From a virus (taxonomy: Duplodnaviria > Caudoviricetes), in IMG/VR virus record IMGVR_UViG_3300031134_000004, positions 96,001 to 160,000 of that record: a stretch of DNA of 64,000 nucleotides; one strand, given 5' to 3'. Below are positions 1 through 64,000 of the stretch, one piece after another. Made by a program: the position numbers and the translations under genes. The notes beneath the pieces are model-generated. The model searched no databases. It had not been told where the DNA came from and was given only the letters and a program-made list of their open reading frames with translations. Within the stretch, counting starts at the first letter, position 1, and each line of letters opens with the position of its first letter.

Positions 1-171
1 ATCGAACGTGGGTACTACGAAATGCGGTACATGCGAGAACATAAGTGCTACCCAATTCCAGAACTGGAAAAGACGTACTTGATTCTTGAGTGCCAAGAAG
101 GTCGGATGAATGCCGGTGACTTACGAGATCTCTCGTGGGACAACGTAGACATCAAGTTTCGTTTGTTCTAA
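1..171 (+). CDS. 3' end of a CDS entering the window (unknown product)
   Basis: Open frame IERGYYEMRY...DIKFRLF ending at TAA 169-171, followed by a hairpin and T-run. Confidence 0.6.
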   Translation: MERGYYEMRYMREHKCYPIPELEKTYLILECQEGRMNAGDLRDLSWDNVDIKFRLF

Positions 172-449
172 AGAAGTAGGGGACTTCGGTCCTCTGCTTT
201 TTTTTTTGCCGTCATAGACCCCTTTAGCCCAGTGAGACCAAATGGTCTTGCTGGGTTTTATGCCGCTGGTAATAAAGAGAAATTTAATTAATTCTATGAT
301 TCTGTGATATTTTTTTACCTCTAGAATGTCGCATTGAGTCAAGGTATATTCGTCACTTGCTCTTGTGAAAACGCAAGGTGCATAATGGCTACGCACTGAG
401 GTGTAGTGTTGTGCGCTAGTCTCCAAGCTTTCTTATTTAGGAAACAAAC

Positions 450-1460
450 ATGTCCAAGGCAATTCAAATCCACAGTGGTGTTCGTATCGGTGGTGCGCTC
501 ACGCTGACGCTGGGTCAAACCCAGTTCCCAGCTAACCCGAAGCCGGGTCAGGTCGATCTCGTCAACCGTGGTCTGTATGGTTACCTCGACATCGGCAACG
601 GCCTGCTGAGCTGGTATCCGCTGGTTAAAGCACCTGACACTTACCAGCACAACCAAGACGTTGCTGCTGAAGAGTGGGTCGTCAACCACCAACTCAACAC
701 CGAAAACATCTGGTATCAAATCCAGGATGAAAACGGCCAGATGATCCTGCCAATGGGCGTGGACATCGTCAACGAAAACCAAGCCCGCCTGACGTTTAGC
801 GAACCGGCTGTCGGTAAAGTACTGGTCTTGACGACCGGTGGTGAACGCGGTACGGCTGGTGCCGATGGCGCTGCTGGTAAAGATGGTGCGGCCGGTAAAG
901 ACGGTGAATCGACTTACCAGATCGCTGTGCGTAACGGTTTCATCGGTACTGAAGTGCAGTGGCTCCAAAGTATCGTTGGTGCCGCCGGTAAAGACGGTAT
1001 CAATGGTGCTGACGGCAAAGACGGCATTAACGGTAAGGACGGCGCCAACGGCAAAGACGGTGCTAAAGGTGACACCGGTAACGATGGTCCGCGTGGTCTG
1101 CAAGGTCCAGCGGGCGGTACTGCCATTTACCTCGACAAAGGCACCAACGCCGTTGCAGGTGCCACCGTTACCTTCAACGCCACCGAAGCACAACATCAAC
1201 GCCTGCAAGTGGGCGCTGCGACCACGATCGCCCTTGCCGGCTGGCCTGAAGGCAATCACACGGGCGAACTGATGCTCGAGCTGGTCAACGGTGCTGCATT
1301 TACCTTGACCTTCCCAACCATCAAGTGGCTCAAGTCCGACGGTACGTTCGTTACCTCGTTTGCAGCATCGGACACGCCACTGCAAGCTAACGGCACGGAC
1401 TTCCTGCTGTTGTGGACGCGTGACAATGGTGCGACGGTCTACGGTAAAGTGATGCGTTAA
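450..1460 (+). CDS. Collagen-like tail fibre protein
   Basis: GxDGxDG collagen-like repeats, one S-Y-Q-x-A-V-x-N-G-F-x-G-T-E repeat, C-terminal ~110 aa domain paralogous to 6083..7582 (both end GKVMR). Confidence 0.8.
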   Translation: MSKAIQIHSGVRIGGALTLTLGQTQFPANPKPGQVDLVNRGLYGYLDIGNGLLSWYPLVKAPDTYQHNQDVAAEEWVVNHQLNTENIWYQIQDENGQMILPMGVDIVNENQARLTFSEPAVGKVLVLTTGGERGTAGADGAAGKDGAAGKDGESTYQIAVRNGFIGTEVQWLQSIVGAAGKDGINGADGKDGINGKDGANGKDGAKGDTGNDGPRGLQGPAGGTAIYLDKGTNAVAGATVTFNATEAQHQRLQVGAATTIALAGWPEGNHTGELMLELVNGAAFTLTFPTIKWLKSDGTFVTSFAASDTPLQANGTDFLLLWTRDNGATVYGKVMR

Positions 1461-1483
1461 TTCGTCTTACATAATCGCCCAAG

Positions 1484-1510
1484 ACCCTCTACTTCGGTAG
1501 AGGGTTTTTC
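1484..1510 (+). terminator. Intrinsic terminator
   Basis: ACCCTCTAC-TTCG-GTAGAGGGT hairpin then T-run after the fibre gene. Confidence 0.75.
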
Positions 1511-1537
1511 TTCGTCTCGATAAAAAAAAGGATACCC

Positions 1538-2620
1538 ATGTTTATCCGCACAATGATGTTCGCAGGTACGCCTAAAAAGCGCATCCCTACGCTTTGCGAA
1601 CTTTATATCTTTAACTCCAATGCTGATGACGTACGGGAAATGTACGGCGTTGACACTGGAAAGAGCACCTTCACAAAACTGCCCAATCCACCACGCGCTC
1701 CAGTTCAAACTTGGAATGCTGTGTATTCGCCAGACGGTAACTTCCTTGTTTTGGTGTTGCGTTACGCGCCGTTTCTTTCGCTGTTTCGTCGTGATTCTGC
1801 CGGTCAATATACCCCAGTTACGTTTGGAAACGTCACAGGCAATCCTCTGCCAAGCGAACCTGCTATCGATGGCGTGTCCTTTACGGCAGATAGTAAGCGT
1901 ATGGTTGCTGTGCCTTCAAGCACTGCCTTTCCACACGTTTATGAATTGACGGAAGACAAAAGTACGTATGCTTTTAAGTCTAGCTTGAGTGCCGGTAACC
2001 AAGGTACTGTCAGTTCTGCTATTGTCTCTCCAGACGGTACGCTGCTTGCTCTTTCTGCCAACGCCACTCGCGGTGCTTACATCTTCAAGTGGAATGGTAC
2101 GAATTATGCGTACTTCAACAGTTCCGCAGACTATGGAAATACTTCATTAGGCAATTCTCCAAAAATGCTGTGGACCAAAGACAGTCAGCGCCTTATCGCC
2201 GCCAATACTAACGAGAGCTATTCGTTGTTCATTTGGCGGCGCGGTGCCAACGATGTGTTCACTCGCATTCTCACTCGCGCCATCACCAACGGTGTTCGAA
2301 ATCTTGCGCTCAGTCCAGATGAAACCCATTTGATGACTGGTGGCGCGTCTTCCACTAAACTCTTACTGCAAGGCTTTAAGTGGGATGGTGCGAGCACGCT
2401 GACGGCTTTGTCTGTCACACCACTGCCTCCTAACAGTGTGGAGTCCTTCTCGTTCACCCCAGATGGTAACTATCTGGCAGTGGGTCACACGCAGTACAAT
2501 GCTTACAATTCCGCAGTGTCGATTTATGCACGCACGGGCGACGCTTATGCTCGTGTTGCAGCAGACTTTAGTACGTATCGCGCCACTGGTCGTGCTGTGT
2601 TCCGGCCTGTTCTTCAATAA
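1538..2620 (+). CDS. WD40/YVTN-like beta-propeller protein (putative tail/receptor-binding)
   Basis: About seven SPDG/TPDG-type blade repeats; within tail-fibre block. Confidence 0.75.
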   Translation: MFIRTMMFAGTPKKRIPTLCELYIFNSNADDVREMYGVDTGKSTFTKLPNPPRAPVQTWNAVYSPDGNFLVLVLRYAPFLSLFRRDSAGQYTPVTFGNVTGNPLPSEPAIDGVSFTADSKRMVAVPSSTAFPHVYELTEDKSTYAFKSSLSAGNQGTVSSAIVSPDGTLLALSANATRGAYIFKWNGTNYAYFNSSADYGNTSLGNSPKMLWTKDSQRLIAANTNESYSLFIWRRGANDVFTRILTRAITNGVRNLALSPDETHLMTGGASSTKLLLQGFKWDGASTLTALSVTPLPPNSVESFSFTPDGNYLAVGHTQYNAYNSAVSIYARTGDAYARVAADFSTYRATGRAVFRPVLQ

Positions 2621-2629
2621 GGAGAAGCG

Positions 2630-3688
2630 ATGTCTTCCCGCATGTTTAAATACCATACGCTGACAAACGCACCTAAAGTACTTCCCAAAAGGGTGCGGTT
2701 GTTTCTTGGCTCTGTAACGCAAAGTGCCATTGGTCGAATGTACCTTAACGATCCGAGTAAAGATACATTCGAGGCCACGCTCACACCTACGCTTCGTTCC
2801 AACGCATCCAACGCGCAGTTTAGTCCAGATGGTAAGTTCTTTGTGGTGACTTCGATGAATGCACCGTACGCAGTGTTGTTCCGTAGAGATGACGACGGCA
2901 ACTATGTGGAGGTTGCTGACAGTGGTCTGAACCCAACCAACGTCGCAAGCGTTGTCAAAGGAAAAAGCATTTGCTTTAGTACAGATGGTTCTATCTTAAC
3001 GTTTAGTGGTAATGGTTCGCGCTTGTATTTTTTCAGGCGTCGTGCAGATGGTTCCACGTACGACTTCGTCTCCAAGGTCGCCAGCTCGTCTGATTTTTCA
3101 GCACTGAGTCCCGATGGCCAGTACGCTGCTATCGCGGCCGGTGGTGACCAGCTGTACATGTACAAACGCAATGGTGACGTCTTTAGCTACTTGAATTTTT
3201 ACGACCTTAATTTAAGTAGCGGCAGCATTCAGCACGTGGTGTGGGGTAAAGATGGTAAGTACCTCTTTGTTTGCACAAGCAATGAATCACGCATACTTGC
3301 TATTGTGAGCTTTTTCAACGAAGTCATGACGCAGGTGAGTTCAGCAACTGGACCTGGTTATCCAGAATCCATCGCTGTGAGTCCAGATGGTCAGCACATT
3401 GCCATCACTGGGACTAATTACCAAAGTTCATTCCTGCAAATGTACAAATGGGAACCAACCATCCCGCGTCTTACCACGATTACGATGACAGGAAGACCTG
3501 CTGAAGCATCTTACGGTGCTGCGTTTAGTCCTGATGGTGTGTATTTCGCGTACGGACATCGCACACTCAATAACAGCAGTTTGAAAGTTTGGCGCCGTAT
3601 TGGCGATGCGTATATTTTGCTCAATACTGGCATTCCGGCGTTTCCTGAAAATTCCGGCTGTCGGCCAGTGTTTAGCCCTATTGTTTAA
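2630..3688 (+). CDS. WD40/YVTN-like beta-propeller protein
   Basis: Repeated FSPDG/LSPDG/VSPDG blades; AAGGAG RBS; paralog of its neighbours. Confidence 0.75.
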   Translation: MSSRMFKYHTLTNAPKVLPKRVRLFLGSVTQSAIGRMYLNDPSKDTFEATLTPTLRSNASNAQFSPDGKFFVVTSMNAPYAVLFRRDDDGNYVEVADSGLNPTNVASVVKGKSICFSTDGSILTFSGNGSRLYFFRRRADGSTYDFVSKVASSSDFSALSPDGQYAAIAAGGDQLYMYKRNGDVFSYLNFYDLNLSSGSIQHVVWGKDGKYLFVCTSNESRILAIVSFFNEVMTQVSSATGPGYPESIAVSPDGQHIAITGTNYQSSFLQMYKWEPTIPRLTTITMTGRPAEASYGAAFSPDGVYFAYGHRTLNNSSLKVWRRIGDAYILLNTGIPAFPENSGCRPVFSPIV

Positions 3689-3702
3689 TAAAAGGATTCA
3701 TC

Positions 3703-4734
3703 ATGTCTTCACGGCTGTTTAAGCACCAAATGGCGAGTACGGCTCGTCCTCCAGTTCAGCCCCATCTGCTCAATTCGATGGCAGATATTTACGGCTTTAA
3801 TAACAAGACCGACACGTTCACAAAACAAGGTCGCATCCCGGCAGTTGAGCCATCCTCGACCATGTCGTATAACGGCATCCACGTCTCGCCCGATGGCCGT
3901 TACGTCGTGACCACCACGTCGACCACCGGTGTGGTTGATGCCAATGCTGTTTATAAGCGCACTGCGGGCGGTTATGTGCGGCTGTCATTGCCTAACTCGT
4001 CAGGTGAGTTCAATAGCGTTTGCTGGAGTAAAGACAGCAAAAACCTGTTAATTGGTAACGGCAGTACGCTTCGCTGGTATCGTCTCAACGCTGACGGACA
4101 ATTCGTACAAGTGACAACGCTTGGGTTTGCTTATCGCGTCATGAGTATCGCGCTGTCGGAGTCCGGTAAGTTTTTGGCAGTCTCGCAGCAACTGACTGTT
4201 TTCTTGTACATGTATCCAATTGATCTTGTTACGGGTAAATTTGGCGCATCGATGAGCGTTGGCACGCAGCCAGGTAACTACGCAGCGAAGATCAAGTTTG
4301 TTGGAAGTGATTTGCTGTATTTCGGCACTTCTTCCAGTGGCGGTAACTTCATTTATTCGATTAATGAAACTACCGGTGCAGTCACCCGGTCTGTACCGAC
4401 AGGTGCCTCCAGCACTTACGCGTATTCGATGGCTGTGAGTGCCGACAATAAGTACGTCGCTGTGGGTCGTCTTCAAGGTCTGGATTATTACGCTTACGAC
4501 AGTGCAACGCGGTCGTACCGGAAAATCTACGAGAATCTCTTCGGTGCTCGTACGCTGGATGTGGCGTTTTCCAAAGACGGCAACTACCTCGCTCTGGCAC
4601 TCAACGCTGCGCCGCACGTGCTCGTTTATCGTCGTGTGGGTGACACGCTCGTACAACTTACCATCCCTGCTGCTACTGTGCCTCCAACGGGCGGCATGAA
4701 CGGTGTGGGTTTTGCAGAACCAGACGGGTACTAA
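3703..4734 (+). CDS. WD40/YVTN-like beta-propeller protein
   Basis: VSPDG/WSKDS/FSKDG blades; N-terminus MSSRLFK matches MSSRMFK of 2630..3688. Confidence 0.75.
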   Translation: MSSRLFKHQMASTARPPVQPHLLNSMADIYGFNNKTDTFTKQGRIPAVEPSSTMSYNGIHVSPDGRYVVTTTSTTGVVDANAVYKRTAGGYVRLSLPNSSGEFNSVCWSKDSKNLLIGNGSTLRWYRLNADGQFVQVTTLGFAYRVMSIALSESGKFLAVSQQLTVFLYMYPIDLVTGKFGASMSVGTQPGNYAAKIKFVGSDLLYFGTSSSGGNFIYSINETTGAVTRSVPTGASSTYAYSMAVSADNKYVAVGRLQGLDYYAYDSATRSYRKIYENLFGARTLDVAFSKDGNYLALALNAAPHVLVYRRVGDTLVQLTIPAATVPPTGGMNGVGFAEPDGY

Positions 4735-4764
4735 TCGCGCCTGTGTTTTGTGCGTAATTTCAGT

Positions 4765-4806
4765 AAGGAAAAGGAGAGTAAGACCATCTCCTTTTCTTGT
4801 TTTTAG
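4765..4806 (+). terminator. Intrinsic terminator
   Basis: AAGGAAAAGGAGA...TCTCCTTTTCTT hairpin with T-rich tail. Confidence 0.65.
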
Positions 4807-4897
4807 CTTGCTTAGCGGTATTTTTTAACTGCTAATTCTATAGTGTTCAGCCTGCAATATAGGCTGTTCTTTTCTGTGTAATTAAAGGATCACAATC

Positions 4898-5437
4898 ATG
4901 TCCCTCGTACGTATCCGCGCTACCGGCGAAGTCGTTCTGCGCTCGGTGTTTGCTAAAACCCTGCCAAACGTCAGCCTCGCTGATAACCTGACCGACTACG
5001 AATTCAATCTGTACGGATTCGACGAAGTCAAACAAGTTCCACAACCGAATGTCGAGAAGTTCGAGAACGTCAAGTATCTGGGCGTTGTGCAGCTCGAAGA
5101 CGGTTCGTTCGCCCAAGGTTGGGAAGTCACCCCAATGGAGCAAGACGAGATCGACGAAATCACCACGCGCGAACTCGAACAACTGCGCAGCGAAGCGAAA
5201 GCCGAGCGCCAAGCGCTGGTCGATCTGATCGTCGTTGACATCAACGGCAAGAAGTTCGACGGCGACGAAACCAGCCAGAACCGCATGAGCCGCGCGATCC
5301 TCGCACTGGAATCGGCCGGCCGCACCAGCACCAACTGGATGCTGCACGACAATCAATTCGTCGAAGTCACCCTGGACGAACTGAAGCTCGCGCTGCAAGC
5401 TGCTGGCGAAGAGCAAACTCGCCTCTGGGCTATCTAA
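4898..5437 (+). CDS. Tail fibre assembly-like protein (DUF4376-type C-terminus)
   Basis: C-terminal FDGDETSQNRM...TNWMLHDNQFVEVTLDEL pattern typical of DUF4376 proteins next to fibre genes. Confidence 0.7.
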   Translation: MSLVRIRATGEVVLRSVFAKTLPNVSLADNLTDYEFNLYGFDEVKQVPQPNVEKFENVKYLGVVQLEDGSFAQGWEVTPMEQDEIDEITTRELEQLRSEAKAERQALVDLIVVDINGKKFDGDETSQNRMSRAILALESAGRTSTNWMLHDNQFVEVTLDELKLALQAAGEEQTRLWAI

Positions 5438-5504
5438 GTAGTCCGGCATAAGAGCAGGGGGTAATTCCCCTGCTTTTTATTCTGTGTTTTAAAAAGGGTC
5501 AAAG

Positions 5505-6056
5505 ATGAGTGACGTTATCAAAAACTTTGACAGACCAAGTAAAGAGATCCTCATGGATCTTATCTACCAATCGAACAAGTATCGCGTACCCGTTCAGCAT
5601 ATCACTTTTGGTTTGCCTGGACCGCTCGATATCTACCCTGACATTCTGACCGATGAGAACACGTTCGTTCCCGTCGTTGTTAATGCGGTGTTCGATGACC
5701 GATTTGATGGCCGAAACGGTTTCATGTACCGTCGCCTGTCGCTCGCAGAAGAACTGGTAGAAGACGAGTCTGTCACCTTTGATCTGCCGGAGTTCCCTTT
5801 CCGCATGGTGGAAATCCTCCCGCTGATCAACCAAAAGTTTCACACGCAACTGGAAGCTGGCGACATCGAGAATACCTTGGTGGAAAGCCCAGCGCAACTG
5901 GTTGTCCGTGCGAGTGAGTATTCCTTAGTGTGGGTCGATTCAGTGCGCTTTAACCCAGGCGGCTACGTGCCTGTCGTGGGACGCCTTTTGGAAGACGGCT
6001 CTGCCCGTCTGATGGAAGACGGTTCGGTGCGCTTGCTCGAAGATCCACCTATCTAA
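5505..6056 (+). CDS. Putative virion structural (tail/baseplate) protein
   Basis: 183 aa; resembles short phiKZ-type tail proteins; C-terminal RLLEDGSARLMEDGSVRLLED repeat. Confidence 0.5.
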   Translation: MSDVIKNFDRPSKEILMDLIYQSNKYRVPVQHITFGLPGPLDIYPDILTDENTFVPVVVNAVFDDRFDGRNGFMYRRLSLAEELVEDESVTFDLPEFPFRMVEILPLINQKFHTQLEAGDIENTLVESPAQLVVRASEYSLVWVDSVRFNPGGYVPVVGRLLEDGSARLMEDGSVRLLEDPPI

Positions 6057-6082
6057 TAGGTTCAAGAAAGAGAGAATGTGAT

Positions 6083-7582
6083 ATGGGTACTGCACTGAAA
6101 ATCTCCGAACTCCCAACCGCCGGGGAAGTATCGGGCAGCGAATTGCTGGAAATTGTACAAGACGGCGTGAACAAAAGCGTTCTGGTAAGCACCCTCGTAC
6201 CGCGCGCTCGTGACGGTCGCGATGGTAAAGACGGCGTGGACGGCAAGAGCCCGTTCGAGCTGGCCCAGCGCAATGGCTTTACTGGCACGGAAGTCGAGTG
6301 GCTGGCAAGTCTGAAAGCCCAAGACGGCGTTGACGGTATCGATGGTACGGACGGTACGGACGGCCGCGATGGCACCAATGGCAAAGATGGCGAATCGAAC
6401 TACCAGGTCGCCGTACGCAATGGTTTCGTCGGCACTGAAGCCCAATACCTGGCTTCCCTTAAAGGCACCGCTGGCCGTGATGGTACGAACGGCAAGGATG
6501 GTGTCGATGGCAAGGACGGCACCAACGGCAAAGATGGCGCGCCTGGTAAAAGCAACTACCAGATCGCTGTGGACAACGGCTTTGAAGGCACCGAGGCGCA
6601 ATACCTGACCTCGACTGCTGGTGAAGACGGTCGTGACGGTGTGGATGGTCAAGACGGTGAAGGCATCTACCAACTGGCACGCCGCAATGGCTTTGTCGGT
6701 TCGGAAGCTGAATACCTCGCCTCGATCAAAGGCGCTAACGGCGCTGATGGTATCGATGGTGAATCGAACTACCAGCGTGCTGTGGAACTGGGTCTGTTTG
6801 TGGGTACGGAAGCAGCGTACCTGGCTTCGCTCAAAGGTGCCGATGGTGTTGATGGCACTGATGGTGTCGACGGTACTGACGGTACTGATGGTGCCGATGG
6901 TATGGATATCTACGCGCTGGCTAAGTCGAAAGGCTACGCTGGTTCGGAAGATCAATACCTGGCTTCGCTGCACGGTCGTGATGGTACGAACGGCAAGGAT
7001 GGCACCAATGGTAAGGATGGTGTCAATGGTAAGTCCTCGTATGAAGTTGCCAAAGCAGGTGGTTACAACGGTAGCGAAGCGGAATGGCTGCTCTCCCTTA
7101 AAGGCACTGCTGGCAAAGATGGCGTCGACGGTAAGAGCGCTTACCAAGTCGCTACTGCTGGCGGTTACGTCGGTACGGAAGCTGCGTGGCTGCTGAGCTT
7201 GAAGGGTGCACGCGGTGACGCAGGTCCTCCAGGCGGTGAGGCGACGTTCTTTGACCTGGGTAAGAACACTGTTGCCGGTACGGTGATGACGTTCGACCAG
7301 ACCAAGGGTACTGTGCAAAAGCTGGAAGTTGGTGCGCCAACGACCGTTGCTCTGTCGAACTTCGCCCCAGCTGGCCGCAGCAGCGAACTCGTGCTCCAAC
7401 TGGTCAATGGTGGACTGTTCACTACCACGTTCCCATCGGATGTGAACTGGATCAAGATCGATGGCACCACCACCAAAGTGTTTGCTGAAACGGGCATTGC
7501 CCTGCAAGGCGCTGGTGTGGACTTCGTGATGTTCTGGTCCTACGACGGCGGTGTTACTGTCTTCGGTAAAGTCATGCGTTAA
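6083..7582 (+). CDS. Collagen-like tail fibre protein
   Basis: Eight copies of a ~25 aa S-x-Y-Q-x-A-x-x-x-G-F-x-G-T-E-A-x-Y/W-L-x-S-L-K-G repeat alternating with GxDG collagen tracts; C-terminal domain shared with 450..1460. Confidence 0.85.
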   Translation: MGTALKISELPTAGEVSGSELLEIVQDGVNKSVLVSTLVPRARDGRDGKDGVDGKSPFELAQRNGFTGTEVEWLASLKAQDGVDGIDGTDGTDGRDGTNGKDGESNYQVAVRNGFVGTEAQYLASLKGTAGRDGTNGKDGVDGKDGTNGKDGAPGKSNYQIAVDNGFEGTEAQYLTSTAGEDGRDGVDGQDGEGIYQLARRNGFVGSEAEYLASIKGANGADGIDGESNYQRAVELGLFVGTEAAYLASLKGADGVDGTDGVDGTDGTDGADGMDIYALAKSKGYAGSEDQYLASLHGRDGTNGKDGTNGKDGVNGKSSYEVAKAGGYNGSEAEWLLSLKGTAGKDGVDGKSAYQVATAGGYVGTEAAWLLSLKGARGDAGPPGGEATFFDLGKNTVAGTVMTFDQTKGTVQKLEVGAPTTVALSNFAPAGRSSELVLQLVNGGLFTTTFPSDVNWIKIDGTTTKVFAETGIALQGAGVDFVMFWSYDGGVTVFGKVMR

Positions 7583-7639
7583 GTCGCGTAGAGGGGAGCT
7601 TCGGCTCTCCTTTATGCCGTACCTAAATTATCTTGGTTA

Positions 7640-7647
7640 CATATCAC
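7640..7647 (+). promoter_or_regulatory. Early-promoter-like motif (CATATCAC)
   Basis: Variant of the phiKZ early promoter TATATTAC in AT-rich intergenic DNA upstream of 7697. Confidence 0.45.
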
Positions 7648-7696
7648 CCTACTAGCAATACACACGTATTTAACTATTACTAGGGGTTATAAAAAC

Positions 7697-8065
7697 ATGC
7701 CACGTTTTAAAATAGAAGGAGATGGTGACTTCGGTTACGTTCTTCGTTTGAATAATTTGCTAGGTCGCAATAAGCTCGATGGCCGGCTTGACCAGATTAG
7801 CCTAGGTCCGTGCGAATCGATTGAGACACTTCGTACACTCTACGAGAATGAACTGGTTGAACCTTACGATGAAGAAGGTCCGGACTTGATTATTCATGGG
7901 GAGATGAAAACCTACACCAAGTACTTTCGTAAAGGCGGTGGTCTTGAATGGTGCTGTCCACTGAACAACCAAGCGCAATGGGAAGGCATGGATGAATCAG
8001 GTGCAGGTCTGGATGATGTCTTGCTGCGGGTGACGAACATTACGAAACGCGAGCCCTGTGAGTAA
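7697..8065 (+). CDS. Hypothetical protein
   Basis: 122 aa ORF after promoter-like motif and GGGG RBS. Confidence 0.7.
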   Translation: MPRFKIEGDGDFGYVLRLNNLLGRNKLDGRLDQISLGPCESIETLRTLYENELVEPYDEEGPDLIIHGEMKTYTKYFRKGGGLEWCCPLNNQAQWEGMDESGAGLDDVLLRVTNITKREPCE

Positions 8066-8079
8066 AAATTTACATGACG

Positions 8080-8960
8080 ACATCATTCTTTGCAAGAACA
8101 CAGCGCCATGGAACGACAATGTGTTTGAGACCTCGCTTCGTAGAAGCTATCTGAAGAGCCGTGAAAGTCGGCATGCTGGGTGTCAACGTCCAGTAAAGGT
8201 GAAAATCCTTCGAAACATAACCACACAGTGCACGGCGATGCGTCGCCCAGTTACTGGTGTCATGCAGCTCGCTTGCGCCTCGCTATTGCGAAACGGCGCG
8301 ATGGCGGCAGCCTTTGCCCGAGTCCTTCGAGTCTTGGGATGCTTTGGTGGTTGTGTCATAGCAGCGAGACTTTACAGTGGACAAAGCACCGGGAGGTGTG
8401 TCGGGACTGACTATCCTAAAAACTGTACGACTGGTTTCATCGGGCTGTCAACCCATGATCCAGTAAGTTGTTCTCCTCTCTTAAAAGTTAGGAGGTTGTT
8501 TTCATGTGGCCGCCTTTCGAAGAACTCGAATTGGCCGCCGGAGCGAAGCGCCTGAAGGTTGAGGACGCAGGTGCTTGGCTGCTCTCTTGCAGCCTTGGCT
8601 TGCACTACCAATAGTGCCTATACGCAACGCAACATAAAGCAGCACGCAGCCGCAAGGTGTTCACATTTGAGTCTTCATTCCTCAGAGAAGACACGAACGA
8701 TTTGCTAGAGGCCAGTCTTCATCGATAGAAGGCGGACGCACAAGTTCGGACTTGAGAATACCTTGTGGATGCGGTAATACACGCAACCGATTTCACACAA
8801 CTTCACTACCTTTGTTTCTTGATGCATCTACTTACTCCTCCTCCGTTGTTGGTTCGTCTTGGACTTGGATTTCTTCGTCGATTTGGGGAGTTGTGTGAAT
8901 CTATTAAAGTCCTCTACAGATGGTTAGGCGTTTGTGTGTGATGAACATCCCAACTCCCGT
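8080..8960 (+). ncRNA. Candidate large structured non-coding RNA
   Basis: ~0.9 kb without a credible long ORF, dense in hairpins (GNRA/UUCG-type loops) and long-range helices. Confidence 0.45.
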
Positions 8961-9122
8961 TGGCGTCAGCAATGTTCGCTACACATGGCCTTAATTAGTA
9001 GCAGTCTGTGGTAGGGCTCTTTTGTTCGTGCTACGAGTCTTCCTTAACGGGAAGACTCTATGCCGATGTGTTGTACCTGAGTTACGGCGGGTCTCCGTAA
9101 CACTACTATTAGGAGCATTACC

Positions 9123-9548
9123 ATGAAGTTGAAATTCGAGAAAGAAACGCAAGACGTCATCAACGCTATTGCCCAACTGCCTGATGAAGCAGGTTCACCT
9201 GCAGGCTTGGCCAAACCCAACCAGTTAATTGGTGTGTTTGACAAGGTCATTCTCGGTGACAAAGCCAATCGCAATGCGCCATCGAAACACTGGGCTAAGC
9301 TGCGGCGTCAATTGAGTTTCCTCTACGAGATCGTCAACATCGGTGCTATCGCTGGCAAGAAGGTGTCGCAAACCGGCGGGGAAGAAAGCCTTAAAGAATC
9401 GTACCGGATGATCGTGACGATCTGCAAGAAGATTGTTGCAGGCACGTCGCTTGACCATCCAATGTTTGTGCGCCTTGCACTCAGTTATGGCGTGCTGCAT
9501 TTGTCGGACCATGAGATTCAAAAGCTGATCGACGGTAACAACGTTTAA
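9123..9548 (+). CDS. Hypothetical protein
   Basis: 141 aa, AGGAG RBS. Confidence 0.75.
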   Translation: MKLKFEKETQDVINAIAQLPDEAGSPAGLAKPNQLIGVFDKVILGDKANRNAPSKHWAKLRRQLSFLYEIVNIGAIAGKKVSQTGGEESLKESYRMIVTICKKIVAGTSLDHPMFVRLALSYGVLHLSDHEIQKLIDGNNV

Positions 9549-9562
9549 CATAAGGAACTACC

Positions 9563-9829
9563 ATGTCGCGTCGCTTATTCCTTAAAGGACTGGCTGGATT
9601 GTTTGTAGCTCCAGCAATTGTCAAAGCCGAAAACATCATGAAGATTGCAGTTCCTAGGACAGAGATTATTCTGCCCGAAGAATTCAATCCACTGAACTTC
9701 GGCAACATGGTGTGGAGACCTGAATTGACGTTGGTTTTGCCGACTACGTGTAACGTCAAAGAGATCCATGTCCAACCAATGTTCAGACAAAGCATTGAAT
9801 CCTCGATGCCTATTCTGTTGACGTCGTAA
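9563..9829 (+). CDS. Microprotein: Tat-like signal fused to a major-capsid C-terminal segment
   Basis: N-term MSRRLFLK twin-Arg motif; NPLNFGNMVWRPELTLVLP matches capsid NPMHFGNMAWKPELTLVLP at 15/19 aa. Confidence 0.7.
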   Translation: MSRRLFLKGLAGLFVAPAIVKAENIMKIAVPRTEIILPEEFNPLNFGNMVWRPELTLVLPTTCNVKEIHVQPMFRQSIESSMPILLTS

Positions 9830-9901
9830 TCTATTCAGTTGCGGCCTGTCCCTCGGGGCAGGCTTTTATGCCCTAATACCGCAATAAAGAAACAAGGAAC
9901 A

Positions 9902-10537
9902 ATGATGAACACTACAAAACTTGAAGCGGCTTTGCTGTCGCACTGCACTGGTAACTTCCTGGACATGCACTTGGAGTTTAACGACCACAAGAGCTGCTAC
10001 GGCACCATTGAAGACCACGAGAAAAGCTACCCCAATATCACCTATAAGTGGGTGAGCGAAGAAGAACGTTTGGCCGCTTACGCTGCTAACGAGATGTGGG
10101 GTATTGCTACGACGGGTGCAGGTAAAGGCGCGTATCGCTCCAATACCAGCAACAAACTTTCCACGCTTGTTCAAAGCTGGGGTGAGATCGATCAAGAAAC
10201 CATCGAACAAGCCGAGCAGCTGGCTGAGTGGTTGCGCTCCCAATTCGAAGGCAAGTACGCTTCTGCCAACATCACCTACACGGTGGGTCAAGAAGTGACT
10301 CGCTATATTGACAACAAGTGGGTAACGAGTATCGATAACGTTGCAACCATCGTCGCTGAAGAAGGGAGTAACTTTTCCGATGAAGAAGATTGGGTCAGCG
10401 TGGAAGAGCGTCAAAAAGCCATTGATCAAAATGGCATTTGGTCTGTGCAGATCTACCCAAACACGCCGATCGGTTCTTACTCGTATCACGCAGCTTCGCT
10501 GCAAGCTATCCTGGAATTTTTGATGCGGCTTAGCTAA
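9902..10537 (+). CDS. Hypothetical protein with internal domain duplication
   Basis: AAACAAGGAA RBS; two WVSxEER..A...N..W repeats. Confidence 0.75.
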   Translation: MMNTTKLEAALLSHCTGNFLDMHLEFNDHKSCYGTIEDHEKSYPNITYKWVSEEERLAAYAANEMWGIATTGAGKGAYRSNTSNKLSTLVQSWGEIDQETIEQAEQLAEWLRSQFEGKYASANITYTVGQEVTRYIDNKWVTSIDNVATIVAEEGSNFSDEEDWVSVEERQKAIDQNGIWSVQIYPNTPIGSYSYHAASLQAILEFLMRLS

Positions 10538-10548
10538 TAAGTCAAACG

Positions 10549-10572
10549 CCTTCCTTTCGGGGAAGGTTTTTT
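10549..10572 (+). terminator. Intrinsic terminator
   Basis: CCTTCC-TTTCGG-GGAAGG then TTTTTT. Confidence 0.7.
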
Positions 10573-10623
10573 GATTGTTCTTGTATTAACAATATGTAAA
10601 TAATTACGATACGAGTATAAGTT

Positions 10624-11043
10624 ATGTGGAACTCTCTCCCCCCTGTTTTTATGCCCCCAAAACCCGATGCCATCATTTTGGACATCGAAGAATACGTGCG
10701 CATTTTTCGCTGGTCAATCAAGCCTAAACACAACTATCCAGAGTTTGTCAATGAGATCGTCCACAATGTGATTTGCTGTTTTTCTGATGCGAACATGGCA
10801 GAGTACGAGTTGACCGAGTTCGTCTCGCAAATTGACATGCAGATGTATTGGGACACTGAAGTAGCGATGATGATTCGGCCCGATTACGCGCGTCCTATTT
10901 TGGACTTGGGTGTGGCCATCCTTAAACACCTGCACGACTTACGGGTCTTTGACTTGGATGGGAAATTATCCTACGAGTACTACTCGTATGAAATCCCAGA
11001 TTTCCCTGGTGTTGTGCTTAAACAAATTGAAAAGGAAGAATGA
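10624..11043 (+). CDS. Hypothetical protein (PDxIILD paralog family)
   Basis: Paralogous to 11601..12257 and 30302..30718. Confidence 0.7.
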   Translation: MWNSLPPVFMPPKPDAIILDIEEYVRIFRWSIKPKHNYPEFVNEIVHNVICCFSDANMAEYELTEFVSQIDMQMYWDTEVAMMIRPDYARPILDLGVAILKHLHDLRVFDLDGKLSYEYYSYEIPDFPGVVLKQIEKEE

Positions 11044-11456
11044 TCATGGGTGTTATCATGCGGCAAATTCTTGCTGAAGCCAAGCTACGTGTTTCGCTGG
11101 AAGAACTGGCTGAAGTAAAAGGCGACGGTTGTGTGGCATTTGATCTGGACGGCACATTAGCCGAATACCACGGCTGGAATGGTATTAGCCACATCGGCAT
11201 GCCCATTATTGCCATGGTCGATCGGTTGAAACAATACCGCGCCAATGGTGTCAAGTGCGTCATCTTCACAGCCCGCGCCTCCGATGCACCGGACCAAGAA
11301 ATGGCCATGAAGATCATCGATGCTTGGTCGCTCTTGCATCTGGGAGAAATCCTACCCATCACCAACAAAAAGACACCTGACATCGTGCGCATTTACGATG
11401 ACCGCGCTCGTCAGGTAATTGAAAACACCGGCTTTGTTGTAGGAGAAGAGAAATGA
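11040..11456 (+). CDS. HAD-superfamily phosphatase
   Basis: Motif I FDLDGTL, motif II IFTAR, C-terminal IYDDR. Confidence 0.75.
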   Translation: MIMGVIMRQILAEAKLRVSLEELAEVKGDGCVAFDLDGTLAEYHGWNGISHIGMPIIAMVDRLKQYRANGVKCVIFTARASDAPDQEMAMKIIDAWSLLHLGEILPITNKKTPDIVRIYDDRARQVIENTGFVVGEEK

Positions 11457-11713
11457 AAATGCGTGACCGTAAGCGTCGCCATTACGCGCCTAATGTACGC
11501 AGTAACAAATCCATGAAGCGCATGTGGAAACGGATTGGTGAAAAGTTCAAAGCCAAGTTGACTAACTGCATGAGCGATGCCATCAAAAGGAGCAAAGTCC
11601 ATGTCAAAGAAATACTCGAGCGTATGGGACCTAGCCTGCACGCCGCAGCATGCGCAGCCGCCCTCCATCTCGCTACCACCGAGCAGCAACAAACCGCGCC
11701 TGCACCACTCTAA
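11453..11713 (+). CDS. Small basic protein
   Basis: GGAG RBS, MKMRDRKRRHY start shared with 20900..21025; 3' part overlaps next gene. Confidence 0.45.
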   Translation: MKMRDRKRRHYAPNVRSNKSMKRMWKRIGEKFKAKLTNCMSDAIKRSKVHVKEILERMGPSLHAAACAAALHLATTEQQQTAPAPL

Positions 11714-12257
11714 TTACAGCCATGTGCCAGACGCACTCATCATGGAGTTTCGTGATGAGATTCAAGTCTTTAATGAAGCCACTGCCGACATGCGGGTGTG
11801 CGAATACAGCATCAATGAAGTGCTCGCTGAGATTTTGCTCTTTGTTTCTGACAAGGATTTCATCGACACTGGCATTGAAGACTTGAGTAAGCAGTTCCGG
11901 CTCATCCATGGTCGTAATAACGATGAAGGTGAAGTCGATGAAGATAACAAGCGCTTCATTGAATCTGACGGCAACATCATGGGCGATGCAGTAGCGAACC
12001 TTGCTCACTCCATGGTGGCGCGTTTTAAAGACTTGGAACTATACTTAACAGACGGGAATTTACCGTTCGAATTTAAAGAGTGTCTGGTGCCTGACTTAGC
12101 GTACGTGTTCGTTAAGCAAACAGACTTTAAGCCTACAATTGAAAGAGAAGAAGATGAGTACAACCCAAACTGCTGGCACGAGTCCAGAATTCCGGACAGC
12201 GATCCAGAACACGTTTATGAAGGAAGCGTGGTGGAAGGAGAATTTGGTAGCGGTTAA
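11601..12257 (+). CDS. Hypothetical protein (PDxIILD paralog family)
   Basis: AGGAG RBS before ATG 11601; PDALIMEF...LYLTDGNLPFEF similar to 10624..11043. Confidence 0.65.
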   Translation: MSKKYSSVWDLACTPQHAQPPSISLPPSSNKPRLHHSNYSHVPDALIMEFRDEIQVFNEATADMRVCEYSINEVLAEILLFVSDKDFIDTGIEDLSKQFRLIHGRNNDEGEVDEDNKRFIESDGNIMGDAVANLAHSMVARFKDLELYLTDGNLPFEFKECLVPDLAYVFVKQTDFKPTIEREEDEYNPNCWHESRIPDSDPEHVYEGSVVEGEFGSG

Positions 12258-12492
12258 GAAGATGCTGCCTGAGACGTGGACGCACATGGCCAACGTCAAT
12301 GGGTTGGCACTGGGTTTCCAAATGAAGACGCTCGGCATCGACTGGCGTAGTCAAGAGGAATTCGGTCGGGTCATGGTGTTCTTTGAAAAGATCGGCCTCA
12401 TGCAGCGTCAAGCGCTCATGCAGATTCGCTGCAATCCGCACTGGGAGTTTTCCAGCACCATGTTCGATGAACTCAAACAGGAGAAGAAATAA
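12154..12492 (+). CDS. Hypothetical protein
   Basis: ORF ending at the start of the next gene; overlaps previous gene by ~100 nt. Confidence 0.5.
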   Translation: MSTTQTAGTSPEFRTAIQNTFMKEAWWKENLVAVKKMLPETWTHMANVNGLALGFQMKTLGIDWRSQEEFGRVMVFFEKIGLMQRQALMQIRCNPHWEFSSTMFDELKQEKK

Positions 12493-13070
12493 TGAACTGG
12501 TTCTTGTGGTATTGCAGTGCTTCGGTTGCGCTTGCTGGCGGTGTGCTGCTTAGCTTTGCAGCGTCGGACCTGGCAGCGCTCATGGGTTACACTGAGAAAG
12601 ACCCAAAGTTCGGTTACGCCACTACTGTGGAGCGCCACCGTGGTTTCGGTATCGGCTGGTATTTTGCCGGTGCCTTCCTTCCCATCATCAACCTCTTTAC
12701 TCTGTACCTGCTTACGTATAACTGGACGTTTGGCCGGATGAGTGATGAGACGCATGAAAAGCTCACAGCACTGTTTCGCTCGGACAAAGAAAAGAAGCGT
12801 ATCGAAGAAATACGTTTTGTCAATCAGTTGATTGAAGATAGTTTCTCGTTCGACTATCTTCCACCAAGTGTGGCTGATCGAACCAAAAGCATCTTGCTCA
12901 ATTGTTCATCCACGGATTTGTCCGACGGCTACCGGATTGAAATCATGCGTGATACGCGTTTGCGCATGCATGCTCCAGATGGTCGTTTGGTGCTGGACCG
13001 AGAAGTCACAGGGCTTGAAGCCTACCTGCTGCGTCACTATATCGTCGAACTCGCTAAGCAAGGAGTGTAG
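12492..13070 (+). CDS. Hypothetical membrane protein
   Basis: Two N-terminal hydrophobic segments; GGAG RBS. Confidence 0.7.
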   Translation: MNWFLWYCSASVALAGGVLLSFAASDLAALMGYTEKDPKFGYATTVERHRGFGIGWYFAGAFLPIINLFTLYLLTYNWTFGRMSDETHEKLTALFRSDKEKKRIEEIRFVNQLIEDSFSFDYLPPSVADRTKSILLNCSSTDLSDGYRIEIMRDTRLRMHAPDGRLVLDREVTGLEAYLLRHYIVELAKQGV

Positions 13071-13097
13071 TTACTATAAGAAACAAGGGAGTGTTAA

Positions 13098-13586
13098 GTG
13101 AAAGAGAATAAGCTGTCAGATAGGATGTGTCGCTTGATCGAACAAGCAATCTGTCAAGTACTTCAAGAAGCTGCACAATTGAAAGAATGCTTTCGTTTGG
13201 ACGTTCGCGTGCACGCAGTAGCGGTAGTAGAGAGCCGCCCTCTGTGTGTGAGCATGCGTCTTATTAGTACGCAAAACAAAACGAACCGCATTGTGGCGCG
13301 CTTACTCAAAGACAAATGGGGACGCTCGCATTTTCCAGAAGTTTTGCTCATGGAGTCGTGCGATCGCGATAGTACCTTGCGCGTGATGTACAACGCAGAA
13401 TACCATGTGTATCATGCAATGCAAAACAATGCTGACTGGGAGCGTTTTAGCCAGACAGTAAAGTATGTAAAAGACCTCACTGTGGATCACACCACACAAG
13501 AGCGCAGCATCGTTGAAAACATCATCAGCTTTTTGGTGCAAGGCTTATTCGATGACAAACCCTATCCGGGTTTCCAGCCAACTTAA
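13098..13586 (+). CDS. Hypothetical protein
   Basis: GTG start after AAACAAGGGAG RBS; C-terminal IISFLVQGLF motif. Confidence 0.7.
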   Translation: MKENKLSDRMCRLIEQAICQVLQEAAQLKECFRLDVRVHAVAVVESRPLCVSMRLISTQNKTNRIVARLLKDKWGRSHFPEVLLMESCDRDSTLRVMYNAEYHVYHAMQNNADWERFSQTVKYVKDLTVDHTTQERSIVENIISFLVQGLFDDKPYPGFQPT

Positions 13587-13796
13587 CAACCACAGGAAGA
13601 GGGTAACCCCCTCTTCCTTTTATGCCGCCTCTTTTTTTTGTTGTATTTTGTTACCGCTCAGACAGCAATTATGAGTGACAGTCTCCTTGCACAGAACTGT
13701 CCTAAGATTTTTCAAGTATCCTATTGCCTCGCACTTGAGGTAAGACGATTTCGCACTTTGGTGAACCCCACTAAGAACCCTAAGGAACACGATAAC

Positions 13797-15965
13797 ATGT
13801 TGAACCAAGCACCTGCCACCACCTCCTCGCACATTCCACTGCAAGCGACCAGTCTCGACATCTGGGACGAAAAGTATCGTCTGCGTGGCAACGACGGCAG
13901 CATCATCGATCAAGACATGAGCGCGACGTACGATCGCGTGGCCAAAGCTCTGGCTGCTGTGGAAAAACCAAACAAGCGTAAAGCATTCGAAAAGAAGTTC
14001 CGTGAAGCCCTCGCCCTGGGCGCGACTGGCGCCGGCCGCATCATGAGTAATGCAGGCGCTGAAGCGCACAAGACGGCGGTGTCGCTGATCAATTGCACCG
14101 TGTCGAATACCATCGGCGACTCGATGGAAGAAATCCTGCAAGCGAACAAAGAAGCTGGCCTGACCCTTAAAGCTGGCTGCGGCATCGGTTACGAATTCTC
14201 GACCATCCGTCCAGACGGCGCCCACGTCAATGGCGCTGGTGCTGCAACGTCCGGCCCACTGCCATTCATGGACATCTTCGACCGTACCTGCGCTACCGTC
14301 AAATCGGCTGGCGCGCGTCGTGGTGCGCAGATGGGAACGTTCGACGTGTCGCACCCTGACGCACCGGCTTTCATTTCGGCCAAGCGTACTGACGGTCGCC
14401 TGCGCAACTTCAACCTGTCGCTCTTGATCACCGACGAATTCATCGAAGCGGTCAAGAACAAGACGATGTGGGAATTCAAGTGGGAAGGTCTGCCTTTCTA
14501 CCGTAAGAACCACGAAACGGGCGAATCGATCAAGGCGGAAATGCCAGCGCTCGAACTGTGGGAACTGATCATGAAGTCGACCTACGACTTTGCTGAGCCA
14601 GGCTTCCTGCTGATCGACCGTATCAACCAGTACAACAACCTGTGGTTCTGCGAACACCTGCGCGCTACGAACCCGTGCGGCGAACAACCACTGCCACCGT
14701 ACGGTTCGTGCCTGCTCGGCTCGATCAACGTCGTGCACTTCGTCATCGATCCATTCACGCCAAATGCGCGCTTTGACTGGAAGAAGTTCTACGAAGTGGC
14801 CCGCCTGTTCGCCCGCATGCTCGACAATGTCGTCGAAGCGAACAACCTGCCGCTGGCCCAACAGCGTCACGAAATCGAACACAAGCGTCGCCACGGCATG
14901 GGTTACCTGGGCGCCGGCTCGGCCATGATCATGATGGGCATGAAGTACGGTAACGACGAATCGGTCGCGTTCACCGATAAGCTGTCCCAGCAACTGGCTT
15001 ACGCCAACTTCGAAGAAGGCGCAATGCTGGCCAAGGAAAAGGGTGAAGCCCCAGTCCTCATGGCCGAGTACGACTACGAAGACATCGTCGCCGGTGGCCA
15101 CATGGCTTACAACAGCACGTTCCGTACGCAGTACGAAAAGCGCCAGATCGGTCTCAAATACACCGGTCGCGAACTGTTCCTGATGTCGCACTACTTCGAC
15201 GCGTGGAAGAACGACGAAGAAGGTCTGCGCATCCTGAACCTGCTGGCAATGTACGGTTCGCGTTACTCGCACGCTACGTCGATCGCACCAACCGGCACCA
15301 TCAGCCTGACCTTCGGCAACAATGCTTCGAACGGCATCGAGCCATCGTTCACGCACCACTACGTGCGTAACGTCATCCGTCCAGGCCGCAAGACCAAGGA
15401 AGCAGTTGAAGTGTATTCGTACGAGTATCTGCTGTACAAGACGCTCGTCGATCCGGAAGCTACGCCAGTTGTCATGACTGCGCAGCAAATGGAAGCACTC
15501 GAAGCCTTCATCGCCGAGGGCGCTACCAAAGAAATGCGCAAAGCCATCATCGCCGAATACTGCCTGCAGCAACACATCCTGCCACCGCAGTTCGCTGACA
15601 CCTCGACCTTGACGCCGAAAGAACACGTCGACGTCCAAGCTGCTGCCCAGAAGTGGATCGATTCGTCGATCTCCAAAACCATCAACATCGACACGGACTT
15701 CCCGTTCGACAAGTTCCAAGACGTGTACATGTACGCGTACGAGATGGGTCTGAAGGGTTGCACCACGTTCCGTTTCAATCCAGAAGCCTTCCAAGGCGTG
15801 CTGGTCAAGCAGAGCGACCTGGCAGCGACGATGTACCGCTTCAATCTGGCTGACGGCACCAGCGTGGAAGTCTCGGGCGACACGATGATCGATTACGACG
15901 GCGGCACCCATACGGCGGCCAATCTGTTCGACAGTATCAAGGAAGGACTCTACGGTCGCATGTAA
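13797..15965 (+). CDS. nrdJa: Class II (adenosylcobalamin-dependent) ribonucleotide reductase, large subunit
   Basis: TNPCGEQPL active-site motif, SIAPTGTIS, DSSISKTIN, KGCTTFR; no ATP cone; start placed at ATG after AAGGAA RBS. Confidence 0.92.
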   Translation: MLNQAPATTSSHIPLQATSLDIWDEKYRLRGNDGSIIDQDMSATYDRVAKALAAVEKPNKRKAFEKKFREALALGATGAGRIMSNAGAEAHKTAVSLINCTVSNTIGDSMEEILQANKEAGLTLKAGCGIGYEFSTIRPDGAHVNGAGAATSGPLPFMDIFDRTCATVKSAGARRGAQMGTFDVSHPDAPAFISAKRTDGRLRNFNLSLLITDEFIEAVKNKTMWEFKWEGLPFYRKNHETGESIKAEMPALELWELIMKSTYDFAEPGFLLIDRINQYNNLWFCEHLRATNPCGEQPLPPYGSCLLGSINVVHFVIDPFTPNARFDWKKFYEVARLFARMLDNVVEANNLPLAQQRHEIEHKRRHGMGYLGAGSAMIMMGMKYGNDESVAFTDKLSQQLAYANFEEGAMLAKEKGEAPVLMAEYDYEDIVAGGHMAYNSTFRTQYEKRQIGLKYTGRELFLMSHYFDAWKNDEEGLRILNLLAMYGSRYSHATSIAPTGTISLTFGNNASNGIEPSFTHHYVRNVIRPGRKTKEAVEVYSYEYLLYKTLVDPEATPVVMTAQQMEALEAFIAEGATKEMRKAIIAEYCLQQHILPPQFADTSTLTPKEHVDVQAAAQKWIDSSISKTINIDTDFPFDKFQDVYMYAYEMGLKGCTTFRFNPEAFQGVLVKQSDLAATMYRFNLADGTSVEVSGDTMIDYDGGTHTAANLFDSIKEGLYGRM

Positions 15966-16011
15966 CATCGGCTGTACGATCCCACTTAACACAACAAGGA
16001 AATAGTAGAAA

Positions 16012-16701
16012 ATGTCTGAAGAAAAGAAAATGATTGCGATCACCCAGAAGATCACGAGCGTCGCTCTGGCTGACAGCACTGTCCCGGCTGAAATCAAACC
16101 GGAACCAGTTGTCGTGCGTGAACAACTGAACGAGCGCGTCAAGCGTCCTCGCGTGCTCAATGGTCGTACGTACAAGATCGCCGTGCCAGAAAACATCCTG
16201 TCCTCGGCCCTGTACCTGACGATCAACGACATCGTGCTCAACGAAGGCGGCGAGCACGAAAGCGTCCAACCGTTCGAAGTGTTCTTCGCGTCGAAAGACA
16301 CGAAAGCCTTCCAATGGGTCGCGGCGCTGTCGCTGCTCATCTCGGCAGTGTTCCGTAAGGGTGGTGACGTCACGTTCCTGATCGAAGAACTCAAATCGGT
16401 CACCGATCCAAATGGTGGTTACTTCCACCAAATGGCGCACGGCATCATGCCATCGATCGTCGCGCACATCGGCTACACCATCGAAGAGCACTTCAAGTAC
16501 CTGGGCATCATCAAGACCGAAGTTGCAGAACCGATCCCAGAAGAACTGAAAGCGTTCATCGACGAGCGGCGTGAAGAATACGTCGCTACCGGCGGTTCGA
16601 TGGCGCACGCTACTGTTTGCGAGAAGTGTCATGAAAAAGCAGTGATCCGTCTGGACAACTGCCCGACCTGCACCAACTGCGGCGATAGCAAGTGCGGCTA
16701 A
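16012..16701 (+). CDS. nrdJb: Class II RNR small partner (TSCPD domain plus C-terminal Cys ribbon)
   Basis: RPxxLxGxTYKI, PFEVFF, ISAVFRKGGD, C-terminal CEKC...CPTCTNCGDSKCG; directly after nrdJa as in Pseudomonas-type split NrdJ. Confidence 0.88.
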   Translation: MSEEKKMIAITQKITSVALADSTVPAEIKPEPVVVREQLNERVKRPRVLNGRTYKIAVPENILSSALYLTINDIVLNEGGEHESVQPFEVFFASKDTKAFQWVAALSLLISAVFRKGGDVTFLIEELKSVTDPNGGYFHQMAHGIMPSIVAHIGYTIEEHFKYLGIIKTEVAEPIPEELKAFIDERREEYVATGGSMAHATVCEKCHEKAVIRLDNCPTCTNCGDSKCG

Positions 16702-16811
16702 CTTAGCCGTCATAATGGCTGGGGGAAACCCCAGCCTTTTATGCCGCCTGTGTCTTTTTATTGACCTGCTCTCTAGTATGTGGCGGTTATGAATGAATTG
16801 ATTTTGGACCG

Positions 16812-16819
16812 TATATTAC
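16812..16819 (+). promoter_or_regulatory. phiKZ-type early promoter (TATATTAC)
   Basis: Exact match to phiKZ early consensus, ~50 nt upstream of a long run of small + strand genes. Confidence 0.65.
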
Positions 16820-16866
16820 CAATTTAGCATCCCTAGAGATGTCCACAACTAAACAAGGAAGCTTTT

Positions 16867-17409
16867 ATGAACTTAATGAATAACGACCCATTTGAAGAGA
16901 GTTTGGGTGAATTTCTTAATGGCCGTTTGAAAGAGGCTAAGTGGGAACTGGATGATGCGCCAAACACACCAATCACGTACGGTGCTGAAGTGTCGATTCC
17001 TGTTGTCATGCACTACACCAACCTCATGCAAGCTGAGAGCATGATGTTGCTGTTCAAAGAATTCTTCAAAGAGTTCTACGATAAGCTTGAAGTGGCGGCC
17101 ATGGAAATGATGGCAGGTAAAAACTTCACCATTAGCGAGAGCTGGGCGCAAGCGCCAGATCGGATGTCGCAACTCATCTTAACGATGATGACTGATCCGT
17201 TTTACATTCCTTACCTGAACGAACAATATCCAACGCAAGAACAAGCGTTCGGGGAAAAGATCATCTCGGTGTGGGGGCGCGCTGCGATTTACGAAAAACT
17301 GAGCGGCCAGTACGTCATGATGTTCGCAGGTTCTACCAATGCAATGCTTCAATCCAAAGAAGACATCTTCAAGTACAACAACGGTAAGCACTTTACCACG
17401 ATCTATTAA
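16867..17409 (+). CDS. Hypothetical protein
   Basis: 180 aa, AAACAAGGAA RBS. Confidence 0.75.
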   Translation: MNLMNNDPFEESLGEFLNGRLKEAKWELDDAPNTPITYGAEVSIPVVMHYTNLMQAESMMLLFKEFFKEFYDKLEVAAMEMMAGKNFTISESWAQAPDRMSQLILTMMTDPFYIPYLNEQYPTQEQAFGEKIISVWGRAAIYEKLSGQYVMMFAGSTNAMLQSKEDIFKYNNGKHFTTIY

Positions 17410-17422
17410 ACAAGGAAGCGTT

Positions 17423-17788
17423 ATGTCTCAAAACTATTGCCTCTCGTTTGTGCGTAAAGGTCAAGCGCCTATTTACTACGTTCGTGGTAGAGACAATGAA
17501 GAGTGGAGCCAAAACCCCAAAGGGGTCATTATCTACACAGACTTTTCTGACATCATGCGAAGAATTGACTCGCTGCGGGAAGATTACCATGATCCGGAAA
17601 ACACCCTCAAGAAATTGATCGGCACTGTTCGCACTGATGACGAATCCCACGGCATTGATGTTTGGGATACCGACAGTCTTATCAGCGCAATGATTGCGAC
17701 CACGCCCTTCGGGCAAGTCATTACCGCAGAAGGCGAACTTACCACCAATGAAGTACAAATCAAAGCCGTGATGCACACGAGCTATTAA
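17423..17788 (+). CDS. Hypothetical protein
   Basis: AAACAAGGAA RBS before ATG 17423. Confidence 0.7.
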   Translation: MSQNYCLSFVRKGQAPIYYVRGRDNEEWSQNPKGVIIYTDFSDIMRRIDSLREDYHDPENTLKKLIGTVRTDDESHGIDVWDTDSLISAMIATTPFGQVITAEGELTTNEVQIKAVMHTSY

Positions 17789-17805
17789 ACAAGGAAAACA
17801 AGATC

Positions 17806-18345
17806 ATGGAAATCAAAAACCCAGTACTGAACGCCATCAAGGGTCGTGAATTTACCGACAAGGTTACCGAGATGCTTTCCACCCACGGTTACGCTTTCAT
17901 CGGCGTGAACGAAGCGTCGGACAATCCGAACGAGCCTACGCCAGCGTACGTTTATACGGTCGGTCTGCACCAGCGTGGTTTTCCTGACCTGTTCGTCTCG
18001 GGCAACCTGCCACAAGAAACGGCAATGCGCTTGATCAACCACGTCATCGAACTGTGGGAAATCAAAGGCGTGAAACTGGGCCGCATCAACAACTTCCTCT
18101 TGATGGCTGACAAACGCACCAAGATGGGGATTGGCTTGAAAGAAGTCGACCTGGAAGACGATGCATCGGGTACTCCGTCGGCACTCAAGACCCACATGCC
18201 GGACTTGGTCAAGTACTTCCCTGACCTGGAAAAACGTCGTGTGGTGCAACTGCTCTGGCCTGACGTGCGCGGCTACCTGCCAATCAACGACGGCTACACG
18301 AACGACGCTTCCGAACAACAACACCTGTTGAACTGGAAAGAATAA
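17806..18345 (+). CDS. DUF4262-family protein
   Basis: YVYTVGL...PDLFVSG and QLLWPD..G.LP motifs. Confidence 0.65.
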   Translation: MEIKNPVLNAIKGREFTDKVTEMLSTHGYAFIGVNEASDNPNEPTPAYVYTVGLHQRGFPDLFVSGNLPQETAMRLINHVIELWEIKGVKLGRINNFLLMADKRTKMGIGLKEVDLEDDASGTPSALKTHMPDLVKYFPDLEKRRVVQLLWPDVRGYLPINDGYTNDASEQQHLLNWKE

Positions 18346-18659
18346 TGGCGCAAGCAGGTACTCCGACGAGCATCGAAATGTTCGTCGTTAATTCCGCCGG
18401 TGTGGAAGTCTACAGCGAAATCTTCAACGCGTACTTGCAGATTCCGCCGTATTGCAATGACGACCATCAAATGACAACCATCCATCTGCAATGCCAAGCG
18501 CGTCTTAAAGCATTGCAAGTGTTTCGCCAGCGGATGATTGTGGACTGCGAGAATTTCAGCTCGAAGATGCTCGAGTTGCTGCGCGACCGCATGTGGGTGG
18601 TGCACGTCAGAGATGTCCGCGTCATCAACCCTGTTTCGGAAGAAAAGGAACTGACATAA
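18345..18659 (+). CDS. Hypothetical protein
   Basis: Translationally coupled (TAATG overlap). Confidence 0.7.
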   Translation: MAQAGTPTSIEMFVVNSAGVEVYSEIFNAYLQIPPYCNDDHQMTTIHLQCQARLKALQVFRQRMIVDCENFSSKMLELLRDRMWVVHVRDVRVINPVSEEKELT

Positions 18660-19066
18660 TGGCTGCTAAAAACGATACGCCCCCGGTTGTGTCGCCAGAA
18701 CTCGTTGTGAAGATCGACGAGATCAACAGCCAGTGGTTGATCCATCAAAGTGTCATTCTTGAAGCTTACCTGCAAAGCGACGAGTACAGCGATAACTGGA
18801 AGCTGCGGATCGTCAGTACGTTCTTGAAAGATAAACAGGGAAACCCAGTTGTCATTCTCGACTACCTCGATCCAAGTGCTGCTGACGGCCACACGTACAT
18901 GCTTTTTGTTTCGGCATTTAAAGACAAAGCTGTGCGTGACCACGAGCTCGGTATGGCGACGGCTGTTGCGCGAATAACAGCCAAGTTGTGCGAAGCGGCT
19001 GGGTGCAGTAAGAATGATGTCCATGAAATCTTCGAGAAGAACTTCTTGAAGCCTAGCTACCGGTGA
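18659..19066 (+). CDS. Hypothetical protein
   Basis: Coupled start at TAATG 18659. Confidence 0.7.
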   Translation: MAAKNDTPPVVSPELVVKIDEINSQWLIHQSVILEAYLQSDEYSDNWKLRIVSTFLKDKQGNPVVILDYLDPSAADGHTYMLFVSAFKDKAVRDHELGMATAVARITAKLCEAAGCSKNDVHEIFEKNFLKPSYR

Positions 19067-19093
19067 TACAAAAATACTAACAAGGAGATTCGT

Positions 19094-19513
19094 ATGGATA
19101 CCTCAAAACGCGAACCTGTTCCGCAAGACGTGATTGATAAAATCAACGCCAGCCTCGATGCACAACAACCGCCATTTACTCCGAAGATGCGCGCTTACTG
19201 GTTCGATAAAGGCATCGAGCATTACTACGAAGGCGTCGAGCACGGTTTGTCGCAAGTGCAATCGGAAGTGCATGTGGGTGGCTTGGTTGGTCAGCGCATT
19301 GCTACCGACATCTTTAACCTCTCCATGGGCCAAGCTGGCTTGCAGGAATTTAAAGAAGGCGTCATTGCGCAGAAAGACATGACGGAGATCTTTAACCTCA
19401 TGCTCCAGCAAGCCTTCATGAAAGGCATGCACTTTAACTACCTGTTACGGGAAAAGGGCATAACCAATCACGAAGAACTGTACAAACAGCTCGCACCAAA
19501 GAAAACCACTTAA
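19094..19513 (+). CDS. Hypothetical protein
   Basis: 139 aa, AAGGAG RBS. Confidence 0.75.
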   Translation: MDTSKREPVPQDVIDKINASLDAQQPPFTPKMRAYWFDKGIEHYYEGVEHGLSQVQSEVHVGGLVGQRIATDIFNLSMGQAGLQEFKEGVIAQKDMTEIFNLMLQQAFMKGMHFNYLLREKGITNHEELYKQLAPKKTT

Positions 19514-19534
19514 CACAACAAGGAAGAATTCCCC

Positions 19535-20395
19535 ATGACCATTCTCGCAGATCGCCAGATCAAACGCATGTCGATGCGTCCACCTTTCGTCGTGCTGCGC
19601 CACGATGCAAGCGAAACGTTCAGCTTTGAAACCGAAGCCGACTTGATCGCAAAGCGTGCCAAGAAAGAAATCGCACATTACGCGCCAGCTACCTCGGACA
19701 TTCTCGAGCGCTTGAACTGGCAGCCAATGATCGCCCCGTTCGAGCAAAAGAACGTGCGCATGGCAGAGCGCAGTGCAACCAAGCAAGAACTCCAGATCAT
19801 TCGTGGTCTGGGTAACGGCATTCGCTACGAACCAAAGAAAGCCGAAACGCTCCAGGCGCTGCAAGAACATCGCAGCAGTATCAAAGACGTGCGCGTTGAT
19901 CCAGTTCTGGGCGTGCAGGTGCTGGAAAAGATCCTGTCGTATGGCACCTCGAGTTTCGGCTACGACGTTACGTTGCAAGACGAATTCCGTATCTTCACCA
20001 ACGTCAACGGCGGCATCATCGATCCACTGAACTTCAGTGAAGAATGCCTCGTGCCATTCAAAGGCGACGTGTGCATCATTCCACCCAACAGCTATATCCT
20101 GGGTGTGACGCGGGAATACTTCAAGATTCCACGCAACGTGATGGTGGCCTGCGTTGGCAAATCGACTTACGCACGCTGCGGCGCCATCGTGAACGTGACG
20201 CCGATTGAACCTGGCTTTGAAGGCCATGTTGTCATCGAAATTTCGAATGCAACGAACCTGCCACTGATGGTCTACGCCAATCAAGGCGTGGCGCAGTTCA
20301 TGTTCTTCCAAGGCGACGAAGAGTGCGAAACTTCCTACGCTGATAAGGAAGGCAAGTACCAAGGTCAGACCGGCATGACGCTGGCCAAGGTGTAA
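19535..20395 (+). CDS. dcd: dCTP deaminase with two N-terminal insertions
   Basis: [42 protein letters not shown] motifs of proteobacterial Dcd. Confidence 0.92.
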
Positions 20396-20398
20396 GCC

Positions 20399-20896
20399 AT
20401 GAAGCAATCTGAACTGGAAGAGTCAATCGGCAAGAAAGCGCGGATCAATGGCGGTCGTGACTTGGGCATGATTGCCGAGATGCGCTCCGTCATTGGTGAA
20501 TTGTGCACGGTTGTCAAACGGTGCAAGAGCGGCTTGGTCTTGGTGGAACACGAAGGCAAGCACTATTCGCTGGCGTTGTACAACCTCGACAAAATCGGCA
20601 CCTACATCGAGGGTGGTAAATACAGCGATGAAGTGGGCTTGAAGCTGGTGTGGACGGCGCAAGAAAAGTCGCCAGGTATTTTGGAGACTACCTACAAAGA
20701 GCACGAGCTGATGATGCGTCCTGTGGGTGGTGGTTCAGAATACGACGGGATCTCCGACGGTTGTATCGTCTACGGCTCGGACGACTTGGAAGACATCGAG
20801 CGTCACCTGATGTGGTTCGTTAATGGCGTACCATTTCCAAAGCGTCCCACTCTCCTTGTTCGTGAGGTCAGTGTCAACGTTGTACCGAAAGGATAG
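20399..20896 (+). CDS. Hypothetical protein
   Basis: 165 aa ORF in operon. Confidence 0.7.
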   Translation: MKQSELEESIGKKARINGGRDLGMIAEMRSVIGELCTVVKRCKSGLVLVEHEGKHYSLALYNLDKIGTYIEGGKYSDEVGLKLVWTAQEKSPGILETTYKEHELMMRPVGGGSEYDGISDGCIVYGSDDLEDIERHLMWFVNGVPFPKRPTLLVREVSVNVVPKG

Positions 20897-20899
20897 ATC

Positions 20900-21025
20900 G
20901 TGAAAATGCGTAAGCGTAAGAAGGCGCACTACAAGTTCGTCAAGTGCTGGCGGCGTTGGTGGCGTTGGCGTCGGTTTGGTGAGATGTTCTTCCCCACAAT
21001 CGTCATTGGTCCAGAAGACCTGTAA
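20900..21025 (+). CDS. 41 aa Arg/Trp-rich basic peptide
   Basis: GTG start, MKMRKRKKAHYKFVKCWRRWWRWRRFGEMFFPTIVIGPEDL; fills the gap before a terminator hairpin; below the ORF-track cutoff. Confidence 0.6.
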   Translation: MKMRKRKKAHYKFVKCWRRWWRWRRFGEMFFPTIVIGPEDL

Positions 21026-21073
21026 GTACGGTGGCGGCCTTCGGGTCGCCTTTAATTTAAAGAGGAGTAACAA

Positions 21074-21496
21074 GTGAGCAAGATTACTGAACTGAACCAG
21101 TTTCGTCAACAGCGTGAACAAAAAGCAAAGGAAACTGAGCAAGAAGAAATCACGGAGCTGATGGTCAATCCAGTCATTCACGGCATGAACAATCTTGTTT
21201 TCGTCGTGCGTGGTAACGGTAAGGTCGTAGAACTGTATCAGAAAAAGAATGCAGACGATCCGTTTGACAAGTGGGAATTTAAAGGCCATCACCACTGCGA
21301 TCATCTGTTGCATTTGGCATTGATGACAGCAGGCGTACTGGAACAAAAGGTCTTCATGCTGCGCGACAAGTACGAGCCGGAGTCTATTCGCATGGACTTA
21401 CCGCCTTCGTTTGGCGTACCCACTGGTGTTACGCCTGATGGCAAAGAAACAGGTTACACCGAGCAATACGAAAACAAACCAAAAGACGGCAAGTAA
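21074..21496 (+). CDS. Hypothetical protein
   Basis: GTG start after AGAGGAG RBS. Confidence 0.7.
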   Translation: MSKITELNQFRQQREQKAKETEQEEITELMVNPVIHGMNNLVFVVRGNGKVVELYQKKNADDPFDKWEFKGHHHCDHLLHLALMTAGVLEQKVFMLRDKYEPESIRMDLPPSFGVPTGVTPDGKETGYTEQYENKPKDGK

Positions 21497-21525
21497 GCGT
21501 CAATAACTAAACAAGGAAAACAACC

Positions 21526-22548
21526 ATGTTTGCAACACAAGAACAAGTCGCACAATTAAAGGTTCGCGCATTGGGATGGCAAGCACATGGCTACCCAGGC
21601 GCTGACCCACTTATGCCCGCAGTGCTGGACCTACTTCTGCAATTACCTGACATCGCTCCTTTGTGGAGCTGCGAAGGTCACTATCCGGATCGCAACACTG
21701 GTGATGAGCGTGATGAAGATTTCTACATCATGTTCGCCGCTACGCGCCACGGCTTGGCGGTGCTGGAAGAACTGTACGTCGGCATGCAACAATACCTGCT
21801 GCCGCTGCAACAAACGTACGACACCTTCATCCTCAAGCGTAAAAAGCTGCGTGAGAAGGGTGAGAATCTTCCACCACCAGTACCAGTGAACCCCGGTCTG
21901 AATGCGCTGCGTTTGGCAATTGGTAACCGCCTCCATCCTGAATGCGGTCCCGATGGTCCGTTCGAATGGTGCAACGTGATTAACTTCACGGGTAAGACCA
22001 ATACACCATCGTCCAAACACATGTTCTTCGAAGGCATCATCCCGGTGCTGCAAGAGATGATTGAGAGTCGCAAGAATCTCTTCTACAAGAATGTCCGGCT
22101 GCAACGCGTTAAAGCGCCAAATGTACAGACTGGTTTCTTCGAATGGTCACCTGAATTGATCGACAAGGCAATCGCTGTCTTTAACAAGCGTGCCCCTGTT
22201 CATGGTGAGTTTGGTTACGAATACAGTTTCCGTGCACCGAATTCACGCGCTCGCCACATCCAGATCCACGAGGACATGGTCTCGCACCGTGCGTCGAACA
22301 TGCGTGTTGTGGATGGGTGGATCGTCTGCGACATTGAGGTCATCAAGGCTACGCCATTCGGTGAAATCATCAGCCGTGAAATCGGTAAGACGTATCCAGA
22401 ACACACCGACCCAGTCGAGATCGACAAGGCGATGTACTTCAAGATACGCTTCATGGCCTATAAAGAAGCCGGTGACGCAATAGTTAGTGATCTGGCTTTC
22501 ATTACGGTCGACGCCAATCGCTTACCACAGAAAAAGGAGCCAGCATGA
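21526..22548 (+). CDS. Two-domain protein: N-terminal SCEGH domain plus degenerate prohead-protease-like C-terminus
   Basis: WSCEGHY motif; C-terminal GEFG...VSH...TPFG spacing as in T4 gp21-type proteases but no S-S-R-G serine motif. Confidence 0.5.
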   Translation: MFATQEQVAQLKVRALGWQAHGYPGADPLMPAVLDLLLQLPDIAPLWSCEGHYPDRNTGDERDEDFYIMFAATRHGLAVLEELYVGMQQYLLPLQQTYDTFILKRKKLREKGENLPPPVPVNPGLNALRLAIGNRLHPECGPDGPFEWCNVINFTGKTNTPSSKHMFFEGIIPVLQEMIESRKNLFYKNVRLQRVKAPNVQTGFFEWSPELIDKAIAVFNKRAPVHGEFGYEYSFRAPNSRARHIQIHEDMVSHRASNMRVVDGWIVCDIEVIKATPFGEIISREIGKTYPEHTDPVEIDKAMYFKIRFMAYKEAGDAIVSDLAFITVDANRLPQKKEPA

Positions 22549-23222
22549 TGAGTCAAGAGCATCGCACTAAACCGTACTCGCCAGAAAACATTGAGCTTTT
22601 AGCCCGGTTGCACGTCCTGTCACTTTTTGCCGAGACTGGTTATAGCCTTCATTCCAACAGCCATGGCGACACGTACGACGTTGTGTTGGCTGACATGCCA
22701 GGTCCAGAAGTGCGAACAAGTGCCTCGGAAATTTTGTGGTATCCACTGAGCGAGGCCATTAAACTCCTTGAAAAGTACATGGATGATCGGTACATCAACT
22801 ACCCCTTGGCTGGTGATACCGAGATTCGCAAGGAAGCGTTCTGGCACGATAAAAACAGTGGGCAAGTCTTTGAGTATCCACAAGGGCAAGCTGCTCTCGC
22901 GCCGTGGTTAGGTAAGCAGTACTTCGCCAGCCAACTCGCTGCAGTTGAAGGTATCTTGCTTAACGAGAACGTTCTGCAAGACTTCCGTTTCCCGCCAGTG
23001 ATCCAGTACCGCAGTGCAATTCGCTGCCTGGCGTGCGACACAAGTGTGGGTGGTACGGTGTACTCGTACGGCGGGTGGAAGTGGCCACAAGGCTTACTGC
23101 ACTACGTCATCGAACACAACTACCGCCCTACCGATGCGTTCATCAGCTTCATTCGCGGCTTGAACGTCAAACAAATCATCAAGACGGACTTGTCCGTTGT
23201 CAATCAACGAAAGGAGAATTAG
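22545..23222 (+). CDS. Hypothetical protein with C-terminal CxxC...WP..L.HY...H domain
   Basis: CLAC...WKWPQGLLHYVIEHNYRP putative metal-binding motif. Confidence 0.7.
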   Translation: MMSQEHRTKPYSPENIELLARLHVLSLFAETGYSLHSNSHGDTYDVVLADMPGPEVRTSASEILWYPLSEAIKLLEKYMDDRYINYPLAGDTEIRKEAFWHDKNSGQVFEYPQGQAALAPWLGKQYFASQLAAVEGILLNENVLQDFRFPPVIQYRSAIRCLACDTSVGGTVYSYGGWKWPQGLLHYVIEHNYRPTDAFISFIRGLNVKQIIKTDLSVVNQRKEN

Positions 23223-23223
23223 C

Positions 23224-23412
23224 ATGATCCTCGACTGGACGCAAGACCCGCAGGTGCCAGAACTGCAAACGGCATTTTATCGCCGTGAGAATCTGCGCAT
23301 CGAAAAGCAAGGTGAAGGCGACTACGCCGGTTACGTCGGTTCCATGGACCACGCCTTCGTGGGTGAGACGCCTGAAGAAGTCGAAGGCAAGCTCATCGAG
23401 TTTCTCGGTTAA
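23224..23412 (+). CDS. Hypothetical protein
   Basis: 62 aa, AAGGAG RBS. Confidence 0.6.
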   Translation: MILDWTQDPQVPELQTAFYRRENLRIEKQGEGDYAGYVGSMDHAFVGETPEEVEGKLIEFLG

Positions 23413-23429
23413 ACAAAGGAAGGAGTAGC

Positions 23430-24098
23430 ATGTCAGGATTAAGTCACACAGATTTGAAAGGGCGTATCTTACGCCGCTTCATCTGTGGCGAAACGTTCCA
23501 TTCCATCGGTTCGGACTTCGCTATTCAGCACAGCATGGCAAGGACGCTCTCGCAAACGTTCATCCGTGAGTTGTGGGCGTATATCAAAGAGTTCGATATC
23601 GAACACCCCTACACGGCAGAGAACTACCCGCACGCGTTCATTGGGCATTCGACAAAGAAGAGCTTCATGCCTTACTACTTGACGCCGCTTGACATGCGCG
23701 CGCAAGCGAAGTTCTGGACCAAGCTCATCGACCGGGTGCTCTCTGAACGGGGTAGCGTTAAGCGGAGCTTAACCGAAAAGGATGCTTTCCAGCGTTTGGA
23801 ATTAAAGACGCGACCGACCATTGCTTTAGAGCGCGAAGGTGTGGCAACGATCGGTGATTTGTTCAAACTCATCGCTGACAAAGAGCGCTGGTTAAACATC
23901 GTCGGTTTTGGTGAAGCCACACGTAGCCATATCCTGAACAAGTTGTCGTACCATGGTTTTCATGCTGAGACGGAGTCAACGCCTGAGACCATGAAAGAAA
24001 TCATGCTTCGGGCATTGGCGTGTATCAAGAACCCTGGTGACTTCGACGTTGCTCAGCGGGAGCGACTCATCGCGGCGCTTGAAGAACGTACGAAATAA
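23430..24098 (+). CDS. HTH plus RNA polymerase alpha-CTD-like protein
   Basis: N-term GETFHSIGSDFAIQHSMAR (sigma-region-4-like HTH); LELKTRPTIALEREGVATIGDL...IVGFGEATRSHI matches alpha-CTD pattern. Confidence 0.6.
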   Translation: MSGLSHTDLKGRILRRFICGETFHSIGSDFAIQHSMARTLSQTFIRELWAYIKEFDIEHPYTAENYPHAFIGHSTKKSFMPYYLTPLDMRAQAKFWTKLIDRVLSERGSVKRSLTEKDAFQRLELKTRPTIALEREGVATIGDLFKLIADKERWLNIVGFGEATRSHILNKLSYHGFHAETESTPETMKEIMLRALACIKNPGDFDVAQRERLIAALEERTK

Positions 24099-24157
24099 CA
24101 CCAGCAACATAAAGAGAGGGCGCTTGCCCTCTCTATGACAAACAAGGAAAAACAATC

Positions 24158-24412
24158 ATGAAAATCGGTGAACAAGTCAAAGAAGGTACGATGGTGGTGA
24201 TGGGTGACCAAGCCTGGGGCGTCACGTACAACGACGGCAAGTCGTGCAGTTATGGTTGGGTCAATCCAGCCCAAGCACAAATGGGTACGGAGTTTGTCAA
24301 GAAGCCTACCGACGTAACGTACCCTGGCAGCTCGTATGAGCGCGAACTTAACAAGCCCGGCGTTAAGGTCGTGAAGGTGCGTCGCACGACTACGATTGAA
24401 GTCGTCGGCTAA
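24158..24412 (+). CDS. Hypothetical protein
   Basis: 84 aa, AAACAAGGAA RBS. Confidence 0.7.
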   Translation: MKIGEQVKEGTMVVMGDQAWGVTYNDGKSCSYGWVNPAQAQMGTEFVKKPTDVTYPGSSYERELNKPGVKVVKVRRTTTIEVVG

Positions 24413-24433
24413 TTAAACAAGGAGTCAATAATC

Positions 24434-24859
24434 GTGGCTGTTAAGAAAAGCTATAACCTGGTAGTCATCGACCTTTTGAGCGTTGCGCTTGAAAAGAATA
24501 TCGCCACCACCACAAAGCCTAATTTGGAAGTCTTCATCGACTTGCAAATGATCGAGGACGAACTGGTGTACGACAATGAAGTCTACAACAGTACGCTCTT
24601 GCTGACGAACAATCTCAATGATGCCAAGGTCGGTATCAAAGTAACCGGTAAAGTCCAACCAGCACTGGTTGTAACGCTCTACAGTCGCGGCATTGATACG
24701 GTGCAAGTGTTTGATGGCGTCCTTCACGAAACGTTCTCTGAAGCGATTGTAGCTGCTGCAGCTGACTTCATTATCGATTTCTTCTGCACCGGGGAATACC
24801 TCAGTACCGAGAAGTTCGTGCTGAAGTATCCGATTGTTCTGGACGCTAGTCTCGGCTAA
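24434..24859 (+). CDS. Hypothetical protein (A..I..FL..G.YP paralog family)
   Basis: C-terminal AAADFIIDFFCTGEY. Confidence 0.7.
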   Translation: MAVKKSYNLVVIDLLSVALEKNIATTTKPNLEVFIDLQMIEDELVYDNEVYNSTLLLTNNLNDAKVGIKVTGKVQPALVVTLYSRGIDTVQVFDGVLHETFSEAIVAAAADFIIDFFCTGEYLSTEKFVLKYPIVLDASLG

Positions 24860-24927
24860 TACCCGGCATAAGAGAGTAAGGTTACCCTTACTCTTTTTTT
24901 TTTGTCTGTTCTATTTGTTTTTGGCCC

Positions 24928-24935
24928 TATATTAC
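24928..24935 (+). promoter_or_regulatory. phiKZ-type early promoter (TATATTAC)
   Basis: Exact consensus just after a terminator, upstream of 25010. Confidence 0.65.
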
Positions 24936-25009
24936 TTTCATGAGTTAATCCCTAACTCTTTACTCACCTCAGGCAGAGGGTATCTGTCTTTACTTGGAAA
25001 AGGACTGTA

Positions 25010-25732
25010 ATGAATAACGACACTATGCTGGCATTGGCGCAAATCTTTGTCAACAATCCCATCGACACCAAACTGCATGACGCTAAGTTTGAACCCTTTC
25101 AAAAGCCCCGTTCGTACGAAGTGCGCATCGCGTGGTTTAACCGCATTCTCGAAGCAATGAAGCAGTTGGGTTACACTGACTACGAATTCTTCCGTCCTGA
25201 ATCCGGTTCGAGCGAAGCCTCGCCAAACAAAACCGAAGTGTCGATTAACAACTACTGCATCGTGGAATTCCAATCGGTTATTTCGCGCACCTTACTTGAA
25301 CTGTATGGTCAAGAGAAAGACTGGAGCCATCCAGCAGTACTTATGCTCATGAAAGCAGTTGTTAGTGGTGAGATGAAGACGTATCTGCACAGCCGGGTAC
25401 TGTGGAACGTCTGGTCACCCATGAAGCTGTTCGTCAACATGGTTGGCGGCGCTGTACGTTCGCGTCAATTCGATCTGCGTATTCGCGGTGGGGTCAGTTC
25501 CATTCTTTTGGAACGAACTGCTGACAAGATCGTGGAAAACACGACGATGCAGTTGGCCAAGCAAGATCAAGTGGTGTGCTTTTACCACAACCATCTTTTT
25601 CTTCAGGCTGATCCACGCACAATTAAAGCGAAGATCGACTCGCAAGGCATTCCGTTTGTGTATTGGGTCGGTGAAGACATCCAAGCATTAAATAAAGCGG
25701 CTCGTGCCTACAAGATCGACATCGTTAAATAA
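25010..25732 (+). CDS. Hypothetical protein
   Basis: 240 aa, AAAGGA RBS. Confidence 0.75.
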   Translation: MNNDTMLALAQIFVNNPIDTKLHDAKFEPFQKPRSYEVRIAWFNRILEAMKQLGYTDYEFFRPESGSSEASPNKTEVSINNYCIVEFQSVISRTLLELYGQEKDWSHPAVLMLMKAVVSGEMKTYLHSRVLWNVWSPMKLFVNMVGGAVRSRQFDLRIRGGVSSILLERTADKIVENTTMQLAKQDQVVCFYHNHLFLQADPRTIKAKIDSQGIPFVYWVGEDIQALNKAARAYKIDIVK

Positions 25733-25749
25733 ACAAGGAAGAACAAATC

Positions 25750-26154
25750 ATGAATCGAATTACTACCGAGACTTCGGAAAACATCCAAAAGAAAATCGCT
25801 TGGGCTGTGAGCGAACTTAATAAAGACAAATGGAATCGCAGCGTCATGACGTCGCCCTCGCCAAACAAAACCAAGCTGCGCATTGTCTTGGCAAAGGACG
25901 GCGCCGATGCACTCATGGCTGCCGGTGGTCTGAAGGGCGTGCGTTTTGCTGACGTGATGCCTGAGTCGCTCGATAGCATTGTCGTTGGCCTCTTTCCTGA
26001 TGCAAGCGCCGGTGTGCCGTTTGATGATCCAACCGGGATTGCCTACTCGCCCGACAAAGACGAAACGTTGGATGAACTCATCGTCACCATCGCCAAGGAC
26101 ATCTTCGCTTACCTCGAAGACGGTGTGGAACCGAACGACTTGACCTTGGGCTAA
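25750..26154 (+). CDS. Hypothetical protein (paralog family)
   Basis: C-terminal IAKDIFAYLEDGVEP. Confidence 0.75.
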   Translation: MNRITTETSENIQKKIAWAVSELNKDKWNRSVMTSPSPNKTKLRIVLAKDGADALMAAGGLKGVRFADVMPESLDSIVVGLFPDASAGVPFDDPTGIAYSPDKDETLDELIVTIAKDIFAYLEDGVEPNDLTLG

Positions 26155-26573
26155 TGATGAACGACTTGACTATATTTGCAGACACAATCTTCAACAAACT
26201 GCGACCACTGTGCACCAATACGCATTCATTCCAAATGGCGCGCTTTCAAGAAGATGCAAAGAGCGGCGTATTTCTGTGCTCGATTCTCTACGCTTCGAAC
26301 GCAGACTTTAAAGCGTATCAAGAAAACGAAGAAAGTAACAAAAGTCTGTACAAACTTGCCTTGGGTACGCGAATGGCGGACATCACGGTAAGTACTAAAG
26401 ACGATGGTCGTTACGAGTTGTCTTTGCGCACGGAAGAGAACGACAAGCACGGTATTGGTTTCTTGATTTTGTTGGGAGAGAGCGAGGCTGCTATTGAAAA
26501 CGCTGCCCATTACATCTTCGACTTTCTCGTCATGGGTACGTACCCAACAACACCAATATCGCGACTTCACTAA
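26154..26573 (+). CDS. Hypothetical protein (paralog family)
   Basis: C-terminal AAHYIFDFLVMGTYP. Confidence 0.75.
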   Translation: MMNDLTIFADTIFNKLRPLCTNTHSFQMARFQEDAKSGVFLCSILYASNADFKAYQENEESNKSLYKLALGTRMADITVSTKDDGRYELSLRTEENDKHGIGFLILLGESEAAIENAAHYIFDFLVMGTYPTTPISRLH

Positions 26574-26584
26574 GGAACCGCACC

Positions 26585-26830
26585 ATGAAGAAAGAACTGA
26601 CCCACGAAGAAATCGTCAAGCGCTGTGTGGAGCTGGACGATATGGCAAAAGAGAAGTCACTGACTGTGCACTACGTTGACGTGCATCGCAGAACGTTCCG
26701 TATCGCGTCAGCCAGTACGCTTTGGTGCTTACTCAATGAAGGTGAGCGCTACTGTATGGTCAAGCACAATAACTGCTTCTTGACTGAAGAAGAAGTCGAT
26801 GCAGCAATTGATCGTATTTTTCAAGTGTAA
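26585..26830 (+). CDS. Hypothetical protein
   Basis: 81 aa, TAAGGA RBS. Confidence 0.65.
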   Translation: MKKELTHEEIVKRCVELDDMAKEKSLTVHYVDVHRRTFRIASASTLWCLLNEGERYCMVKHNNCFLTEEEVDAAIDRIFQV

Positions 26831-26902
26831 TACCCTACTCTTCTTTAGCCGACTGAGTTAAAGAAGAAGCACACAAGTAACAATAAAAAGGAGTACTGTA
26901 GC

Positions 26903-27307
26903 ATGACTAAACCAAGCGTACGTCGTCAAGAAGAAATCAATGAGTTTATCGACCAAGTCGTTGAAATCATCGAAAAGATGCATCGTCAACATGGTCGTCC
27001 CGGCTGGCCTATGGTTGTCCAAAATGAAGTGGAGACTGTCTTTAACTTTGTTTTGGCAGACGATCAAGAACGACCACTCGCGGCAGGTAACCGTGTGGCC
27101 CAGATTAGCCTTACGAACGAAGACGAGATCGGGCTGTGGATGGAAATGTGCGGTGAACGGGGCGTGACGGGCGTTATGGGTACTGGCTTGACTGGTGAAC
27201 TCGACGAAGAGCACCTCATGCTGGACATGGCACCACGCGTAGCGCAAGACGCTTACAATTACATGGCATTCGGTCTGTACCCTGACGACATGCCAGCCGT
27301 TCATTAA
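26903..27307 (+). CDS. Hypothetical protein (paralog family)
   Basis: C-terminal VAQDAYNYMAFGLYP. Confidence 0.75.
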   Translation: MTKPSVRRQEEINEFIDQVVEIIEKMHRQHGRPGWPMVVQNEVETVFNFVLADDQERPLAAGNRVAQISLTNEDEIGLWMEMCGERGVTGVMGTGLTGELDEEHLMLDMAPRVAQDAYNYMAFGLYPDDMPAVH

Positions 27308-27316
27308 GGAGTCATC

Positions 27317-27703
27317 ATGACCAAAAAACTCAACGATCCAATCATGCTTATCATGATGCTGGTGGAAATGCGCTTAAAAGAAATGCACGGCTATACGCTG
27401 TGCTTTCACAACTTGCTTAACATGAACGGCAAACGCGTTACTGCTATCGAACACTTCGATCCAACGCTGGGCGCTAAGTCTTACAATGACGTGCGGGCTG
27501 TGGATATCCATGGCGGACCAAATGAAAAGCTCGGTTTGGTGTTTCTTGATAATGCCGCCGATGCTTTAAGTGGTGATGTGCGTGGCGTAGGTTACGTGCG
27601 CGATGAAAACCAAACTGACCAAGACCTGTACGTGGAAATGGCCGAAGACGCCTACAAATGGTTGATCAACGGCATCCATCCCGACATCCCACTCTTACAC
27701 TAA
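27317..27703 (+). CDS. Hypothetical protein (paralog family)
   Basis: C-terminal MAEDAYKWLINGIHP. Confidence 0.75.
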   Translation: MTKKLNDPIMLIMMLVEMRLKEMHGYTLCFHNLLNMNGKRVTAIEHFDPTLGAKSYNDVRAVDIHGGPNEKLGLVFLDNAADALSGDVRGVGYVRDENQTDQDLYVEMAEDAYKWLINGIHPDIPLLH

Positions 27704-27720
27704 AACAAGGAAGAACTATC

Positions 27721-28164
27721 ATGCCAGTTAATCACAGCAAGTATTTGGAGATGTACCAAAACCTCGACATCGTACTGGCTGAGCTGCTGCTCGTATCAGC
27801 TTCGCCTAGCACGGAGTTTTTGGTCGAGCAGATCGAAATCGATTTCGGTTTCCTCTATCCGGGTATGAAGTACACGGCCCGTACGCACGGCGGTGTGGTG
27901 ATGGTGCAAGCAGACAGCCGGTTGGACAACGGTTGCCTGGAAGTGCATTACTACAGAACACCTGCCGCCTACGAAATGGACATGGATGCGTTTGGTAACC
28001 AGCGCCGTCCTTTCCTGAACCCTGACATGGAGAAGATCCGCTTTACCAATCTGTTCTCGCCAGAATTTGGCAATGAATCAAATGAGCGGGCGGCTTCTTC
28101 CATCCTGAACTTCTTCCTGTGTGGCGGCGACTTGCCAAAGCCAGGCGCATACCGCAAGAACTAA
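27721..28164 (+). CDS. Hypothetical protein (paralog family)
   Basis: Start after AAACAAGGAA; C-terminal AASSILNFFLCGGDLP. Confidence 0.7.
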   Translation: MPVNHSKYLEMYQNLDIVLAELLLVSASPSTEFLVEQIEIDFGFLYPGMKYTARTHGGVVMVQADSRLDNGCLEVHYYRTPAAYEMDMDAFGNQRRPFLNPDMEKIRFTNLFSPEFGNESNERAASSILNFFLCGGDLPKPGAYRKN

Positions 28165-28183
28165 CAATCCAAGGGGTAGTACC

Positions 28184-29485
28184 ATGGTGCCAATGAATAT
28201 GGCTTTACGTAATCTCGATCTGGACGAACACGACGTTGCCACGAAAGACGATTACACTTACAACAGTTTGCGCGATTTCATGGAACGTTTGATCGATGCG
28301 GTCAACAAGATCTCGCCTTCGCTCAAGCTGTACAATCAACTGTTTCGCTATGCAAGCCAAGCTGAGTCGTTCCAGTCTGAACGCTTCTTGATCCAGTACG
28401 ACGGCTTTGTGTTTGAAGACGCCTATAGCGACCAATGGCGCATGATCTGGGGCGACTTCGTGGTGGCGTGGTACAAACACCCACGGCGCTCTTTGCAATG
28501 CAACCGCGAGCTGTCCCAAGCTGAGCAAGCTGAATTTATCAGTCAGTTCAAAGAAGACTTACTCAAGCAGTATCCGCAAGAGCCACCAGTGCCGCCCATC
28601 GATCCGAATGCTGAACGCGAGAAAGCAATCCGCTTTGCTGACCGGTTAAACCGCAATGCCTTGTTTGGCAAGATGGGCGCTACCCCTGCTTTAGAAGAGG
28701 GCCTTAAAGAACGCTTTTCTCAATTCGTAAAAGAGCGTCAGACGATGAAGAAGCTTGTCGAAGCTGAAGCGCCGTTGACCATGCCAGCAGACGGCATGCC
28801 GCCAGTGAAGTGGGATCAAGCCACACTCGATTCGATTGAGTCGTTTGCCAGTAAGTCCCACACAGCCAAGGTCATGCTCGAAGCGATCCGTCTTAACCGG
28901 GGAATTGAAATCGTCTCGGCAGAAGAAGCAGCAGCTGAATTTGCCAAAAACATGCGTGGTCCAGATGGCCCGTCAAACATCCCGCTGGTTCATGTAGAGG
29001 CAGCCGAGGCAACGTTCGATAAACCTGAGCGTTTCTTCGACAAGATTTTCTTCGATCCGGACTACAAGTTTGATCCGGCGCTGGCTGAAGCTTTGCCTGG
29101 GCTTAACATACAAAAGCAAAGCATGAATCGCGTGAAGGACAAGATCGTCATTGTCACAACGCCCGGCAGGAAAGAAGACGATGCGGGTTTTCTCAACCGG
29201 ATCGGTGATGACGACAGCGAACCCTTGTGGCCAACTGTGGTGGTTGAGCCAGAAGTAAGTTCACCGTTTATCATACCTAACATCAGCCGCGGTAAGCTTC
29301 GGGGGGAGATCGATCCAGGTAACAGGTTCCAGATCGTGATTCCTAACGAATACGTGATGCGTTATCCTGCTGCTTATTCTGTGGGAACAGCGCCTGAAAC
29401 ATGGATTACCAATGGCCGCTGCCGTCCTACGCCGTTGGCCCAAGCTGCGAAGTTCTTCGTTCATCATGCTGGCGCGCCAGCATGA
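28184..29485 (+). CDS. Hypothetical protein
   Basis: 433 aa ORF after AAGGGG RBS. Confidence 0.75.
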   Translation: MVPMNMALRNLDLDEHDVATKDDYTYNSLRDFMERLIDAVNKISPSLKLYNQLFRYASQAESFQSERFLIQYDGFVFEDAYSDQWRMIWGDFVVAWYKHPRRSLQCNRELSQAEQAEFISQFKEDLLKQYPQEPPVPPIDPNAEREKAIRFADRLNRNALFGKMGATPALEEGLKERFSQFVKERQTMKKLVEAEAPLTMPADGMPPVKWDQATLDSIESFASKSHTAKVMLEAIRLNRGIEIVSAEEAAAEFAKNMRGPDGPSNIPLVHVEAAEATFDKPERFFDKIFFDPDYKFDPALAEALPGLNIQKQSMNRVKDKIVIVTTPGRKEDDAGFLNRIGDDDSEPLWPTVVVEPEVSSPFIIPNISRGKLRGEIDPGNRFQIVIPNEYVMRYPAAYSVGTAPETWITNGRCRPTPLAQAAKFFVHHAGAPA

Positions 29486-29515
29486 TGAAAGCGCTGTACG
29501 AATAGAAAGGTTGTT

Positions 29516-29941
29516 ATGACGAGGGCTGCTATTACGCGGGCGAAATACCGAACAAGGCTATTGACGGTCGTACTCACTCACGAGGTGAACAAAACGATCA
29601 TTGAAGCTGTTTCTGCGATGATGCTTGCAACAGTGAGCATTAATCACAAGGAAGAGCAACCGCCTTTGGAGGAATTGCGCACGATACTTGAGCCAGCCTA
29701 TGTGGAAGTAGCGGCGATCCTTAATCGAGAGTTTGGGGATCGTCTCTATACAAGCGCTGAGCTTGACAATCTGCATGCTGAGTTTAACGTGGTGCTTGGG
29801 AACTACCGGCTGCGGGTGAGCTGGCAAAGTGAAGGTGCACACCAAGGCTTTATTCTGGACGTTAAGACGGTCGATCAAAAGTCGATCCTCTCGCGTTACG
29901 TTGAAGAATACGGTTACCAAGCGGATCGTGTTTTACTATAG
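29516..29941 (+). CDS. Hypothetical protein
   Basis: 141 aa. Confidence 0.65.
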   Translation: MTRAAITRAKYRTRLLTVVLTHEVNKTIIEAVSAMMLATVSINHKEEQPPLEELRTILEPAYVEVAAILNREFGDRLYTSAELDNLHAEFNVVLGNYRLRVSWQSEGAHQGFILDVKTVDQKSILSRYVEEYGYQADRVLL

Positions 29942-30019
29942 AGCAGTAGCAGGGTGTAAAAGTTTATCACCCTGCCTCATGTTCTGAGAGAAAGAACGTA
30001 GAGCTTTCTCTGTTAGTAA

Positions 30020-30215
30020 GAAGGAGTGGCGGAATCGGTAGACGCGGGCTTGAGGCGAATTAAGTAGCCAAGATGAGTCGTAGGTCGGTGAATCGTAACT
30101 GGGGTGTGTTTCCTATAAGCTTGGCGAAGGTTATCGGTTACAGCAACACATCTAACACCGGCGGCCTGCCATTGGGTCCGGACGCAAGTCCATTTACAGG
30201 TTCGAGTCCTGTCTC
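30020..30215 (+). ncRNA. tRNA-Leu(GAG)-derived element with ~110 nt insertion (pseudo-tRNA or tRNA-like RNA)
   Basis: D arm TGGCGGAATCGGTAGACGC, anticodon-loop-like TTGAGG, GGAC-GCAA-GTCC arm, T arm ACAGG-TTCGAGT-CCTGT; acceptor stem only 3 bp, no CCA. Confidence 0.6.
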
Positions 30216-30301
30216 AATAAACAATTGGCGTGTAGCTTACTAACCGTAAGGGAGGGCTTCGGCTCTCCCTTATGCCCCCTACTTCTTTTTTGGGAGTTGT
30301 T

Positions 30302-30718
30302 ATGGTCTGGGAACGATGGGAAGCAAAACCTGATACCATCATCTTAGATATTGGTGAGAGTGTATTGGATTTTAGTAACAAGATGGTAGACTTGGCAATG
30401 CTGGGAGAGTTGACGAAAGAAGATTTGATCACAGCACTTATCACGCACATTCAGGACGAAACAACAGCACACGTCTCGCTTGATGAGTTTGCGTGGGAGA
30501 TTGTGAGCTTGTTTGGGGGGCGGCAAGAAAAAGATGTACATGAGTTCGTATATGCTGTGAAAGAGCTGGGTGCTGACATCATCGACCAACTACAAGAGAT
30601 TGTAGCGTACGATGATGTTGGCGCCCTTTGGTATGACTTTTCCATGATGTGTGGGAATGACATTGTCTTGAAACGCTCTACTCTTACGAACCCTTTACTT
30701 CCCAGGACAACAACATGA
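30302..30718 (+). CDS. Hypothetical protein (PDxIILD paralog family)
   Basis: PDTIILDI...YDDVGALWYDF similar to 10624..11043. Confidence 0.7.
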   Translation: MVWERWEAKPDTIILDIGESVLDFSNKMVDLAMLGELTKEDLITALITHIQDETTAHVSLDEFAWEIVSLFGGRQEKDVHEFVYAVKELGADIIDQLQEIVAYDDVGALWYDFSMMCGNDIVLKRSTLTNPLLPRTTT

Positions 30719-30891
30719 TCGACGGTTTCTTCACCATTTTCGCCATCATCGTAATCACCGCACTCGTTGCGTGTATCTTCGTGATTGGTACAGTGTTGTA
30801 TTTGAGCTTCTTACTGATCTACACCGTGTGCGTATCGGTGATCGGACTGGTGAGCGCCGTCGTTTATGGCTCGAAAGCGTTGTGCAGATAG
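30715..30891 (+). CDS. Small hydrophobic membrane protein (58 aa)
   Basis: ATGA overlap with previous gene; MIDGFFTIFAIIVITALVACIFVIGTVLYLSFLLIYTVCVSVIGLVSAVVYGSKALCR. Confidence 0.6.
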   Translation: MIDGFFTIFAIIVITALVACIFVIGTVLYLSFLLIYTVCVSVIGLVSAVVYGSKALCR

Positions 30892-30919
30892 CATCAACAA
30901 TTTCCTCGTAGCAAAAATA

Positions 30920-31200
30920 CCCTATCTATATGTAGCGCATAATTAGCGTAACTTACCGTGTAGCGCTTGAATAAATGTTCCTGGTACGGCTTTAAGTAGC
31001 AAAGCTTCAACAGGAAAACGGTACGGCTGGAGGGCTATGTCCAGCAAGTTGTTCGACAATCGGTCGTTCCTCATCACTATGCACAAAACGTGCAGTCTGG
31101 AACACCATTGAGTGCGCAGCCGTAAGGCGGTTGTTAGACTGAATTCGAATAAGTCTGAAGCCAGCTTTACGGAAGAGTACTTGACAGTTATGGTATTTGA
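30920..31200 (+). ncRNA. Candidate structured non-coding RNA
   Basis: ~280 nt without a credible ORF; hairpins GCTGGA/TCCAGC, TGCAC/GTGCA, GCC-GTAA-GGC, AGACT/AGTCT. Confidence 0.35.
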
Positions 31201-31274
31201 GGAGAGTCGAAAGGCTCTCCTCTTATGCCGCTTTGGCTTTTTTCTCAAGACAATCACATTAGGAAATACATCCA

Positions 31275-31877
31275 ATGCCATTACATCCTAGCTTTAAACC
31301 ATTGCTCGCTGCAACCCCTTCCGGGTTCATGTACTTGCAACACGAGCTGTCTGACCACATCGACATCGAGCGTCTTGAAAAGATGATGCGCCGGATTATC
31401 TTGAAGTTTAACGAACTCAATAAGGACGACCGTCGTACATTCGCTCCTGTCTTTACCTTTGAAGGCGTTGATTCGGCAGAGCGTAGTTACATTCGCATGC
31501 ACATGCACCGCCCAGCGATCGATGGCAAACCCGATACGATCTTGGGACACTTCGATTTTCTCCAAGTCATGGAGGGACAATTTCCCACACTGGATTTGGT
31601 CATTAACAAATGGGGTCTGCTCTCTTGCGTTGTTCACAAAGACTTAACGGCGCATAACGCTCGCAACGTCATGAATAGCCTGATGGACTACATGGACCCG
31701 GTCGAATACGCAATGGGGATGGCGCCCATTAAGCAAATGCTCAAGCTTCCCCCAGAAGTGCGGGCAAAGATTCACTTTACAATTGAAGTTACTACCGCTG
31801 GCGTGAACGTCGCTATCATGCGGCTCGATAAGATCTTGATGACTCATCAGGTCCTTGTCGAGAACAAAGAAGTCTAG
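31275..31877 (+). CDS. Hypothetical protein
   Basis: 200 aa, TAGGA RBS. Confidence 0.7.
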   Translation: MPLHPSFKPLLAATPSGFMYLQHELSDHIDIERLEKMMRRIILKFNELNKDDRRTFAPVFTFEGVDSAERSYIRMHMHRPAIDGKPDTILGHFDFLQVMEGQFPTLDLVINKWGLLSCVVHKDLTAHNARNVMNSLMDYMDPVEYAMGMAPIKQMLKLPPEVRAKIHFTIEVTTAGVNVAIMRLDKILMTHQVLVENKEV

Positions 31878-31900
31878 TGTTTCCTTGTAAGGGGGTTTTT

Positions 31901-31932
31901 AAGAGGGAGTTGTCTTCCCTCTTTTTTTTTTT
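31901..31932 (+). terminator. Intrinsic terminator
   Basis: AAGAGGGAG-TTGT-CTTCCCTCTT then long T-run. Confidence 0.75.
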
Positions 31933-31991
31933 TGGCTTGGAGACGGCATAAACGGCTGGGGAATTCCCCAGCCTCTATGACGCTTTTCTTG

Positions 31992-32744
31992 TTACCACTT
32001 CGTCCAGGTTGGTGCATCAGCTGACAGCAATGCTGCCGAACGCTGCTTGACTGCTTGGTAATCAGCGCGTTGTATTTCCTTGACGTTAAAGTGGCGAGCG
32101 TGGGTTTTCTCAGACCACGTCATGGTGGTGAACATCGGTGCTGGTCCTTCAATAGACCAATACCCTTTCTCCAAGAACAAACCCTTACTAAACTGGATGC
32201 CATCTTCCTTGGTGACTTCCACGTACATCGTCACATCCGCTTCAGGCGACTTACCTTCTCGGGCCTTGTAACGGATCGATTCAATGAAGACTTTACCAGC
32301 AGATTCAGGCTTGTACAGAGCAGTTTCTTTACTGTAGGCAACAAGCCACATCTCTTCACTGTGTTTGGCGTCATATACGAGCTTTTGAGACGGTTTTAGC
32401 GCTGCCTTGAAGGGAATAGTGTAAATCTTCAATCCGCCCTTGTAGGTGGCATTAAACTCGTTCTTCTCGCCTGTGACAAAACCATGAAAAACGTTCTCCA
32501 TGTCAGCGTAACCGGAGATACTTCCCAAGAGTGTGGGCGTAACACAGATGCGCGGTACAGTACGGTCTTCCATCGGTGCTTGACGGCGACCAATCATGGG
32601 AATGAAAGCTTTGATGTTGGTATCAGGTGAAACGTGGACAAGGTAGTCTTGTTTCAAATCTTCCGGTGTGACGATGTCAACGTTACGCTGGACCTTCTCA
32701 CTGGTATTGTCAAGCCACTCGTCGAGTTCTTGTTTGGCGTTCAT
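31992..32744 (-). CDS. Hypothetical protein
   Basis: 250 aa minus-strand ORF with TAGGA RBS. Confidence 0.7.
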   Translation of the reverse strand: MNAKQELDEWLDNTSEKVQRNVDIVTPEDLKQDYLVHVSPDTNIKAFIPMIGRRQAPMEDRTVPRICVTPTLLGSISGYADMENVFHGFVTGEKNEFNATYKGGLKIYTIPFKAALKPSQKLVYDAKHSEEMWLVAYSKETALYKPESAGKVFIESIRYKAREGKSPEADVTMYVEVTKEDGIQFSKGLFLEKGYWSIEGPAPMFTTMTWSEKTHARHFNVKEIQRADYQAVKQRSAALLSADAPTWTKW

Positions 32745-32820
32745 GAAAGTTTCCTAAGTCGATGAGGCGGAATAAGCCGAGAGACCGAAGTCTCTCGGCT
32801 AGTAGTATCACAAGATGAGC

Positions 32821-34395
32821 TTAGATCCCGTCAGCTTCCCAGAATGGGGTTTCTTCACCGGAACCAATCGCACCACCACCAACCTTCTTACGCGTCGTAT
32901 CAGCGCCTTCCACGTCTGGCAGCAAGCCAAACACTGGATGGAATTCCAGCACGAAGTACAGGTATTCAAATGGCGTTTTACGCACTTGGTCTTTACGGTG
33001 CTTACCACGCTGCACTGCCAAGTACCATTTACCATTGACTTGTTCGATGTGTTGGAACAGTTCGCCATCAACGACTTGACCCAATTGCTTGGAGCCTGCG
33101 TAGTAACCACCGCCGATCAACAGCTGCACGAAACCAGTACGGCCTTCACGGATCAGCATCTTAGCGTCCGTGGAGATTTGGTGTGGCGTCTTGAAGATGT
33201 AACCGTGGTGCTTGGCGTGCGCTGCCATGCGTTCGTACATGTTGCGAAGTGGTTCACCAGCACTTGTACCGTCGCAGCCCGTGGTAGGGATTTTGAGCAG
33301 GTAGTCCACTGCCAGTACTTTGACTTCGTAGCCCTGGGCCTCCAAGTCCAAGACAATGTTTTGCAACGTTTTGTACGTCGCCATGCTTGGGTTCAGATGG
33401 TAGAAGAAGCATTCAAAGCCATTAACCCGCAGTGCTTCGTGCACGTAATGGGCCAACTCTTCTTCCGTCTTTTCCGCAATCATCGCCGAGACACGTTCTT
33501 CCGTCATCGATTCAAGCGTACCGTTACGCTGGGCTTCAATGCCGATCAAACGCTTGTAGATGAATTGGTAGTTCATCTGCAAGGTGTCTTCACAGGAGAC
33601 GTGCACCATCGCCGCCTTCTTGCTTGGATCTTTCAGGATCGGCGTGTTAAAGAGCGCCATGTCTACGTGTTCCGACAAGTTCATGCCGGTCTTGTAGTTG
33701 TGCTCCAATGCCGCCTTGACCCACTCTTCACCGAAGCGATAGCCGCCATCCAATGCTCGGTTCAAGCCTTGCCAACCAGTACGCATGACAGACGTGCCAG
33801 AAGACTCGTCCTTGACGTTCTTAAACACTTCCTTACCACTTTCAAGGTCAGTGGTATTGGCCGCGCTAATGATCGATGGATCACGCACTGCCGAGTCAAC
33901 TTGATACGGTTCGAGTTGCGCGCACACTTCAGCGACGAACGCTTTCATGTTAGGAATCTTGTTACGACCGAACTTCATGGCAGTAGCTGCCTTGGTCATG
34001 ATCGTGCGAATCTTCTCTTCTTTCAAGAACTCGATCAAGGTGCGCTGGTAATTCATGCAGGTGCGCTTGAGCGTTTGTTCCGACAACTCGTGCTCGATGC
34101 CGTCTTTGAACGCATCGTACATCACGTCTTCATCCATGCAAATCATCTTGATCTGCTGGAGCAGTTCCATCGGCTCGTATTGGTAGTTAGGAGGCGCGTC
34201 GCACATGGCGATCGCAATCTGTTTGAGACCAGCTAAGATCTCGAATTCGTGGTTGACACCGATGTTGATCTCAGGCGTTTGAATATTCTGCACGATCTCC
34301 CGCACGAGCACGGCGGAGTTTTCCTGCAGATTCTTCAGCTGGCTTTCTCGGTACAACAGCGTGATGGCGTGGACTAACAGTAATTTATTATTCAT
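32821..34395 (-). CDS. DnaB-like replicative helicase (phiKZ gp118-like)
   Basis: TGWQGLNRALDGG, phiKZ-type Walker A ALEHNYKT, VDYL Walker B, TPHQIS, QRGKHR; divergent from the capsid operon as in phiKZ. Confidence 0.85.
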   Translation of the reverse strand: MNNKLLLVHAITLLYRESQLKNLQENSAVLVREIVQNIQTPEINIGVNHEFEILAGLKQIAIAMCDAPPNYQYEPMELLQQIKMICMDEDVMYDAFKDGIEHELSEQTLKRTCMNYQRTLIEFLKEEKIRTIMTKAATAMKFGRNKIPNMKAFVAEVCAQLEPYQVDSAVRDPSIISAANTTDLESGKEVFKNVKDESSGTSVMRTGWQGLNRALDGGYRFGEEWVKAALEHNYKTGMNLSEHVDMALFNTPILKDPSKKAAMVHVSCEDTLQMNYQFIYKRLIGIEAQRNGTLESMTEERVSAMIAEKTEEELAHYVHEALRVNGFECFFYHLNPSMATYKTLQNIVLDLEAQGYEVKVLAVDYLLKIPTTGCDGTSAGEPLRNMYERMAAHAKHHGYIFKTPHQISTDAKMLIREGRTGFVQLLIGGGYYAGSKQLGQVVDGELFQHIEQVNGKWYLAVQRGKHRKDQVRKTPFEYLYFVLEFHPVFGLLPDVEGADTTRKKVGGGAIGSGEETPFWEADGI

Positions 34396-34509
34396 CGCTA
34401 TGAGGGTCTTTGCATTTTTTGCGCAGCAACATTACTGCCGTGTATTCTCTTCATAGATAAGTGCCTGCTAGATTTTTAATTACCATCCCCCCTGTAGGAG
34501 TTTTTTACC

Positions 34510-35058
34510 GTGACCATCAAACGCATCGTCTTGATCCCATTTTGGGTGCAAGACATTCTGGCGCGTAACAAGATGCAGTTAGCCGACTGCTTGAACGTTG
34601 CCAAACTCAAACCCATCATGGCACTGAACGACCTGTTGGCGTTCGCTGCATTGCAACGCCATATTGTTCAGCTCGTCGGTGCACCTGTCATCGGTGACGA
34701 ACTGTACTGGATCTGGGCAGAAAGCGTCGCTGCTAATCCAGAACTCAAAAAGTTCTTGAACGAGTCGATCTCGGTCCTCTCGGGCGACCCAACGTACAAC
34801 CGGGAAATCCAAAGCCGGTTGTTCGATCCAGACGCTCATACTGCTCAGTATGAAAAACCGTTTATTACTTATGACTTATCGCCGGAGGTTCTCGGTGTCG
34901 TCATCTACCCCGGCTACTTCACCGACAGTGGAAATAATGACTTGCAGAAATCTTTGGTTTCGGCAATTCTTAAACTATTGTATGTGTACGAACACGATCA
35001 CAAGGTGGCCAAAACCCCTTTGTTTAAACGTTACCTGGAATTATTGTCGGCGAAATAA
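34510..35058 (+). CDS. Conserved protein upstream of capsid (phiKZ gp119-like)
   Basis: Position between helicase and capsid gene; 182 aa. Confidence 0.55.
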   Translation: MTIKRIVLIPFWVQDILARNKMQLADCLNVAKLKPIMALNDLLAFAALQRHIVQLVGAPVIGDELYWIWAESVAANPELKKFLNESISVLSGDPTYNREIQSRLFDPDAHTAQYEKPFITYDLSPEVLGVVIYPGYFTDSGNNDLQKSLVSAILKLLYVYEHDHKVAKTPLFKRYLELLSAK

Positions 35059-35122
35059 CCGATATATTCTGAGGCAACATTGCCCCCAAGTACTTTTTCC
35101 AACTGTATAGGAAGCACAAGAA

Positions 35123-37291
35123 ATGAACCTGTTCACTAACAAGAACCGTCCCGGCTCGGCTCACGTCAGCACCGCCCTGGACAACCTGGTCGCCGGTATC
35201 CAATCGCACCTGAACCAATCGGGTTCGACCTTCGTGTCGAGCGCAGTGGCCAAGGGCGCAATGTCGATGGAATCGATCGATCCTGTCATTCAGCAAGAAC
35301 TGGGCAGCGCCTGCGACGACCTGAACACCGCGCTGGAAGGCATCGCCACCGAACTGAACATCTCGGCACAACTGAGCACCAGCCAGAAGAACGCTGCAAC
35401 GGCCGCCGGCATCATCGCCTCGGACATCCGCGGCTTCCTGCACGCCCCGATCAAGCGCGACGTCGTCGCTCAAGAAAACATGGCGTTCATCTCGCCACGC
35501 GGCGGCGACGCCTTCGACGCACGTATGAAGCCAGCCCTGGAAGCATACGACGAGAAGGAAAACAAGAACGCCGTCGTGTACTCGGTCGCGTACAACATGC
35601 AAGCTGCTCGCCAGGACGAGTTCGCTGAAACGTTCTACCCAACCGTCGTCGTCACGCCTGACCAAGTCGGTTTCGCCGTGTCGATCCGCCTGATCCAAGT
35701 GTACCGCGAAGTGCGTCGTCAGACCAACGGTAACACCGACAAGTTCAACAAGCAGAACATCATCAAGGCCGTCATCGATCCAACGATCCTGCGCAACGAC
35801 CAGATGAAGATCGTCCCGGTCTACCGCGATGAATCGCGCGCACACTTCGTCGACAGCGCCCTGGTCAAGCCACGCGACCTGGACCTGGAAGGCACGATGA
35901 TCCCAACGGCGCCGCTGGCAATGGGCAAGAAGTTCTCGCTGCTGGCCATCTCGCAAACCGACGCCCTGCTGGAAACCGGTCTGCAAGACACCACCGATTC
36001 GATCGACACCGCTGTCGTGCTGAACGCACTGTACGTGCAAGTCGGTAACGAAGTGTTCAAGTTCAACACCGCGCGTCTGCCGACCGCGACCTTCAACTAC
36101 GCTGTGCAGGGCAACTATCGCCAGATGAACCTGCAGTTCGAAAACAGCTCGCTGAAGATCGACAAGGACACCAAGACCGTCGCTCAAGCCGCATCGGTCG
36201 TGCTGGCTGACATCGCATCGGGCGAATACACCGTGCGCCTGAACGCTGCTGTCTCGGGTTCGGTGAACCTGGAACTGGCTGACACCAGCCTGTTCGCATC
36301 GGACGTCATCGTTGCTCGCGTGACCAACAAGGACGGCGAAGTGCTGGCCCTGGACGGCGCCGAAGCCAAAGCGATCGTGGACCTGTTCAAAGCAGCCAAG
36401 ATCATCGGTTACGACCTGGACGCACAGCGTACCAACCTGAACCGTCGCATGCGTGGTGACCTGCTGGACACCACCTTCTACAACCAGGTCTACGCGGTGC
36501 CACTGCGTTCGCCAATCACCATCCCACGTCCGCTGACCGCTGGCGATCAGAACGACAGCTCGGATCTGGCTGCCCTGATCACTGCAACGCGTATCCGCAC
36601 CAGCAACGCGGCCGTCGACGAACTGCTGCGCGTCGAAGACATCCTGAAGGAATTCGTCAACAGCAAAGACTCGATCCACGATTCCCCAGAAATCCTGGGT
36701 ATCTCGCGCTTCCTGGTCCAGCCGTTCTTCGAAAAGGCTGTCCTGGACGTGGCCAAGGAAATCGACTCGCTGCGTTCGTTCGAACGTGCAGCCGACGTGC
36801 AAGCACTGCTGGTGAACAAGCTGCGTGACATGGCTTACCGCATGTACCGCGACTCGGGCTACAAGGCAGCTGCTGACGCGCTGGCCGGCGGCATCTCGCA
36901 AGTGCCAACCGTCATCATCGGCACCGATCCAGTCCTGGCTCGCTACCTGATGGTCTCGGGCGACTTCCGCACCCTGGGCAACGACTTCAACGTCAAGGTC
37001 GTCTCGACGCTGAACGAGCGCATGGCTGGCAAGATCATCATGACCTTCGGCGTGTTCAACGGCGAAACGGATGGCGTGCCAAACCCAATGCACTTCGGTA
37101 ACATGGCCTGGAAACCAGAACTGACCCTGGTGCTGCCGCTGCATCGCAACGGCGCCAACAGCAAAGAACTGACCGTCCAGCCGTCGTTCATCCACATCAC
37201 CAACCTGCCGATCATGGCTTCGATCGAAGTCGTGGGTATCGAAGACGTCGTTGCATCGAAGAACGCCGTCCTGATCACCGAAAAGCCGTAA
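35123..37291 (+). CDS. Major capsid protein (phiKZ gp120-like)
   Basis: 722 aa, SMES/ALEG processing-type motifs, ARQDEFAETFYPTVVVTPDQ, RRMRGDLLD; strongly C-ending codon bias. Confidence 0.9.
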   Translation: MNLFTNKNRPGSAHVSTALDNLVAGIQSHLNQSGSTFVSSAVAKGAMSMESIDPVIQQELGSACDDLNTALEGIATELNISAQLSTSQKNAATAAGIIASDIRGFLHAPIKRDVVAQENMAFISPRGGDAFDARMKPALEAYDEKENKNAVVYSVAYNMQAARQDEFAETFYPTVVVTPDQVGFAVSIRLIQVYREVRRQTNGNTDKFNKQNIIKAVIDPTILRNDQMKIVPVYRDESRAHFVDSALVKPRDLDLEGTMIPTAPLAMGKKFSLLAISQTDALLETGLQDTTDSIDTAVVLNALYVQVGNEVFKFNTARLPTATFNYAVQGNYRQMNLQFENSSLKIDKDTKTVAQAASVVLADIASGEYTVRLNAAVSGSVNLELADTSLFASDVIVARVTNKDGEVLALDGAEAKAIVDLFKAAKIIGYDLDAQRTNLNRRMRGDLLDTTFYNQVYAVPLRSPITIPRPLTAGDQNDSSDLAALITATRIRTSNAAVDELLRVEDILKEFVNSKDSIHDSPEILGISRFLVQPFFEKAVLDVAKEIDSLRSFERAADVQALLVNKLRDMAYRMYRDSGYKAAADALAGGISQVPTVIIGTDPVLARYLMVSGDFRTLGNDFNVKVVSTLNERMAGKIIMTFGVFNGETDGVPNPMHFGNMAWKPELTLVLPLHRNGANSKELTVQPSFIHITNLPIMASIEVVGIEDVVASKNAVLITEKP

Positions 37292-37506
37292 TCAACGACG
37301 GCCGGCTAGTCTTGACTCCTGAGTGTTTTGGCGCTCAGGAGTTTTTACGAAGAGTCGGTTACCTTTGGTTTGGCAAATCCGGCCAGAGGTCGTTGGAAAA
37401 AACGGGGCGTTTCCCTACTCACTGGTGCAACGCCGGTGAGTAGGGTTTATGCCGTCTTTTTTACAGACAACACTTATAGTGTGTCTAACTAATAGGAGGA
37501 ACGATT

Positions 37507-37743
37507 ATGTTCATCTTTAAGCTCATTTATTTGTTCTCTGTCTTTATCTCTGGCTCTGTGGTACTTTTTCACTCAGGTGAATTTGTCCGGGCACTGTATA
37601 ACGACGACCGCAAACTCGGTAACGAAGACATCGCTGCATTCTTGTTCATCTGCTCGATCTTCATCTTCTTACCAATCATGAATACGTTCGTGGCAATGTG
37701 TGTGATTAAACACTATCTGGGTAAGAACAAACAACGGAGTTGA
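37507..37743 (+). CDS. Small membrane protein
   Basis: Two hydrophobic helices, AGGAGG RBS. Confidence 0.7.
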   Translation: MFIFKLIYLFSVFISGSVVLFHSGEFVRALYNDDRKLGNEDIAAFLFICSIFIFLPIMNTFVAMCVIKHYLGKNKQRS

Positions 37744-37762
37744 TTACAATGGATTTCAGGCA

Positions 37763-37770
37763 TATATTCC
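37763..37770 (+). promoter_or_regulatory. Early-promoter-like motif (TATATTCC)
   Basis: One mismatch to TATATTAC, intergenic. Confidence 0.4.
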
Positions 37771-37774
37771 AATT

Positions 37775-38113
37775 GTGAGTAGCAAATACTATTCTTATTT
37801 GTCTGTAAGATCATCCGTAAGTCCACTTATAAAAAGGCACGCTATCGTGACGAACACTGTATTTGAAATCCTCTGGTATGCTTACCACATTAGTGTCTGG
37901 GGTGCGTTTGCATTCTTCTACATCCACTACGACATCATCAAGGTAAGAGCGTTCGCAATTGTTGCTGCGCGTATCAATCGCCATCTGCGTTGGGGCAAAC
38001 GCAATGAAGCAATGTACATGACGATGATGATGGTGTGCGTTCTTGCACCGATTGCCAATAGCTTCTTTGCTTACCTCACCTTGCGTTATTGGTGGCGTCG
38101 GCGTAAAGCGTAA
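37775..38113 (+). CDS. Small membrane protein (start uncertain)
   Basis: Hydrophobic segments and basic C-tail. Confidence 0.55.
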   Translation: MSSKYYSYLSVRSSVSPLIKRHAIVTNTVFEILWYAYHISVWGAFAFFYIHYDIIKVRAFAIVAARINRHLRWGKRNEAMYMTMMMVCVLAPIANSFFAYLTLRYWWRRRKA

Positions 38114-38192
38114 GCGTCATAGACCGGAGGGAATTCCCTCCGGCCTTTATGCCCTCTTTATTTTTTTGTTTGAATTTAAAATGATTCAGTCA

Positions 38193-38200
38193 TATATCAC
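38193..38200 (+). promoter_or_regulatory. Early-promoter-like motif (TATATCAC)
   Basis: One mismatch to TATATTAC upstream of the 38280/nvRNAP operon. Confidence 0.5.
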
Positions 38201-38279
38201 CTAATTGACGTAGTATTCATATTGCGTGTTATGTGTTTAGGGAACGCTTAGGGATAAGTTGTTTTCAAGGAATAGAATC

Positions 38280-39413
38280 ATGATGGACATTAATCACGTA
38301 GCCCAAACCTTGTTCGGGAATGTCAACGTTTCACCGATCAAACCACAGGATCGACGGATAGGCCACAGTCCGATCGAGTTTCGAACAACCTACTACAATT
38401 ACTTACCAACCGCAGCAACTGTTGTGTGGCGCAGTGGACTTAAGTGTACCTTGGCACCAGAGCCGAGCTTTGAGACGAACCATTTGGTCATCAGAAATGA
38501 GATCACGATCCAGCACGCAGTAAAACTTGACATACAGCGTGTATTAAGTGCTGTAGCGGATGATGCCAGTCAAGAGATGCGAGCGCTAAGAGATGCGTTC
38601 AAAATCTCGATCCGGCACAACCACTTCAGTAGTGTTACTTTGATTTTAGACTACCATCTGTCGCTGGAACAGCTGAGAGATTATGGCGGGAGCGTGTACT
38701 ATCACGAACTCGACATCGTCGTATCACTGATGAGTTCAGACAAATCTCCCCCGCATCCGTATAGCGCTGCGGGTAGAGATTTATGCCTCGTAGAATCCGC
38801 TCCTAGCAAGATCGGGTTTAACTACGGTATTGAGATCATCGACAACGCAGGCAAGTATGGGGACCGTTACCTAAACATCGGTAACAAAGTCTATCGCGCA
38901 CCGGCCGAGAAAGATAGCACCAAACGTGACGGGGTGTATATCGTGGCGAATGAACCGGTCATCGGGGAAGTCGACATGAGCGAGCGCGAAGTGCAGTACT
39001 ACCCATTTGAAATGGCTGAAGAGCAAGTGGGTTTGTATCGCACACCAGAGGAAGCACTGAACTTAGGTGATTTGTCTCAAGCGAGAAAAGAAGAACTCGT
39101 TCAATTAGAGCATGAACTGCAAATTGGGAAAGCTGAACTTAACAAAGAACGGCAAGAACATGAAGCGGCAATGCTGGACAAACAACGGGCACTTCGAGAG
39201 GCTGAAGTAGAACGTGATCGCCAAGCGCGTGTGATTGAAGAAATGCGTGCTGATCACGAGCACAGACTCAAGCTTGAACGGGAACGTGTCAAGGATTACT
39301 ACGACGACAAATCTTACGAAAGGAAAGACAAAAGTGAAACACTAAAATTCATACCAGCCATTGTTGTCGGTATTGGTGGAGCGCTCATGGCAATTAAGAA
39401 GCTCTTCTTCTAG
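38280..39413 (+). CDS. Conserved protein with C-terminal coiled coil and membrane anchor (phiKZ gp122-like)
   Basis: Synteny upstream of nvRNAP subunit; coiled-coil then hydrophobic IPAIVVGIGGALMAI. Confidence 0.6.
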   Translation: MMDINHVAQTLFGNVNVSPIKPQDRRIGHSPIEFRTTYYNYLPTAATVVWRSGLKCTLAPEPSFETNHLVIRNEITIQHAVKLDIQRVLSAVADDASQEMRALRDAFKISIRHNHFSSVTLILDYHLSLEQLRDYGGSVYYHELDIVVSLMSSDKSPPHPYSAAGRDLCLVESAPSKIGFNYGIEIIDNAGKYGDRYLNIGNKVYRAPAEKDSTKRDGVYIVANEPVIGEVDMSEREVQYYPFEMAEEQVGLYRTPEEALNLGDLSQARKEELVQLEHELQIGKAELNKERQEHEAAMLDKQRALREAEVERDRQARVIEEMRADHEHRLKLERERVKDYYDDKSYERKDKSETLKFIPAIVVGIGGALMAIKKLFF

Positions 39414-39457
39414 TATCACTAGCTGGAATTAACATCTCGAAACAAGGAAACAATAAC

Positions 39458-41065
39458 ATGATGGATGCCTTTATGGGCCCGTTGGTGGACGCCGACACAC
39501 CAGCGCTTAATCCCGACATCGCTAACGGCTTAGCCGTCAAGCACTTCAAGGATGTCGAGAAACATGTACATCTGGTTTTCCAATCGGCAGCGAAAGGCTT
39601 TCCCGAGGGTTTGAAGTACCTCGGGTGCCGTCGTTGTACACCGCCAGAAGAATTGGCCATCGTCACCAAGAAGAAGGGCAGTAAGCGCCTGTATGATGTT
39701 GCACGTTCGGACATCTACATGATGCAATACCTGTTCGAGTACAAGGGTGAGAAGCTCGACCCACGTTACATGTATTTGCCATTCGTTGGTGAAGCAGGTA
39801 GTTTGACGATGGGTGGTAGTCACTTTAACGTATCGCCGCTCTTGACGGACCGCGTGATCTCTGTGGGTGTCTCGAGCATCTTCATCCGGCTCTTGCGTGA
39901 CCGCTTGACGTTTGAGCGTATGAGCCAGCACTACATGATCGATGGTAAGCGTGAGACCGTGCAAGTTGCTTGGTCGCAAATTTACCATAAGAACGCGAAG
40001 ATGAAAAAGCTTCGTCCGACAGTGAAAGCCAATTGCACGCTGATGCACTATCTGCTTTGCAAGTTTGGTTTTGCTGAAACGTTCTTGAAGTTCGGCAATT
40101 GTAAGCCCGTTGTCGGTGGTGCAGAAATCAATAAGAACGTCTATCCAGAAGACGAGTGGGTCATTTGCAGTAGCACGCAAGTCAAACCCAAAGGTTGTGG
40201 TCGTGGCTTTTACGAGCCTACGCAAATTCGCGTTGCTGTGCGTAAGGAAGAACTGACCCCCATGGTGAAAAACATGCTGGGTGGTTTCTTCTACATTGCT
40301 GACCATTTCCCCACGCTGCTCCCGCCTGAGTGGGTGGAATCCAAACGCCAGTGGATGATCCTTTTGGGACACATCATCTTTTCTGGTTCGATCAACGCAG
40401 GTAAGCTGTACGACGACATTGCTGACCACATGACGTCGCTCGATGAGTATTTGGATAGCCTCATCATGGTCAAGCTGCAAGACATTGGCATTCATGTCGA
40501 TGACATCTACCAAGTGTTCGGTATCGTGATCGAGCGCTTTAACGATTGGTTGCTCTCGGCAACTGATAAGGTAGCGAGTATGTACGAGAAAGAACTGTCG
40601 ATCCTGCCGTTCTCCTTGTACGAAATCACGAGTGCAATCTTCAAGCTGTACTTCAAGCTTAAGGCGGCATCCAAGAAAGAACTGACGGCAAAAGAAATCG
40701 TTGCTACGATGAACTTGACGCTGCGTACCGGCTTGATTTTCTCCTTGACCAAAGGCCACGGGGAAGTCTCGACGATTAGCTGCCCAGGGGACAATAAGGC
40801 AACAAAGATCACCTCGCTTTTGGTGCCACAGTCGGCATCGAACCGTCAGAGTAGCCGGAAAGACCGGGCAGTATTGAATGACCCTTCCAAGCGCCTGCAT
40901 GTCTCGGTGGCTGAAGTCGGGGGCTATTCAAACTTGCCTAAGAGTGAACCTTCGGGCCGCTCACGGATTAACCCCCACGTTAAGGTTGATCCCAAAGGTG
41001 TGGTGTTGCGTAATCCTGCGCACATGGAGATGCTCGATAACGTGCAAGAACTTATCAGGCGTTGA
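39458..41065 (+). CDS. Non-virion RNA polymerase beta-like subunit (phiKZ gp123-like)
   Basis: 535 aa; GLKYLGCRRCTPPEE, YMYLPFV, C-terminal PSGRSRINP; syntenic with capsid. Confidence 0.8.
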   Translation: MMDAFMGPLVDADTPALNPDIANGLAVKHFKDVEKHVHLVFQSAAKGFPEGLKYLGCRRCTPPEELAIVTKKKGSKRLYDVARSDIYMMQYLFEYKGEKLDPRYMYLPFVGEAGSLTMGGSHFNVSPLLTDRVISVGVSSIFIRLLRDRLTFERMSQHYMIDGKRETVQVAWSQIYHKNAKMKKLRPTVKANCTLMHYLLCKFGFAETFLKFGNCKPVVGGAEINKNVYPEDEWVICSSTQVKPKGCGRGFYEPTQIRVAVRKEELTPMVKNMLGGFFYIADHFPTLLPPEWVESKRQWMILLGHIIFSGSINAGKLYDDIADHMTSLDEYLDSLIMVKLQDIGIHVDDIYQVFGIVIERFNDWLLSATDKVASMYEKELSILPFSLYEITSAIFKLYFKLKAASKKELTAKEIVATMNLTLRTGLIFSLTKGHGEVSTISCPGDNKATKITSLLVPQSASNRQSSRKDRAVLNDPSKRLHVSVAEVGGYSNLPKSEPSGRSRINPHVKVDPKGVVLRNPAHMEMLDNVQELIRR

Positions 41066-41095
41066 CCTAGCGTAGATTCAATAACGCAACAACCA

Positions 41096-41103
41096 CATAT
41101 TAC
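41096..41103 (+). promoter_or_regulatory. Early-promoter-like motif (CATATTAC)
   Basis: One mismatch, intergenic upstream of 41184. Confidence 0.4.
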
Positions 41104-41183
41104 AAAAGAGCAATGCATTACGTATTGTCACGCAACGACCCGCTAGGGACGCCTAGCGGGAACATAAACAAGGAAAAAATCTC

Positions 41184-43217
41184 ATGAGCTGGAACAACAA
41201 CAATCAACCGAACTTGCCGTACAATGCCACTGGTCCAGAGCGGCAACCGCTGAACCTGAGCCTGGGTAATCCGCCGTACGTGCCGGCAAGCTTCAATGGC
41301 CCACAACCGCTGCAACAGATCCTGCCCTTGATCTGCGCATCGGCTGCCATCGAAATCCAACAGCGTGCGCAGAACAATCCACTGCGTACGTTCATGTTCA
41401 ACCAGTATTCGCGCAACAACTTCAACAATGAGGATTTCGCAGCCCTCATCGAAGCGACGATCGAATACATCATCCTCGAGATGAACAACAATCGCTACAG
41501 TGACGTGGAACGCGCAGCGCAGAACTGCGTACCACAAATGTGCGAGATGCTGTGCGCAATCAATCTGCGGGTCTTCCCAGACCTGGAAGCGTACATCAAC
41601 CAGAACGTCGTCCAGACGCTGCGTAACACGATCAGCAACTTCGACAACATCGCGAACCGCATCAAGCAAGCGCGTTCGGGTAACAGCGGCTGGAACAACG
41701 GCAACAACAATAACAACAACCAAGGTAACAATGGTTGGAACGGTGGTAACAACAACAACGGCAATACCTGGAACAATGGTAATGGCGGTGGTGGTGGTAA
41801 CAACTGGAACAGCAACAGTGGTAACAACAACAGCGGTGGTAGCCAAAACCGCTGGAGCAATACCGGCAGCTGGAGTAGCGGTACAGCCAAGCCAAGCACT
41901 GGCAACACCGGCGCGCTGTTCAATAGCCAGAGCAGCAGCGGCAATGCAGAAGTCAGTGGTAACTTCCGCAGCAAGTACGACGACAAGCAACCACTCAAAC
42001 AACCCTATGAAGCCCGCAAGGAGAATCCCGTGAGCCAGCAACAACAGCAAGAAGAAATGCACGTCCTGGAAGCACCACTGAACTCGGGTGAAATCAAGTG
42101 GGTGCCAAGCAACCGCTACCCGTACGTACCTGCAATCGCCCCGACCGTCGGCGAAATCTGGCTGCGCAAGCATCCAGTTTCCCGCGATAACCCCAACGGC
42201 CTCATCGAGCCGTTCCTCAAAGAAAAGGACACCTCCGTGGACTACGACAAGCACGACACCGGCAGCATCTTCGGCCCACCACCGCGTACGCTCGACATGA
42301 GCAACGCTGCCAAGACCATGGCCAAGATCGAAGAAGGCGTGCGCAAGGTCAACAACACGGTGACGATGTCGGACGACGAAAAGAAAGCACCTGAAGTCAC
42401 GACGCTCGTGAACCAGAAGGTGATGATCGAAACGTCGCTCGAATCGGCCTGGGTTTCCGGTTCGCTCAATCGCCTGACGGCGCCGGCTGGTCAACTGCCT
42501 GACGTGTATCGCACCTACGCACGCATCGCGCTGCCACTGGTGACCCAGGAAGACCTGACCGATGTCATCACGAACTTCGGCCAGTCCAAGACCTACATCG
42601 AGCTGCGCGAAAAGCTGCAAGCGGCGATCGAAGAAAAGAAAGCACCACAACTGTGGGGTACGGTCAACACCCGCCTGACCGACATGATCAACCGCATCCT
42701 GTCGCAAAAGCTGGCACTGCCGGGCGAGAACGGTACGGCTGTGTCGATCGACTCGTTCCTGGGCGATATCGAAGATCTGATTTCGTTCCTGGGCAAGAGC
42801 TACGGTCAGAACGTGCAGCAAGCGTTCCTCAAGCATCAGAAGCAAGAAATCCAGAGCATGTTCATCACCCTGGACGAAAAGCTGACGAAAGACCTGTCGG
42901 ACGGTTACGTGGCGGACATGAAGTTCGACGACGCCAACAAGCCAACCTTCACGTTCCTGGCCAGCGACTATTCGCTCACGTTCCTGGACTGCCTGTCGTA
43001 CGAACTGGACGTGGACATGGTCAAAGGCATCGGCACCCTGATGACGGACGCCGGCACCCCGATCGTGCACAACATGCTCTCGGGTCTGTTTGCTGACATC
43101 GAAGAACGCGGCGGTTCGTTCGAGCGCCACCTGTTCATCACCAACGACGGCCGTACGCTCGAAGCGGTGCGCGGCTACCTGGGCGAGAAAGCCTACATGC
43201 TCACGCTCGTGAAGTAA
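41184..43217 (+). CDS. Conserved phiKZ-like protein with Asn/Gly/Trp low-complexity region
   Basis: 677 aa, strong codon bias, GWNNGNNNNNNQGNNGWN... tract. Confidence 0.8.
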   Translation: MSWNNNNQPNLPYNATGPERQPLNLSLGNPPYVPASFNGPQPLQQILPLICASAAIEIQQRAQNNPLRTFMFNQYSRNNFNNEDFAALIEATIEYIILEMNNNRYSDVERAAQNCVPQMCEMLCAINLRVFPDLEAYINQNVVQTLRNTISNFDNIANRIKQARSGNSGWNNGNNNNNNQGNNGWNGGNNNNGNTWNNGNGGGGGNNWNSNSGNNNSGGSQNRWSNTGSWSSGTAKPSTGNTGALFNSQSSSGNAEVSGNFRSKYDDKQPLKQPYEARKENPVSQQQQQEEMHVLEAPLNSGEIKWVPSNRYPYVPAIAPTVGEIWLRKHPVSRDNPNGLIEPFLKEKDTSVDYDKHDTGSIFGPPPRTLDMSNAAKTMAKIEEGVRKVNNTVTMSDDEKKAPEVTTLVNQKVMIETSLESAWVSGSLNRLTAPAGQLPDVYRTYARIALPLVTQEDLTDVITNFGQSKTYIELREKLQAAIEEKKAPQLWGTVNTRLTDMINRILSQKLALPGENGTAVSIDSFLGDIEDLISFLGKSYGQNVQQAFLKHQKQEIQSMFITLDEKLTKDLSDGYVADMKFDDANKPTFTFLASDYSLTFLDCLSYELDVDMVKGIGTLMTDAGTPIVHNMLSGLFADIEERGGSFERHLFITNDGRTLEAVRGYLGEKAYMLTLVK

Positions 43218-43277
43218 TCTTACCTTGCATGCCTGCTGGAGTTATTCTAGCAGGCGTGTATGACCTAGGAGAACAAC

Positions 43278-43793
43278 ATGGGTTTTCAGTTATCAATCGG
43301 TAATGCGCAGGCGGACTTTGACGATCCACGTAAGTATGTCAAGCAAGGCGAGGTTGCTGGTCAGTACGATATCTTCTTGTACGTACCAAACATCACGCAC
43401 TGGAATGCACCGTCGTTTCCTAACGCGGTTAGTTCGGCGCGCACGAACCAGATGTCGAGAAGTTATTCGTCGTTTGGTCAGTTCTGTGATATGACGGGAT
43501 TGGGTGAGGTGCTTGATAAACACGCTGGTGGCGAAATGGATCATCCTGACGCCATTGTCATTACGCCGATGCTCATTCAAGACGTGGCGGCAGTACGTTT
43601 TCGTTGGGAGCATTCTCGTCCTGCGAAAAAGCCTGCTGGTTATTGGAATGAAGTGTGGGAACCGAACACGCGTCAGTACATTGACCAAGATGGCGAAAAG
43701 TACGATTACACGTTGGCTGATCTTCTTTGGTTTGAAGGTTGGCTTAACTGGGCGTACCGTAACGTTCCTTACCCTTGCTTTAGGAATTCCTGA
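43278..43793 (+). CDS. Hypothetical protein
   Basis: 171 aa, AGGAG RBS. Confidence 0.7.
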   Translation: MGFQLSIGNAQADFDDPRKYVKQGEVAGQYDIFLYVPNITHWNAPSFPNAVSSARTNQMSRSYSSFGQFCDMTGLGEVLDKHAGGEMDHPDAIVITPMLIQDVAAVRFRWEHSRPAKKPAGYWNEVWEPNTRQYIDQDGEKYDYTLADLLWFEGWLNWAYRNVPYPCFRNS

Positions 43794-43794
43794 C

Positions 43795-44268
43795 ATGGAA
43801 AAAAATCCCTTTGAAGGCTTGCGCATTGCGGTGGCAGGCGAGAATTCGATGGCGCGCGAATACGCCACGAGTTTGATTGCCGACACGCTTTCGATGAATC
43901 ACTTCACGAACGTCAAGGTGCTCAATCCAGCAGCCATGGTGGTGCAGCACGGCACGACGCGTTCGTTGTATGATGTGGTCAAAGAACACGCTGCCCATAT
44001 CTTCAACGAGCCAGTGGAAATCCAAGGCAGCTTCGCATCGTTTGAGGACAAGAATATCGACGGTGCGTTCGGTCCTGAACCTGTGGGGCGTTTCCAATGG
44101 TCCAATGCTGACAAGCTCTGGGTCCAAACACCTGACGATGATCCGAAAGGTATCACGCTGTACGTGGCTGAAAAAGACGGCGAACGTGCACGCGAATTAT
44201 CAGGTCAGAAAGCGCTCGGTGTAATGACAGAATACCCGAACACCGGCAAGCGCACCATCGAAGCTTAA
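43795..44268 (+). CDS. Degenerate P-loop-like paralog family member
   Basis: LRIAVAGENSMARE...FTNV...SLYDVV pattern; start at ATG 43795. Confidence 0.65.
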   Translation: MEKNPFEGLRIAVAGENSMAREYATSLIADTLSMNHFTNVKVLNPAAMVVQHGTTRSLYDVVKEHAAHIFNEPVEIQGSFASFEDKNIDGAFGPEPVGRFQWSNADKLWVQTPDDDPKGITLYVAEKDGERARELSGQKALGVMTEYPNTGKRTIEA

Positions 44269-44320
44269 ACCTTCATGCCTGCTGGGAAACCGGCAGGCTA
44301 TATGCCATTAAGGAGAAGTT

Positions 44321-44767
44321 ATGGCACGCACTGCCAATGTGAGTGTTCAGTACACAGAGTCCCATCCAATTGGTTCGGGGATCTATACGTTGCTGACGGA
44401 AATGCTCAAGTCGTACAAACCGATGGAAAAGCACAGCATCGTGAGTGTGGAAGTTGTCGAGACGTATATCGAGAACGACGACACGGAAAGTCCTCGGATC
44501 AATGCAACACAAATTACGTGGGATGATTCGCAAGGATCGCCTTATAGCAAAGTTGCGGTGTTGGTCTTTGAAGCAGACCGCACTGCCCAGTATCGTGAAC
44601 CGAAGTTTGTGGTGCGTTACGCTGACTCAGTGTTTTCGCACGATGAACCTCGTACGAGCGACATTCATTACTACGTCAAAAGCATGGGTAATGCGTTGGT
44701 GGAGATTTGCAATGTCTTCCTCAACACTCACCCCATGATTCCCCGTTCCCGCAAGTTCCCCCAATAA
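44321..44767 (+). CDS. Hypothetical protein
   Basis: 148 aa, AAGGAG RBS. Confidence 0.7.
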   Translation: MARTANVSVQYTESHPIGSGIYTLLTEMLKSYKPMEKHSIVSVEVVETYIENDDTESPRINATQITWDDSQGSPYSKVAVLVFEADRTAQYREPKFVVRYADSVFSHDEPRTSDIHYYVKSMGNALVEICNVFLNTHPMIPRSRKFPQ

Positions 44768-44779
44768 GGAGTAACAAAC

Positions 44780-45226
44780 ATGAGTACCAAAGACAAAAAA
44801 CTGAGCGTTACCATTAACCTGGCCGGCACGAGCAATACGGGCAAGACCCTGCTCGCTGCAAAACTGAGCGCCTTCTTCAAGAGCCTCGGTATCATCGAGA
44901 CCAAGGTGCATGACGAAGAAATCCATCCGGAAGACTTCGGCGAACTGTGCATCCAAGCACCGACGACGTCGTTCGATTACGCAGCGCAAGACACCAGCGT
45001 TGACATCAGCGTCTCGCCGATCTACCACCCAATCGACACCAGCGACGAGCCAGCTGCGCAGCGTCACATGCTCGAAGCGAACCTGTCGGCCGAACAGCTC
45101 GAAGCGCGTTTCAGCAAGTCGTACCAGCACCCGCAACATCCACGCACTGCCTGGTTGGCTGAAATCCACGAACGTCGCATCACTGACGGCTACTGGGTGT
45201 GGCTCAAGCGTCAACTGGCAAAGTAA
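44780..45226 (+). CDS. P-loop-like paralog family member
   Basis: TINLAGTSNTGKTLL Walker-A-like motif. Confidence 0.7.
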   Translation: MSTKDKKLSVTINLAGTSNTGKTLLAAKLSAFFKSLGIIETKVHDEEIHPEDFGELCIQAPTTSFDYAAQDTSVDISVSPIYHPIDTSDEPAAQRHMLEANLSAEQLEARFSKSYQHPQHPRTAWLAEIHERRITDGYWVWLKRQLAK

Positions 45227-45324
45227 TTTCTTGTCAGAAAGAAAACATCTTTTTACTGGCCTAGCTAGTTCTATGTAGCACATTTTCAACGTAGTCCACT
45301 ACACTTAAACAAGGAAAAAGTATC

Positions 45325-45642
45325 ATGGCACAAGGCACTTTGCACATCGAAATCACCGGCGACCAAGACTCGGGCAAGACCCTCATCGGGAACATCATCC
45401 ACGATGCGCTGGAAAAGAACGGCTTTAAGAACGTGACCCAAATCGCCGACACGGGCGAACCGGTTGCTCGCATCGACAATACCCCATCGGTTCTGGACCT
45501 GGTGCGCGAATCGCGCCCTGACATGTTCGACACGCCCGTGACCATCTCCGAGACGACCTGGAGCGGCGACGACGACATCAACGTTGTTACCGACACCGGT
45601 CTGGAAGACCTCGAGACCGAAGCGAACGCAGCGCTGGGCTAA
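45325..45642 (+). CDS. P-loop-like paralog family member
   Basis: IEITGDQDSGKTLI Walker-A-like motif; LDLVRESRPDMFDTPV. Confidence 0.7.
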   Translation: MAQGTLHIEITGDQDSGKTLIGNIIHDALEKNGFKNVTQIADTGEPVARIDNTPSVLDLVRESRPDMFDTPVTISETTWSGDDDINVVTDTGLEDLETEANAALG

Positions 45643-45854
45643 TATAGCAGCGGCATAAACGACAGGAAGGCTTTGCGCTTTCCTGTCTTTCTTTTTTTCT
45701 TGGAGATTACCATGCCACTTGCTCGTGTGCAGCGAATTGAACTTGAGTTCGCCGAATCAGAGAAGTGTCCACCCTTACCTGCTAAACCATCGAAGCATCA
45801 ACCCAAAGCCATAGCGCAGTTGGGTGAAAGTGCGCAGCGTAAGAAACAAATGGC

Positions 45855-46313
45855 GTGGCGCTTCTTAATGGCTCAAAGGGGGATACGGTGAGTATGAAGC
45901 ATGGCATACCGCATTTCGATCATTCAAAGGACATCGCAATGAGTCTGAAAAATGTCTGTGTTGCATTGTCGGCCTTTGCACAGCCAACCAATAGCGACAA
46001 TCCGATTCCTCTTAACAGAACCGCGCCTGAACCGGAGAGTCGTAACTTGTTGGGTCCGCTCTTTTGGAACGTGGTATTGCAACGCAATATCTCGGATGAG
46101 CAACTCAAGAAGATGCTGCGCAACTACGAGCAAGTGCTGCGCAATCGGGGTGTGGGAACACGCCACCGTAATCTGGATGGGGATATTTACAATCAATTAA
46201 AACGCGGCGATATGACGTGGAAGATCTTTTGCATGGGGCTTGAAGCCATTGGTGCAGAACTCATCGATGTGCAGCTTGGCGTTAGTTTTAAGGAGGCAGT
46301 TAATGTCGGATAA
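45855..46313 (+). CDS. Hypothetical protein (paralog of 61474..62016 C-terminus; start uncertain)
   Basis: LLGPLFWNVV...MTWKIFCMGLEAIGA. Confidence 0.65.
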   Translation: MALLNGSKGDTVSMKHGIPHFDHSKDIAMSLKNVCVALSAFAQPTNSDNPIPLNRTAPEPESRNLLGPLFWNVVLQRNISDEQLKKMLRNYEQVLRNRGVGTRHRNLDGDIYNQLKRGDMTWKIFCMGLEAIGAELIDVQLGVSFKEAVNVG

Positions 46314-46923
46314 GAAAATCGCGGTGACGGTCTCAGGCGGTGACCTTGTCGAAAATGAATTGGTGGCGATTTCAATTCACCACCACCTAACGCACGGTGG
46401 CTGGGGTAACGTGACGGTGGAAGACCCAGCTGGTCAACCTACCAAAGAAGCCTTGGAAGGCATTACGCTGTACGACATGGTGGATCGTCTGCGGCCTGAA
46501 CTCTTTGACACGAGTATCGTCGTTAAAGGGTCGTTGCCACAAAGCTTCCCAGACCAACCGATTGTGACCGATTCCCACGGCACCGAGCGGTATAAGACGA
46601 ACGAAGTGGTTCGTTACCTGCTCGATGAAGGTCCGTTTGACATGAACCATCTGGCACGTATTCCTTTCCCACTGGAAGACCGTCAGCAGTTCGCGCAAAT
46701 GATCGGTTACAGTACCGGCGGTTACGATACGCTGAGTTACTCGCCAGCCTCGCTCGCTGCAGAAGCGAGTGAACGGGCGCGCGATGAAGTCGAGCGTGTC
46801 AAGAACCATGGCGCGGCGTCCATGTCGCACACGGAAGTCGAAGCGCGCGACTACGACCCGGTTGACAACAAAACCTTCGCTGTGGAAGTTGAACAGCCCA
46901 GCACGGACAATACGTCCAATTAA
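46303..46923 (+). CDS. Degenerate P-loop-like paralog family member
   Basis: AAGGAGG RBS; IAVTVSGGDLVENE...LYDMVDRLRPELFDTSI. Confidence 0.7.
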   Translation: MSDKKIAVTVSGGDLVENELVAISIHHHLTHGGWGNVTVEDPAGQPTKEALEGITLYDMVDRLRPELFDTSIVVKGSLPQSFPDQPIVTDSHGTERYKTNEVVRYLLDEGPFDMNHLARIPFPLEDRQQFAQMIGYSTGGYDTLSYSPASLAAEASERARDEVERVKNHGAASMSHTEVEARDYDPVDNKTFAVEVEQPSTDNTSN

Positions 46924-46932
46924 GGAGAAACG

Positions 46933-48075
46933 ATGAACAATGGAACAGATATCCGCGTTCAAGTCACGGGTGGCGATTCTTGGAAAGAACGCGAACTCGT
47001 GGCAGACACGATCGCTGTTGCAATGCAGGATCGCGGTTTCAATCAAGTCACTGCGCTCAATAGCATGGGCGGTGAGAGTGAGTTGTATGGTGTTAAACCA
47101 CGCACGGTGTGGGAAGCGGTCAATGTCGTAGCATCCAGTTTGGTCAATCGCACTATCACGGTCGATCCTGGTCTTGACAGTAAGCATCCTGGGTTGGCAA
47201 AAGACTTCGGCTTTGGTGGTCACTGGCAGCATCTGGCTAACACTGGTATGTCGGTGTACAATCCGGACGAGCAAGGTCATCCTGAATCGGAGCCAGCCCA
47301 GTTCGATAACACCACGGTGATGGTTCGTTCGGGTGAACACTCGGCCATCATGGACCTGCGAAACCGCAACAGTCCAGAAGGCACAATCAACGGCTGCCGG
47401 GAAATGGGTATTGAAGCTACGCATGTCGGCATTCGTGCAAGCGACATGGATAACGCGGTCGCGGCTGTTGCGCAAGCACTGCGCGCAGCGCCGGGTGCTT
47501 ACGTGACGGTATCGGTGCGTGAACCGAATAGTAATCGTGGCGGCGAACCACCGGAGCAGTTGTACTTTAACGATCCGGCACCAAAAACGATCCATCCATT
47601 CCAAGTGCAAGAGTTGCCTGGTCGTGGCTTCCGTCCCTTTACCGAAACGTTCGACCGCTCGATGGTGTTGCAAGACAATCCGGGTTCGTTCTTGCTCGAC
47701 GATGTCGTTGAGACCGATCCGAACCACAGTAAGATCGTGGAGATGGTCAAGCAGCGGATCGAGAACACCTTGCAAGACTCGGAAAAGTCGCTTGCAAATG
47801 CACGCGAACACCTCGCTGCAGCACAGCACTCAATCGACCAAGTCGAGAAACTCGAAGCACCTGGTCTTAAAGACCAAGTCACGCAAATGGTGAAAACCAA
47901 TCTGCAGGCTTCGGGCGGCTACGACAACCTGTCCGATAAAGCGGTCGAAGAACTGGCTGCTGTCGCCGTCGGCAAAGGTTTCCAGAACGCAAAGAGCAAG
48001 CTGGCTGTGCAAAATGGCGGCTACACACCACCCACCGAGGACGAACCGAAGACCGGTCGTCGTAACAAGAAGTAA
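46933..48075 (+). CDS. Degenerate P-loop-like paralog with C-terminal coiled coil
   Basis: IRVQVTGGDSWKERELVAD...GFNQV. Confidence 0.75.
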   Translation: MNNGTDIRVQVTGGDSWKERELVADTIAVAMQDRGFNQVTALNSMGGESELYGVKPRTVWEAVNVVASSLVNRTITVDPGLDSKHPGLAKDFGFGGHWQHLANTGMSVYNPDEQGHPESEPAQFDNTTVMVRSGEHSAIMDLRNRNSPEGTINGCREMGIEATHVGIRASDMDNAVAAVAQALRAAPGAYVTVSVREPNSNRGGEPPEQLYFNDPAPKTIHPFQVQELPGRGFRPFTETFDRSMVLQDNPGSFLLDDVVETDPNHSKIVEMVKQRIENTLQDSEKSLANAREHLAAAQHSIDQVEKLEAPGLKDQVTQMVKTNLQASGGYDNLSDKAVEELAAVAVGKGFQNAKSKLAVQNGGYTPPTEDEPKTGRRNKK

Positions 48076-48104
48076 TAACCATCCACAACTAGAAAGGAAA
48101 CACC

Positions 48105-48755
48105 ATGTTTAACCAAAACGCCACTTACAACCCAAGCCCGAACCACAACCACACCGAGTTCAACAGCGACCTGAACATCCACGTTACCGGCGGCGACCGT
48201 GTCGAACGTGAACTGCTGGTCGATGCTGTCTCGAGCGCCCTGAAGAAACGCGGCCTGGAAGGCGTCAAAGCCATCGGTCCACACGGCTGGGCTACCGGGC
48301 ACGAAAACGTGCAGCCGAAAACCATCCTGGATCACGTCGAAAAGCTCCGTCCTGACCTGATGAACAAGAACATCGCTGTGACCTCGCAGCAAGACAAGTT
48401 CGCAATGCACGCCGGCTTGTCGCCAATGCCAGTCAAGTTCAGCGCAAGTAATGCTGACGGCAAGAGCATCAGCAGCTCGAGCGGCACCGCCAAACAGTTC
48501 CTGGCTGAAGCAAGTGAAATGGGCGTGTCGGAAAAGATCACCGTCTCGGGCACCTACCAAGACTCGCTGATTCGTGCAGCCCAAGAAATCCTGCACGCAC
48601 AACCGGCCACGGAAGTCACACTCAAGATGGAACTGCAACCGTGGCAAGTTCGTCAAAACAACGACGCCTACTACGCACCGCCGTTCGAACCAGGCAAGGT
48701 CGTCAGCACGCTCGATCCAGCCGGCATCCCACTGCCAGCTTCGCAACCGTTCTAA
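48105..48755 (+). CDS. Degenerate P-loop-like paralog family member
   Basis: LNIHVTGGDRVERELLVD...ILDHVEKLRPDLMNKNI. Confidence 0.75.
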   Translation: MFNQNATYNPSPNHNHTEFNSDLNIHVTGGDRVERELLVDAVSSALKKRGLEGVKAIGPHGWATGHENVQPKTILDHVEKLRPDLMNKNIAVTSQQDKFAMHAGLSPMPVKFSASNADGKSISSSSGTAKQFLAEASEMGVSEKITVSGTYQDSLIRAAQEILHAQPATEVTLKMELQPWQVRQNNDAYYAPPFEPGKVVSTLDPAGIPLPASQPF

Positions 48756-48817
48756 GTCGCAGCTGGTAAGTTCTAACGCGGCATAAGGGCCAGAGGGGAG
48801 TTACCCCCTCTGGCTCT

Positions 48818-49441
48818 ATGACACAAATTATGAAAACGAAAAACACAACGTGCACCTATCGCATAACTCATCATAAGTCTGGTAAGTTCTACATTGGCAG
48901 TACTGGTAATTTCCAACAAAGAAAATTAGAGCACGAAAGCGCACTTCGTAGGAATTGCCATACGAATTCAGAACTTCAACAAGCCTATAATGACGATCCC
49001 AATATCGCGATTGAAATTGAAACTATTGCAAAGGATAGGGAAGAAGCTTATAACCTTGAACAAAAACATTTAGACGAGCACATTCGATCAGGCACGCTCT
49101 TCAATAAAGATACTGAGGCAAAAGGTTGGTTGCAAGGACAGCCTTGTTCTGATGAGAGAAAAGCAGCTATCTCCTACGCTAACTCAGGACGAACACATAG
49201 TCCTGAAACTAAGAAACAAATCGGAGACACTCAGCGGGGCCGAAAGCGAGCTGAGGAAGCAGTTGAAAAGATGAAAGAAACTCTTCGTAAGAAGTCTAAA
49301 GCAGTTTCTATTAAAGGTGTAATTTATCCAAGCATCGGAGTAGCGATCGAAGCATTAGGTGTAGATTACAATACCATCAGTAATCGTGTCAGAAGTCAAA
49401 CTGACGCGTTTAGTGATTGGTTCTTTGTCGAGCAGGCATAA
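48818..49441 (+). mobile_element. Free-standing GIY-YIG homing endonuclease
   Basis: CTYRIT...FYIGST..F.QR GIY-YIG motif, NUMOD3-like HSPETKKQIG, C-terminal HTH; AT-rich relative to flanks. Confidence 0.85.
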
Positions 49442-49505
49442 GAGCGAGAAGGGATTTCTCCCTTCTCGCCTATGACCTACTTTTTTTTTCGGTCTTTAAC
49501 CAACT

Positions 49506-52349
49506 TTACGTTTGGTCAGTTCCGTCTGGTTGGGTGTCGTCGTCGGTTTTGGGCTCTTGCTCTCCTTCACCCTTGCCTTCTTCATTTTCACCACCTTCCG
49601 GGGTTTCACCATTTGCTGCATCATCGTTGCCTCCCGCATTGTCATCAGTTGGAGTATCGACACTAAACGGATCACCACCACCGGCATCGAGACTGAAATC
49701 GTCTCCCGTATTGCTGCCGCTGTCATCTGTCGTGTTGTCCGAATTACTGCTGGTCGATTCTGCATCCACACCGCCATGCGCTGTCATGACCGTGTTACTA
49801 GCGTCGCGTACTTGCTCGACCTTGATCATGAAGTCAGTGAACGTCTTGGTCAAGTTACCCAAGTGCGTCGTTTGCATATCCCACACGTCAACCATTGGTT
49901 TGCCGTCAGCATCAACAGCAGTCAGCTTGGCCAGTTCAGGCAGCACACCGTTTTCATTCATCCACTGACGAATGTAGTACGCTTTGACCACTTCACGCAT
50001 GGTATTCACTTGGTTAGCAATGTCGCCACCTGTGTCAGTCGTGAAGAACTTGTCGCTGATGATCGCTTCGAGGAACGCGTCGAGTGCTTTGGTGTACGTC
50101 TCGAGCGCAGTCAGTTGGTTCTCCAGCGTGACCGAATTAGGACGTGGCAATTCCACCGTGAAGTTCATGATGAATTCGCTCAAGAGCTGGTCGACCGCGT
50201 AACGCTTTGCAGCGTCCAGTTGGTGCTGAGCATCTTTGTCCGCTTTACCAGCACGCACCGCTTCGATGATGTTTTTGCCTTCCTCAGTCTCTTCCATCTT
50301 AAGACGGTCGAAGTTGTTAATGAGGATGTCACGCAGATCATTGATGAGGTGTTCGGAATTCATCATGCACTTACGCATGTGATCCGACAAGAGTGGACAG
50401 AACTGCTCCTGGATCGTCATGACGCGTTTGGACAGAAGGATGTTGTTCGTCACAACCGAAGTAGCAAATTCGGCCTGGAACGTTGCATCGACCGTCTCTG
50501 GCGACAGACCTGTGGACATGATGGCTCGCTTACGCAAGTTCTCTTCCAAGTCAGTATCTGGCTTGGTGTAGTTATCGTTCTTTTGCTCGAACGACACAGC
50601 AACGTCCGGCAGACCAGGGTGGCCTTCGTAGACGAACTCGAAACCAGCACGCTGCAAGAAGTCCGTAATGTCCGTTGGGCTATTAACACCCAGTGGGAAA
50701 TACTGCTGACGGGCACGGATGATTTCGTGCTGCATGATTTCAAGCGTCTTTTGTGGGTTCGGGTCCGACTCATCGAGTTTCAAACGCACATTGGTACGAC
50801 CAACCGAATTCTTCACCGAAGCCATGACGTTTGCGAACATCAGCATGGTGCGCAGACTGTTCAGAATCTTCATGTCTTCCATGAGCGACTTACCGATACC
50901 GTCTTCCGTATAACGGAAAGCGAAGTACGTCATGAGTTCAGCTGGGATGAACAGCATTTGGGTATGTTGCTTAGCGAGCGAACGGGCCAGCATGATGCGG
51001 TAGACTTCATCACGCTTTGCCAGTGCTACGCCATTACCATACACGCCGTTACGCAGACGGGCCAAGAGTTCTTGCTCGACCATGTCGCCGTAGATGCGGG
51101 CAGTGTAATCGAGGTGCTCACGGTTGTTCGTATCAAAGCCATTCATCATGCCTTTAACGCGACCCAGCATCGCTGATGGGAAGCTGCCGTTGGTGTTCAG
51201 ACGCTGCGCCATCTCTTGATAGTAGTCAGCGTTTTCCGACATCGACACAGGGTGACCGTCAGCATCGATCAACAGGTAAGCGCCCACTTGCTGCTCAGGA
51301 CAACCCGGCACGTACGCAGGAATCACCGCTTCCGGTGGAACGTGCATGATGAGTGGGTTACCCACAGTGCGGCGGTTAAGCTGCTCTTGCGTTTTGAGCG
51401 TATTGATCGGCTTGTAGTTATAGTTGCGCTCTTTATAGAGTAGACCAGCCATTTGGCGATCATTCATTGGCTGCATCGTTTTCTTTTGCTGCAACGGCGA
51501 GAACGATTCCAAAGCGCGCGTACCGACAACTTCCATGATGCGTTGCTCACGGATCTTTTGGTTCACTTGTGGGAACTTGAGCAAGTCGAAGTTATCGGTC
51601 ACGGTAATGAACGTTTCGACCTTCTTCTTAAATTCCCCTTCCAGTGCCATTGCGCCATCGACCGATTGTGGAACCGCGTAGTCAGCAAACGACTCCATGG
51701 CAAAGCCCGGTGCATTGCGGTGCTTGGTTGGTACTGGTTTCACAGCTGGACCCAACAGACCCAAAGACCGAACCGAGCCGTCTTCGTGAATCGAATCTTG
51801 CATCGACTCGAACGAGACGCGCTTTTGACCGTTGATGACTTCGTCGATGGACGACTCTGGAATGACAAGCACAGGGTAGCTGCCGTCTTCAAACAGAATC
51901 GAGCGCAGCATTTTCGAGAGCAGCGGCTTTATTTTATAGTCCTGCTCGAAATACGCCTTCGCCCGGTTAATCAGTGCGCCACTGACATCGGGTGCCATTA
52001 AGCCTTCTGTGACCGAATATGTCAGTTCGGTTTCCATCATGTCTTTTGGCGAAAGAATCGAGCTTACCAAAATCTGCGCCGACAGTTCCATGTCAGGCAA
52101 GAGCTGCATGACCGTCTTAGCATCCATCGAGCTTTGCGCGGTACGCTGGGAGATTTGCTTGAACGCTTGCGTGTTCGGTGGTGTCGTTTCGCGATTACCA
52201 TTGTTATCGTAACGCTGCACTTCCCGATCGGGAACGAGCTTACTGATTGCTGCGAGCAGTTCGGGGTTCTCACGAACAAGCGGCATCACGGGGAAACTCT
52301 TGCCGGTGCCTGCTTGACTTACTGCGCGCTTAAATTCTTTCGATGCCAT
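49506..52349 (-). CDS. Portal protein (phiKZ gp129-like)
   Basis: 947 aa minus-strand gene with acidic disordered C-tail; FRY...GIGKSL, FEFVYEGHPGLP; position in phiKZ core block. Confidence 0.75.
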   Translation of the reverse strand: MASKEFKRAVSQAGTGKSFPVMPLVRENPELLAAISKLVPDREVQRYDNNGNRETTPPNTQAFKQISQRTAQSSMDAKTVMQLLPDMELSAQILVSSILSPKDMMETELTYSVTEGLMAPDVSGALINRAKAYFEQDYKIKPLLSKMLRSILFEDGSYPVLVIPESSIDEVINGQKRVSFESMQDSIHEDGSVRSLGLLGPAVKPVPTKHRNAPGFAMESFADYAVPQSVDGAMALEGEFKKKVETFITVTDNFDLLKFPQVNQKIREQRIMEVVGTRALESFSPLQQKKTMQPMNDRQMAGLLYKERNYNYKPINTLKTQEQLNRRTVGNPLIMHVPPEAVIPAYVPGCPEQQVGAYLLIDADGHPVSMSENADYYQEMAQRLNTNGSFPSAMLGRVKGMMNGFDTNNREHLDYTARIYGDMVEQELLARLRNGVYGNGVALAKRDEVYRIMLARSLAKQHTQMLFIPAELMTYFAFRYTEDGIGKSLMEDMKILNSLRTMLMFANVMASVKNSVGRTNVRLKLDESDPNPQKTLEIMQHEIIRARQQYFPLGVNSPTDITDFLQRAGFEFVYEGHPGLPDVAVSFEQKNDNYTKPDTDLEENLRKRAIMSTGLSPETVDATFQAEFATSVVTNNILLSKRVMTIQEQFCPLLSDHMRKCMMNSEHLINDLRDILINNFDRLKMEETEEGKNIIEAVRAGKADKDAQHQLDAAKRYAVDQLLSEFIMNFTVELPRPNSVTLENQLTALETYTKALDAFLEAIISDKFFTTDTGGDIANQVNTMREVVKAYYIRQWMNENGVLPELAKLTAVDADGKPMVDVWDMQTTHLGNLTKTFTDFMIKVEQVRDASNTVMTAHGGVDAESTSSNSDNTTDDSGSNTGDDFSLDAGGGDPFSVDTPTDDNAGGNDDAANGETPEGGENEEGKGEGEQEPKTDDDTQPDGTDQT

Positions 52350-52378
52350 ACCAACCTCATTTTAAATTGGGGATAGTT

Positions 52379-54637
52379 GTGTCCAACAATCACTATTTGC
52401 TGTACAGAGAAAAGGTGCTTCAGCTGGCTGAAACCATCGTGATTCATTCGGTGGAGTCAGCGGAAGCTTTGAATAATTATATCGCCATTCAGCACGGGGC
52501 TGATGTCGTGGGGACGTCTGATAAGACGACCTGGAAATACTACCGCAATCTTGCAGGCATGTACCATACGATCGATCAACCCATGCGGGTTGTTTCGATG
52601 GACACCTTGGAGACGATTCTGTTTTCCAAAGAGAGTCTGGCTATTCACCGTGCTACGGCAAGAGCGTACGCGTATGGGACACGCCAATATCGTGAACTGG
52701 TCTCGCAATACCCAGACCAAGAAAATCTGATCCTGGGCATCTTGTACCCGATCGATATCGAGAAAGCCATTACTGCCGCTGACCGGGAAATCCTCGGGTA
52801 TCCACCAGGGCTTGTTGAAGTCAATGAATACAGCTTGATTGCCAACTTGCAAAAGTGGATCAATGGCTACACGGGTCGTTGGTACAATCGTCAGTTTGGA
52901 TTAAGTGACGACCTGTATCCGGCAACCTCGTTTGGCATCATGTTTTTGTTCATGGTCAAGGAAATCTTGAACTTGCGCAAAGCAGCGTGCAAAACGCCTG
53001 AAGCCCACAGCTTTCATGTCCGTCAATATCTGGCCAGTCATGGTTTGCTTGACGCGTACTTAGATTCGATGACCAAGAAGCAAGCCCTGTTCTTTTACCG
53101 GAACATCGCTTACATCGAGCGCAATGTCGGCAAACAAGAAATCTTCGAGTGGCTCGTCGAACATATCATGACCGAGAGGTACTTGCCTTTGGGTGAGTTC
53201 ACTATGCGGCACGATTTATCCAACCAGCCGGACGAATTGTATCCAACGCTGTTCTTTAAAAAGACACCGCTGAACTTGGGGTACTCGTCCGATGGGCAAG
53301 ACCGGGTGAACTTGCAGCAAATGCTCAACAAGCAAGACCGGATGGCACGCGACAACATTCTGTACAAGAGTGACGTTTTGCCTGTCATTAAAGAGACGAT
53401 GGAAAACTCGTCAAACAACGTGATGGCAACGAAGGTGCTCGAGTCGTCAGTGGTGGACATGAGTAATAGTTCACCCTATTCGATGGAAGACATTTTGCTC
53501 AACCATTGGATCTGGCTTGCCACCCAAGACAAGTACACTGCTATTGTGGGGGTGAACAATCCTGCCACGGGTGAACGCATGGCGTTGTCTGCAAAAGAAG
53601 CCTACACGTTCTTGTGGTACGCCTATTGTAAGTCAATCGGTATTGAGCTTGACTTTGTACCGAAGGTCTTGGCAAAACGCGTACAGCGCCTGCCAGCGGT
53701 TCGCAGTAGTGTAGCACGCGTGGCTAGTAACGAACCAGTAGCAGGTTCGAAAGAAGACTTGCGTAGTGTGGTTAGTTCACGCATTACCGATAGCGTGATT
53801 GAACAAGCGCTCTCGATGCAACCACAGATCGACACAGTCATCTCAACGGCAGGCTTTTACGAATTGTGTCAGCAAATCTTCAACGCAGCCCAAATGCAGC
53901 GTGGTTTGATTTCCTCGCAAGAGCATGCAGTCAAGCGCGGGATGGTCCACACAATGGTTTCGCGGATCTATAGCGACTCAGTGTGCGACTTGGAGGAAGA
54001 AGGCACGACGTACGATAGCTGGTTCTCCTCACGCAACATCGACATCGCTGCAATGAGCCGGGATGATTTGGCGGTCGTCTACCAAGACATCGTTCGTGAA
54101 GCCACGGGCGCTGCACTTAACGACAAGAGTTCACTCAAAGACTTACAAGCTGCCATGGTGCGCATGCTCACGCAACTGTCGAGTTACAGTGTGCAGATCA
54201 TCGCTGAAATTAATAGCAGCAACATTCGTCAAACTGATTGGACCGTGGTGCGTGTGGGTGATGTGGACGGCAAAGGCTCGATGCTGCGTACTGCGCCAGA
54301 CATGACTGTCGGCGTACAAAGTGCAAAAGCTGGTGGTTCGCAAGAAGTGCAATTGCAGATGGGTGGTTGTGAGTTGCAAACGGAAGTTAAGGTTACTGGC
54401 AAGGTTGTAGCTTCGCTTCCGATTAACGTCAAACCAATGCTCAACAAGAACACGGCGACACGTTACCACGTCTATCACCGCTTAACACGAATTTGCATCA
54501 AGCCCCAAAACAAGTTGGTGGCAAACGACCAAGGCATCATTCCCGTCATGGGAATTGAGCATTACTTAAACTTGACTTCCGAACAGCAACGCCGGATGGG
54601 AGACATGTACAGTAACGGTTACAAGCCACTATCGTAA
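52379..54637 (+). CDS. Virion structural protein (phiKZ-like, putative baseplate)
   Basis: GTG start after GGGGA; divergent from portal; WKYYRNLAG and HSFHVRQYLASH motifs. Confidence 0.6.
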   Translation: MSNNHYLLYREKVLQLAETIVIHSVESAEALNNYIAIQHGADVVGTSDKTTWKYYRNLAGMYHTIDQPMRVVSMDTLETILFSKESLAIHRATARAYAYGTRQYRELVSQYPDQENLILGILYPIDIEKAITAADREILGYPPGLVEVNEYSLIANLQKWINGYTGRWYNRQFGLSDDLYPATSFGIMFLFMVKEILNLRKAACKTPEAHSFHVRQYLASHGLLDAYLDSMTKKQALFFYRNIAYIERNVGKQEIFEWLVEHIMTERYLPLGEFTMRHDLSNQPDELYPTLFFKKTPLNLGYSSDGQDRVNLQQMLNKQDRMARDNILYKSDVLPVIKETMENSSNNVMATKVLESSVVDMSNSSPYSMEDILLNHWIWLATQDKYTAIVGVNNPATGERMALSAKEAYTFLWYAYCKSIGIELDFVPKVLAKRVQRLPAVRSSVARVASNEPVAGSKEDLRSVVSSRITDSVIEQALSMQPQIDTVISTAGFYELCQQIFNAAQMQRGLISSQEHAVKRGMVHTMVSRIYSDSVCDLEEEGTTYDSWFSSRNIDIAAMSRDDLAVVYQDIVREATGAALNDKSSLKDLQAAMVRMLTQLSSYSVQIIAEINSSNIRQTDWTVVRVGDVDGKGSMLRTAPDMTVGVQSAKAGGSQEVQLQMGGCELQTEVKVTGKVVASLPINVKPMLNKNTATRYHVYHRLTRICIKPQNKLVANDQGIIPVMGIEHYLNLTSEQQRRMGDMYSNGYKPLS

Positions 54638-54745
54638 GGTTGTTTTTTAAATGTATGTTGGGTAAGGACAATCTTACCTAGCATGCCCAATACTGTGACT
54701 ATGCTAACTTAATAGTTAGCTCTTGATAATACAAAGGGAAGTTTC

Positions 54746-55588
54746 ATGGACAACATTAACCGGACCATCTTCGGTAGCCATCTGCAAACGTGCTTGCTGA
54801 TGAAGCTCGCTTACGAGGTTCTCGCCAATTCGACGCTCAATGAGCGCTTCAGTATCCAACAAGGCGTCATGCCTGCCAAGGGTGAATTGCCTGACTTTGG
54901 TTACTTCGTGATCGGCAATGGCGGCCACAAGTTCACCATGACTGCAAGTGGTCGCAGCAAGCCTGAACCAATCCAGCACTTGGGTACGGATGCTTCGTGC
55001 TTTGAGCCGCTGCCATTCGTGCTGCGCGAAGCTGCCAACGACCTCTCGCCTGAAGAGCGTGCCAAGTACGGCCTGCGTCGTAGCGAGATCCATGGTGGTC
55101 GTCCGTACTTTGCGTACTACGCACGCCGGATCGACAAGAGTAACATCAAAGCGATCCCGCAAGTCATCACGGTGCGCGATGGTGTTGAGTCGGTCAAGCC
55201 GTTCGTGCCAACGAGCGAGAACTTGAATCCAGTGCCACAGAACCTGTCGCCAACCGGTGTCAATACCGTCAAGGGTGACAACGTGAGCGTCTCGGCCAAG
55301 ATGGCCTTGATTCTGAGCGAGAGTGAGATCAACGAAATCAAGAACGCCTGCAAGGTGCTCTTTGACGACGAAGAACTCGCAATCATCTCGGAAGTCGGTC
55401 TGGTCTCGGGTGTGGACAAGTGGGTTACTTCCCCTGGTCCGAACAACTCGACGATCAACCAAAACGAAATCATCGCCGCGCAGATCATCTCGTTCGTGCT
55501 GGCGTTTTATCCACTGGTGTACCTCAACAAAGAGTGCGAAATCTTGCTCGATGTGGGTGCCACGGAACCATTGTTTAATCTGGAGTAA
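54746..55588 (+). CDS. Virion structural protein (phiKZ-like, putative baseplate)
   Basis: 280 aa; YFVIGNGGH, LPFVLRE, YFAYYARR, ISEVGLVSGVD. Confidence 0.6.
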   Translation: MDNINRTIFGSHLQTCLLMKLAYEVLANSTLNERFSIQQGVMPAKGELPDFGYFVIGNGGHKFTMTASGRSKPEPIQHLGTDASCFEPLPFVLREAANDLSPEERAKYGLRRSEIHGGRPYFAYYARRIDKSNIKAIPQVITVRDGVESVKPFVPTSENLNPVPQNLSPTGVNTVKGDNVSVSAKMALILSESEINEIKNACKVLFDDEELAIISEVGLVSGVDKWVTSPGPNNSTINQNEIIAAQIISFVLAFYPLVYLNKECEILLDVGATEPLFNLE

Positions 55589-55592
55589 TCCC

Positions 55593-56180
55593 ATGCTAGT
55601 GATGCCGCATGGGTCTTCGAACATCGTGACAATCATCGGCATCGATCCGGGTAGCTTTAACATGGGCGTAGCAGTTATCTTCTTTAATGTCGATACGCTT
55701 GAGATTGTAGCTACCCGTGCATGGACACTGTCTGGCGTGAAGCTAGGCCGTAAGCAAAGCTGGATCACTGATACCCATGGTGATCTTGAAGGACGCATTA
55801 CCGGGATGGGGGAAACCTTGCTCGAGATTTTGCAACACTTCCAGCCAGTGCTCGTGTGTTCTGAGTCACCCTTTATTAGCAAGAAGTTTCCGCAAGCCGG
55901 ACTCGTCTTGACAAGGGTGGTCTCTGCAATTCGACAAGCCGTGCAACGTTACGATATCTGGAAGACCCTCGATATTATCGATCCGCCTTCAGTAAAGAAC
56001 GCGGTTGGTGCTGCGGGTAATGCACCGAAAGAAGTCATGAAAGAAAAAGTAATGCAACTTCCTATTTTCTACGATGGGAACACGCCAATGCATTTACTCG
56101 ATGAACACTCCATTGACGCGATCGCTGTGGCGTATGGTCGTCTTCAAAATTGGTTGAGGGATTTATGCTTAAAAAACTGA
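55593..56180 (+). CDS. ruvC: RuvC-like Holliday junction resolvase
   Basis: IIGIDPGS, ESPF, HSIDAIAVA catalytic motifs; start at ATG 55593 after GGAG. Confidence 0.85.
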   Translation: MLVMPHGSSNIVTIIGIDPGSFNMGVAVIFFNVDTLEIVATRAWTLSGVKLGRKQSWITDTHGDLEGRITGMGETLLEILQHFQPVLVCSESPFISKKFPQAGLVLTRVVSAIRQAVQRYDIWKTLDIIDPPSVKNAVGAAGNAPKEVMKEKVMQLPIFYDGNTPMHLLDEHSIDAIAVAYGRLQNWLRDLCLKN

Positions 56181-56608
56181 ACGGAGTCAACGCCCAATTG
56201 GGTATTTTCTTCTTTGTGGTCTCGATTGTTTTGTTCCTGTACTTTCGCTACGAAGGCAAGAACGACACGATCGACGTGCTCAAGAACACGGTCGTGACAC
56301 AACGCGTGGAAAACGTGACTGCGAAAAAGGTCATCACTGACCAAACGCAAAGCGCTGCCATTAGCGAAGAGGTCGTGGCCAAAGCGCATGCTGAATCGAC
56401 TGCACTGCAACAAAAGGGTAACAGTATCGCTAAGCGTACGGACGAAAAGGTCGCGCTGATCGAGAAGACCTACGAAGCTTTACCGGCCACGCCTGCCAAT
56501 GTGCAAGCGAAGGAAACGGAAAAGTACACCACCATTGCCAGCAGCATGTGGGAAACTTACTGCGCTGCGGCGCCAGAGTCGGAACAGTGTATTGGTAAAA
56601 CCTTCTAG
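56165..56608 (+). CDS. Putative inner-membrane spanin (Rz-like)
   Basis: Single N-terminal TM helix, then coiled-coil periplasmic domain with two C-terminal Cys. Confidence 0.65.
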   Translation: MLKKLNGVNAQLGIFFFVVSIVLFLYFRYEGKNDTIDVLKNTVVTQRVENVTAKKVITDQTQSAAISEEVVAKAHAESTALQQKGNSIAKRTDEKVALIEKTYEALPATPANVQAKETEKYTTIASSMWETYCAAAPESEQCIGKTF

Positions 56609-56641
56609 TCTTGATGGCTAGTATTTTAAAGAGAGAAAATC

Positions 56642-56953
56642 ATGTTCCTCACCCGAATCATGAGCGCCGTTTGTTTGACCTTGATGCTTGGTGCTTGCGC
56701 TACGACCCAGCCAGTGGTTGTGCACAACACAGCTACCATCTTGCCAGAGGACGTGCAGTTGCAAGACTGTCCTGTGGAGCCGCCTCCTGAAGAGAAGGCG
56801 TTTCTGGCAATGGACAAAGACGAGAAGATCGTTACCCTGTCCAAAGCGTACAAGAGCCAAACGCTCAACGTGGGCGAATGTAACATCGACAAACGCAACT
56901 TGCGGTTGTGGAAGAAAAAGCAGCTTGACCGTGTTGGAAGGAATGGGAAATGA
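56642..56953 (+). CDS. Putative outer-membrane spanin lipoprotein (Rz1-like)
   Basis: Signal with lipobox LGAC, LQDCPVEPPP, ECNID.R.LR. Confidence 0.75.
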   Translation: MFLTRIMSAVCLTLMLGACATTQPVVVHNTATILPEDVQLQDCPVEPPPEEKAFLAMDKDEKIVTLSKAYKSQTLNVGECNIDKRNLRLWKKKQLDRVGRNGK

Positions 56954-57426
56954 ATCTCGCCCATGCCATCCTCAAGGGTATTGCCAATGAGCGCTCCCTT
57001 GACGGTCACTTCCATGTCGCATCACCCTTGCGCGATTTGGTCGAGCAATACAACAAGCTGGCCATGCACGACGATAGTGCGGTAAAGATCACTGCGCTGT
57101 CAACCGGTTCGCAATTGAAAGCTGCGATTACGGCGATGGACCCAGAAGTACAAGTGACGCTCTTGCACAAGTACAGCAAAGCGACGCGTAACCTCGATAC
57201 GCCAAGCGAGTACCGGGAAGATCCTGCCAAACAAGAGCTGCGTCAAATGCGCATGTTCATGTTCAAGGCGTGCGTCTTTGTAATTGGCGTGCTGTTTTGC
57301 GTCACGGTCGGCGTGTCAATGTCTGTGGCTGCCAAGACCGGCACCATCCCCAACCAGAACGTCTTTTCGACGCTCATTTCCACCGCTGGTGAAATCCTTA
57401 AGGTGATCTTAAGTGGCGGTAAATAA
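56950..57426 (+). CDS. Membrane protein, possible holin
   Basis: C-terminal hydrophobic segments; ATGA-coupled to spanin gene. Confidence 0.45.
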   Translation: MNLAHAILKGIANERSLDGHFHVASPLRDLVEQYNKLAMHDDSAVKITALSTGSQLKAAITAMDPEVQVTLLHKYSKATRNLDTPSEYREDPAKQELRQMRMFMFKACVFVIGVLFCVTVGVSMSVAAKTGTIPNQNVFSTLISTAGEILKVILSGGK

Positions 57427-57435
57427 GGAGTTAGT

Positions 57436-58059
57436 ATGCGTAAGCTTTTGCGATTCGCACTAGAAGAACGCAACGACGGTGCGGCGCAAGTGGAATGTGA
57501 ACACACGTTCTACGGACGACTCGAGAACTTCGAGGAACTCAAGCGCGCTGTGGCCAAGGAACATCAGGAGCAATGGGAAGTACGTCTTCCTAAGACTGAC
57601 GCCAATGGCGGTGCTGGCCGCATCCGTGTACGCAAGACCATCGAGTCAAACAAAAACCCAGAATACGTATTGACCTGTAAGACCAAGGTTGGTACAGACG
57701 GGGATGAGATGGAAGTGCCAGTGCCAACTACGGAAGGCATGTTCGAACAATTCAAGCTCATGGCTGAACAAGGGATGATCAAAGATCGTTTCATGTTCCA
57801 AGTCGAAGGCATGGATTTGGTGTGGGAAATCGATTTGTTTTATTTGCCGGGTCAAGAAGTTGGTTCTGGGCAATACTACGAATGGTGCAAGATCGATCTG
57901 GAAGTGGCTAACCGGACCGACCCAATCCCTCCACTGCCGTTTCATTTCGCTGAACTCATCACAGCGCCTGAAGGGCGTCGTACGGAAGCGGAAGAGCAAC
58001 GCGTGCGTGGTTTGTACGATACAGTCTTTGTCACGAAGAACGTGCATGTCAAAACCTAA
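57436..58059 (+). CDS. CYTH (triphosphate tunnel metalloenzyme)-like protein
   Basis: ExE (ECEH), RIRVRK, LTCKTK, KDRF, WEIDLF, IDLEV motifs in CYTH order. Confidence 0.65.
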   Translation: MRKLLRFALEERNDGAAQVECEHTFYGRLENFEELKRAVAKEHQEQWEVRLPKTDANGGAGRIRVRKTIESNKNPEYVLTCKTKVGTDGDEMEVPVPTTEGMFEQFKLMAEQGMIKDRFMFQVEGMDLVWEIDLFYLPGQEVGSGQYYEWCKIDLEVANRTDPIPPLPFHFAELITAPEGRRTEAEEQRVRGLYDTVFVTKNVHVKT

Positions 58060-58122
58060 CGGTCATATCCCCTGCCCTTAACTGGGCAGGGGTTTATGCC
58101 GCATTGTAAATTGTTTCAACCA

Positions 58123-58130
58123 TATATTCC
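58123..58130 (+). promoter_or_regulatory. Early-promoter-like motif (TATATTCC) upstream of the array
   Basis: One mismatch to TATATTAC, ~65 nt before the first repeat unit. Confidence 0.55.
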
Positions 58131-58194
58131 CTAATAGTAATACTTGGAGTATTCTTACCTCCGTGACAACATTACATGTAGTCATAAGCGTCAA

Positions 58195-64000: not shown

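Follow-up and report, generated by a model that had tools for sequence, protein, structure and literature searches.

Among bacterial periplasmic proteins, Tat signal peptides are carried, for example, by TorA and by the small subunits of hydrogenases. The determinants of a cleavable signal of this type are the twin-arginine motif and, counted from the cleavage site, a helix breaker at -6, a small side chain at both -3 and -1, and at -2 a basic residue that serves 'Sec avoidance'. The leader of the small phage protein described here shares with the Tat signals (PF10518, TIGR01409) the motif S-R-R-x-F-L-K, a core of moderate hydrophobicity, and the pattern of Pro at -6, a basic residue at -2 and small ones on either side of it, at -3 and -1. 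It differs from them in being phage-encoded, only 22-23 residues long, fixed in its spacing and near-invariant across unrelated phage types, in being followed by a conserved linker, and in that its passenger is a non-folding fragment and not a cofactor enzyme. The 'hitchhiker' co-export of signal-less partners, as in the hydrogenase pair HybO/HybC and in DmsA/DmsB, is a purely conceptual parallel, in that a small subunit with a Tat signal could likewise take a signal-less partner to the translocase; here, however, the passenger is itself an unfolded fragment.

The remainder of the protein has its closest described counterpart in the major capsid protein (MCP) of the PhiKZ gp120 type (PF25620). 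Residues 42-85 of the 88-aa open reading frame (ORF) are homologous to MCP residues 654-698 and have the same conserved positions, but with its four strands (about 45 of 722 residues) the small protein cannot form the HK97 fold. Small proteins that engage the capsid protein or a scaffold site are also known as the assembly redirectors of satellites, namely SaPI CpmB, PICI Ccm and P4 Sid; Ccm is related to the capsid protein and has the whole MCP fold, whereas CpmB and Sid are unrelated to it. These redirectors are satellite-encoded, act against a helper phage and lack an export leader, whereas the ORF is a short excised piece behind a leader and lies together with its parent MCP gene in the 224.6-kb genome of a jumbo phage, not of a satellite. 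In animals, truncated or altered copies of viral capsid genes have been kept by selection as the restriction factors Fv1 and enJS56A1, which interfere with capsid function; those are host genes derived from endogenous viruses, in contrast to the ORF, which is virus-encoded and has an export-type leader.

A short linear piece of a conserved MCP part is also represented by the Gol peptide of T4 gp23, the trigger of the Lit protease of e14 (PMC3014915), and one relative of the ORF (P0082) carries the equivalent region. Gol, however, acts within nascent full-length gp23 and not as a separate gene, and the ORF copies C-terminal strands of an unrelated MCP family, for which no Lit-like partner is known here. 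Satellite redirectors, Gol, Tat hitchhikers and Fv1-type factors are best taken as functional analogies and not as relatives. In a search of the full-text literature, no account was found of small phage genes in which a Tat leader is joined to parts of structural proteins from the same phage, and the family to which the ORF belongs is apparently an undescribed, widespread phage gene design.

The 88-aa gene and its capsid-derived segment

The gene lies in a window of 64,000 nucleotides, the whole stretch of DNA that was analysed, within an IMG/VR record of 224,654 bp that is estimated to be 84% complete (CheckV) and probably derives from a phyllosphere metagenome. The source is a PhiKZ-type jumbo phage, the genome of which encodes the parent MCP, a divergent family-B DNA polymerase, a large terminase (TerL) and RNA polymerase (RNAP) subunits, with a homologue of the PhiKZ gp55 nvRNAP beta-prime subunit (PDB 7OGP chain A, E 1e-94). 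The frame, its residues and its TAAGGA ribosome-binding site (RBS) were all read in the sequence as the initial annotation had given them (Table 1). The 141-aa gene upstream ends at 9548. On the downstream side, a GC-rich hairpin of 8 bp (9844-9863) is followed by UUUUAU, and the fold of positions 9826-9885 has an energy of -20.3 kcal/mol (z -2.3); because this terminator-like hairpin stands directly after the stop codon, the ORF can be regarded as the last gene of a co-directional run. No match was returned by Rfam for positions 7500-10600, nor by cultured phages for the locus DNA. In the one RNA library that contains part of the stretch, no contig covers the ORF, a result that speaks neither for nor against its expression. 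The 88-aa ORF is a real protein-coding gene.

Table 1. Features of the 88-aa gene and of the parent capsid gene, in window coordinates
Feature	Position	Strand	Basis
88-aa gene	9563..9829, stop codon included	+	ATG start, read from sequence; syntenic ortholog; dN/dS 0.14
RBS TAAGGA	9551..9556	+	Read from sequence; 6 nt 5' of ATG
Intrinsic-terminator-like hairpin and U-run	9844..9869	+	Directly 3' of the stop of the 88-aa gene
Tat-type leader, aa 1-22	9563..9628	+	SRRLFLK, hydrophobic core, Pro -6, Val -3, Lys -2, Ala -1
Conserved linker, aa 23-40 (E-N-I-M-K-I-x-V-P ... I-I-L-P)	9629..9682	+	Common to the whole family
MCP-like segment, aa 41-85, copy of four beta-strands	9683..9817	+	BLASTP E 1e-12; Pfam PhiKZ_MCP 573-613; dN/dS 0.20 (aa 41-76)
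Major capsid protein gene, PhiKZ gp120 type, 722 aa	35123..37291	+	PF25620 PhiKZ_MCP E 3e-203; phrog_3231 E 9e-199
Parent segment, MCP aa 654-698	37082..37216	+	Strands 659-664, 668-675, 678-685, 688-693; AF2 model and BLASTP alignment

The two homologous stretches align with 24 of 47 positions identical (BLASTP, E 1e-12), and the core identity of 15 out of 19 residues that had first drawn attention to the ORF was reproduced. This match is far beyond chance, since a search with the ORF against all six frames of the 224,654-bp genome has no hits apart from its own locus and the MCP gene (E 2.5e-9). The similarity to the capsid gene that had been claimed at the DNA level is present but modest, at about 75% identity in the core with many third-position differences, and the spacing between the two genes, first put at 27 kb, was measured as 27.3 kb. 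Compared with models of the whole capsid protein, ORF residues 34-75 align to positions 573-613 of the 635 positions of PhiKZ_MCP (E 6e-4) and match phrog_3231 (E 2e-3), while the Pfam score of 18.4 bits falls under the cut-off of 27, so that the ORF is not a member of the full-length model. Its product is a fragment-bearing paralog and not a capsid protein.

The phage's own MCP shows 58% identity to its counterpart in Burkholderia phage FLC9 and 46% to the proteins of Ralstonia phages RP12 and RP31, and its solved relatives include PDB 8Y6V. An AF2 model of this MCP has a mean pLDDT of 80.6, with values of 73-92 in the region of residues 654-698, where four consecutive beta-strands are predicted. 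The 88-aa protein modelled alone (AF2, with the family alignment) has no confident fold (pLDDT 59, pTM 0.15), as would be expected for strands excised from a sheet. Nevertheless, per-column information in the small proteins is correlated with that in the MCPs (Spearman 0.67, p 2e-7), although this comparison is partly biased by the recognition of family members in part through the same motif; the columns conserved in both are F658, G659, N660, M661, W663, P665, E666, R675, V685, P687 and P696.

A phage family with one N-terminal module

The initial annotation had viewed the ORF as a one-off microprotein, a view replaced here by that of a large modular family. Among 1.84 billion representative proteins, phmmer (E<=1e-3) found relatives in 80 clusters at 50% identity, nearly all of them 65-190 aa long and aligned over their N-terminal ~40 residues. 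When IMG/VR was scanned for the sequence pattern of this N-terminal module (N-module), it yielded 30 loci on viral contigs of 4-322 kb, and the carriers include complete genomes of 62, 70, 180 and 322 kb, the largest of which has three family copies, two of them adjacent. One genome from each of 185,579 prokaryote species contributed 4 loci only, all on MAG contigs of Alpha- or Betaproteobacteria. When three members were compared by tblastn with 50,697 cultured-phage records, only MCP genes and no member of the family were matched, although the leader may have been masked by the low-complexity filter. A search for the N-module in longer proteins had no hits, which counts as weak evidence. From these surveys the family appears to be restricted to phages. 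It is made up of three modules: a Tat-type leader, a linker, and an old copy of part of a virion or packaging protein.

The leader of the ORF has SRRLFLK at aa 2-8, a 12-residue hydrophobic core and A-P-A-I-V-K-A at aa 16-22, and agrees both with the twin-arginine consensus S/T-R-R-x-F-L-K and with a Tat c-region (helix-breaking Pro, small residues at -3 and -1, basic -2). The twin-arginine leader with a hydrophobic core that had been recognized at the outset is therefore not only present in the ORF but near-invariant in the family: RR and F occur in at least 90% of 107 members, and in a logo of 105 members RR is at positions 3-4, the spacing from RR to Pro is 14 residues in 96, and the c-region reads A (100%), P at -6 (100%), A (97%), I (88%), V at -3 (91%), K/R at -2 (95%) and A at -1 (93%). 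As these invariant positions are the Tat and signal-peptidase determinants, the leader reads as a cleavable Tat signal. The whole N-module can be written as RR-x-F-L, a 14-residue spacing to A-P-A-I-V-[KR]-A, and then E-[NS]-[LI]-M-K-I-x-V-P, and the ORF matches it at every position. The ORF itself is matched by neither the TAT_signal (PF10518) nor the TIGR01409 model; of the 107 members, 25 are matched by TAT_signal at E<=1e-3, and some exceed curated Tat cut-offs (P0071 with 22.8 and P0035 with 23.4 against 22.7; P0011 with 18.4 and P0082 with 17.2 against 16.7). In the ESM Atlas the only look-alikes of the small protein were viral clusters and generic Tat proteins, all with scores <0.9. The N-module may accordingly be described as a near-invariant, apparently cleavable Tat leader of 22-23 residues together with a linker of about 16 residues.

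Conservation extends some 16 residues beyond the predicted cleavage site, with Glu at +1 in 81% of members, Met at +4 in 95%, Ile, Leu or Val at +6 in 96% and Pro at +9 in 88%, which is unusual for a signal peptide. Prohead proteases recognize L/I-x-E in T4 and S/A/G-x-E in PhiKZ. A T4-type capsid targeting sequence or prohead-protease propeptide was considered and rejected, as I-V-K-A-E misfits the motif, Lys or Arg occupies position -3 relative to Glu23 in 95% of members, and the same N-module is found across phages whose proteases differ.

This extended conservation, from +1 to +16, would be needless in a plain signal peptide, and it raises the possibility that the N-module is an anchor at the cytoplasmic face of the membrane, or a handle for a partner, by which the capsid piece is kept in the cytoplasm near a membrane assembly site. 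Nucleus-forming jumbo phages assemble their capsids at the cell membrane, and Tat proofreading may reject an unfoldable, partly hydrophobic passenger such as this one, so both observations would suit such an arrangement. We nevertheless consider it quite unlikely, as the positions that do not vary coincide exactly with the determinants for Tat and signal peptidase, some members have whole domains of extracytoplasmic type (fn3, Laminin_G_3, tail Collar) for which real export would be natural, and the family also occurs in phage types that have no known membrane-bound assembly.

Origin, age and selection of the C-terminal pieces

All 107 collected members were scanned individually against PHROGs and Pfam to classify their C-termini. 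Every functionally named PHROG match (E<=1e-3) was either to major head proteins (five families, about 18 members) or to tail fibre, collar or tail proteins (about 10 members); the head matches comprise phrog_3231 in 13 members, phrog_138 in two, and phrog_1328, phrog_12830 and phrog_9953 once each. The corresponding Pfam tally is PhiKZ_MCP 17, Laminin_G_3 5, Collar 2, Gp23 2, SU10_MCP 1 and fn3 1. Pieces of PhiKZ-type MCP differ from member to member, covering positions 70-102 in P0083, 480-535 in P0073 and 573-613 in the group of the ORF, and P0071 covers positions 11-129 of SU10_MCP (48.6 bits). A reading by eye of L090 as the N-terminus of a P22-type coat protein was not confirmed by Pfam, and a DNA-polymerase fragment in P0022 is not claimed, resting as it did on a single weak tblastn match (E 8e-5) with no polymerase family in the PHROG tally.

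Four members share a 'GRGMT..I.H[IV]DE..F' segment that matches residues ~214-230 of the TerL of the ORF genome, and TerL was the best match when 1,051 ORFs were searched with a profile of these segments (E 4e-6); the segment probably corresponds to a Walker-B-like strand. A [FY]DGD segment is found in eleven members, and the profile built from it ranks the two beta-prime-like ORFs of the same genome first (E 0.004 and 0.013), which is suggestive of a derivation from RNAP beta-prime. Some members join two pieces, either TerL and RNAP or RNAP and MCP. The family includes a PhiKZ-type subgroup, members with tail-fibre domains, members with the TerL piece and members with the probable RNAP piece.

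Where it can be traced, the source of the piece lies in the same genome. In three of three genomes with a traceable MCP-like piece (G000, G001 and G004) the match is to the genome's own MCP: in the first two the piece matches the phage's own PhiKZ-type MCP, and in G004, a complete 62-kb phage, the end of the member weakly matches residues 3-24 of its own Mu-gpT-like head protein (E 3.5e-4). The second copy in G001 matches a 915-aa ORF without known function in its own genome (E 3e-9), while four of eight members tested in complete genomes have no detectable parent. Where testable, then, the C-terminal pieces appear to come from the phage's own gene.

The age of the ORF could be addressed through P0002, a syntenic ortholog from a related phage in which the gene order is the same (contigs L008-L010). 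The initial annotation had proposed conservation and dN/dS as a check on the ORF and had named the alternative outcome, a decaying fragment that is not conserved and evolves neutrally. What was found is a protein 76% identical to its ortholog, compared with 51% and 48% for the two upstream neighbours, with an overall dN/dS (Nei-Gojobori) of 0.14 at a dS of about 1.2. In a blastn comparison of the two phages, no other stretch of DNA in the locus is as well conserved as the ORF region. Divided by part, dN/dS is 0.05 for aa 1-40, 0.23 for aa 41-88 and 0.20 for aa 41-76, and Fisher tests of pS > pN are significant on either side of the boundary (p 1.5e-9 for aa 1-40, p 3.6e-4 for aa 41-88). Two further ortholog pairs of the family have C-terminal dN/dS values of 0.33-0.34 (p about 0.005).

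When the 50-residue segment was compared in a tree of 36 MCPs and 20 small ORFs, the ORF fragment was placed with P0002, P0016, P0003 and P0014 (support 85/82) and apart from its own MCP; resolution elsewhere in the tree is poor, and a single origin would be compatible with it. The branches of the small ORFs are several times longer than those of the MCPs, which indicates that the fragments evolve faster than the MCPs. With saturated synonymous sites and a DNA identity of about 75% between copy and parent, the copy is old and not recent. Purifying selection acts on both halves of the gene. The scattered third-position changes, together with the same DNA identity and the segment tree, also rule out gene conversion or a DGR-like pair of template and variable regions.

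A recent chimeric duplication, one of the interpretations first offered for the ORF, is rejected by the level of DNA identity, the saturated synonymous sites and the segment tree. The architecture alone, a gene fragment behind a foreign N-terminus, is what one would expect of such an event or of a decaying, functionless pseudogene fragment. Such an origin is nonetheless extremely unlikely in view of the low dN/dS at saturated dS, the better conservation of the ORF than of its neighbours, the grouping of the fragment away from its own MCP, and the existence of a family of about 80 clusters. The results on selection and phylogeny lead us to reject the simple debris reading, and the family shows that debris-like small phage ORFs can be conserved functional genes.

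It might also be asked whether the selected entity is the nucleic acid, with the pieces serving as homology patches for recombination or repair, or arising as by-products of mobile elements, and with translation incidental. This would account for members in which the best-conserved motifs of separate core genes are joined in one chain (TerL with RNAP beta-prime, or RNAP beta-prime with MCP), and HNH or endonuclease VII-like genes adjoin members in three independent contexts. However, the protein has been conserved over a distance at which synonymous sites have become saturated, the DNA of the copy is no more than about 75% identical to its parent, and three contexts out of about 32 are within chance for HNH genes, which are common in phages; we regard a role at this level as very improbable. 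An association with homing endonucleases was likewise rejected, as their frequency is compatible with chance and none was found near the 88-aa ORF in its own genome.

Selection on the C-terminal half also bears on the suggestion that the leader is the working part, which would occupy or exploit the Tat translocase, signal peptidase or signal-peptide peptidase, or would be released as an effector, the C-terminal piece being a tolerated passenger. Consistent with this, the N-module, with its fixed spacing and a dN/dS of 0.05, is conserved to a degree far beyond that of an ordinary signal peptide, and it is the same in phages with unrelated capsid types, joined to extremely diverse C-termini. Against this stand the purifying selection on C-terminal parts in three ortholog pairs, the strong enrichment of the C-termini for capsid and tail-fibre pieces as opposed to random sequence, and the retention of the parent's conserved positions by the MCP-like piece; a purely leader-based function is thus improbable.

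Possible roles of the tethered piece

The explanation that we prefer, and put forward tentatively as possible rather than probable, is that the 88-aa protein is a leader-tethered structural mimic, which engages whatever packs against the copied capsid strands. At the inner membrane the leader would deliver the protein to the Tat machinery, with cleavage by signal peptidase expected after Ala22. What is left, 66 residues long and unable to fold alone, keeps the residues that the MCP itself conserves, and its strands could pair with whatever normally packs against them in the MCP. The simplest partner would be capsid protein in the course of folding or assembly, made either by the phage itself or by a co-infecting relative, and the effect would be that this partner is held or diverted at the membrane. 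A role as structural mimic is suggested for the 66-residue part because it is unfolded alone yet keeps MCP-conserved residues, and at the level of sequence the conserved positions shared with the MCP do fit some form of mimicry. The RBS, the terminator, the syntenic ortholog and the low dN/dS in both halves also count in favour of this explanation.

Counted against the structural mimic are the failure of the ORF to match a TAT-signal HMM and the length of its leader, as 22-23 residues is short for a Tat signal. If the protein were fully exported, the capsid piece would end up in the periplasm, where we know of no capsid protein. Moreover, interference would be expected to affect the phage itself, because its own MCP has almost the same motif. 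Some members of the family carry buried catalytic motifs, which are not natural binding surfaces: the Walker-B strand of TerL and, probably, the DFDGD loop of RNAP beta-prime.

A different target is envisaged if the small proteins are decoys or antagonists for host immune sensors of conserved parts of capsid or other virion proteins, with the leader serving to sequester or remove the complex. For sensors of the capsid protein, the initial annotation had suggested such a decoy, and as a further option an assembly modulator; either role may apply. The known triggers of CapRel, Lit, Pif, Avs and similar bacterial pattern-recognition defences overlap with the parent proteins (MCP, TerL and tail fibres), and the fragments keep the conserved residues of their parents. 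Pieces of 15-45 residues cannot, however, mimic the folded surfaces that are read by Avs-type sensors; known capsid sensors are cytoplasmic, whereas the leader predicts export; and a trigger peptide would be expected to activate a sensor system rather than to block it. The Gol trigger of Lit corresponds to the first-quarter, most conserved region of gp23 (reviewed in PMC3014915), and P0082, with a match to Gp23 positions 3-44 (39.2 bits), carries the equivalent of gp23 residues ~90-134, which is the region of Gol. This overlap favours the decoy but may reflect detection bias, as the most conserved pieces alone are recognizable by sequence search. On balance a decoy for immune sensors is unlikely. 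When the readings are ranked, the structural mimic comes first, the sensor decoy second, and the leader-centred, non-exported handle and nucleic-acid readings follow.

Elements of the mimic and of the decoy are combined in a 'leader plus bait' arrangement, in which the bait would capture a cytoplasmic partner, either an immune sensor or the structural proteins of a rival phage, and the leader would drag the complex to or through the Tat translocase. Only a small probability is assigned to it, and if true it would represent a new kind of counter-defence or inter-phage exclusion.

Should the family act through its proteins, which is what the selection data indicate, then short parts of capsid, tail-fibre and packaging proteins have been excised time and again by the phages that own them and have been retained over long periods behind one universal export-type leader. 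This would point to a step new to phage biology, whether in how capsid assembly is controlled at the membrane, in how competitors are excluded or in how capsid-sensing immunity is evaded. As leader, linker and bait are separable modules, the step would be directly testable, and the N-module provides a compact marker by which further genes of the family can be found in metagenomes.

The surroundings of the small ORF

The gene for a collagen-repeat protein lies 2 kb upstream of the small ORF, and in a related phage the same position is occupied by a Laminin_G_3 protein of 484 aa. That a collagen-repeat protein is found here whereas a Laminin_G_3 protein is found in the relative indicates that the small ORF adjoins a variable tail-fibre-type locus.

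Between 8413 and 8730, within the ORF-poor kilobase upstream of the small ORF's operon, the window is spanned by a contig from a phyllosphere metatranscriptome, with a word depth of about 139 as against 2-8 for the flanking contigs. This segment folds better than its shuffled versions (z -2.9 on the plus strand, -2.1 on the minus strand), and comparison with the related phage L008 yielded two conserved islands, at 8144-8215 (89%) and 8640-8796 (77%); an Rfam search over 7500-10600 returned no match. A variant of the window phage is present in a biofilm metagenome (run X2) and differs by about 2% over 8367-10396; among the differences listed, none falls within 9557-10446.

Features of the neighbourhoods and genomes compared (G000, the whole record of the window phage; L-numbers, contigs compared; G001, IMGVR_UViG_3300010224_000001)
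Feature	Sequence	Position	Strand	Remark
Collagen-repeat protein, 499 aa	window	6083-7582	+	strong tail-fibre PHROG matches
ORF-poor kilobase	window	8066-9122		
HNH/endonuclease VII-like gene	L068	2361-2909		near family member
HNH/endonuclease VII-like gene	L076	4801-5460		near family member
HNH/endonuclease VII-like gene	L088	2903-3640		near family member
628-aa ORF	G000	203997-205883		TADFDGDTAS motif; beyond window
Family members	G001	257210-258286 and 241323-241682	-	
915-aa ORF	G001	298711-301458		

Genes adjoining family members

In three independent contexts, HNH/endonuclease VII-like genes (phrog_1035, phrog_26577) lie about 1 kb or less from a family member; none was found near the small ORF in the window's own genome. 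The large terminase gene (TerL) adjoins members in five contexts, and a helicase gene in three.

Members composed of several pieces

In P0035, P0065, P0078 and P0084 (and also in P0007, P0019, P0023 and P0083), short ultra-conserved motifs of different core proteins are joined, the order being either a TerL Walker-B-like strand followed by the RNA polymerase beta-prime-like DFDGD segment, or the DFDGD segment followed by a piece of the major capsid protein (MCP). The window phage has a second ORF with a DFDGD motif, of 628 aa, which matched no solved structure; presumably it encodes the beta-prime-like subunit of the phage's other RNA polymerase, that of the virion type.

The complete 322-kb jumbo phage G001 encodes three proteins of the family, and the genes for two of these lie side by side. 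One carries an MCP piece, and its neighbour combines the DFDGD segment with a second piece that matches a 915-aa ORF of the same genome (E 3e-9), for which Pfam and PHROG searches gave no match.

The T4-type member P0082 has residues ~90-134 of gp23, as judged against gp23 of Escherichia phage teqhad (L138). This piece corresponds to the first-quarter, most conserved region of gp23, which a review (PMC3014915) identifies as Gol, the trigger for the abortive-infection protease Lit.
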